This document shows positions 1 to 32,000 of a stretch of DNA of 32,000 nucleotides, one piece after another. The stretch's first letter is position 1; the number at the start of each line of letters is the position of its first letter. The DNA is from Microcystis aeruginosa NIES-843. GTDB taxonomy: Bacteria > Cyanobacteriota > Cyanobacteriia > Cyanobacteriales > Microcystaceae. The notes under the pieces are model-generated. The model worked only from the letters and a program-made list of their open reading frames with translations. It searched no databases and was not told where the DNA came from. The translations under genes and the position numbers were made by a program. The DNA lies in the NCBI RefSeq assembly GCF_000010625.1, contig NC_010296.1, positions 4,230,001-4,262,000 on the forward strand, given 5' to 3'.

Positions 1-160
1 ATCTGTAGGGTGGGTTAGGCAAAAATAAGTTATACTCTGACTGAAAATTGAGTATTCGCCGTAACCCACCAGATCAGCACATAGGTAATCATCTGTAGGG
101 TGGGTTAGGCGAAAATAAGTTATACTCTGACTAGAAATTGAGTATTCGCCGTAACCCACC
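1..160. repeat. Two copies of a 70-bp hairpin-type repeat (units 1-70 and 91-160, 20-bp spacer)
   Basis: The units differ at about 3 positions. Each has arms GGTGGGTTAGGC / GCCGTAACCCACC around a ~45-nt loop. A related motif (CGCCTAACCCATCCTACA) occurs inverted at 951-968. The window edge cuts the array, so more units may lie upstream. Confidence 0.85.
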
Positions 161-182
161 GGCTTTTTTCTCCCTATCTCCC

Positions 183-217
183 CACTGATAACTGATTACT
201 GTTCACTGATAACTGAC
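183..217. repeat. Heptamer (STRR-like) array, 5 units NACTGNT
   Basis: CACTGAT AACTGAT TACTGTT CACTGAT AACTGAC read directly. Same unit family as the arrays at 19664-19812. Confidence 0.8.
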
Positions 218-459
218 ACCCCCTGATTCCTCAACTCCGATCGCTACCTGCTGTTAGAATGGAGAATTGCGGTCAGACTGACGATAAAATTGAGAAGCTA
301 AATCCTTGATTCTTAATAGTTGTTGAGAAACTTTCCGCCTACTATCGCAATTATCCGATAATATGGGCAACAGCGAGTTAGTCTATTCAGTCTGTTAAAA
401 TTGACCCCCGTTGGTCGTATTCGCGCACTGTCTAACCTTAATGATGAGGATCAGTTAAT

Positions 460-891
460 ATGGAATCAATGCAACCGACCGAGACCCAAAATCCGATTAG
501 AACGGATTTACCCGGGTCTCTGAGCAAACCCAGCAGCAGCAGCACCGAACAGATTTGGTCTGAATATGTAGAACCAGTTTGGGATTCGGTGATGTCCTAT
601 CTGGCTAACGTCCCCGATTATATCGGTAGTTTCTTCTCTGGATACAAAAAACCTTTAATCGTTCTGGGGGCAATTTTAGCCAGTTTTGTCACCGTGAAAG
701 TTACCCTAGCGGTTTTAGATGCGATCGATGATATTCCCCTCCTTGCTCCTATCCTACAATTAGTTGGGATCGTTTACACTGGTTGGTTTGTCTGGCGCTA
801 TCTGCTCAAAGATGAAAATCGCCGCGAGTTATTAGCCGAAATTGATGCACTAAAAGCGCAAGTTTTTGGCAGTCACAATAACCCTTTATAA
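460..891 (+). CDS. CAAD-domain / CurT-like thylakoid membrane protein
   Basis: 143 aa. The C-terminal half (PDYIGSFFSGYKKPLIVLGAIL...IPLLAPILQLVGIVYTGWFVWRYLL) matches my memory of the CAAD/CURT1 two-helix membrane domain. The N-terminus is disordered and Ser-rich. Confidence 0.75.
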   Translation: MESMQPTETQNPIRTDLPGSLSKPSSSSTEQIWSEYVEPVWDSVMSYLANVPDYIGSFFSGYKKPLIVLGAILASFVTVKVTLAVLDAIDDIPLLAPILQLVGIVYTGWFVWRYLLKDENRRELLAEIDALKAQVFGSHNNPL

Positions 892-990
892 GTGGGTGGG
901 TGGAATTAAATATAAGATGAACGTAGGTTGGGTTGAAGCATGAAACCCAACGCCTAACCCATCCTACAAATAATTGTGCCTCCCTACTTA

Positions 991-1021
991 GGGTTTGCTG
1001 AAAAACTTTTTCAGCAGACCC
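991..1021. repeat. 31-bp mini-element made of the two family-A MITE termini fused head to head
   Basis: GGGTTTGCTGAAAAAC/TTTTTCAGCAGACCC is a near-perfect palindrome built from the same 12-bp termini as the IS at 7998-9679. It is flanked by TACTTA and TATATA. Confidence 0.7.
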
Positions 1022-1028
1022 TATATAT

Positions 1029-1252
1029 GAACGGGAAAACAGAAATGACAGGGAAAAACGGATGGCTCTCTTATTCTTTGTGTGATAAGTTTAACTTATA
1101 TAGGAGCGTTCAATCTTTGTGTCCTTTGCGTCTTTGTGGTTCGTTCCACTCGCTCGCCAGCAGGACTGTATCTTAGAATATATTTTACCCACCAAACCCA
1201 AGAGAGCCAACGGATGCCAACAGAGAATTTATCAATCGATTAAGTTGAGTAT
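1029..1252 (-). repeat. Copy of a 72-bp dispersed repeat (intact copy at 5520-5591), interrupted by a 144-bp insertion
   Basis: 1029-1064 plus 1217-1252 equals the reverse complement of 5520-5591. The intact copy shows the uninterrupted sequence AAAAACGGATGCCAACAG. Confidence 0.85.
1065..1208. mobile_element. 144-bp non-autonomous TIR element (MITE-like) with an 8-bp target-site duplication
   Basis: Termini are GCTCTCTT...AAGAGAGC. AACGGATG is duplicated at 1057-1064 and 1209-1216. The empty site is visible at 5520-5591. Confidence 0.8.
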
Positions 1253-1303
1253 GAGGGCTTTTCTCTCTATTCTAACTCTCCTCCTCTGACAGAAGAGGAA
1301 TAT

Positions 1304-2476
1304 CTAAGAGCTAATTTCACGACCGAGGTGGGCAAGCTTCTCTAGAACAGATTGAAGCAAAGATCGCCGCTGCTCGACGACAATATCTAAGTTAGCCAAC
1401 ATATACTTTACGTCTTTGTAGGCATTGTCCAGCAAGGTAAGTAATAATTCGCGATCGCCTGCGATGTCTTTTTCTGATGGGGTGCGGGTCCGTTGGGGTA
1501 ATAAGTCCGCTGGTGGAGAAGGAAGGGAGGGCGATCGCTCGGACTCTAGCTGTTGAATGGTTTGTTGTAAATTTTCAATCACCCCATACATTTCCATCGG
1601 GTCAAAAACCCTTAACAGACTGGTTTGTGTAACAATACCCAACCCCCGACCCCAGTTCCAAGAAACCACCAAACGCCCCACCCGCCGTTTTTGCATTTCC
1701 TGATGGGCTGTCCACAGGGAATCCTCGGGGCTGAGGAGAAATAACGGCGTACTCATCACCGTCTGGGCCCTAGTTTTGTGCAGATCGATTTGAACGGCTT
1801 GAAACTGGACAAGATCTCGCTCTGTCACAATACCAACCGGGCAGTCATTGTCTTCGGAATCTCGTTGGGTGATCACCACACAACTGACACGATGTTCAGC
1901 CATTAACTGGGCCAATTGCAAGACTGTGGCGGTGAGTGGGGCCTGTACCACTTGACTGGTCATCACATCGGATACGCGACGAAACCGCAATAGATTGGCC
2001 GGACGCAATATCTGGCGAATACTTTCATGGGAGATCACCCCGATTAACTGTCCTTGGTCATCGACAATCGGCAAATGGCGAATTCGGTAGCGACGAAACA
2101 AAAACAGGGCGGCAAAAATGTCTTGAGCAGATTGCTGGGGCAACGTGATCAGGGGATGTACCATCACATCGGCAACGGTTGTCTCGGACAGGTTAATCCC
2201 TTGAGCGGTGAGTCGCACCACATCGCGTTCTGTCAAAATTCCTAATAACTCTTGCCCCTGCACCACCAGCAGACAGCTAACACGCACCTCTCCGGCCGGA
2301 GCAGCTAGAGGGGATAGGTCATCGGTGAGTAAACACAGACGGCTATGGGCCTGACCGATTAGGGCGATCGCATCCGCCAGAGAAGTGGTTGGCGGCACCG
2401 TCAAGGGTTGGCGATTGATCGCCTTTTCCAGATCGGGGGCCCAACTCAGAGGTGTATCGAGGGACATCAGCACCAT
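1304..2476 (-). CDS. CBS-domain protein (four CBS motifs, i.e. two Bateman modules, plus a C-terminal coiled-coil tail)
   Basis: Four repeats of the CBS pattern are present (e.g. ELLGILTERDVVR, QLIGVISHESIRQ, PVGIVTERDLVQF, GLGIVTQTSLLRV). I prefer the ATG at 2476 (MVLMSLD...). The track ORF extends to a TTG at 2521. Confidence 0.8.
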   Translation of the reverse strand: MVLMSLDTPLSWAPDLEKAINRQPLTVPPTTSLADAIALIGQAHSRLCLLTDDLSPLAAPAGEVRVSCLLVVQGQELLGILTERDVVRLTAQGINLSETTVADVMVHPLITLPQQSAQDIFAALFLFRRYRIRHLPIVDDQGQLIGVISHESIRQILRPANLLRFRRVSDVMTSQVVQAPLTATVLQLAQLMAEHRVSCVVITQRDSEDNDCPVGIVTERDLVQFQAVQIDLHKTRAQTVMSTPLFLLSPEDSLWTAHQEMQKRRVGRLVVSWNWGRGLGIVTQTSLLRVFDPMEMYGVIENLQQTIQQLESERSPSLPSPPADLLPQRTRTPSEKDIAGDRELLLTLLDNAYKDVKYMLANLDIVVEQRRSLLQSVLEKLAHLGREISS

Positions 2477-2699
2477 CCTGCGATCGCAAAAGCCAAGATA
2501 GACAGAACAGCCACTGGGCAAAGAACCCCGGCTCTCAGAGTTGCCAAAACCCGTTCTAAAACTATCTCAAAATGTAGCGTCATTTAACTTTTTCCTAAAA
2601 GATGTAACGTTTTGTTACAATTTTTATTAAACTCGTAAAGATTTTCGACCCACTTCGGTGTATCATAGAGGGATGTAACAGGTTAAAGCCTGAAACTTT

Positions 2700-3155
2700 T
2701 TATTTAGGGGTTATTGAGCCTCTAATGGTTTTAGGAGCGGCATCACCAGACGCTGGGGTGAGTACTTCCGGGTTATGCTCGGTCTGAGGGGTTACTCCGG
2801 AAATTCTGGACACCTTTCCATATAGTCGATCAAGCACCCGCTTTACGGAAATACGCTGCCACGGTTGACCACGTTTGGTGGTGTAGCCCTGTTCATTAAG
2901 CCAATCGGCGATCTTCTGCAAGGATTTCCCTGATTTGTGATGACGGCGAATCAGTTCAATGACCCGGCACTCTTCCGGATCATCCACTAATTCACCATCG
3001 ATCGATCGTTGTCCAAAGGCAGGGGAGCCGTAGCCCGCATAACCACCGTTGCTTGCTTTTGCTTGTCTACCTTGTTCTAGCCGCTCCCAGGCAGATAAAT
3101 CGTTTGAAGGGGTCGCTGTCATAGGGGATGTCAATGCAATAACTTGCAAAACCAT
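2700..3155 (-). pseudogene. Serine-recombinase fragment: 'Recombinase' DNA-binding domain only, possible gene remnant
   Basis: LEQGRQAKASNGGYAGYGSPAFGQ...DPEECRVIELIRRHHKSGKSLQKIADWLNEQGYTTKRGQPWQRISVKRVL matches the region just after the catalytic domain of large serine recombinases. No catalytic domain is present: only 340 bp lie upstream before trxA. There is no zinc-ribbon or coiled-coil C-terminus. The reading frame itself is open (151 aa). Confidence 0.6.
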
Positions 3156-3494
3156 ATTACCGTAACTTAACGTCGCAAATTTGTTTTGATTGGGAGCAGC
3201 CGATGACGACTTACAAAGTAAAACCCCCCCATGAGCAGGGACTAGATGTCACCATCGATGTCTGGGACGACCAAACTATATACGATACCCCAAGGAGGCG
3301 GACATTGACTTATGCCATTTTGCTTTACTCATAGCCCTGGACTCCCAAACCCTTTCGCTTTCTGGGAGAAAGTTAAAGGGGCTAAGGCCAAGCATTTTTA
3401 GATGAGGAGCGGGTCAAGGCTGAATTTATATTGTAAAACGCACCGAGAAGAGAATTTGTCCTAAGTTACACAGCATCAATCTGGAGATATAAAC

Positions 3495-3818
3495 ATGGGT
3501 ACGGCTACATTTATTCAAGATGAAACTGAATTTGATTCCCTGTTAAAGAGTGAATCACTGTTGGTGGTAGATTGCACGGCAACCTGGTGTGGACCTTGCA
3601 AACTGGTGGCGCCGTTGATCGATCGATTGGCCGATGACTATCGCGATCGCGCCAAAGTCTTCAAACTTGACCTAGACAGTAACAAACCCGTGGCCAAACG
3701 CTTTGGGATTAGAAGTATTCCGGCGGTCATGGTATTTAAACAGGGGAAATTGATAGAAACATTAGTTGGGGTTAAACCCTATGAAGAATTTACGGCTGCG
3801 GTAGAACGACAATTATAG
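3495..3818 (+). CDS. trxA: Thioredoxin
   Basis: 107 aa with a canonical WCGPCK active site and m-type thioredoxin length and pattern (IRSIPAVMVFKQG). Confidence 0.93.
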   Translation: MGTATFIQDETEFDSLLKSESLLVVDCTATWCGPCKLVAPLIDRLADDYRDRAKVFKLDLDSNKPVAKRFGIRSIPAVMVFKQGKLIETLVGVKPYEEFTAAVERQL

Positions 3819-3898
3819 TCTTCCACCGTGAACGAACACTCTGGGCAAACGTCCGAAGTTGACCCTTTCCTTCTCACATCACTATTCAATTTTGAGGT

Positions 3899-4225
3899 AT
3901 GGCGATGAACAAGCTTATAGAAATTCGGTGTCCCAACTGTGGCAGCGTAGCTCAACGGCTCTTGAGCGATCGCCTACCCGCAGGATATAAGTGTCCGGCC
4001 CGGCAGGTTGCTCAGACGGAATGCCCAGTGTGTGATTATTTCATCGCCATGTGTTGGCAAAACGGCGCTGTGCTGGAGGCCTATGCTCCCGGCACTCAGG
4101 GGAACACAGCTGCAGCTATCCCGTCCCAGCCCCAATCAGCGATCGCCCATTGGCCCTGGTCATCTCTGTTGACAGTGGCCCTCAGCCCACAAGAGTCTAG
4201 GAAATTGCTATCGGGGCAACCCTAG
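3899..4225 (+). CDS. Hypothetical zinc-ribbon protein
   Basis: CPNCGS...CPVCDY cysteine pairs sit in the N-terminal half, and the C-terminal half is low-complexity. The ATG at 3905 has better spacing to the GAGG at 3894-3897 and may be the true start. Confidence 0.5.
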   Translation: MAMNKLIEIRCPNCGSVAQRLLSDRLPAGYKCPARQVAQTECPVCDYFIAMCWQNGAVLEAYAPGTQGNTAAAIPSQPQSAIAHWPWSSLLTVALSPQESRKLLSGQP

Positions 4226-4275
4226 TCAACTTTTGCGTTTATACCAGTTCTTTCATTTTAAAAAACCATAACCCT

Positions 4276-4893
4276 ATGCTACAAGCTCAAGAAATTATGA
4301 CCCAAAACGTTGTCACCATTCGTGGTTCGGCAACGGTTGCCGATGCCGTGAAATTGATGAAAGAAAAACAACTGCGGGGATTGATTGTCGAACCGCGCCA
4401 TGAACAGGACCCTTATGGAATTGTCACTGAAACCGACATCGTTTACAAAGTGGCGGCCTTTGGCCACGATCCTAAAACTATGCGGGTTTACGAAATTATG
4501 GTTAAGCCCTGTGTGGTCGTCAATCCCGAACTGGGGGTGGAATATGTGGCTCGGTTATTTGCTCAAACCCGCATTCGCCGCGCCCCCGTGATTCAGGGCA
4601 AAACTTTGCTGGGCATTATTTCTGTCAGTGATATTCTCTTCAAGAGCGATTTTGTTGAAAAGCCCAAGCGGTTGTTCATTGAAGATGAAATTGAAGCGGC
4701 CCGGGAAGACGCGCGGGCAATTTGTGCGGCCAAGGGTGAAATCTCTCCCGATTGCGCCGCAGCCTGGGATGTGGTTGAGGAACTCCAGGCGGAAGCCTCC
4801 CATCAACGGGCCAAAAAACAGGGGAATAACTCACTCCAGTCCTACTGCGAGGCTAATCCCGATGCCTTAGAGTGCCGCATTTATGAGGATTAA
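4276..4893 (+). CDS. CBS-CP12 fusion protein
   Basis: An N-terminal CBS pair (IMTQNVVTI..., GIVTETDIV, LLGIISVSDIL) is followed by a C-terminal CP12 signature (AAWDVVEELQAE ... CEANPDALECRIYED). This fusion family has been described in Microcystis and other cyanobacteria. Confidence 0.88.
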   Translation: MLQAQEIMTQNVVTIRGSATVADAVKLMKEKQLRGLIVEPRHEQDPYGIVTETDIVYKVAAFGHDPKTMRVYEIMVKPCVVVNPELGVEYVARLFAQTRIRRAPVIQGKTLLGIISVSDILFKSDFVEKPKRLFIEDEIEAAREDARAICAAKGEISPDCAAAWDVVEELQAEASHQRAKKQGNNSLQSYCEANPDALECRIYED

Positions 4894-5303
4894 ATCCTGG
4901 CGGGTTTTGGCAGAATCGATCGCCTTGAGGGTGACTTCTGCCCTTAATGCGCTTAGGTTAACTTCAAAGCCGCCTGTCAATTACTGAAAAATCAAGGGCA
5001 ATGTTTTCTTCATTGCTGTGTATGCTGCCTAGTCATGGTTTCGATCTCCGCCGTGAATAGCTTTTGCTTGTCAAGGTAAGGATTTGCTTTGATCGCCCTG
5101 ACATTTGGCAGCTTCCAAGCGTATCGGTGGGGCTGCCAATCTCCCACTATACGCTCTAATTTTAGAATCGAAAAGATTAAAAGAAAATGACTTAAATAAT
5201 ATTCGATTATTTATCGAGCCTTTCGGTTACTTGAATCGCTTAAAAGCTTGGCTCTGTGTTTTCTTTACTCCTCGATTAATTAACTATTTTTCTTTTCTAT
5301 ATA

Positions 5304-5516
5304 GGGTCTGCTGAAAAAGTTTTTCCTGGGGGCAGGGTGTGGGGTGTGGGGTGTGGGGTGTGGGGTTTTACCGGTTTTGAGGTGGCCAATTACCTAATTT
5401 TCAGGGAAAAAGTCCCTGAATTTTCCCCCTGATCACTCCCATGCCGGGTACTTTTTGATTGACAAAAAGTCTAAAAGTCTTACCCAACAAGGTTTTTAGA
5501 TTTATTCAGCCAACCC
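5304..5516 (-). mobile_element. Family-A MITE copy A1 (213 bp)
   Basis: Termini are GGGTCTGCTGAA...TTCAGCCAACCC. The 6-bp TSD TATATA lies at 5298-5303 and 5517-5522. The subterminal sequence matches both ends of the IS at 7998-9679. The interior carries (GGGGTGTG)n. Confidence 0.9.
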
Positions 5517-5519
5517 TAT

Positions 5520-5591
5520 ATACTCAACTTAATCGATTGATAAATTCTCTGTTGGCATCCGTTTTTCCCTGTCATTTCTGTTTTCCCGTTC
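5520..5591 (+). repeat. Intact copy of the 72-bp dispersed repeat
   Basis: Reverse complement of 1029-1064 plus 1217-1252. Confidence 0.85.
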
Positions 5592-5743
5592 CCTAGAGTG
5601 ACGGAAAAGGGATATTCTGACTGCTGCCTTCCCAAAACGAAAACTTTGTACCTCACCACTAAGATAACTGCTATAGCTTAACACCATAGTTCGGAAACCC
5701 GTACCGATCGAGCCGTTGTCAGGGGGCCTTCTATTTCGGTAAA

Positions 5744-5770
5744 TTAGCACTCGGAAGGTAAGAGTGCTAA
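5744..5770 (+). promoter_or_regulatory. CIRCE operator (HrcA binding site) of groESL
   Basis: TTAGCACTC-GGAAGGTAA-GAGTGCTAA is a perfect match to the consensus TTAGCACTC-N9-GAGTGCTAA. It ends 48 bp upstream of the groES ATG. Confidence 0.92.
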
Positions 5771-5817
5771 TCTGGAAAAGACACTTACCCAAATACAAGA
5801 GAAACGGAGGATATTCC

Positions 5818-6129
5818 ATGGCTGCAGTCAGCATCAACGTAACTACTGTTAAACCCCTAGGCGATCGAGTTTTCGTCAAAGTTAGTCCCAGCGAAGAAAA
5901 AACCGCCGGTGGTATTTTCCTTCCCGACGCCGCTAAAGAAAAACCCCAAATCGGGGAAGTCGTGGCCGTCGGCCCCGGCAAACGCAACGATGACGGTAGC
6001 CGTACCCCCGTAGAAGTGGGTGTGGGTGACAAAGTTCTCTACTCCAAATATGCCGGAACCGATATCAAACTTGGTGGCGAAGAATTCGTTCTCCTCTCCG
6101 AAAAAGACATTCTCGCCGCCGTTTCCTAA
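5818..6129 (+). CDS. groES: Co-chaperonin GroES
   Basis: 103 aa from [22 protein letters not shown]..., with GGAGG at 5806-5810. The track ORF start at 5764 is an upstream in-frame extension. Confidence 0.95.
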
Positions 6130-6166
6130 TCATCTACCCTTGAAAACCCCTATTTTGCCCGAATAA

Positions 6167-7801
<1,635 letters not shown>

Positions 7802-7822
7802 TAATTAGTCTGTTTTTTCTTG

Positions 7823-7855
7823 ACTCGATCGCTTAATTGCGATCGAGTTTTTTTT
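7823..7855 (+). terminator. Rho-independent terminator of groESL
   Basis: ACTCGATCGC-TTAATT-GCGATCGAGT is a perfect 10-bp stem followed by a T8 run, 22 bp after the groEL stop. Confidence 0.8.
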
Positions 7856-7997
7856 GATGAAAAAACATCACTTCGGGTTAAGGAAAGTACAATTTTATCC
7901 CCGACGCTTTTTCCTTGCGGTAAAATATTGATGGCTCGATCGGGTATCCCGATTTACAGCCCGCCATGCGGAACAAATCTGGATTGTTAAGTAGGTA

Positions 7998-9679
7998 GGG
8001 TTTGCTGAATAAATCTAAAAACCTTACAGGAAAGGGCTTTTAGCTTGATTGAGAGCTTCCCAAATGCACTTAAATCTGCTAGAATCTCTTAAAACCCTTG
8101 CATCACCCTTGCATCTTCTCTAATTAGTGCTAATGTACCGTAAAAGCGAGTTACCCTCAACCCCACCAGAAAACTTCGAGCTGCCCTTTGAGGGGAAATT
8201 ATCCCAAGATAATCGTTGGGTAATTATGGCCAACCTCATTCCCTGGTCAGAATTTGAAGCGGAATACGCATCACTTTTTTCAGAAGAAATGGGCGCACCC
8301 GCCAAAACATTTAGGACAGCACTAGGAGCATTAATTATTAAAGAAAAATTAGGAACAAGCGATAGAGAAACGGTAGAACAAATCAAGGAAAATCCTTATT
8401 TACAATACTTCTTGGGGTTTTCAGCCTACAGCAATGAACCCCAGTTTGAAGCGTCAATGTTGGTTCACTTTCGAGAAAGAATCACTCGGGAACTAATTAA
8501 TAAAGTGAATCGCTTTATGGTCAAAAATTCGAGAGAAATAAAAGAAGAAGAAAACACCGAAAAAAAGTTAGAGAGCGAAACCCAAAGTCAACCAGAAAAT
8601 CGAGGTAAATTAATTTTAGATGCCAGTTGTGCGCCCGCAGATATTAGTTATCCTACGGATTTAAACCTGTTAAATCAAGGAAGAAAACAAACCGAAAAAA
8701 TTATTGATATTCTCTATGAAACTATAAAAGGAAAACTTGTTCAAAAACCGAGAACCTATCGTCTCCTGGCCAGAAAAAGTTATTTAGAAGTAGCAAAAAA
8801 AAGAAAACCTACCGTCAAACAAAGACGAAAAGCTCTAAAAAGACAACTGCAATATCTGAAAAGAAATCTCGACCATATTGAACAACTTTTAGCAGAAGGA
8901 GCCTCTCTACAAAGCTTGAAAAAAAGAGACTATAAACTGTTATTAGTAGTCACAGAAGTTTATCGCCAACAACTCTGGATGTACCAAAATAACAAACAGA
9001 GTATTGAAGACAGAATTGTCAGCTTAACTCAACCCCACATCCGTCCGATAGTCAGAGGAAAAGCTGGAAAACCCGTAGAATTTGGGGCCAAATTCTCAGC
9101 AAGCTGTATAGATGGTTACATATTTTTAGACCGGATTAGTTGGGATAACTTTAATGAATCGGGAGATTTAAAAGCACAAATAGAAGCTTATTATGACTAT
9201 ACAGGATACTATCCAGAATCAGTTCATGTGGACAAAATTTATCGAACCAGAGAAAACCGAGCTTGGTGTAAAGAAAGGGGAATCAGAATCAGTGGTCCCC
9301 CATTAGGAAGACCAGCCAAAAATGTTAGTAAAGAACAAAAGAAACAAGCTACTGATGATGAGAGGATTCGGAATTGTATAGAGGGCAAATTTGGACAAGG
9401 GAAAAGAAGATTTAGCTTAGGTAAAGTGATGGCTAAACTTCCTCATACTTCCTTTTCAGCGATTGCTATTACTTTTTTAGTCATGAATCTTTCTAACCTG
9501 TTGAGGCAGGTTTTTTGGGCTTTTTTATGTCTGAAATGGAAAAACAGCACTTTTTCTCGGTCAATGATTAGGATAAGTTATAATTTAAAAATTAATCAAC
9601 AACTAAAGCTTATGCTTGTAGCTAAGTGAAATCATTGATTAAGAGACCTGTACTTTTCAATGACTTTTTCAGCAAACCC
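7998..9679 (+). mobile_element. IS element (1682 bp), IS5-superfamily / IS1182-like, autonomous parent of the family-A MITEs
   Basis: 12-bp perfect TIRs GGGTTTGCTGAA / TTCAGCAAACCC. The 6-bp TSD TAGGTA lies at 7992-7997 and 9680-9685. There is a single transposase ORF. Confidence 0.9.
8127..9629 (+). CDS. DDE transposase (DUF772/InsH-type N-terminal domain)
   Basis: 500 aa. FRTALGALIIKEKLGTSDRETVEQIKENPYLQYFLGF is the InsH-N/DUF772 pattern. A C-terminal R-x3-E-x6-K motif (RNCIEGKFGQGK) is typical of IS4/IS5 DDE enzymes. Confidence 0.88.
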   Translation: MLMYRKSELPSTPPENFELPFEGKLSQDNRWVIMANLIPWSEFEAEYASLFSEEMGAPAKTFRTALGALIIKEKLGTSDRETVEQIKENPYLQYFLGFSAYSNEPQFEASMLVHFRERITRELINKVNRFMVKNSREIKEEENTEKKLESETQSQPENRGKLILDASCAPADISYPTDLNLLNQGRKQTEKIIDILYETIKGKLVQKPRTYRLLARKSYLEVAKKRKPTVKQRRKALKRQLQYLKRNLDHIEQLLAEGASLQSLKKRDYKLLLVVTEVYRQQLWMYQNNKQSIEDRIVSLTQPHIRPIVRGKAGKPVEFGAKFSASCIDGYIFLDRISWDNFNESGDLKAQIEAYYDYTGYYPESVHVDKIYRTRENRAWCKERGIRISGPPLGRPAKNVSKEQKKQATDDERIRNCIEGKFGQGKRRFSLGKVMAKLPHTSFSAIAITFLVMNLSNLLRQVFWAFLCLKWKNSTFSRSMIRISYNLKINQQLKLMLVAK

Positions 9680-9920
9680 TAGGTAGGCGTTAAAAGTTGT
9701 CAGACACCCCCCTTATCAAGGGGGGCAGGGGGGATCCCCCCGCCTATCGGCACCCCCCTTATTAAGGGGGGATTAAGGGGGGATCCCCCCGCCTATCGGC
9801 ACCCCCCTTATCAAGGAGGGCAGGGGGGATCCCCCCGCCTATCGGCACCCCCCTTATCAAGGGGGGCAGGGGGGATCGAACCTAAAATCCATTTTTAATT
9901 TAATTATAACCAGCTACTTA
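9680..9920. mobile_element. Family-B MITE copy B1 (its left tip is at 7989-7997, split off by the IS), with an internal tandem expansion
   Basis: It shares AGTAGGTAGGCGTTAAAA...GGGGGGATCGAACCTAAAATCCATTTTTAATTTAATTATAACCAGCTACTT with the copies at 21403-21526 and 23049-23149. About 3.7 tandem units of 46-49 bp (9705-9875) each contain the hairpin CCCCCCTTATCAAGGGGGG. Confidence 0.85.
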
Positions 9921-9932
9921 ACTTATACCACG

Positions 9933-11846
9933 ATGTCGAAAAAAGCGAAAGGATTCGGTCAGTCGCCAACTCCCACGAGAAAATTTAAGGATTTTCTCCT
10001 TGCTTTTGGGGATTTTTATCGAAAAAATTCCAGAGATGAAACGAAGCTACAGCAATTTTTAAAAGCAAATATTAATAAATTAGATGATTTACTTTTAGAC
10101 GCTTTACCTTTAGTCTTCACAAGCTTAATCGCCGATAAATCAATAAACGAGCGAGAAATAATAGCCAGCCTTTTCGAGAATTTTGCTGTCACCATTTACA
10201 AGTTTCCGTTAGGCGATCGAGCAACAAATTTAGAATTAAGTATTACTGCTCATAATCTCAGCCTAAAAATTTACACCCGCGAAGATTCCCCCGAAGATTG
10301 GGCGGGAACCCTGAATAACCTCGCTGTCGCTTGCAAAAACAGAATACTGGGCGACAGGGCTGAGAATCTAGAAAGGGCGATCGAACTGTACGGGCAAGCT
10401 TTAGAAGTTAGAACCCGCAAGAATTTCCCTGAAAATTGGGCAGCAACCCTCAATAACCTCGCTATCGCTTACAGTAATCGAATTCGGGGCGATCGGGCTG
10501 ATAATCTGGAGAAAGCGATCGAACTGTACGAGCAAGCTTTAGAAGTTAGAACCCGCAAAAATTTCCCCGTAGATTGGGCGGGAACCCTCAATAACCTCGC
10601 TCTCGCTTACAGCGATCGAATTCGGGGTGATCGGGCTGATAATCTGGAGAAAGCGATCGAACTGTACGGGCAAGCTTTAGAAATCTATACCCGCAAGAAT
10701 TTCCCCGTCGATTTGGCAAGAATCCTCAATAACCTTGCCCTCGCTTACAGTAATCGAATACTGGGCGATCGAGCGGAAAATCTGGAGAAAGCGATCGAAC
10801 TGTACGGGCAAGCTTTAGAAATCTATACCCGCAAGAATTTCCCCGTCGATTTGGCAAGAATCCTCAATAACCTTGCCCTCGCTTACAGTAATCGAATACT
10901 GGGCGATCGGGCGGAAAATCTAGAGAAAGCGATCGAACTGTACGGGCAAGCGTTAGAAGTCTATACCCGCGAGAATTTCCCCGAAAATTGGGCGATAAGT
11001 CAGCATAATTTGGCCAATGCCTATCGCGAGCGAGTTTTAGGAGAGCGGAAGGACAATTTAGAACGGGCGATCGATCTCTACAATCAAGCCGCTCAAATCT
11101 TTACTCGCGCCGCGTTTCCCGTGCAATGGGCGGGGAATCAAGGGGATTTGGCAGAAGCTTTGATGCAACGGGATAACCCCGGCGATCTCGATACTGCGAT
11201 CGCTCTACTTCAAGAAGCTCTAGAAGTCTCCCCCGCAGGTTGTCAAGATTTTATTGACTCTCAATACCGATTAGGAATAGCTCTTTCTCAAAGGTACGAT
11301 CGCGACAAAAATTTCGACGATCTCCGACAGGCTTTAGAAGCTTATAAAACCGCCCTAGATCTGATTAGTCCCGAACATTACGATCGAAAAGATATCTGGA
11401 AGGCGCTGCCCACTACCCAAACCATTCTCGGTAGTCGTCTGGTGCGGGATGGCGAATGGCAGCAAGGGTTACAACTGTTGTTAAATAGCGTCAATCAACT
11501 TAGCACCAGTGACGATCGCCTAGCCCATGCGAACGCGCTCTACCACACCGGCCGCGCCTACGAAGTTCTGTCCGATCGAGAGAAAGCCCGTCTCTACTAT
11601 CGCGATGCCCTGCGTTGGTACGAATATTTACAGGATTTACCCGGAATCGCTAAAAGTCGCACCGGATTGGGGAATGTTTTCGTATCCCAAGGACATCTAG
11701 AGAAAGGAATGAAGGAACTCGATCGAGCGAAGGCAATCTACCGACAACTACCACAGACCGATCCCGATAAAGTGGAGGAGATAGACATTATTTATCAAGC
11801 TTCTCGACGGGCGATCGAACGACAAACCAGCGAGGTATATATATGA
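9933..11846 (+). CDS. TPR-array protein (46-aa repeats of the type found N-terminal to CHAT domains, but with no CHAT or other effector domain)
   Basis: 637 aa. At least 6 tandem 46-aa units (FPxxWAxTLNNLAxAYxxRIxGDRAxNLEKAIELYxQALEVxTR) span 10293-11120, followed by further degenerate TPRs to the C-terminus. The stop overlaps the next gene's start (ATGA). Confidence 0.85.
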   Translation: MSKKAKGFGQSPTPTRKFKDFLLAFGDFYRKNSRDETKLQQFLKANINKLDDLLLDALPLVFTSLIADKSINEREIIASLFENFAVTIYKFPLGDRATNLELSITAHNLSLKIYTREDSPEDWAGTLNNLAVACKNRILGDRAENLERAIELYGQALEVRTRKNFPENWAATLNNLAIAYSNRIRGDRADNLEKAIELYEQALEVRTRKNFPVDWAGTLNNLALAYSDRIRGDRADNLEKAIELYGQALEIYTRKNFPVDLARILNNLALAYSNRILGDRAENLEKAIELYGQALEIYTRKNFPVDLARILNNLALAYSNRILGDRAENLEKAIELYGQALEVYTRENFPENWAISQHNLANAYRERVLGERKDNLERAIDLYNQAAQIFTRAAFPVQWAGNQGDLAEALMQRDNPGDLDTAIALLQEALEVSPAGCQDFIDSQYRLGIALSQRYDRDKNFDDLRQALEAYKTALDLISPEHYDRKDIWKALPTTQTILGSRLVRDGEWQQGLQLLLNSVNQLSTSDDRLAHANALYHTGRAYEVLSDREKARLYYRDALRWYEYLQDLPGIAKSRTGLGNVFVSQGHLEKGMKELDRAKAIYRQLPQTDPDKVEEIDIIYQASRRAIERQTSEVYI

Positions 11847-13084
11847 CAAGTGCCGATGATCTTTTTAAGCAATCCTCTGACAATATCCAACGGTTAGGAC
11901 TGAAGGAAATCCCCTTTACCGAAAGCCCGATCGATTTAAACAGCGATACCCTCGATCGTGTTTTTACCGGGCGACAAAATGAATTGCGACGGGTGTTTAA
12001 TCTGTTCCAAAGTCGCGAGCGTCGTCGGATTCTGGTTTCCGGTCGTTTAGGAATCGGCAAAAGTGCTTTTTTACTGGAAGTATTGTCGGTTATGCGCCGC
12101 AATCGTCCGCAAATGTTGACTACCTATATATCTCTACCCGCAGGTTTAGATATCGCCACTACAGCACTGATCGCCCTCGCTAGAGCGATGCCAAATGACG
12201 ATTGGGCGCAGCGTCAGCTTTATCAGATGGGAATTCCCACCGCCAAAGTGTTAAAAGAACGCGGGGCGGAAGTGGGGGCTAATGCAATCCTTACGGGTAA
12301 ACTTACCGAGAAAGATTTACCGCCCACGAAATTTCAATATCCGACTGTGAGCTTCGATACATTGTTAGAGCGGGCGCAAAAAATATATCCGCAGGGGATT
12401 CTGATCGCGATCGATGATCTAGATAAACAAAATCCTAGTGTGGTACGGCAAATGATGCACGACGCGCAGGGAATGTTAAAAGGTCGGGCTTGGTTTATGC
12501 TGACGGCCCACCCCATCGGGATGACGGGAGATTTATTAACCAGTGAACGCGGTTTATTTGACTTGCATTTGCCACTAGAAGAACTAGATGCCGATACCAC
12601 ATACCAGATGTTAATTAACTATCTCAAAAGTGCCAGAATTAACAACGATTGTACCGATCCGAAAGATGACAGGTGTGTACTTCCCTTTTTACCAGATGCG
12701 GCAAGACGTTTTTGCAAGGTTTCTCTCGGCAGACCCCGTTTGTTCAACCGCTTGGGAAATATTGTACTCTCCACCGCGGCCGATCTTCAGGTTAAAACGA
12801 TCACGATGGAAGTTCTCGAAAAAGGATTAAAAGCAGCCGAACAGGATTTCCGACAACAAGCGGCCTTAAACGCCAAAGAGGAAAGAATTCGTCTGCTTTT
12901 GCAACGCAAAGGTAATATCTCCGACGATTCGATCACCATCGATGAGCTTGAAAGTTTAGGTTTTCGGGCATTTAGTGATATTTTGCCCTTTCTAGAAAGA
13001 TTGGAAGAAGCTGATCTAGCTCAAAGGTTAAATCAAGAGGATGTGACGGTTTTCGAGCCGATCCTTCTCCCTCCGGCGGATTGA
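11843..13084 (+). CDS. P-loop NTPase, STAND/ORC-Cdc6-like (AAA_16/Arch_ATPase-like)
   Basis: 413 aa. FTGRQNEL precedes Walker A GRLGIGKS (12041-12064). Walker B is ILIAIDDLD (~12398-12424). The helical C-terminal third is plausibly a winged helix. There is a 4-bp ATGA overlap with the TPR gene. Confidence 0.75.
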   Translation: MTSADDLFKQSSDNIQRLGLKEIPFTESPIDLNSDTLDRVFTGRQNELRRVFNLFQSRERRRILVSGRLGIGKSAFLLEVLSVMRRNRPQMLTTYISLPAGLDIATTALIALARAMPNDDWAQRQLYQMGIPTAKVLKERGAEVGANAILTGKLTEKDLPPTKFQYPTVSFDTLLERAQKIYPQGILIAIDDLDKQNPSVVRQMMHDAQGMLKGRAWFMLTAHPIGMTGDLLTSERGLFDLHLPLEELDADTTYQMLINYLKSARINNDCTDPKDDRCVLPFLPDAARRFCKVSLGRPRLFNRLGNIVLSTAADLQVKTITMEVLEKGLKAAEQDFRQQAALNAKEERIRLLLQRKGNISDDSITIDELESLGFRAFSDILPFLERLEEADLAQRLNQEDVTVFEPILLPPAD

Positions 13085-13138
13085 AGGGAAAACGAAAATA
13101 CACCGGCAAAAATCGATCGCCGTTCCCAGAAAAATCCT

Positions 13139-13435
13139 TTAAGGATTTGGGATCGATCGCACCAGCAGAGTCAGAATACTGGTTAATACTGCCACTACCA
13201 CGGGAATAATCAACGATTTTGCTCCCTTAAGGTCCGATACATCCTGAATTAAAGCGTCCTGTGTTCCCTCTACTTTTTCCAATCGCCTATCAATACTTTT
13301 GAGTTCGGTTTTCACCTCGGCCATATCTACTTTTAGATCGGTGACATCTTTCTGTAAAGAGTCTAATTTTTCCGTGATATTTGTCAGGATAATTTCTAGG
13401 GAATTGGTGACGGGGGATTGACTCATCTGAATTTC
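13139..13435 (-). CDS. Tail-anchored coiled-coil mini-protein (paralog 1)
   Basis: 95 aa from MSQSPVTNSLEII..., with heptad-like coiled coil (LDSLQKDVTDLKVDMAEVKTELKSIDRRLEKVEG). The C-terminal TM segment is SLIIPVVVAVLTSILTLLV. It is a paralog of 14538-14831, sharing the DxSDLKGAKSLIIPV block. The track ORF extends to a TTG at 13537. Confidence 0.65.
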   Translation of the reverse strand, partial: EIQMSQSPVTNSLEIILTNITEKLDSLQKDVTDLKVDMAEVKTELKSIDRRLEKVEGTQDALIQDVSDLKGAKSLIIPVVVAVLTSILTLLVRSIPNP

Positions 13436-13533
13436 GGGGAATATTCGATCGCCTAGTAATATTGTAGGCTGATAATCGTTATTGGTAATTCTGTGATCTT
13501 TCGGGAGTGACGGAATTACAGCGATCGCATTGA

Positions 13534-13740
13534 TCAAATATCTTCTTCAGAAAGTCCCGCTTGTTTCAAAAAATGCTTGAGTAATCCGATTTTTAAATCC
13601 TGATTTCCGTGAATCGGCACAGAGATACGGGTGGGATTATCCGGCTGACAGTAAATGTGATGGCTACCTTGAATTCTCAATAATTCCCATCCGTGACGCT
13701 CTAAAATTTTGGCGAACTTTTTCCCAGAAATCGATTTCAT
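13534..13740 (-). CDS. hicA: HicA mRNA-interferase toxin
   Basis: 68 aa from MKSISGKKFAKILERHGWELLRIQGSHHIY...VPIHGNQDLKIGLLKHFLKQAGL, the classic HicA pattern. There is an ATGA overlap with hicB. Confidence 0.9.
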   Translation of the reverse strand: MKSISGKKFAKILERHGWELLRIQGSHHIYCQPDNPTRISVPIHGNQDLKIGLLKHFLKQAGLSEEDI

Positions 13741-13940
13741 ATCGCTATCTCTAGAATCCGAGTTTTCGGATCGGTCGGCAAGGATTCCACATCTATGGAT
13801 AGACAACCTTCGATCGCCTCGTGTAAATTCTCTAGTAGTTCCTCGAAAGTTTCTGCTTGGGTGGCACAGCCGGGGAGCGCCGGGACTTCCCCCCAGAAGC
13901 CACCTTCCTCCGCCTCGTGAACGATAACTTTCATTTTCAT
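13737..13940 (-). CDS. hicB: HicB-family antitoxin (UPF0150)
   Basis: 67 aa. The pattern VIVHEAEEGGFWGEVPALPGCATQAETFEELLENLHEAIEGCL is typical of short HicB proteins. Confidence 0.88.
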   Translation of the reverse strand: MKMKVIVHEAEEGGFWGEVPALPGCATQAETFEELLENLHEAIEGCLSIDVESLPTDPKTRILEIAI

Positions 13941-14057
13941 TGCTTATCTCCTAGATCGATCAATGGGAGGGATAGATAGATAAATTATCACCACCCCTAA
14001 AATCTAACATTTCTACGGGGTTGTGTAAATAATCAGTCTTCAATAACTGGATTTAGT

Positions 14058-14291
14058 CTAAATATTGTAGGCTGTTTTTGTAGGTGATGCAATCCTTACC
14101 AACTGACGACATTCTGTTTTAATGGCTTGTTGTAGTTCTTGTGCCTCTGAATCGCTTAAAATGCCTGAAAAATTGGCCAGAGGATGACTGTTGCCTGTTG
14201 CCTGAACTCGATGTAAAAAATCTAATACGGTTTCTATTAGATCATCAGGTGCTTGTTCGAGTTCTTGAATTAATTGTTGACGATGGTTCAT
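14058..14291 (-). CDS. Orphan DUF2281-like antitoxin (no cognate toxin)
   Basis: The N-terminus QQLIQELEQAPDDLIETVLDFLHRVQA resembles antitoxins normally paired with PIN/VapC toxins. Only 117 bp separate it from hicB, so no toxin ORF fits. The 3' end contains the recombination-prone motif AATATTGTAGGCTG, also present at 13457-13470 and 14431-14444. Confidence 0.6.
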   Translation of the reverse strand: MNHRQQLIQELEQAPDDLIETVLDFLHRVQATGNSHPLANFSGILSDSEAQELQQAIKTECRQLVRIASPTKTAYNI

Positions 14292-14304
14292 AGACAGTCT
14301 TAAC

Positions 14305-14403
14305 GAGTAATACAGTAAATGTGATGGCTACCTTGAATTCTCAATGACGCTCTCAAATTTTGGCGAACTTTTTCCCAGAAATAGATCTTAATTGACTCAT
14401 CTG
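14305..14403 (-). pseudogene. hicA remnant fused to the start codon region of the coiled-coil gene
   Basis: 14309-14341 and 14342-14384 match hicA 13649-13681 and 13696-13735, with an internal deletion. 14388-14500 matches 13420-13520, including ATGAGTCAAT. The frame is broken. Confidence 0.8.
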
Positions 14404-14537
14404 AATTTCGGAGATTATTCGATCGCCTAGTAATATTGTAGGCTGATAATCGTTGCCGTTGCCTCTGGATTGGTAATTCTGCCATCTTTCGGGAGTGATA
14501 GAATGCGAAGTATCCCCCGCAACAAGGAATTTAGTTT

Positions 14538-14831
14538 ATGAGTCAATCGGGAGAAACCGTCACCTATTCCCTAGAAGCCATCCTGACGCGGATCGAGGGA
14601 AAGATCGATCGAATCGATGATCGCCTGACAAAACTAGAGGTAGGACAGGCAAAATTAATCGAGAAAGTCGAGGGAATGGATAAGCGGTTAGAAAGGCTAG
14701 AAAACGAACAATCGGGGCTAGTTAAGGATATATCCGATTTAAAAGGGGCGAAATCGCTGATTATCCCCGTAACCGTCGCGATTATTACCGCCATACTCAC
14801 GGTTTTCCTTCGCTCTTTACCCTCTCCCTAG
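14538..14831 (+). CDS. Tail-anchored coiled-coil mini-protein (paralog 2)
   Basis: 97 aa: MSQSGETVTYSLEAILTRIEGKIDRIDDRLTKLEVGQAKLIEKVEGMDKRLERLENEQSGLVKDISDLKGAKSLIIPVTVAIITAILTVFL. Same architecture and C-terminal block as 13139-13435. Confidence 0.7.
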   Translation: MSQSGETVTYSLEAILTRIEGKIDRIDDRLTKLEVGQAKLIEKVEGMDKRLERLENEQSGLVKDISDLKGAKSLIIPVTVAIITAILTVFLRSLPSP

Positions 14832-14952
14832 ACGAATCGCGCCCGGCCTAGAAATTGCCAAGTGTAGCGGAACGAGCGCCAGCTGGCGGGGGTTAGGGAG
14901 ATGGGCAGAAATTCCTTTTCCATTCGCCCGCAGGTAAGCTGTTGACTATCTA

Positions 14953-15165
14953 GGGTCTGCTGAATAAATCTAAAAACCTTGTTGGATAAAACTTTTAGAC
15001 TTTTTTTTCCTCAAAAAGTGCCAGCCGTTGCGGGGATCGGGGGGAAAATTCAGGTACTTTTTCCCTGAAAATTAGGTAATTGACTACCTCAAAATCGGTA
15101 AAACCCCACACCCCACACCCCACACCCCACACCCTGCCCCCAGGAAAAGCTTTTTCAGCAAACCC
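14953..15165 (+). mobile_element. Family-A MITE copy A2 (213 bp)
   Basis: Termini are GGGTCTGCTGAA...TTCAGCAAACCC. The 6-bp TSD TATCTA lies at 14947-14952 and 15166-15171. Same orientation as the IS. The C-rich octamers (CCCCACAC)n lie at 15104-15140. Confidence 0.9.
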
Positions 15166-15303
15166 TATCTAAATTACTGGTTAAGACTGTCTATGAGTGC
15201 CGGAGTTGGGAGCGGGGAGAGGTAGTTCGAGCATTTGTACTAAACTTTTCAAGACGCGGTTTCAAGGCAGTACAGCTTATCTATACCAGGATTTCGGCAA
15301 AAC

Positions 15304-16581
15304 ATGAAAATTATCGCCTACACCTATACCAATCCCCTGCTTGATAGTCCCCCCGATGCCTCGATTTCGACCTATTCTCCCGAACAAGTGTATCAGGATT
15401 TTGGCGATCGCTCACAACGGCAGCAACTGCTCCGCGATTGTCAAGGAACTCCCCCCCGACTGCTGATCCTGCGTCGTCTAGCAGAATTGGGAGACAATGG
15501 CACAGAAGTTAGCAAAATTTTACAATCCTTAGAAGCCCTCGACATAGATATAATTGCCCTAGAAGACCCAGATTATAAGCTGAATTTTGCCAAGATTCTG
15601 CAAGAAATATCAAAAAACGAACTAAGTAACCGTTTAAAAGCAGGTCACGCTCACAATCGTCTGCAAGCTTTGCCTCCCCCCGGAAAAGCACCCTACGGTT
15701 ATCGTCGTGGCAAGGAGCGTTATATACTCGATCGCAGTACCGCGCCGGTAGTCAAAGACTTTTTTGATCGCTTTTTGATTTCTGCTTCCCTGCGTTCCAC
15801 GGTGCGCTATATAGAAAAACGCTATGGTAAGAAGATATCGGTAGCTACTGCCCATAAATGGCTGACTAATCCCGTTTATCGCGGCGATTTGTGCTATCTC
15901 GGTCAATATATTATCCCCGATACCCACACCCCGATTATCTCCCGGGAAGAAGCGGCCCAGATCGATCGCATCCTGAGAAATAATCGCAAATTACCCCCCC
16001 GCAGTGCCAGCGCCCCGCGTTCCTTAGCGGGTTTAGTCGTCTGTAGTCAATGTCAATCGGGGATGACGATTACCAAAGTGACGGCGCGAGGAAAGGGCCT
16101 AGAATACCTCTATTTGCGACCTTTGCAATGTCCCCGGACAAAAAAATGTTCGGCGATCGCTTATGAGAAAATTCTCGATAGCACAATCGAGCGCATTTGT
16201 CAAGACCTACCACCGACGATCGCTCAGATATCTTTACCGGATTTAGAGGGGATCAAACGGGGAATGAGCGAGGAAATAGGGCAAAAAAACGATATTTTGT
16301 CCCAATTGCCCTCCCTAGAAGCGGCGGGAATTTTAGATCAAGAAACGGCTAATCTACGGGCCTATAAACTGAAAAACGAGATCGCGCAGATTCAAGGACG
16401 TTTAGACCAATTACCCCCGGATAACCTGACTATTATCGCTCGTGCCGTTGCTTTTCCGCAATTTTGGCGAGATTTATCGGAAATCGAGCGCCGTTTTTAT
16501 TTTCGCGAGTTTATCCGTCGCATCGAAATCGAGAGAGAAACGGCTAACAATTGGCATTTACGTTTAATCTTCGTTTTTTAA
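15304..16581 (+). CDS. Large-serine-recombinase homologue with non-canonical (probably inactive) catalytic domain
   Basis: 425 aa. The recombinase domain (PPGKAPYGYRRGKERYILD...WLTNPVYRGD), a Cys-rich zinc-ribbon-like segment (CSQCQSG...CPRTKKC) and a coiled coil are all present. The N-terminus reads MKIIAYTYTNPLL where Y-x-R-V-S-T is expected, and RRLAELGDN sits where LDRLGR is expected. Confidence 0.75.
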   Translation: MKIIAYTYTNPLLDSPPDASISTYSPEQVYQDFGDRSQRQQLLRDCQGTPPRLLILRRLAELGDNGTEVSKILQSLEALDIDIIALEDPDYKLNFAKILQEISKNELSNRLKAGHAHNRLQALPPPGKAPYGYRRGKERYILDRSTAPVVKDFFDRFLISASLRSTVRYIEKRYGKKISVATAHKWLTNPVYRGDLCYLGQYIIPDTHTPIISREEAAQIDRILRNNRKLPPRSASAPRSLAGLVVCSQCQSGMTITKVTARGKGLEYLYLRPLQCPRTKKCSAIAYEKILDSTIERICQDLPPTIAQISLPDLEGIKRGMSEEIGQKNDILSQLPSLEAAGILDQETANLRAYKLKNEIAQIQGRLDQLPPDNLTIIARAVAFPQFWRDLSEIERRFYFREFIRRIEIERETANNWHLRLIFVF

Positions 16582-16672
16582 GAGTCTCGGACAATCTTAA
16601 AGTTAGCTAAAAATTGAGGAATTTTTGAGTGATCAATGCTAAGAAAAAGGCCAACAGCGATCGATCTCAACT

Positions 16673-17833
16673 ATGAGCAATAACAAAAGATTAACTAGGT
16701 ATAAAAAAGGGCGAAAATCCTCCCGGACAAAACCCCACCTTTACGATTATCACTATAATCAACCCGGGACGATGCCGGGGTTAATCACCATCGATGAAAA
16801 TGCCGTTGCTACCGAGATATTTTTAATTAATTATAATTCTCAACAAGCCACTATAGTTAATAATCTCTTACCTCAAGACTGTCTTAAATATTTATCCGAT
16901 GATTCCATCTCTTGGGTTGATATCGTCGGTTTGGGTAATGAAGATAAACTGCAAGAGTTGGGGGAAATTTTTCATTTACATCCCTTAACCCTTGAGGATA
17001 TAGTCAGTATTCCCCAAAGACCAAAAGTGGAAGAATGCGAGAATTATATTTTAATAATAGTGCCAATGGCTATCCTGATCGATCATCAGGGTTTTTTGCT
17101 AGAACAAATCAGTTTAATCGTTGGGAAGAATTATGTTTTAACCGTGCAGGAAGAAGGACAATACGATTCTTTAGAGGGAGTTAGGGAAAGAATCCGTTTA
17201 AATAAAGGTTCCATCCGGCAGCAAAAATCGGGTTATTTAGCCTACTCAATTTGGGATGCCATTATTGACGGTTATTTTCCTGTTTTAGAGTCCTACGGAG
17301 AAAGAATCGAGGAGTTAGAAAACGAAATTTTAGCTAGTCCCACGGAACAGACTTTATCAAAAATTTACCAAATACGTCAGGAATTACTCTCCCTGCGACG
17401 AGCAATTTGGCCGCAGAGGGACATCCTCAATGCGCTTTTACGCGATGAGTACATTGTCATCGATACAACGATTAAACCCTATCTACGGGACTGTTATGAC
17501 CATGTGGTACAAATTCTCGATGTTATCGAAAATTACCGGGAATTTGCCAATGGTTTAATGGATTTTTACCTGTCTTCCGTGAGTAATAAAATGAACGAGA
17601 TTATGAAAACTTTAACGGTAATCTCGACGATTTTTATCCCGCTCACCTTCATTGTCGGTATTTATGGCATGAACTTTGATACTGATAAATCCCCCTATAA
17701 TATGCCCGAATTAGAATGGTATTGGGGCTATGTATTCGTCTGGGTGTTGATGCTAACCGTTGCTTTCAGTTTAATCATTTTCTTTTGGCGACGCGGCTGG
17801 TTTAAGAACCTATCGACAGTGAAGAAAAGATAA
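16673..17833 (+). CDS. corA: CorA-family magnesium/cobalt transporter
   Basis: 386 aa with the YGMNF signature between two C-terminal TM helices, and a typical CorA cytoplasmic domain length. Confidence 0.9.
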   Translation: MSNNKRLTRYKKGRKSSRTKPHLYDYHYNQPGTMPGLITIDENAVATEIFLINYNSQQATIVNNLLPQDCLKYLSDDSISWVDIVGLGNEDKLQELGEIFHLHPLTLEDIVSIPQRPKVEECENYILIIVPMAILIDHQGFLLEQISLIVGKNYVLTVQEEGQYDSLEGVRERIRLNKGSIRQQKSGYLAYSIWDAIIDGYFPVLESYGERIEELENEILASPTEQTLSKIYQIRQELLSLRRAIWPQRDILNALLRDEYIVIDTTIKPYLRDCYDHVVQILDVIENYREFANGLMDFYLSSVSNKMNEIMKTLTVISTIFIPLTFIVGIYGMNFDTDKSPYNMPELEWYWGYVFVWVLMLTVAFSLIIFFWRRGWFKNLSTVKKR

Positions 17834-17892
17834 ACTGTTAAGCAGATTAGACAGACCGGATGACATGGCCGGCATCTAGCAAGAGAAAATGG

Positions 17893-18075
17893 CTATTGCA
17901 GAGAAATTAATAGTTTAGTGTCTACGGTATTTTTTAACACTTTCAGTTGATGGCTTCTCATTTTGTCCAACCAACTATAGTGCTGGCTGTGACATTGATA
18001 GACGATATCGATGTCACCAATCTCTGACTTAACCTGAGCCAAGTAGTTTTCTAGTTCGCTAATTTTCATAACCAA
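17893..18075 (-). CDS. Hypothetical small protein (ORF evidence only)
   Basis: A 60-aa ORF (MVMKISELENYLAQVKSEIGD...) in an otherwise empty intergenic region. I recognise no family. Confidence 0.25.
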   Translation of the reverse strand: MVMKISELENYLAQVKSEIGDIDIVYQCHSQHYSWLDKMRSHQLKVLKNTVDTKLLISLQ

Positions 18076-18270
18076 TCTCGCTTGCGCTGAAGGACATCAA
18101 CCCCAAACCAAGAATTATCGCTAAAGGATAGGGGTGACTACAGTTACTATTATAGGCCGATCATAATTCTTAAAAAAGTTCTTATCTAACAAAGTTAGCT
18201 AATGTCAGGGTTAGATGATATTAGCAAAGTTTCTTTCTAGTCGTCTAGGGGGCAGGGCCATTCCTAGGTA

Positions 18271-18476
18271 GGGTCTGCTGAAAAAGTTTTTCGTGGGGGT
18301 AGGGTGTAGGGTGTGGGGTGTTGGGTTTTACCCATTTTCAGGGGGTCAATTACCTAATTTTCAGGGAAAAAGTGCCTAAATTTCCCCCCCGATTACTCCA
18401 ATGGCTGGCACTTTTTGATTTCAAAAAAGCCTAAAAATATTATCCAACAAGATTTTTAGATTTATTCAGCAAACCC
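18271..18476 (-). mobile_element. Family-A MITE copy A3 (206 bp, more diverged)
   Basis: Termini are GGGTCTGCTGAA...TTCAGCAAACCC. The flanks are TAGGTA (18265-18270) and TAGCTA (18477-18482), a 5/6 match. The octamer module is degenerate. Confidence 0.85.
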
Positions 18477-18614
18477 TAGCTAAAGGGGCTAATTTACCGA
18501 AGAAGGGCTGCAGTAATGCCCAAGCAATGTCGATAATCGCAACAAGTCAAGAAATAAAAAATTCTCGATATTGTCTTTCACTTCCCCCAGCTTCAATAAT
18601 TAATTCTTTTTTCA

Positions 18615-19124
18615 TTACTTTTTAGTCTCTGGAGGTCGCTGTTTAGAAGCTGCCGCAATCGCTTGATTTAAGCGAGTTAATTCTTCTTTAAACTTCGGTT
18701 CTTGGGGATAGTTTTTGACTAATTTTTCTAGGATACTTTTAGCTCCAGAAACGTCTTGAGTTTGTAATCTTGTTCCATAAAGAACTAGCATAACTTCCAG
18801 ATTGTCGGGATATTTTTGATATAACTTTTCTAAAGGTTCTCTGGCTCCGATAAAATCTTTTAACTGTAAGCGAGCTTGGGCCAGTCCTTGCAAAGCAGTG
18901 GGGTTATCTGGTTCACGTTCGAGAATTTTCTCGTAACCTTTGACCATTTCTTCTAATTTTTCGGGAGGAATAGTTGCCTCTTGCCCGGGTTGATTGCCTT
19001 GGGGGAAATTAGAATTATTATTTTTCAATAAACCTAAAGTTGGCACCACCATTAAAGCCAGAAATACTAAACCAGAGGAAACAATTAAGACTCGTTTGAG
19101 CGTATCGTTATTTTTTTTGGGCAT
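18615..19124 (-). CDS. Membrane-anchored TPR protein
   Basis: 169 aa with an N-terminal TM/signal anchor (VLIVSSGLVFLALMVVPTLGLL) followed by about 3 TPR motifs. Confidence 0.65.
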   Translation of the reverse strand: MPKKNNDTLKRVLIVSSGLVFLALMVVPTLGLLKNNNSNFPQGNQPGQEATIPPEKLEEMVKGYEKILEREPDNPTALQGLAQARLQLKDFIGAREPLEKLYQKYPDNLEVMLVLYGTRLQTQDVSGAKSILEKLVKNYPQEPKFKEELTRLNQAIAAASKQRPPETKK

Positions 19125-19148
19125 ACTTTTTAAAGATTAGAGATAAGA

Positions 19149-19661
19149 TTAATCCGTAGTAACTCGATGAAATTCGTGACCCCAAAGATTATAAGCCCAA
19201 ATTCCCAAGCCAAAACTACCTAAGCAGAGGATGGTGAGCATCAGGAAAACTTGCCACCTATTGTAACCTGCTTCCTGAAGTTCTAGACGACCAAGGATAG
19301 TGGCGGCTAAGAGGATTAAAACTCGACTAAATACCGCCCACTTGTGGAAGATAAAGACTACCGCCAAAGACCAGCCGAGAATTGATAATACAGCACTAAT
19401 ATCGTTTTTAAACCAACTGCGGAAAAATACCGGCATTAAGTGACTAAACAGAGTTAATCCTAGGGCAATTGAGAGGATAACCCCTACCGCTAGGATATAG
19501 ATGATGATTTCTAGCCATTCGCTAGTGAGAGTCCAATTCATCTCATCACCGCGGGCAAGTAACCAATCACTCCATGATAAACGCTCATGGGCGATCGACC
19601 AGCCAAACACCCCATAGACCGATGGAATCAGAAAAGTAAGTAGTATAATGCGCCAAAACAT
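19149..19661 (-). CDS. Hypothetical integral membrane protein (4-5 TM)
   Basis: 170 aa with several long hydrophobic segments. It lies 24 bp upstream of the TPR gene on the same strand. Confidence 0.6.
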   Translation of the reverse strand: MFWRIILLTFLIPSVYGVFGWSIAHERLSWSDWLLARGDEMNWTLTSEWLEIIIYILAVGVILSIALGLTLFSHLMPVFFRSWFKNDISAVLSILGWSLAVVFIFHKWAVFSRVLILLAATILGRLELQEAGYNRWQVFLMLTILCLGSFGLGIWAYNLWGHEFHRVTTD

Positions 19662-19663
19662 AA

Positions 19664-19812
19664 TCAGTTATCAGTTATCAGTTATCAGTTATCAGTTTTG
19701 AGTATTAAGTGAGCAGTATGTATTAAGTGAGCCTGATCAAATGCCAGTTTACTACTGTCTTTTCACTGATTACTGTTTACTGCTTACTGATCACTGTTTA
19801 CTGATCACTGAA
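19664..19812. repeat. Two opposed heptamer (STRR-like) arrays
   Basis: (ATCAGTT)x5 at 19664-19698 and CACTGAT/TACTGTT-type units x7 at 19765-19812. The arrays are approximate reverse complements of each other. GTATTAAGTGAGC is duplicated between them. Confidence 0.85.
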
Positions 19813-19869
19813 AAAAGTCAAGCCTGAACCCTGAAAGAGACGAAAACTGCCCCTTTTCAGACTTCAGGC
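19811..19869 (-). terminator. Possible apcD terminator
   Basis: On the minus strand there is an imperfect hairpin GCCTGAAGTCTGAAAAG...CTCTTTCAGGGTTCAGGC, followed after 5 nt by T6. It lies 22 bp after the apcD stop. Confidence 0.4.
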
Positions 19870-19890
19870 CTTTGGGATTGTCCCGATCGC

Positions 19891-20376
19891 TTAGGACATA
19901 TACTGGATGATAAAGTCGAAGTAGGGGGCTGCTGCCACGGCATCTTCTTGAGTCAAAAGACCTAAAGCGGCCTCTTTGAGACAACGAATCGCCTCCACCA
20001 TGCCGGGGACGGGAACATTAAGAGAGTTATACATCTCTTTGACCCCGATCAGGCCGGTTTGTTCGATCGGTCCCTTATCTCCGGCTAATACCCCATAGGT
20101 AACTAGACGCAGATACCAACCATAATCGCGCAAGCATTGATTATATTGACGCTGACCGTAGGCATTACCCCCCGGCGCTCTATAATCGGGACGTTTCTTG
20201 AACAGTTGTTTTTGAGCCTGATCGACGATTTTTTTCTCATTGTCAGCGAGAGTCTCGGCAATGCGAATTCTCTGCTCACCGGTTTTTAAAAATTGCCCGA
20301 TACCCTGTAGTTCACCACTACTAGGATAACGAAGTTCGTCGTCGGCTTTGAGGATGACTTGGCTAACTACGCTCAT
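19891..20376 (-). CDS. apcD: Allophycocyanin alpha-B subunit
   Basis: 161 aa. [26 protein letters not shown]... and the remainder match my memory of ApcD (not ApcA) nearly residue for residue, including [22 protein letters not shown]. Confidence 0.92.
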
Positions 20377-20608
20377 AATATCAAGGTAAATTCTGATAAC
20401 ATTCTGTAGTTTATCTCAGGTCGGGGTCTGGAAGTCGAGTCATCCCTGCTGGTTGGGCAATTCCTAAAAATTGTAATATTTCGTTATGAGTTTCCCCGAC
20501 AGCCCGGTTACTCTCTAGAATGAATGTATTAGTGGTCAGGAGCGAGGAGATGGCAATTGAGATGTCACCGCACACTGATTAACTTGAACCCGATAACTGG
20601 TAATTAAT

Positions 20609-21394
20609 ATGGAATTTTTAGCACCCTTGCTGTTGATAGCGGGCATTCTGGGGTTAAATGGCTTTAAAATCGATCGAGAATACCAGCGTGGTGTTATCTT
20701 TCGTCTAGGGCGTTATCAAGACACCAAAGGCCCCGGACTGTACTGGATCATTCCCCTAGTTGACCAAAAAATGCAGCTGGATATTCGCACCAAAACCGTC
20801 GATATCGCCCCGCAAGAAACTGTCACCGCCGATAATGTCACAATTAAGGTTAATGCGGTTCTCTACTATCGCATTATCGATCCTAGCAAAGCGATTAATA
20901 AAGTCGAATCCTACCCCGCGGCCGTTTATCAAGCGGCCATGACCACTTTAAGAAATGTAGTTGGTCAAAATCATCTCGATGATGTCTTGCAAAAACGAGA
21001 CAAAATCAATCAAGCGGTCCAACAAATTGTCGATGAAATTAGCGAACCCTGGGGCATTGATATCGAACGGGTGGAGATGAAAGATGTGGAAATTCCCACT
21101 GGTATGCAGCGAGCTATGGCCAAGGAAGCGGAAGCATTGCGAGAAAAACGGGCCCGTTTGATTAAAGCTGCCGCAGAACAGGAAGCCTCCCTAAAATTAG
21201 CGGAAGCTTCCCAATTAATCATGGAAAACCCCGCCGCTTTGGAATTACGCCGCCTACAAATGTTAACGGAAATTGGAGCGGAAAATAACACCAGTACCGT
21301 GATTATGCTCCCCTCTGATATCTTAAATCTTGCTCAAAAATTAACCGAAAAACCATCACAAAATGGCTCAATTGTCAATAGCCAAAAAGGTTAA
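20609..21394 (+). CDS. SPFH/band-7 (stomatin-like, slipin) protein
   Basis: 261 aa with an N-terminal TM segment, then REYQRGVIFRLGR...GPGLYWIIP...TADNVTIKVNAVLYYRI, the stomatin/PHB pattern. Confidence 0.88.
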   Translation: MEFLAPLLLIAGILGLNGFKIDREYQRGVIFRLGRYQDTKGPGLYWIIPLVDQKMQLDIRTKTVDIAPQETVTADNVTIKVNAVLYYRIIDPSKAINKVESYPAAVYQAAMTTLRNVVGQNHLDDVLQKRDKINQAVQQIVDEISEPWGIDIERVEMKDVEIPTGMQRAMAKEAEALREKRARLIKAAAEQEASLKLAEASQLIMENPAALELRRLQMLTEIGAENNTSTVIMLPSDILNLAQKLTEKPSQNGSIVNSQKG

Positions 21395-21402
21395 TTTTCT
21401 CC

Positions 21403-21526
21403 GGTGTGTTAGGTGGGTTTAAGTAAGTGGTTATAATTAAATTGAAGATAGATTTTGTCTTTGATCCCCCCTGCCCCCTTAATAAGGGGGGTAGCTGACA
21501 ATTTTTAACACCTATCTAACACACCT
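21403..21526. mobile_element. Family-B MITE copy B2
   Basis: It shares GGTTATAATTAAATT...GATCCCCCCTGCCCCCTTAATAAGGGGGG...ATTTTTAAC with B1 and B3. The extended TIR is GGTGTGTTAGGTGGGT / ACCTATCTAACACACC. Confidence 0.8.
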
Positions 21527-21537
21527 AAAATTGTTAA

Positions 21538-22890
21538 TTAACGCATGGTGACGAATTCCTCGGCAGCACTGGGATGAATGCCGACAGTGGCATCAAAATC
21601 GGCTTTTGTCGCCCCCATTTTTACGGCAATGGCTACTCCTTGAATAATTTCGGCGGCGTGATCTCCCACCATGTGCGCTCCGAGAATTTTACCACTTTCC
21701 TGATGAACAACTAATTTCATCAAAGTTTTGTCCTCTCGGCCTGGTAAAACATTGTAACCGGGGCGGAATTTAGACCGATAAACTTTAATCTCCGTGTCAC
21801 CATATTGTTTTTTTGCTTGCAATTCTGTTAATCCCACCGTCGCCGCTTCAGGAGTAGAAAATACTGCCGAGGGAACGTTTTCATAACTCATTAACCGGGG
21901 TTTATTACCAAAGACTGTATCGGCAAAAGCTCGCCCCTGATTAATGGCGACGGGAGTTAAATTAATTTTATCAGTACAATCGCCCACGGCATAGATATTG
22001 TCTTCGCTGGTTTGGCTATACTCGTTGACAACAATTGCCCCGTTTTTTACCTCAACATTGACATTCTCTAAGCCCAATTTTTCCAGCTTAGGAATTCTTC
22101 CAGTAGCGGCTAATCCTAGGGCATCAACAAAGAGAATTTCTGAGGTTTCTTGACCCTGAATATGTACTTTTAACCCCTCAGCAGTTTTCTCGATCGAAGT
22201 GGGGAAAGTTTCGGGCATAATTTTAATTCCCTGACGGATCATTTCCGCTTGAATCTCATCGCGTATATCCTCATCAAACCCTCTTAAAATCTTATCTTTA
22301 CGGATTAACTGCACCACTTCTGTCCCTAATCCGTGCATAATACCAGCAAATTCTACCCCAATATATCCTGCCCCTAAAACTATAATTCTTTTTGGTTGTT
22401 CTGGCAGTTGAAACATGGCATCAGAAACTACCGTATGTTCGATCCCCGGAATATCGGGTTTAACCGGATGTCCCCCCACGGCAATTAAAATTTTATCGGC
22501 AGTAATTTTCTCGTCTCCTACCTCTAGGGTATGGGTATCAATAAACTTGGCATAATTAGGAAAAAGCGTCACTTGAGAATTATCGAGCATCTTTTGATAA
22601 ATGCCATTTAAACGGATAGTTTCCTGATTAACGGCGCTAATTAATTTTTGCCAATTTAACTGACTCTCTACTGGACTCCACCCGTAACCTTCCGCATCCT
22701 TAAATAGTTGCGGAAAACGACTAGAATAAACCATTAATTTTTTAGGAATACAACCGCGATTAACACAGGTTCCTCCCAAACGATCGTATTCTGCTAATCC
22801 CACTTTTGCCCCGTATTCGGCTGCCCGTCTAGCGGTGGCAATACCACCAGAACCACCACCAATCACCAATAAATCAAAATCATAACTCAT
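21538..22890 (-). CDS. gor: Glutathione-disulfide reductase
   Basis: From MSYDFDLLVIGGGSGGIATARRAAEYGAKVGLAE...GGTCVNRGCIPKK (FAD motif plus redox-active CxxxxC). The C-terminal HPSAAEE dimerisation motif is present. The track ORF has a 19-codon upstream extension. Confidence 0.9.
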   Translation of the reverse strand: MSYDFDLLVIGGGSGGIATARRAAEYGAKVGLAEYDRLGGTCVNRGCIPKKLMVYSSRFPQLFKDAEGYGWSPVESQLNWQKLISAVNQETIRLNGIYQKMLDNSQVTLFPNYAKFIDTHTLEVGDEKITADKILIAVGGHPVKPDIPGIEHTVVSDAMFQLPEQPKRIIVLGAGYIGVEFAGIMHGLGTEVVQLIRKDKILRGFDEDIRDEIQAEMIRQGIKIMPETFPTSIEKTAEGLKVHIQGQETSEILFVDALGLAATGRIPKLEKLGLENVNVEVKNGAIVVNEYSQTSEDNIYAVGDCTDKINLTPVAINQGRAFADTVFGNKPRLMSYENVPSAVFSTPEAATVGLTELQAKKQYGDTEIKVYRSKFRPGYNVLPGREDKTLMKLVVHQESGKILGAHMVGDHAAEIIQGVAIAVKMGATKADFDATVGIHPSAAEEFVTMR

Positions 22891-23048
22891 AAAAACATCC
22901 TCGCACATGAATAGAAGTTTGACGGAATCAAGAAACTTTTTTGGCAAAAAGGGGAGCGAATATCTCGGATCAATCCCTAACTGAATCTATCGAGTAACTA
23001 GCAGAATATGGTCACTAATGCTGCTAAATTAGAGTCAATTTATTTACT

Positions 23049-23149
23049 AAGTAGCTGGTTATAATTAAATTAAAAATGGATTTAAGGTTCGATCCCCCCT
23101 GCCCCCCTTAATAAGGGGGGCATCTGATAATTTTTAACGCCTACCTACT
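23049..23149. mobile_element. Family-B MITE copy B3
   Basis: AAGTAGCTGGTTATAATTAAATTAAAAATGGATTTAAGGTTCGATCCCCCCTGCCCCCCTTAATAAGGGGGGCATCTGATAATTTTTAACGCCTACCTACT. Same orientation as B2 and opposite to B1. Confidence 0.85.
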
Positions 23150-23165
23150 GCCAAGACTTAATTCT

Positions 23166-24590
23166 ATGCTAACACGCCGCTCGAAATTATCTTTTCTCTT
23201 GGGGACTTGTTCCCTATTTCTCTGGGTAAACCATCCCGTCACCCTCGCAACCCCCATCAGTCAAGACAATTCCCCCCCTTCCGAGTTTATCTGTCCAGCA
23301 GACTTAGCCACAAGGATCGATCGCATTTTGGCCCGACCCGATTATCAAGGCGCTTATTGGGGAATTTTAGTAAAATCCCTTAATTCTCAGGAAAATCTCT
23401 ATAGTCTCCACGAAAATAACTTTTTTACTCCCGCTTCTACTGCGAAATTATTAACCACTGCCGCCGCTTTCAGCAAATTTAACCGCGATTATCGTCTGAA
23501 AACCCCCATTTTAGCCCAGGGCAACCCCCCCGATTTAGAAACTTTAACCTTAGTCGGGAGGGGAGATGCAACCATAACCACAGAAAAGTTAGAAAAATTC
23601 GCAGAAAAGTTAAAAGCACAGGGAATTAACTCAATTTATCGCTTACTTGTCGTTGCTAGTCCTTTTGTCGTCTCCGATAGTCAAAAAACCTGGGAATGGG
23701 AAGATGTCTTTTTTGACTATGCTGTACCCGCTTCTAGCTTGGTTTTAAACGAAAATTCCGTCACTTTAAAGCTTTTACCGCGACAATTGGGGCAAAGCTT
23801 AGATTTACAATGGTCTGATCCCATTGCCGCTAAACAATGGCTAATTGAGAATCAAACCAGCACCGCAGCGCAAGGAAGCCCGAATACTCTGGCAATTAAG
23901 GGCAATTTAGCCAATAATCGCCTGATTATCACTGGTTCTCTGGCTATTGATAGTCAAGATGATTTTAATTTAGCTATTCCCCAACCCTCGGAATATTTCC
24001 TAGCTCGCTGGCGTAATATCCTTGAAAAAGCGGGAATTACCGTTAAAAACGCAGAAATTAGTTCACAGATTCTCGGCCATGAGATCACCAATTTAGAATC
24101 AGAACCCCTAGCATATTTGGTGGAAAAAGTCAATAAAAATAGCGATAATTTACTAGCCGAAACCCTACTACAAATGCTCGGCGGTGTCTCGGGATTGCAA
24201 GAAACTTTAACAAAACTGGGAATTGACAGCGATAGTTATAAAATCGGCGACGGTTCGGGGCTATCACGACAAAACCTAATTAAACCCAAGACTTTAGGTC
24301 AAATTTTACAACTAATGGCAGAAAATCCTGATTATCGGCGTTCTTTAGCCATTGGCGGCGTTGATGGCACTTTAACCAATAGATTCCGCCAGACTCCCCT
24401 AGAAGGACGATTACAGGCAAAAACCGGGACTTTAACCGGAGTTATCGCCCTCGCGGGTTATCTAGCAACCGCCGACAATCAACCCCTAATCTTTAGCATA
24501 ACCGTCAATAACAGCGATCAACCCGCCACCACCCTCAGAAACGGCATCGATGAGGTGATTTTGCTCCTAGGACAGTTAAAACGCTGTTAA
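23166..24590 (+). CDS. dacB: D-alanyl-D-alanine carboxypeptidase/endopeptidase (PBP4, peptidase S13)
   Basis: 474 aa with a signal peptide, the SxxK motif in FTPASTAKLLT, and later SDN and KTG(T) motifs (NKNSDNLLAE, AKTGTLTGV). Confidence 0.85.
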   Translation: MLTRRSKLSFLLGTCSLFLWVNHPVTLATPISQDNSPPSEFICPADLATRIDRILARPDYQGAYWGILVKSLNSQENLYSLHENNFFTPASTAKLLTTAAAFSKFNRDYRLKTPILAQGNPPDLETLTLVGRGDATITTEKLEKFAEKLKAQGINSIYRLLVVASPFVVSDSQKTWEWEDVFFDYAVPASSLVLNENSVTLKLLPRQLGQSLDLQWSDPIAAKQWLIENQTSTAAQGSPNTLAIKGNLANNRLIITGSLAIDSQDDFNLAIPQPSEYFLARWRNILEKAGITVKNAEISSQILGHEITNLESEPLAYLVEKVNKNSDNLLAETLLQMLGGVSGLQETLTKLGIDSDSYKIGDGSGLSRQNLIKPKTLGQILQLMAENPDYRRSLAIGGVDGTLTNRFRQTPLEGRLQAKTGTLTGVIALAGYLATADNQPLIFSITVNNSDQPATTLRNGIDEVILLLGQLKRC

Positions 24591-24610
24591 TCTTTAGGAG
24601 ACAGGAGATA

Positions 24611-24756
24611 GGGATTTAGGGAGATAGGGAGATAGGGATTTAGGGAGATAGGGAAATTTCAGCTAAATTCCCCACTACCCCAACACCCCAACACCCCAAC
24701 ACCCCAACACCCCAACACCCCAACACCCCAACACCCCAACACCCCAACACCCCAAC
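24611..24756. repeat. 8-nt-periodic G-tract/C-tract array: (GGGAKWTA)x6, short palindrome, CCCCACTA + (CCCCAACA)~10
   Basis: Read directly. GGG tracts occur every 8 nt across 24611-24653 on the + strand, then AAATTTCAGCTAAATT, then CCCC tracts every 8 nt across 24671-24756. A related module lies at 30631-30751. Confidence 0.9.
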
Positions 24757-24855
24757 TAATTCGATTGATCGAGTCAATTAATCACAGAAGACTGTATACT
24801 TTTGTAAAAATTGCTTCTAGCTGACCTGTAGATTAATCGACGGAGTTATTGATAT

Positions 24856-26334
24856 ATGTATATAGTTCAGATTGCCTCTGAGTGCGCCCCAGTGATTAAA
24901 GCTGGGGGATTGGGGGATGTGGTATATGGATTGAGTCGAGAATTAGAAATTCGCGGTCATTGCGTGGAGCTAATCCTACCCATGTATGATTGTATGCGCT
25001 ACGACCAAATTTGGGGCTTACACGAGGCTTATCGGGACCTGTGGGTGCCTTGGTACGGTGGGGCAATTCACTGTAATGTTTTTTGTGGTTGGGTACACGG
25101 GCGCTTGTGTTTCTTTATTCAACCCAATTCGGGCGATAATTTCTTTAATCGCGGTACTTACTACGGTTGCAAAGACGATAATATGCGTTTTGCCTTCTTC
25201 TGCAAAGCCGCTTTAGAATTTTTGCTCAGAAGTAATAAACGTCCCGATATAATTCATTGTCACGACTGGCAAACCGGTTTAATTCCGCCCTTACTTTTTG
25301 AAATTTATAAATATCATGGTATGGGCAATCAGCGCGTTCTCTACACCATCCATAACTTTAAACATCAAGGATTTGCTGGTGCGGAAATTCTCTGGGCAAC
25401 AGGATTAAATAACGATACTTACTACTTTAGCTATGCCCGAATGCGCGATAACTTCAATCCTTTTGTGATTAATTTTATGAAAGGTGGTATCGTCTTTTCC
25501 AACTATTTCAACACCGTCTCACCCCACCATGCTTGGGAAGCACACCACACCGATGTTAGTTACGGTTTAGGTCATACAATTCACCTGCATCAACACAAAT
25601 TTACTGGCATTCTCAACGGTTTAGATTACAATATCTGGAACCCAGAGGTGGATAAATTTATTGCTGCACCCTACGGTGTTGATAGCTTCTCCGAGAAGGC
25701 CCGCAATAAGAAGGCACTGCGAGAAAGACTCTGGTTAAGAGATGAAGCAGAAAAACCCTTAATTTGTTATGTCGGTCGTTTAGATGACCAAAAAGGCGTA
25801 CATTTAGTTCACCATGCCATGTATTATGCCTTAGCTCGCGGGGCGCAATTTGTCCTCTTAGGTTCCGCCACCGAATCGTTAATTAATAACTGGTTCTGGC
25901 ATGAGAAAAATCACCTAAATAATAACCCTGATGTCCATATTGAATTGGGCTTTAATGAGGAATTATCTCACCTCATTTATGCGGGGGCCGATATGATTGT
26001 GGTTCCCAGTAATTTTGAACCCTGCGGACTGACACAAGTAATCAGCTTAAAATACGGAACCGTTCCCATCGTCCGGGGAGTTGGTGGTTTGGTTAATACG
26101 GTTTTTGATCGCGATTATGATACCTATCACAAACCCGAAGAACGCAATGGTTTTGTCTTTTTTGATCCCGATAATAATGCCCTCGAATCAGCCATGTCCC
26201 GGGCATTAGAATTGTGGTACACTCAACCGGAAGAATTCAAAAAATTAGCGATTCAAGGCATGGAATGCGATTACTCTTGGAATCGCCCCGGGGAAGAATA
26301 CGTTGCCCTGTATGAAATGATTCGCCACAAATAA
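24856..26334 (+). CDS. glgA: Glycogen synthase (GlgA2-type)
   Basis: 492 aa. MYIVQIASECAPVIKAGGLGDVVYGLSRELE carries the KxGGL motif. A C-terminal GT-B domain is present (PSNFEPCGLTQ). Confidence 0.92.
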   Translation: MYIVQIASECAPVIKAGGLGDVVYGLSRELEIRGHCVELILPMYDCMRYDQIWGLHEAYRDLWVPWYGGAIHCNVFCGWVHGRLCFFIQPNSGDNFFNRGTYYGCKDDNMRFAFFCKAALEFLLRSNKRPDIIHCHDWQTGLIPPLLFEIYKYHGMGNQRVLYTIHNFKHQGFAGAEILWATGLNNDTYYFSYARMRDNFNPFVINFMKGGIVFSNYFNTVSPHHAWEAHHTDVSYGLGHTIHLHQHKFTGILNGLDYNIWNPEVDKFIAAPYGVDSFSEKARNKKALRERLWLRDEAEKPLICYVGRLDDQKGVHLVHHAMYYALARGAQFVLLGSATESLINNWFWHEKNHLNNNPDVHIELGFNEELSHLIYAGADMIVVPSNFEPCGLTQVISLKYGTVPIVRGVGGLVNTVFDRDYDTYHKPEERNGFVFFDPDNNALESAMSRALELWYTQPEEFKKLAIQGMECDYSWNRPGEEYVALYEMIRHK

Positions 26335-26426
26335 ACTGCATCTTGCCCCTAGCAATTCCCTGGCAGTTGTCAACAGAAATTCGAGGAATAGATTTGTTGA
26401 AATTTCCGGGGAATTGCTTTAGTTTT

Positions 26427-26490
26427 GACCGACTCCTGACTCCTGATGACCGACTCCTAACCCCACCAAAAAACTTTTTGCCGCAAACCC
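26427..26490. repeat. Degenerate family-A MITE arm (solo end)
   Basis: CCGACTCCTGACTCCTGATGACCGACTCCTAA short repeats are followed by AAAAAACTTTTTGCCGCAAACCC, then TACCTA. Compare the terminus ...CTTTTTCAGCAAACCC + TANNTA. No opposite terminus was found. Confidence 0.5.
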
Positions 26491-26493
26491 TAC

Positions 26494-27294
26494 CTAGTAG
26501 AGCAGAAATGTTAACTTTGCTTGGTATTCTTGGGTGAGGGGATGACTAACTCCTAAAATCTGAAATATGGCTAACATGGCTTTTCTTGCCCCATCCTGAC
26601 GATATTTTCTACTTTCTCCCACCAGGCTGATCAGTTTATCTAAAGCGGCGGCATAATCTTCTTTTAATGCGGAATTAATCCCAGTAAAAAATATCGCATC
26701 GAGGGGATTATTTTCTGGTTTTAACTGTTGAAATTCTAGGAGAGTTTTCCAACCTTTGATCAGGGGATTTTCTTCTTTAATAGCACTGATTAATCGGTAA
26801 GCATCAGACCATTTTTCTAGACGCATGAGAAATTTTACCGCCATAATAACTAATCGTGGTTCGTTGGGATATTTAGGAAAAAGACGATCAAATAATTGTT
26901 TAGCTGCGGGCAAATTATCGAGGGCAATCGCTTCTTGTATTTCTGCTAATCCTGTTTCTAATTCCGATTTTAAATCGAGACGGGAAAATAAGTCTCTAAT
27001 TTGTTCTTCTGGCAAAGCACCAACAAAACAGGGTAACACTTCTCCCTTGCTGACAATTCGCACATCGGGAACTCCTTCCACATCGTATTGTTCGGCTAAG
27101 TCGGGATTTTTATCTATATCTATTTTGGCCAGGATAAAATTATATTCGCTTGCCAGTTTTTCTAGCATCGGTTTTACCAATTTACAGGGTCCACACCACA
27201 GAGCATAAAAGTCTAAAATCACCGTATTTAGATAGGATTTCTCGATCACTTCACTGTCAAAATTTGTCCCATCTACCTCAATAGAATATCCCAT
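26494..27294 (-). CDS. Thioredoxin-domain protein with C-terminal TPR-like domain (YbbN/CnoX-like)
   Basis: 266 aa with an N-terminal thioredoxin fold carrying WCGPCK, and a helical-repeat C-terminal ~150 aa. Confidence 0.8.
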   Translation of the reverse strand: MGYSIEVDGTNFDSEVIEKSYLNTVILDFYALWCGPCKLVKPMLEKLASEYNFILAKIDIDKNPDLAEQYDVEGVPDVRIVSKGEVLPCFVGALPEEQIRDLFSRLDLKSELETGLAEIQEAIALDNLPAAKQLFDRLFPKYPNEPRLVIMAVKFLMRLEKWSDAYRLISAIKEENPLIKGWKTLLEFQQLKPENNPLDAIFFTGINSALKEDYAAALDKLISLVGESRKYRQDGARKAMLAIFQILGVSHPLTQEYQAKLTFLLY

Positions 27295-27939
27295 CTATTT
27301 CTCCTCTAATAACTTATTTTCAGCTAGTTTTGTCTCACTTATCTCTTTTATCCAAAGGGCTAATCCTCCCCCTCGTCCCCGGGCTGCCATCATTGTTTCT
27401 GTGATCAGAAAATAGGCAAAAAATGCCTGTTTTTTGATACTTTCCTGATAAAAATTCGCTTCACTTACCTGGCCATTTCTAATAAAACCTGAATAGAGAG
27501 AGCGATTAAATAGGGTTAGGTTGAGCCGGGTAAAATCAAAGGCAAGAAGACGGGTTTTAGGAAAAAACTTAACCGGACCGCTTACGGATAGTTTTACTGC
27601 CCCTAAAACTATCTGATTGCTGACGCTTCCAGAGATAAATTCTCCCGGTTCTAAACTCTCATTTCTTTGGTAAGAGATGGTAATTTTTAACCAGGATGGT
27701 AGATAGCGACCCTTACCCAAAACAATCCCCGCTCTCTTTTTCGCTTTTTGAGTTCCCGTGATAAAGTATAATCGCCAAGTACCGACTAAAGCCTCAAAAG
27801 TAAGATTTTCTTTAGTTTTTTTATTGTTTTTTTCTTTTGTTAAGAGAAATTCTAGCAATTGAGAGACAGGGGGGCGATTATTGTCCTCAAGTATTAGGGG
27901 TGAGTCGAGATTTATAACCATGATTTCAGACAGTGCCAA
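27295..27939 (-). CDS. Conserved hypothetical protein (weak PAP/fibrillin-like pattern)
   Basis: 214 aa. The stop abuts the start of 26494-27294, suggesting an operon. LVGTWRLYFITG... and the C-terminal AARGRGGGLALW loosely recall fibrillin-family motifs. The functional call is weak. Confidence 0.55.
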   Translation of the reverse strand: MALSEIMVINLDSPLILEDNNRPPVSQLLEFLLTKEKNNKKTKENLTFEALVGTWRLYFITGTQKAKKRAGIVLGKGRYLPSWLKITISYQRNESLEPGEFISGSVSNQIVLGAVKLSVSGPVKFFPKTRLLAFDFTRLNLTLFNRSLYSGFIRNGQVSEANFYQESIKKQAFFAYFLITETMMAARGRGGGLALWIKEISETKLAENKLLEEK

Positions 27940-27955
27940 GATATTTTAGCTGAAG

Positions 27956-28591
27956 CTACCGAACTCGAAAAAGCGAGCGATAAACCGGTTGACCCTTATT
28001 ATAAGTGGACTTTTCCCTTTCCGTCGGTACGGGGAAAATATTTTCCTCTAACCAGGGGGTTTGATGTTGCCGAACAAAATGGGGATGTGCTTGAAATCTC
28101 TCGGTCATTTCCAGGGCGATCGATTCCACATCCGACTGTAAAAAAACCCAGCCCCCAGCTACCATATACTTAGCCAAAGCTATTACTAATTCTGGCTGCA
28201 CAACCCGACGCTTACTGTGACGCTGTTTAAACCAAGGATCTGGAAATTGAATCGACACCCAAAATAACTTATCTGCGGGCAAAGATTGCAGTAAAATTTC
28301 TGGGGCAACATTCATATTGCCAAAAACAAAAGCGAGATTACTTAATCCTAACCTTTCCCGTTCCTGATTGGCTTCAATTACCAAAGGTTGACGAATTTCA
28401 ATCCCCAAAAAATTAATTTCTGGCTCTACTTGGGCCATTTGTAACAAAAATTTACCCCGCGCACAACCAATGTCAAGATGGAGAGGTTGCGTCATATCCT
28501 GATAAACTTGATTCCAATCGGGGGGAGCGATCGGATGGCGATATTTATGACTTAAGGGATTGACGTGCTGACGAACGCGAACTTTAGCCAA
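27956..28591 (-). CDS. trmB: tRNA (guanine-N7)-methyltransferase
   Basis: 211 aa. RQHVNPL..., LDIGCARGKFLL (SAM motif) and FPDPWFKQRHSKRRVV are TrmB hallmarks. Confidence 0.9.
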   Translation of the reverse strand: MAKVRVRQHVNPLSHKYRHPIAPPDWNQVYQDMTQPLHLDIGCARGKFLLQMAQVEPEINFLGIEIRQPLVIEANQERERLGLSNLAFVFGNMNVAPEILLQSLPADKLFWVSIQFPDPWFKQRHSKRRVVQPELVIALAKYMVAGGWVFLQSDVESIALEMTERFQAHPHFVRQHQTPWLEENIFPVPTEREKSTYNKGQPVYRSLFRVR

Positions 28592-28656
28592 AGATATTTT
28601 CTCCTCATTTCTCCTCGATCGATCTAGTTTACCGATATTTAGCCCAATTGAATGCG

Positions 28657-29745
28657 ATGAATTTCCGTTTCGCCATTCTCAGCGATCCTCATATCGCTTT
28701 ACCCACAACCATTTTGAACCATTCTAATCGCTTTCATCTGGTGGAAGTGAGTATTCCCGCTTTAAAAATTGTTTTAGACCATCTCATCACCCTTAACCTC
28801 GATTTTCTGCTGATTGCTGGCGATTTAACCCAAGATGGTGAACCAGAAAATCACCGTTGGTTAGCCGATTGTTTAGCCACTTTACCCTTCCCCGTCTATG
28901 TGGTGCCGGGTAATCATGATGTTTTGAGTTTAACCGCGACGGAAAACCAGATCGGTTTAGGAGATTTTCCCTTTTATTATCAACAATTTGGTTACAGCAA
29001 TCCCGAACAAATATACTACCAAAAAGAAATTTTACCTGGAGTGCAATTAATCGGTCTTAATTCTAATCAATTCGATGATCAAGGTAAACAAATTGGCAGT
29101 TTAGATGCAGAACAATTGCATTGGTTAAAACAGATTTTACCCGCGCTAAAAAACGATCTAGTGATGGTGATGATCCATCATAACGTTATCGAGCATTTAC
29201 CCGGACAAAGCAATCATGAATTAGGTAAACGCTATATGTTGGCTAATGCGGTAGAACTGCTCGATATACTACAGGAAAACGGCGTAAAATTGTTGATTAC
29301 TGGCCATCTCCACGTGCAGGATCTGGCTTTTACTAGAGGTATCTATGAAATTACCACCGGTTCCCTCGTCAGTTATCCCCATCCCTACCGGGTGCTAGAA
29401 TATTGCGAAAACACGGTTGAATTAGCCATAGAATCCTTTCATCTGCAAAATATACCCGGATGGGAGAATTTACCCGCTATTTCTCGGCAATGGTTAGGCG
29501 ATCGCTCTTATCCTTTTATGATGCGTTTATTAACCTGCCATCCCCTCAATCTTCCCGTGAGTCTAGCGGAGGAATTAGCCCCGAAATTACGAAATTTTTG
29601 GGCAGATGTGGCCAAAGGTGACACAATCTTCGATTTTAGCGATTTTCCGCCCCTAGCACGCCGTTATTTTTACGCTTTCAGTGCCATCGATCCCCTCGGT
29701 AATCCTCATTTTATCGACAATCAAGCCGTAATTAGGGTTTGCTGA
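28657..29745 (+). CDS. Calcineurin-like metallophosphoesterase (C-terminus altered by MITE insertion)
   Basis: Motifs SDPHI, GDLTQDG, GNHD, HH and GHLH are present. I prefer the ATG at 28657 over the TTG at 28648. The last 3 sense codons (RVC) plus the TGA stop lie within MITE A4 (29735 onward). Confidence 0.85.
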   Translation: MNFRFAILSDPHIALPTTILNHSNRFHLVEVSIPALKIVLDHLITLNLDFLLIAGDLTQDGEPENHRWLADCLATLPFPVYVVPGNHDVLSLTATENQIGLGDFPFYYQQFGYSNPEQIYYQKEILPGVQLIGLNSNQFDDQGKQIGSLDAEQLHWLKQILPALKNDLVMVMIHHNVIEHLPGQSNHELGKRYMLANAVELLDILQENGVKLLITGHLHVQDLAFTRGIYEITTGSLVSYPHPYRVLEYCENTVELAIESFHLQNIPGWENLPAISRQWLGDRSYPFMMRLLTCHPLNLPVSLAEELAPKLRNFWADVAKGDTIFDFSDFPPLARRYFYAFSAIDPLGNPHFIDNQAVIRVC

Positions 29746-29947
29746 AAAAGCTTTTCCTAGGGGCAGGGTGTGGGGTGTGGGGTGTGGGGTGTGGGGTTTT
29801 ACCGATTTTCAGGTGGTCAATTACCTAATTTTCAGGGAAAAAGTACCTGAATTTTCCCCCCAATCACTCCAAAGGTCGGCACTTTTTGAGGGAAAACAAG
29901 TCTAAAAGTCTTATACAACAAGGTTTTTAGATTTATTCAGCAAGCCG
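29735..29947 (-). mobile_element. Family-A MITE copy A4 (213 bp) inserted in the 3' end of a CDS
   Basis: The left terminus is GGGTTTGCTGAA. The right terminus is diverged (TTCAGCAAGCCG). TAATTA lies at 29729-29734 and 29948-29953, inside a longer 13-bp direct repeat CAAGCCGTAATTA. The interior carries (GGGGTGTG)n. Confidence 0.85.
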
Positions 29948-30100
29948 TAATTAGTTTCAAGCATCAGTTCAGTTATCGGCGCTCAAACTTGCTGGTGGAG
30001 ATGGGAGAATAGCTGCAACAAATAATTAACTATAGCTTATAGTTAAAGGACTATCCGGCAGCGCGACCGCTATCTTGGCAGAAAATATCAAAAAAAATCA

Positions 30101-30586
30101 ATGGAAGCAATTAAAAAGGAATTGAAAAAAATCGGTTCTCTTGCCCTGTTTTTTTTCTTGGCTTTCGGTTATATTCTTCTGATCATGAAATTATTTCTGG
30201 AAGAATATTCGATTACTACCTACGTTTTGGGTAAAGCGAGCTTAGGGGCGATCATTGCGGCAAAAACCGTGGCCATTCTCGACGCAGCCATGAAGCTAGA
30301 ATGGTTAGAAAATCGACCCCGTTACCTTAGCATTCTGTATCGAACCTTTGTTTATACCCTAGCAGCACTGATTCTCGGCTCGATCGAGGGTTTTCTGGAA
30401 GCTTATCGGGTAACGCGGGTAATTTCGGAGGCAATGGCCAAATTTTGGCAAAGGGAAAGTTTCTCTCAAATCCTTGCGGTTACTCTCTGTCTAGCAGTGG
30501 TTTTTTGTCTCCACAATCTCTGGCAAGAAATCGATCGCTATTGGGGTAAAGGCAAATTGAGAAAATTTTTTCTCGGTCGCTCCTAG
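30101..30586 (+). CDS. Hypothetical integral membrane protein (4 TM)
   Basis: 161 aa with four hydrophobic helices. I recognise no family. Confidence 0.55.
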   Translation: MEAIKKELKKIGSLALFFFLAFGYILLIMKLFLEEYSITTYVLGKASLGAIIAAKTVAILDAAMKLEWLENRPRYLSILYRTFVYTLAALILGSIEGFLEAYRVTRVISEAMAKFWQRESFSQILAVTLCLAVVFCLHNLWQEIDRYWGKGKLRKFFLGRS

Positions 30587-30630
30587 AGTACAGCAGTTAT
30601 CTTAATGGTGAGATGGCAAGTTTTCCTTTT

Positions 30631-30775
30631 GGGGAGTCGGGAGATAAGAGTCAGGGATTTAGGGAGATAGGGATTTAGGGAAATTTCAGCTAAATTCCCC
30701 ACTACCCCCCGCAACGCGCACGCAGTGACCACCCCACTACCCCACTACCCCACGAAAAACTTGTTCAGCAAACCC
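30631..30775. repeat. Half family-A MITE: GGG-octamer module, palindrome, CCCCACTA repeats and right terminus only
   Basis: It shares AGGGATTTAGGGAGATAGGGA...AAATTTCAGCTAAATTCCCCACTACCCC with 24611-24685. It ends GAAAAACTTGTTCAGCAAACCC followed by TATTTA (TANNTA). There is no left terminus. Confidence 0.75.
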
Positions 30776-30870
30776 TATTTAAGCAGTGTGTGCGATCGCC
30801 CTATCTTTCCAGGGCAACCGCTGCTACGATAAAATACGGGTGAAAAATTGCTAATCCAAGGAGTACAGAC

Positions 30871-30987
30871 GTGATTGAACCTTTAGTGCTAGGGATTGTC
30901 CTAGGCTTAATTCCCATTACCCTAGCGGGTTTGTTCGTTGCCGCCTACTTACAGTACAAACGGGGCAATCAATTCGGCTTAGACTAA
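30871..30987 (+). CDS. petG: Cytochrome b6-f complex subunit 5 (PetG)
   Basis: GTG start with AAGGAG at 30858-30863. The translation (V/M)[37 protein letters not shown] matches my memory of PetG almost exactly. It is below the 60-aa ORF-track cutoff. Confidence 0.9.
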
Positions 30988-31019
30988 ATCTATCACGCCA
31001 ATCCCCCGAATTGAGACAA

Positions 31020-31055
31020 TCTCCCGTCAAGCTAGGCACTAGACGGGAGATTTTC
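31020..31055 (+). terminator. Rho-independent terminator after petG
   Basis: TCTCCCGTC-AAGCTAGGCACTA-GACGGGAGA is a 9-bp perfect stem followed by TTTTC. Confidence 0.7.
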
Positions 31056-31157
31056 AACAGGACAAATTTGCCGCTTAACAGATTGTGGCTGCCGGGGTTG
31101 CCATCCCTGCACAACTCCTCTGTCTTTTTGGGAAAGCGATCGCCAAAAAACCAAAGG

Positions 31158-31709
31158 CTACACGGCTGTTAAACTAGGAAAACGAATGACAGTTTCCGTA
31201 TATTCGGGAACCCATCCGGCGGTACTGGTGAAGTAACGTACTGCTTTAACTCGTTTACTGGCAGTGAGGTGAAACCAGTGTTCGCTATGGGCGGGAACAT
31301 TGATATATTCTTGAGGTTGAATAGTTAATTCCCCCTGAGAACCATCGGCAAAGACAAAGCCAAAAACCCCCTCCCCATCAATGATATAACGCACCTCATC
31401 GTCGGCGTGGGTGTGACAGCGCTCGAATTTTGCCAGTAAAGTGTCGAGATTGGCAATTTCAGGGTGTAAAACGATTAAATCTCTAGCTTGATAACCCGCT
31501 TCTTGCTTTAGTTGCTCAAAATAACCGTCTAAGCTGGTTAAAACTATTTCTTTTTCTTCGTCAGTCAGAGAAGCTTGTTTAAGTAGCTGACGAGTGGCTT
31601 CGTTTTCGATCGGCCAATAGTTTAAAGTAACATTTAATTTGGCTAATTCCAGACTAATATCGGCTAACTGGGTATAGGTTGTCCCATTCTCTAAGCGTAG
31701 TATCGCCAT
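31158..31709 (-). CDS. mtnD: Acireductone dioxygenase (ARD, cupin; methionine salvage)
   Basis: 183 aa with the cupin metal motif HTHADDEVRYIIDGEGVF...PAHSEHWF and the usual ARD length and layout. Confidence 0.8.
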   Translation of the reverse strand: MAILRLENGTTYTQLADISLELAKLNVTLNYWPIENEATRQLLKQASLTDEEKEIVLTSLDGYFEQLKQEAGYQARDLIVLHPEIANLDTLLAKFERCHTHADDEVRYIIDGEGVFGFVFADGSQGELTIQPQEYINVPAHSEHWFHLTASKRVKAVRYFTSTAGWVPEYTETVIRFPSLTAV

Positions 31710-31840
31710 TAGTTATCATCCTCAAGATTACTTTTTCCATTTTAAAGTTTTCCAGAGAGAAGCCGCTCGATTTTTTGCCCCTCGATCCCTTGCCAGTTCC
31801 TAGGATTTTCTGCTCAAAAATGCTATTATGGTCTATATAT

Positions 31841-31913
31841 GGGGAATTAGCTCAGTTGGTAGAGTGCTGCGATCGCACCGCAGAGGTCAGGGATTCGAGT
31901 TCCCTATTCTCCA
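31841..31913 (+). tRNA. tRNA-Ala (anticodon CGC)
   Basis: Cloverleaf folded by eye. The acceptor stem is GGGGAAT/ATTCTCC with the G3:U70 alanine identity pair. The anticodon stem is CTGCG/CGCAG with loop AT-CGC-AC. The T-arm is GGGATTCGAGTTCCC. CCA is not encoded. Confidence 0.9.
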
Positions 31914-32000
31914 TTTTCCAGAGATATTAACCGCTTTTCAAGGTTCAAGAAAGATTATGAACCAGTCTCAACTTCCCAAAAAGGCGTTACTTTTATTTCT

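Follow-up and report, generated by a model that had tools for sequence, protein, structure and literature searches.

A translationally coupled TPR protein and STAND-like ATPase in Microcystis aeruginosa NIES-843: a candidate split sensor switch with no effector domain

Immunity in bacteria, plants, and animals relies centrally on STAND/NLR proteins as pattern-recognition switches, and normally a single polypeptide fuses the sensor, the switch, and the effector. In the definition credited to Leipe et al. in 2004, these proteins are said to combine a Walker A motif, an hhhhDD Walker B motif, an hhGRExE motif, and a GxP-containing helical domain followed by a winged helix; a repeat sensor (TPR, WD40, or LRR) is reportedly found in the same polypeptide. 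The Orc1/Cdc6 proteins likewise carry a winged helix, which is basic and contacts DNA. For a STAND-like pair devoid of an effector, we know of no established signalling route.

The window analyzed here, a stretch of 32,000 nucleotides that originates from Microcystis aeruginosa NIES-843, contains two genes that depart from the single-polypeptide plan. Existing annotation describes their products as "TPR repeat" and "hypothetical / Orc1-like AAA ATPase" and offers nothing more. The features of the locus are as follows:

9933..11846, + strand: gene of the TPR partner, 637 aa (open reading frame; BAG04432.1 / B0JUI4), an exact match to M. aeruginosa NIES-843
9933..10217, + strand: N-terminal leader of the TPR protein, aa 1-95, basic (pI 9.3), with four predicted helices and a conserved N-terminal KGFGQ motif
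10275..11240, + strand: seven TPR-type repeats of 46 aa, aa 115-436, delineated by repeat register and Tandem Repeats Finder; proposed ligand-binding array
11241..11843, + strand: strongly conserved C-terminal TPR-like domain of ~200 aa, aa 437-637, defined by core motifs; proposed ATPase docking domain
11843..11846, + strand: ATGA stop/start overlap of 4 nt between the TPR and ATPase reading frames (translational coupling)
11843..13084, + strand: gene of the STAND/Orc1-Cdc6-like AAA+ ATPase, 413 aa (open reading frame; BAG04433.1 / B0JUI5)
11894..11917, + strand: LGLKEIPF, the family-wide N-terminal motif ((W)GL..(I/N)PF), with P24 and F25 invariant in the family alignment
11963..11986, + strand: FTGRQNEL, aa 41-48, of the hhGRExE type, preceding the P-loop; R44 invariant, F41 and E47 nearly invariant
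12041..12064, + strand: Walker A GRLGIGKS, aa 67-74 (K73); G67, G70, G72, and K73 invariant
12398..12424, + strand: Walker B ILIAIDDLD, aa 186-194 (D191, D192); D191 invariant, D192 nearly invariant
12728..12739, + strand: GRPR motif of the lid, comprising GxP and the sensor-2-like R299, where lid helix 298-314 begins
12869..13081, + strand: acidic winged-helix domain, aa 343-413, with three helices and a beta-hairpin in the AlphaFold2 (AF2) model

The two open reading frames and their 4-nt ATGA overlap are present as given in a preliminary description of this DNA, and their association extends far beyond this strain. A TPR gene lies immediately upstream of the ATPase gene in 130 of 132 related loci from cyanobacteria, Chloroflexota, and other lineages (ATPase identity 43-99%), the ATGA overlap is retained in 106 of 128 homologous pairs, and the identity of the TPR C-terminal domain tracks that of the ATPase (r = 0.96, n = 111); no third conserved gene was detected beside the pair. 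Hundreds of genomes encode the two proteins at their individual lengths, so that they do not represent a broken single gene, which disposes of the concern that the pair might be a frameshifted or rearranged fragment. The gene pair is a self-contained, translationally coupled two-protein module, and the original claim of a genuine co-translated gene pair, with separate polypeptides in reversed order, is upheld. Judging from this co-evolution and from the gene structure, the TPR protein and the ATPase most likely form a complex. We consider it fairly probable that the pair is a split, effector-less sensor switch of the NLR/STAND type, composed of the two complexed proteins.

The TPR protein is matched by the Pfam models TPR_12 (1.8e-35), TPR_10 (5.4e-24), and TPR-S (55 bits, cutoff 27.6), and aligns over its full length with orthologues at 58-59% identity. 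The initial view that it consists almost entirely of 46-aa repeats requires correction: the repeats make up about half of the protein, preceded by the leader and followed by a distinct C-terminal domain. Tandem Repeats Finder reports a 138-nt (46-aa) period at 10275-10993, with 5.2 copies and 89% matches. The region ahead of the repeats (~95-114 aa) is helical, with the AF2 helices falling within residues 14-90, and its identity among clade-1 orthologues is 31-50%. The repeat array is 42-57% identical to those of annotated CHAT-TPR proteins, which bears out the suggestion that the repeat is of the type found in these proteins; the further suggestion of a leader in common with CHAT proteins found no support, and a tblastn search of plasmids with aa 1-95 gave no match. 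Microcystis alleles of the TPR protein measure 591, 637, 683, and 729 aa and thus differ by exact 46-aa steps. Within the repeat, positions 8, 11, 12, 18, 21, 22, and 46 are variable, all but the last belonging to helix A; this is a measure of variability, computed on pooled paralogous repeats, and not a formal test of positive selection. Furthermore, the fold is similar to that of the TPR superhelices with which LGN, OGT, and KLC1 bind peptides. The array is accordingly best viewed as a probable binding surface for a protein or peptide ligand.

The ATPase contains the FTGRQNEL, GRLGIGKS, and ILIAIDDLD motifs exactly where they had been located; across the family the corresponding patterns are FTGR..EL, GxxGxGK[ST], and hhhhDD, with GxPR in the lid. 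The C-terminal domain noticed at the outset is also there; its description as merely helical does not hold, given that it comprises an AAA+ lid followed by the winged helix. In the lid, G296, P298, and R299 are nearly invariant in one family alignment and invariant in another. R236, at the position expected for an arginine finger before beta-5, is present in close clades and replaced by Leu in several family members. The AF2 model (pLDDT 83.4, pTM 0.81) consists of AAA+ base, lid, and winged helix, and on its basis the ATPase is predicted to be a complete NOD-type module, with intact Walker A/B, sensor-1-like, and GxPR motifs. Walker A, the DD Walker B, the hhGRExE-type motif, the GxP lid, and the winged helix correspond to the described STAND features, with one exception: the 413-aa ATPase lacks a fused repeat sensor, and the TPR array is encoded by the separate upstream gene. 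In Pfam searches AAA_16 scores 30.9 bits against a gathering score of 32.6 and ATPase_2 is weak; many orthologues carry precomputed PF13191 and PF01637 matches. No housekeeping family was found to match the ATPase, although such a match was specifically sought as a refutation, and the assignment of the protein as STAND/ORC-like is borne out by its motifs and its fold. Likewise, Pfam and the PADLOC v2 models reveal no effector domain in either protein, as initially claimed, and PF12770 (CHAT) has no Pfam match in either.

The structural comparisons raise the alternative that the ATPase is an Orc1/Cdc6-like initiator or regulator that would contact DNA by its winged helix and, with the TPR protein serving as cofactor, function in replication, segregation, or transcription. 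Indeed, its best Foldseek matches are archaeal Orc1/Cdc6 proteins on origin DNA (2qby_A, E = 1.7e-11; 2v1u_A; 1fnn_A; 1w5t_A; ~420 aligned columns), and UniProt names it 'Orc1-like AAA ATPase domain-containing'. However, the TM-scores are only ~0.45-0.5, and the sequence similarity to Orc1/Cdc6 reaches no more than E ~ 1e-5 over the P-loop region. Full-length Foldseek matches also include ORC subunits, RuvB, SSO1545, and the NB-ARC modules of the plant NLRs ZAR1 and NRC3 (6j5t, 9ria). The winged helix is acidic, with a pI of 4.3 and a net charge of -8, and this property is shared across the family (of 25 members, 23 have a pI of 4.1-5.3, and the highest value is 6.9); moreover, the DD Walker B and the GxP lid are STAND-type features, and the relatives are associated with immune effectors rather than with DNA-replication partners. 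The family is missing from most cyanobacteria, and therefore the ATPase cannot be a general initiator. We regard a role of this kind as improbable.

The relatives just mentioned are proteins of ~510-720 aa, from myxobacteria and metagenomes, in which the whole NTPase module is fused to a C-terminal Mrr, TIR, or CHAT effector. They are distant (22-32% identity to the ATPase of the window), and the winged helix and the N-terminal motif, in the form (W)GL..NPF, are present in all three fusion types. The Mrr-fused relatives are preceded by a TPR gene that overlaps by 4 nt in 3/3 inspected loci; the partners themselves are short (174-258 aa) or, alternatively, a full STAND protein (1354 aa). An hhalign comparison links the C-terminal domain of the window TPR protein to the C-termini of these partners (95% probability, E = 2e-8), a score that involves three sequences and that TPR-like composition can inflate. 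The relatives give weak nSTAND1/3/5/6 matches, and in PADLOC v2 their effector halves alone are matched. These proteins keep the TPR partner and the NTPase yet add Mrr, TIR, or CHAT, and the module therefore belongs to a radiation of conflict-type sensors; effector-bearing relatives with the same TPR partner supply the homology basis, missing from the preliminary description, for an ancestry among conflict systems.

The existence of effector-fused relatives, together with an elevated omega, could also be taken to mean that the pair is a decaying, functionless remnant of a TPR plus NTPase-effector defence system that lost its effector. Within Microcystis, omega is ~0.35 for both the TPR and the ATPase genes vs. 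0.046 for the adjacent groEL. A value of 0.35 is nevertheless well under 1, the catalytic residues of the ATPase are under purifying selection with invariant motifs, the ATGA overlap is kept, and both reading frames are intact in more than 130 loci. Effector-less forms of ~410-430 aa, moreover, constitute most of the family, down to 22-30% identity. Decay is, in our estimation, a highly improbable explanation.

With respect to genomic context, the pair had been placed in a mobile defence island, with the convergent tail-anchored membrane protein at 13139-13537 as a conceivable effector. Several observations are compatible with such a system: this small protein combines a coiled coil with a C-terminal TM helix and shows weak similarity to XhlA-type holins/haemolysins, it is located downstream of the ATPase in 12 Microcystis loci, and hicAB-like genes and an IS lie near the pair. 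Against it, the association recurs in only one other locus of ~130, and no membrane protein accompanies the pair in any other lineage. A paralogue of the small protein lies 1 kb away and flanks TA genes, which suggests that the protein belongs to that cassette. The insertion of the IS (7991-9917) is strain-specific; other Microcystis strains have groESL immediately ahead of the pair, and this position is stable in all strains examined. In other genera the flanks are mainly housekeeping, and among 143 flanking ORFs from 36 loci defence matches are isolated, with no consistent enrichment of defence genes outside Microcystis. No copies were detected in 72,556 plasmids, 50,697 phages, or IMG/VR. 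In PADLOC v2 the ATPase went unmatched and its partner had only a generic TPR match of 19 bits; neither this model search nor the neighborhood survey, both of which had been put forward as checks, returned a defence model or recurrent defence neighbours. The island argument does not survive these results, and we consider a system with the tail-anchored protein as effector very unlikely.

Several of the same observations would fit a module repurposed outside immunity, namely an ATP-controlled TPR scaffold for complex assembly or cell architecture, comparable to the Anabaena protein All4981, with no role in conflict. Identity across cyanobacterial orders is 65-78%, which is high conservation for an immune gene, and the stable chromosomal place by groESL, the housekeeping neighbours elsewhere, the absence of an effector domain, and the lack of mobile-element copies all point in the same direction. 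In addition, STAND clades outside defence reportedly lie scattered between the defence clades (PMC13581612), and the Anabaena TPR protein, of ~650 aa, polymerizes and interacts with its operon partner (PMC7002697). Other features are harder to accommodate. The module, found in bloom-forming Microcystis, many filamentous cyanobacteria, and Chloroflexota, has a patchy distribution, with no Nostocales, Synechocystis, or picocyanobacteria among the ATPase matches that carry an organism name, and the window copy departs from the species tree, as seen in a neighbor-joining tree without support values. Omega exceeds that of groEL ~7-fold, the array varies in its number of repeats and at surface positions, and the relatives bear immune-type effectors; the parallel with All4981 is one of description only, and the gene order there differs, with All4982 upstream of the TPR gene. 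We hold a non-immune role to be possible, if tentative. It shares with the split sensor switch the same core, a TPR-ATPase complex, and differs from it only in biological role. The cyanobacterial branch without an effector may still act in immunity, or it may have been turned to cellular signalling.

For the split sensor switch that we favor, we propose that the C-terminal domain of the TPR protein docks on the ATPase, possibly via the N-terminal (W)GL..IPF motif of the latter; in the window ATPase this candidate contact site is LGLKEIPF. On the model of STAND proteins, a ligand bound to the TPR array would free the ATPase to exchange its nucleotide and oligomerize. The lack of an effector domain in both proteins and the acidic character of the winged helix make it improbable that the output consists of binding to DNA or of an enzymatic attack carried out by the pair; recruitment or sequestration of other proteins appears more likely. 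A more specific, and rather doubtful, possibility is that the pair forms the sensor half of a distributed immune network of colonial and filamentous bacteria, in which the TPR array would recognize an invader or a damage signal and the oligomerized ATPase would activate executioners encoded elsewhere. The many CHAT-TPR proteases with the same 46-aa repeat would be candidate executioners, and such a network would be an analogue of the plant sensor/helper NLR networks. Microcystis has two paralogous TPR-ATPase pairs, which, along with repeats that vary in copy number and surface, could reflect diversification of receptors.

If the split-switch reading is correct, the pair is a naturally split NLR, in which sensing by the TPR array and nucleotide switching fall to two distinct proteins, co-translated stoichiometrically and devoid of an effector. 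It would offer a simple genetic system in which to study in-trans communication between a TPR sensor and a NOD module, and to ask which targets an NLR-like switch without an effector addresses. In Microcystis blooms, two variable receptor-like loci may play a part in how phages and hosts, or different strains, interact. Furthermore, no PADLOC v2 model represents the Mrr, TIR, and CHAT sister families, which may plausibly be new defence systems.

Among described proteins, All4981 of Anabaena sp. PCC 7120, which forms filaments and is co-transcribed and interacts with the adjacent gene product, resembles the TPR protein, by description, as a cyanobacterial TPR protein of ~650 aa with an operon partner, but All4982 is encoded upstream of the TPR gene and the ATPase here downstream (PMC7002697). 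The cyanobacterial CHAT-TPR proteins share the 46-aa repeat type (FP..WA.T.NNL..AY...) of the window array, whereas the window protein has no CHAT domain, does not have the leader in common with them, and ends in a C-terminal domain linked to the ATPase. In fold, archaeal Orc1/Cdc6 proteins match best, over the AAA+ base, the lid, and the winged helix alike; they differ from the window ATPase in its acidic winged helix, its DD Walker B, and its obligate TPR partner. The NTPase-Mrr, -TIR, and -CHAT relatives have the NTPase module and, in the Mrr-fused loci, the upstream TPR partner with a homologous C-terminus, and they differ in possessing a nuclease, TIR, or protease effector of their own at the C-terminus. 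Compared with the STAND/NLR NTPases that have TPR sensors, such as the Avs proteins of bacteria, PH0952 of archaea, and MalT, the order of the pair is reversed because the sensor is encoded upstream as a separate polypeptide, no effector is present, AAA_16 falls below the Pfam cutoff, no PADLOC model applies, and the context is not enriched in defence genes; the ATPase nonetheless has the same NTPase logic, a TPR array as its likely sensor (Pfam TPR-S), and a fold that matches the NB-ARC modules of plants.

The two open reading frames of the module lie exactly where the preliminary description placed them:

9933-11846, + strand: TPR gene encoding a 637-aa protein (BAG04432.1; B0JUI4), annotated 'TPR repeat'
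11843-13084, + strand: ATPase gene encoding a 413-aa protein (BAG04433.1; B0JUI5)

The four bases ATGA are common to the 3′ end of the first gene and the 5′ end of the second. By exact look-up, BAG04433.1 and B0JUI5 are annotated as 'hypothetical protein' and 'Orc1-like AAA ATPase domain-containing protein', respectively, and neither BAG04432 nor BAG04433 is mentioned in the literature searched. All the ATPase motifs previously read are present, namely FTGRQNEL, the Walker A motif GRLGIGKS (with K73) and the Walker B motif ILIAIDDLD, and, as was also anticipated, neither protein contains an effector. The 637-aa protein yields strong Pfam matches to TPR_12, TPR_10 and TPR-S, and the 138-nt tandem period of its gene translates into seven 46-aa units (aa 115-436), preceded by a helical leader of ~95-114 aa and followed by a separate TPR-like domain of ~200 aa (C-domain, aa 437-637). 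Thus, the 46-aa units that had been taken to make up almost the entire protein do exist but account for only about half of it.

Comparative analysis demonstrates along several lines that the two genes form a single unit, which is conserved, co-evolving and translationally coupled. Several hundred homologues of the ATPase were found, the full-length ones all being free-standing proteins of ~405-435 aa. Many cyanobacterial genera (Phormidesmis, Stenomitos, Nodosilinea, Coleofasciculus, Spirulina, Pseudanabaena, Acaryochloris, Snowella, Cyanosarcina and others) have an ATPase 65-94% identical to that of the window, and clade 2 (43-50% identity) takes in Moorena, Okeania, Crocosphaera, Gomphosphaeria, Chloroflexota and an 'Omnitrophica' MAG; globally the family is small, a search of 1.84 billion representatives yielding 167 at E <= 1e-3. 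Of the 147 loci that we surveyed in genomes and metagenomes, 132 extend 400 nt or more upstream of the ATPase gene; in 130 of these 132 the immediately upstream gene codes for a TPR protein that shares a homologous C-terminus (~200 aa) with the window's protein, so that the two genes are neighbors well outside this strain. The ATGA overlap is retained in 106 of 128 pairs. Moreover, the identity of the C-domain, falling from 98 to 28%, tracks that of the ATPase, falling from 99 to 43% (r = 0.96, 111 distinct pairs). The variable part of the partner is its N-terminal part, with a length of about 180 to 1000 aa, and the 46-aa repeat type was undetected in several clade-2 partners among the 132 loci. 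A broken single gene, such as a rearranged fragment of an ordinary NTPase-TPR protein, is ruled out, given that hundreds of homologues keep ~410-430 aa and a separate TPR gene.

An Adonisia turfae locus (L056; ATPase at 6001-7239) is the sole full-length one with ample upstream DNA and without a detectable TPR partner; its upstream ORF encodes an unrelated 104-aa protein and stops 338 nt ahead of the ATPase. In a contig-end metagenome fragment of 275 aa (P0220), the reading frame of the C-domain continues through the first 52 residues of the ATPase, either because the two are naturally fused or because of a frameshift in sequencing; being a single case and possibly a frameshift, it was left out of the evidence.

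With respect to the nature of the ATPase, the match to AAA_16 (30.9 bits) is just under the Pfam cutoff of 32.6, that to ATPase_2 is weak, and searches of Pfam, NCBIfam and PDB sequences returned weak generic P-loop matches only, such that no confident assignment to a housekeeping family emerged. The AlphaFold2 model (39-sequence alignment, pLDDT 83.4, pTM 0.81) predicts an N-terminal helix and an AAA+ alpha/beta core, into which a beta-hairpin of low confidence is inserted at aa 138-158, together with a helical lid and a C-terminal winged helix. Its best whole-chain Foldseek matches in the PDB are archaeal Orc1/Cdc6 proteins (2qby_A, E = 1.7e-11; 2v1u, 1fnn and 1w5t), followed by ORC/Cdc6 subunits, RuvB, the archaeal AAA+ protein SSO1545 and the NB-ARC domains of the plant NLRs ZAR1 and NRC3. 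Conserved across the family are an N-terminal (W)GL..IPF motif, F.GR..EL, GxxGxGK[ST], hhhhDD, a sensor-1-like F.LTG, and GxPR where a lid helix begins. STAND NTPases are close relatives of the Orc/Cdc6 clade, and their hallmarks, reportedly set out by Leipe and colleagues in 2004, are GRExE, a Walker B motif with DD, and GxP followed by a winged helix. Taken together, the model and the motifs show that the ATPase has intact catalytic motifs and a predicted three-domain fold of the STAND/Orc1 type. The winged helix of the window's ATPase is acidic (pI 4.3, net charge -8), and its pI is 4.1-5.3 in 23 of the 25 diverse family members examined and at most 6.9, which argues against an Orc1-like role in DNA binding.

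The partner is a TPR solenoid that combines a variable array with a conserved C-domain. Its single-sequence AlphaFold2 model (pLDDT 78.8) is an all-helical solenoid, and the fold search retrieved generic TPR superhelices only, likening it to the peptide-binding superhelices of LGN/Pins, OGT/SPY and KLC1. Within Microcystis, alleles of 591, 637, 683 and 729 aa differ by exact 46-aa steps. Across 54 distinct repeat units from these alleles the scaffold positions are fixed, and variability, in what is a descriptive analysis rather than a formal selection test, is focused at position 46 and at positions 8, 11, 12, 18, 21 and 22, which share one face of the first helix.

The model that we favor with moderate confidence, taken as a whole, is that the pair constitutes a split NLR-like switch. 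The TPR protein and the ATPase would form a complex via the C-domain, which possibly contacts the N-terminal motif of the ATPase; the TPR array would bind a ligand, and the ATPase would work as a nucleotide-dependent, oligomerizing switch. Such a switch may still function in immunity, for which the variability of the array speaks, or may have been repurposed, as the strong conservation of the pair across orders would suggest.

Upstream of the pair, the following features were identified:

7822-7849: strong terminator 3′ of groEL
7991-9917: strain-specific insertion that separates the TPR gene from the groEL terminator; four other Microcystis genomes lack it at this position
7996-8030 and 9647-9681: 35-nt terminal inverted repeats bounding the IS
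8127-9629: transposase inside the IS of the insertion, with DDE_Tnp_1_2 and DUF772 domains
9707-9886: array of about four ~48-nt units with G/C-run palindromes, beside the IS end and just within the insertion

Four other Microcystis genomes, like many metagenome contigs from blooms, have the TPR gene immediately after groES-groEL; given the strong terminator after groEL, the pair is its own transcription unit. Within each unit of the array are two palindromes, perfect or nearly so, CCCCCCTTATCAAGGGGGG and GGGGGGATCCCCCC, with the spacer 'gcctatcggca' between them, and the array resembles a MITE or a hairpin-repeat element. Downstream of the pair lie:

13139-13537, - strand: tail-anchored small protein with a coiled coil and a C-terminal TM helix, weakly similar to XhlA/ssr2422
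13534-13940: hicAB-like genes, between the two small paralogues
14058-14291: antitoxin-like ORF, between the two small paralogues
14538-14831, + strand: paralogue of the small protein (52% identical, E = 2e-32), likewise with a coiled coil, a C-terminal TM helix and weak similarity to XhlA/ssr2422
15304-16581, + strand: 425-aa serine-recombinase-like protein with Recombinase and zinc-ribbon domains

The two small paralogues flank the hicAB-like and antitoxin-like genes in inverted orientation, and the tail-anchored protein is therefore more plausibly part of a hicAB cassette. The proposal that it is the effector of the pair is rejected, since the two are linked only in Microcystis. The 425-aa protein matches the N-terminal resolvase catalytic domain only weakly and in part (E = 2.8e-4), and could be a large serine recombinase that has degenerated or diverged.

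In other genera, the pair is flanked by housekeeping genes. When 811 flanking ORFs were clustered, no third gene stayed with the pair from one lineage to another: the families that recur are groES/groEL in Microcystis and an alpha/beta-hydrolase in some Leptolyngbya-type genomes, both lineage-specific synteny, and otherwise housekeeping genes (e.g., LeuRS, UvrA, ArgG and ABC ATPases), so that a conserved third gene or effector is rejected. PADLOC, which had been suggested as a check, found nothing for the ATPase, and PHROGs gave no match either, which speaks against a catalogued defense system; among 143 flanking ORFs from 36 non-redundant loci the PADLOC hits were mostly generic ATPase cross-matches, and the clear defense genes were isolated (one Wadjet JetC and a few PIN toxins). 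Given that the insertion is strain-specific, the flanks elsewhere are housekeeping and the defense genes are isolated, the argument from a defense island fails. Carriage on mobile elements likewise found no support: the ATPase has no match in 72,556 plasmids or 50,697 phage genomes, and its three matches in IMG/VR are all to the P-loop only. The housekeeping contexts and the absence from mobile elements favor a repurposed role.

The evolution of the pair within Microcystis points in the other direction. The dN/dS ratio is about 0.35 for the ATPase and the C-domain alike, whereas groEL, next to the pair and with a similar dS, has 0.046; hence the pair is under net purifying selection, with a constraint far weaker than that of groEL. 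Furthermore, Microcystis possesses a second, paralogous pair (ATPase 45% identical, e.g., CCH94510.1), seen also on metagenome contigs (L125-L127 and L142-L144) with partners of 503-1000 aa and the same ATGA overlap. In a neighbor-joining tree without support values, the second-copy ATPase groups with Crocosphaera, matching the species-tree expectation, and the window's ATPase falls among Leptolyngbya-type sequences, apart from Snowella; this latter placement suggests horizontal acquisition or old paralogy. The elevated ratio relative to groEL, the two paralogous pairs and the patchy, partly incongruent distribution all speak for a role in immunity.

Distant relatives (22-32% identity, E of 1e-6 to 1e-15) share the whole NTPase module, from the N-terminal motif to the winged-helix region, and run on into CHAT, Mrr-type nuclease or TIR domains. 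PADLOC recognizes only their effector halves, and because PADLOC v2 has no model matching the NTPase module of these fusions, they may be uncatalogued defense systems. The Mrr-fused family comprises about 56 proteins, with Archangium among the carriers; these fusions of ~560 aa occur in myxobacteria and metagenomes. All three Mrr-fused loci inspected (L148-L150, gene at 6001-7680 in each) have an upstream TPR-containing gene with a 4-nt overlap with the NTPase start, encoding partners of 174 aa, 258 aa (uncalled by the annotator) and 1354 aa, the last (L150) being itself a PNP_UDP-AAA_16-TPR STAND protein. The C-termini of these partners align in register with the cyanobacterial C-domain (profile-profile probability 95%, E = 2e-8, 176 columns), a score that TPR-like composition can inflate and for which one profile consists of three sequences. 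The arrangement of a TPR partner with an overlapping NTPase thus occurs with as well as without effectors and predates the cyanobacterial clade. The effector-bearing relatives argue for immunity, the lack of any effector in the pair for repurposing. Both outcomes have precedent: according to a 2026 STAND survey (PMC13581612), non-defense clades are interspersed among defense clades, with many functional switches.

The array is 42-57% identical to annotated CHAT-domain proteins on cyanobacterial and other plasmids, which confirms the anticipated repeat type; the leader (aa 1-95), proposed to be shared as well, found no CHAT-protein counterpart by tblastn. A mobilizable plasmid of Pseudanabaena sp. 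ABRG5-3 (L151, 43-9059) carries three consecutive same-strand genes, all annotated CHAT-domain (TPR) and built of this same 46-aa repeat type, that is, a tandem paralogue cluster. The Anabaena TPR protein All4981, compared via the literature only, has a gene order unlike that of the window's pair. Keyword searches of the two surveys most relevant here, by Kaur et al. (2020) and by Lee et al. (2026), turned up no description of a split TPR-NTPase pair; by these searches we could not find an account of the architecture as a whole, in which sensor and switch are distinct co-translated proteins with their order reversed, an effector is lacking and the pair is strictly conserved, although absence of description is no proof of novelty. 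The preliminary observation is confirmed and its interpretation borne out in part: the proposed two-gene sensor module is real and uncharacterized, shorn of its defense island, membrane effector and shared leader, and it joins components of known kinds, the ATPase being a STAND/Orc-like AAA+ protein and the TPR sensor having repeats of the CHAT-TPR type.
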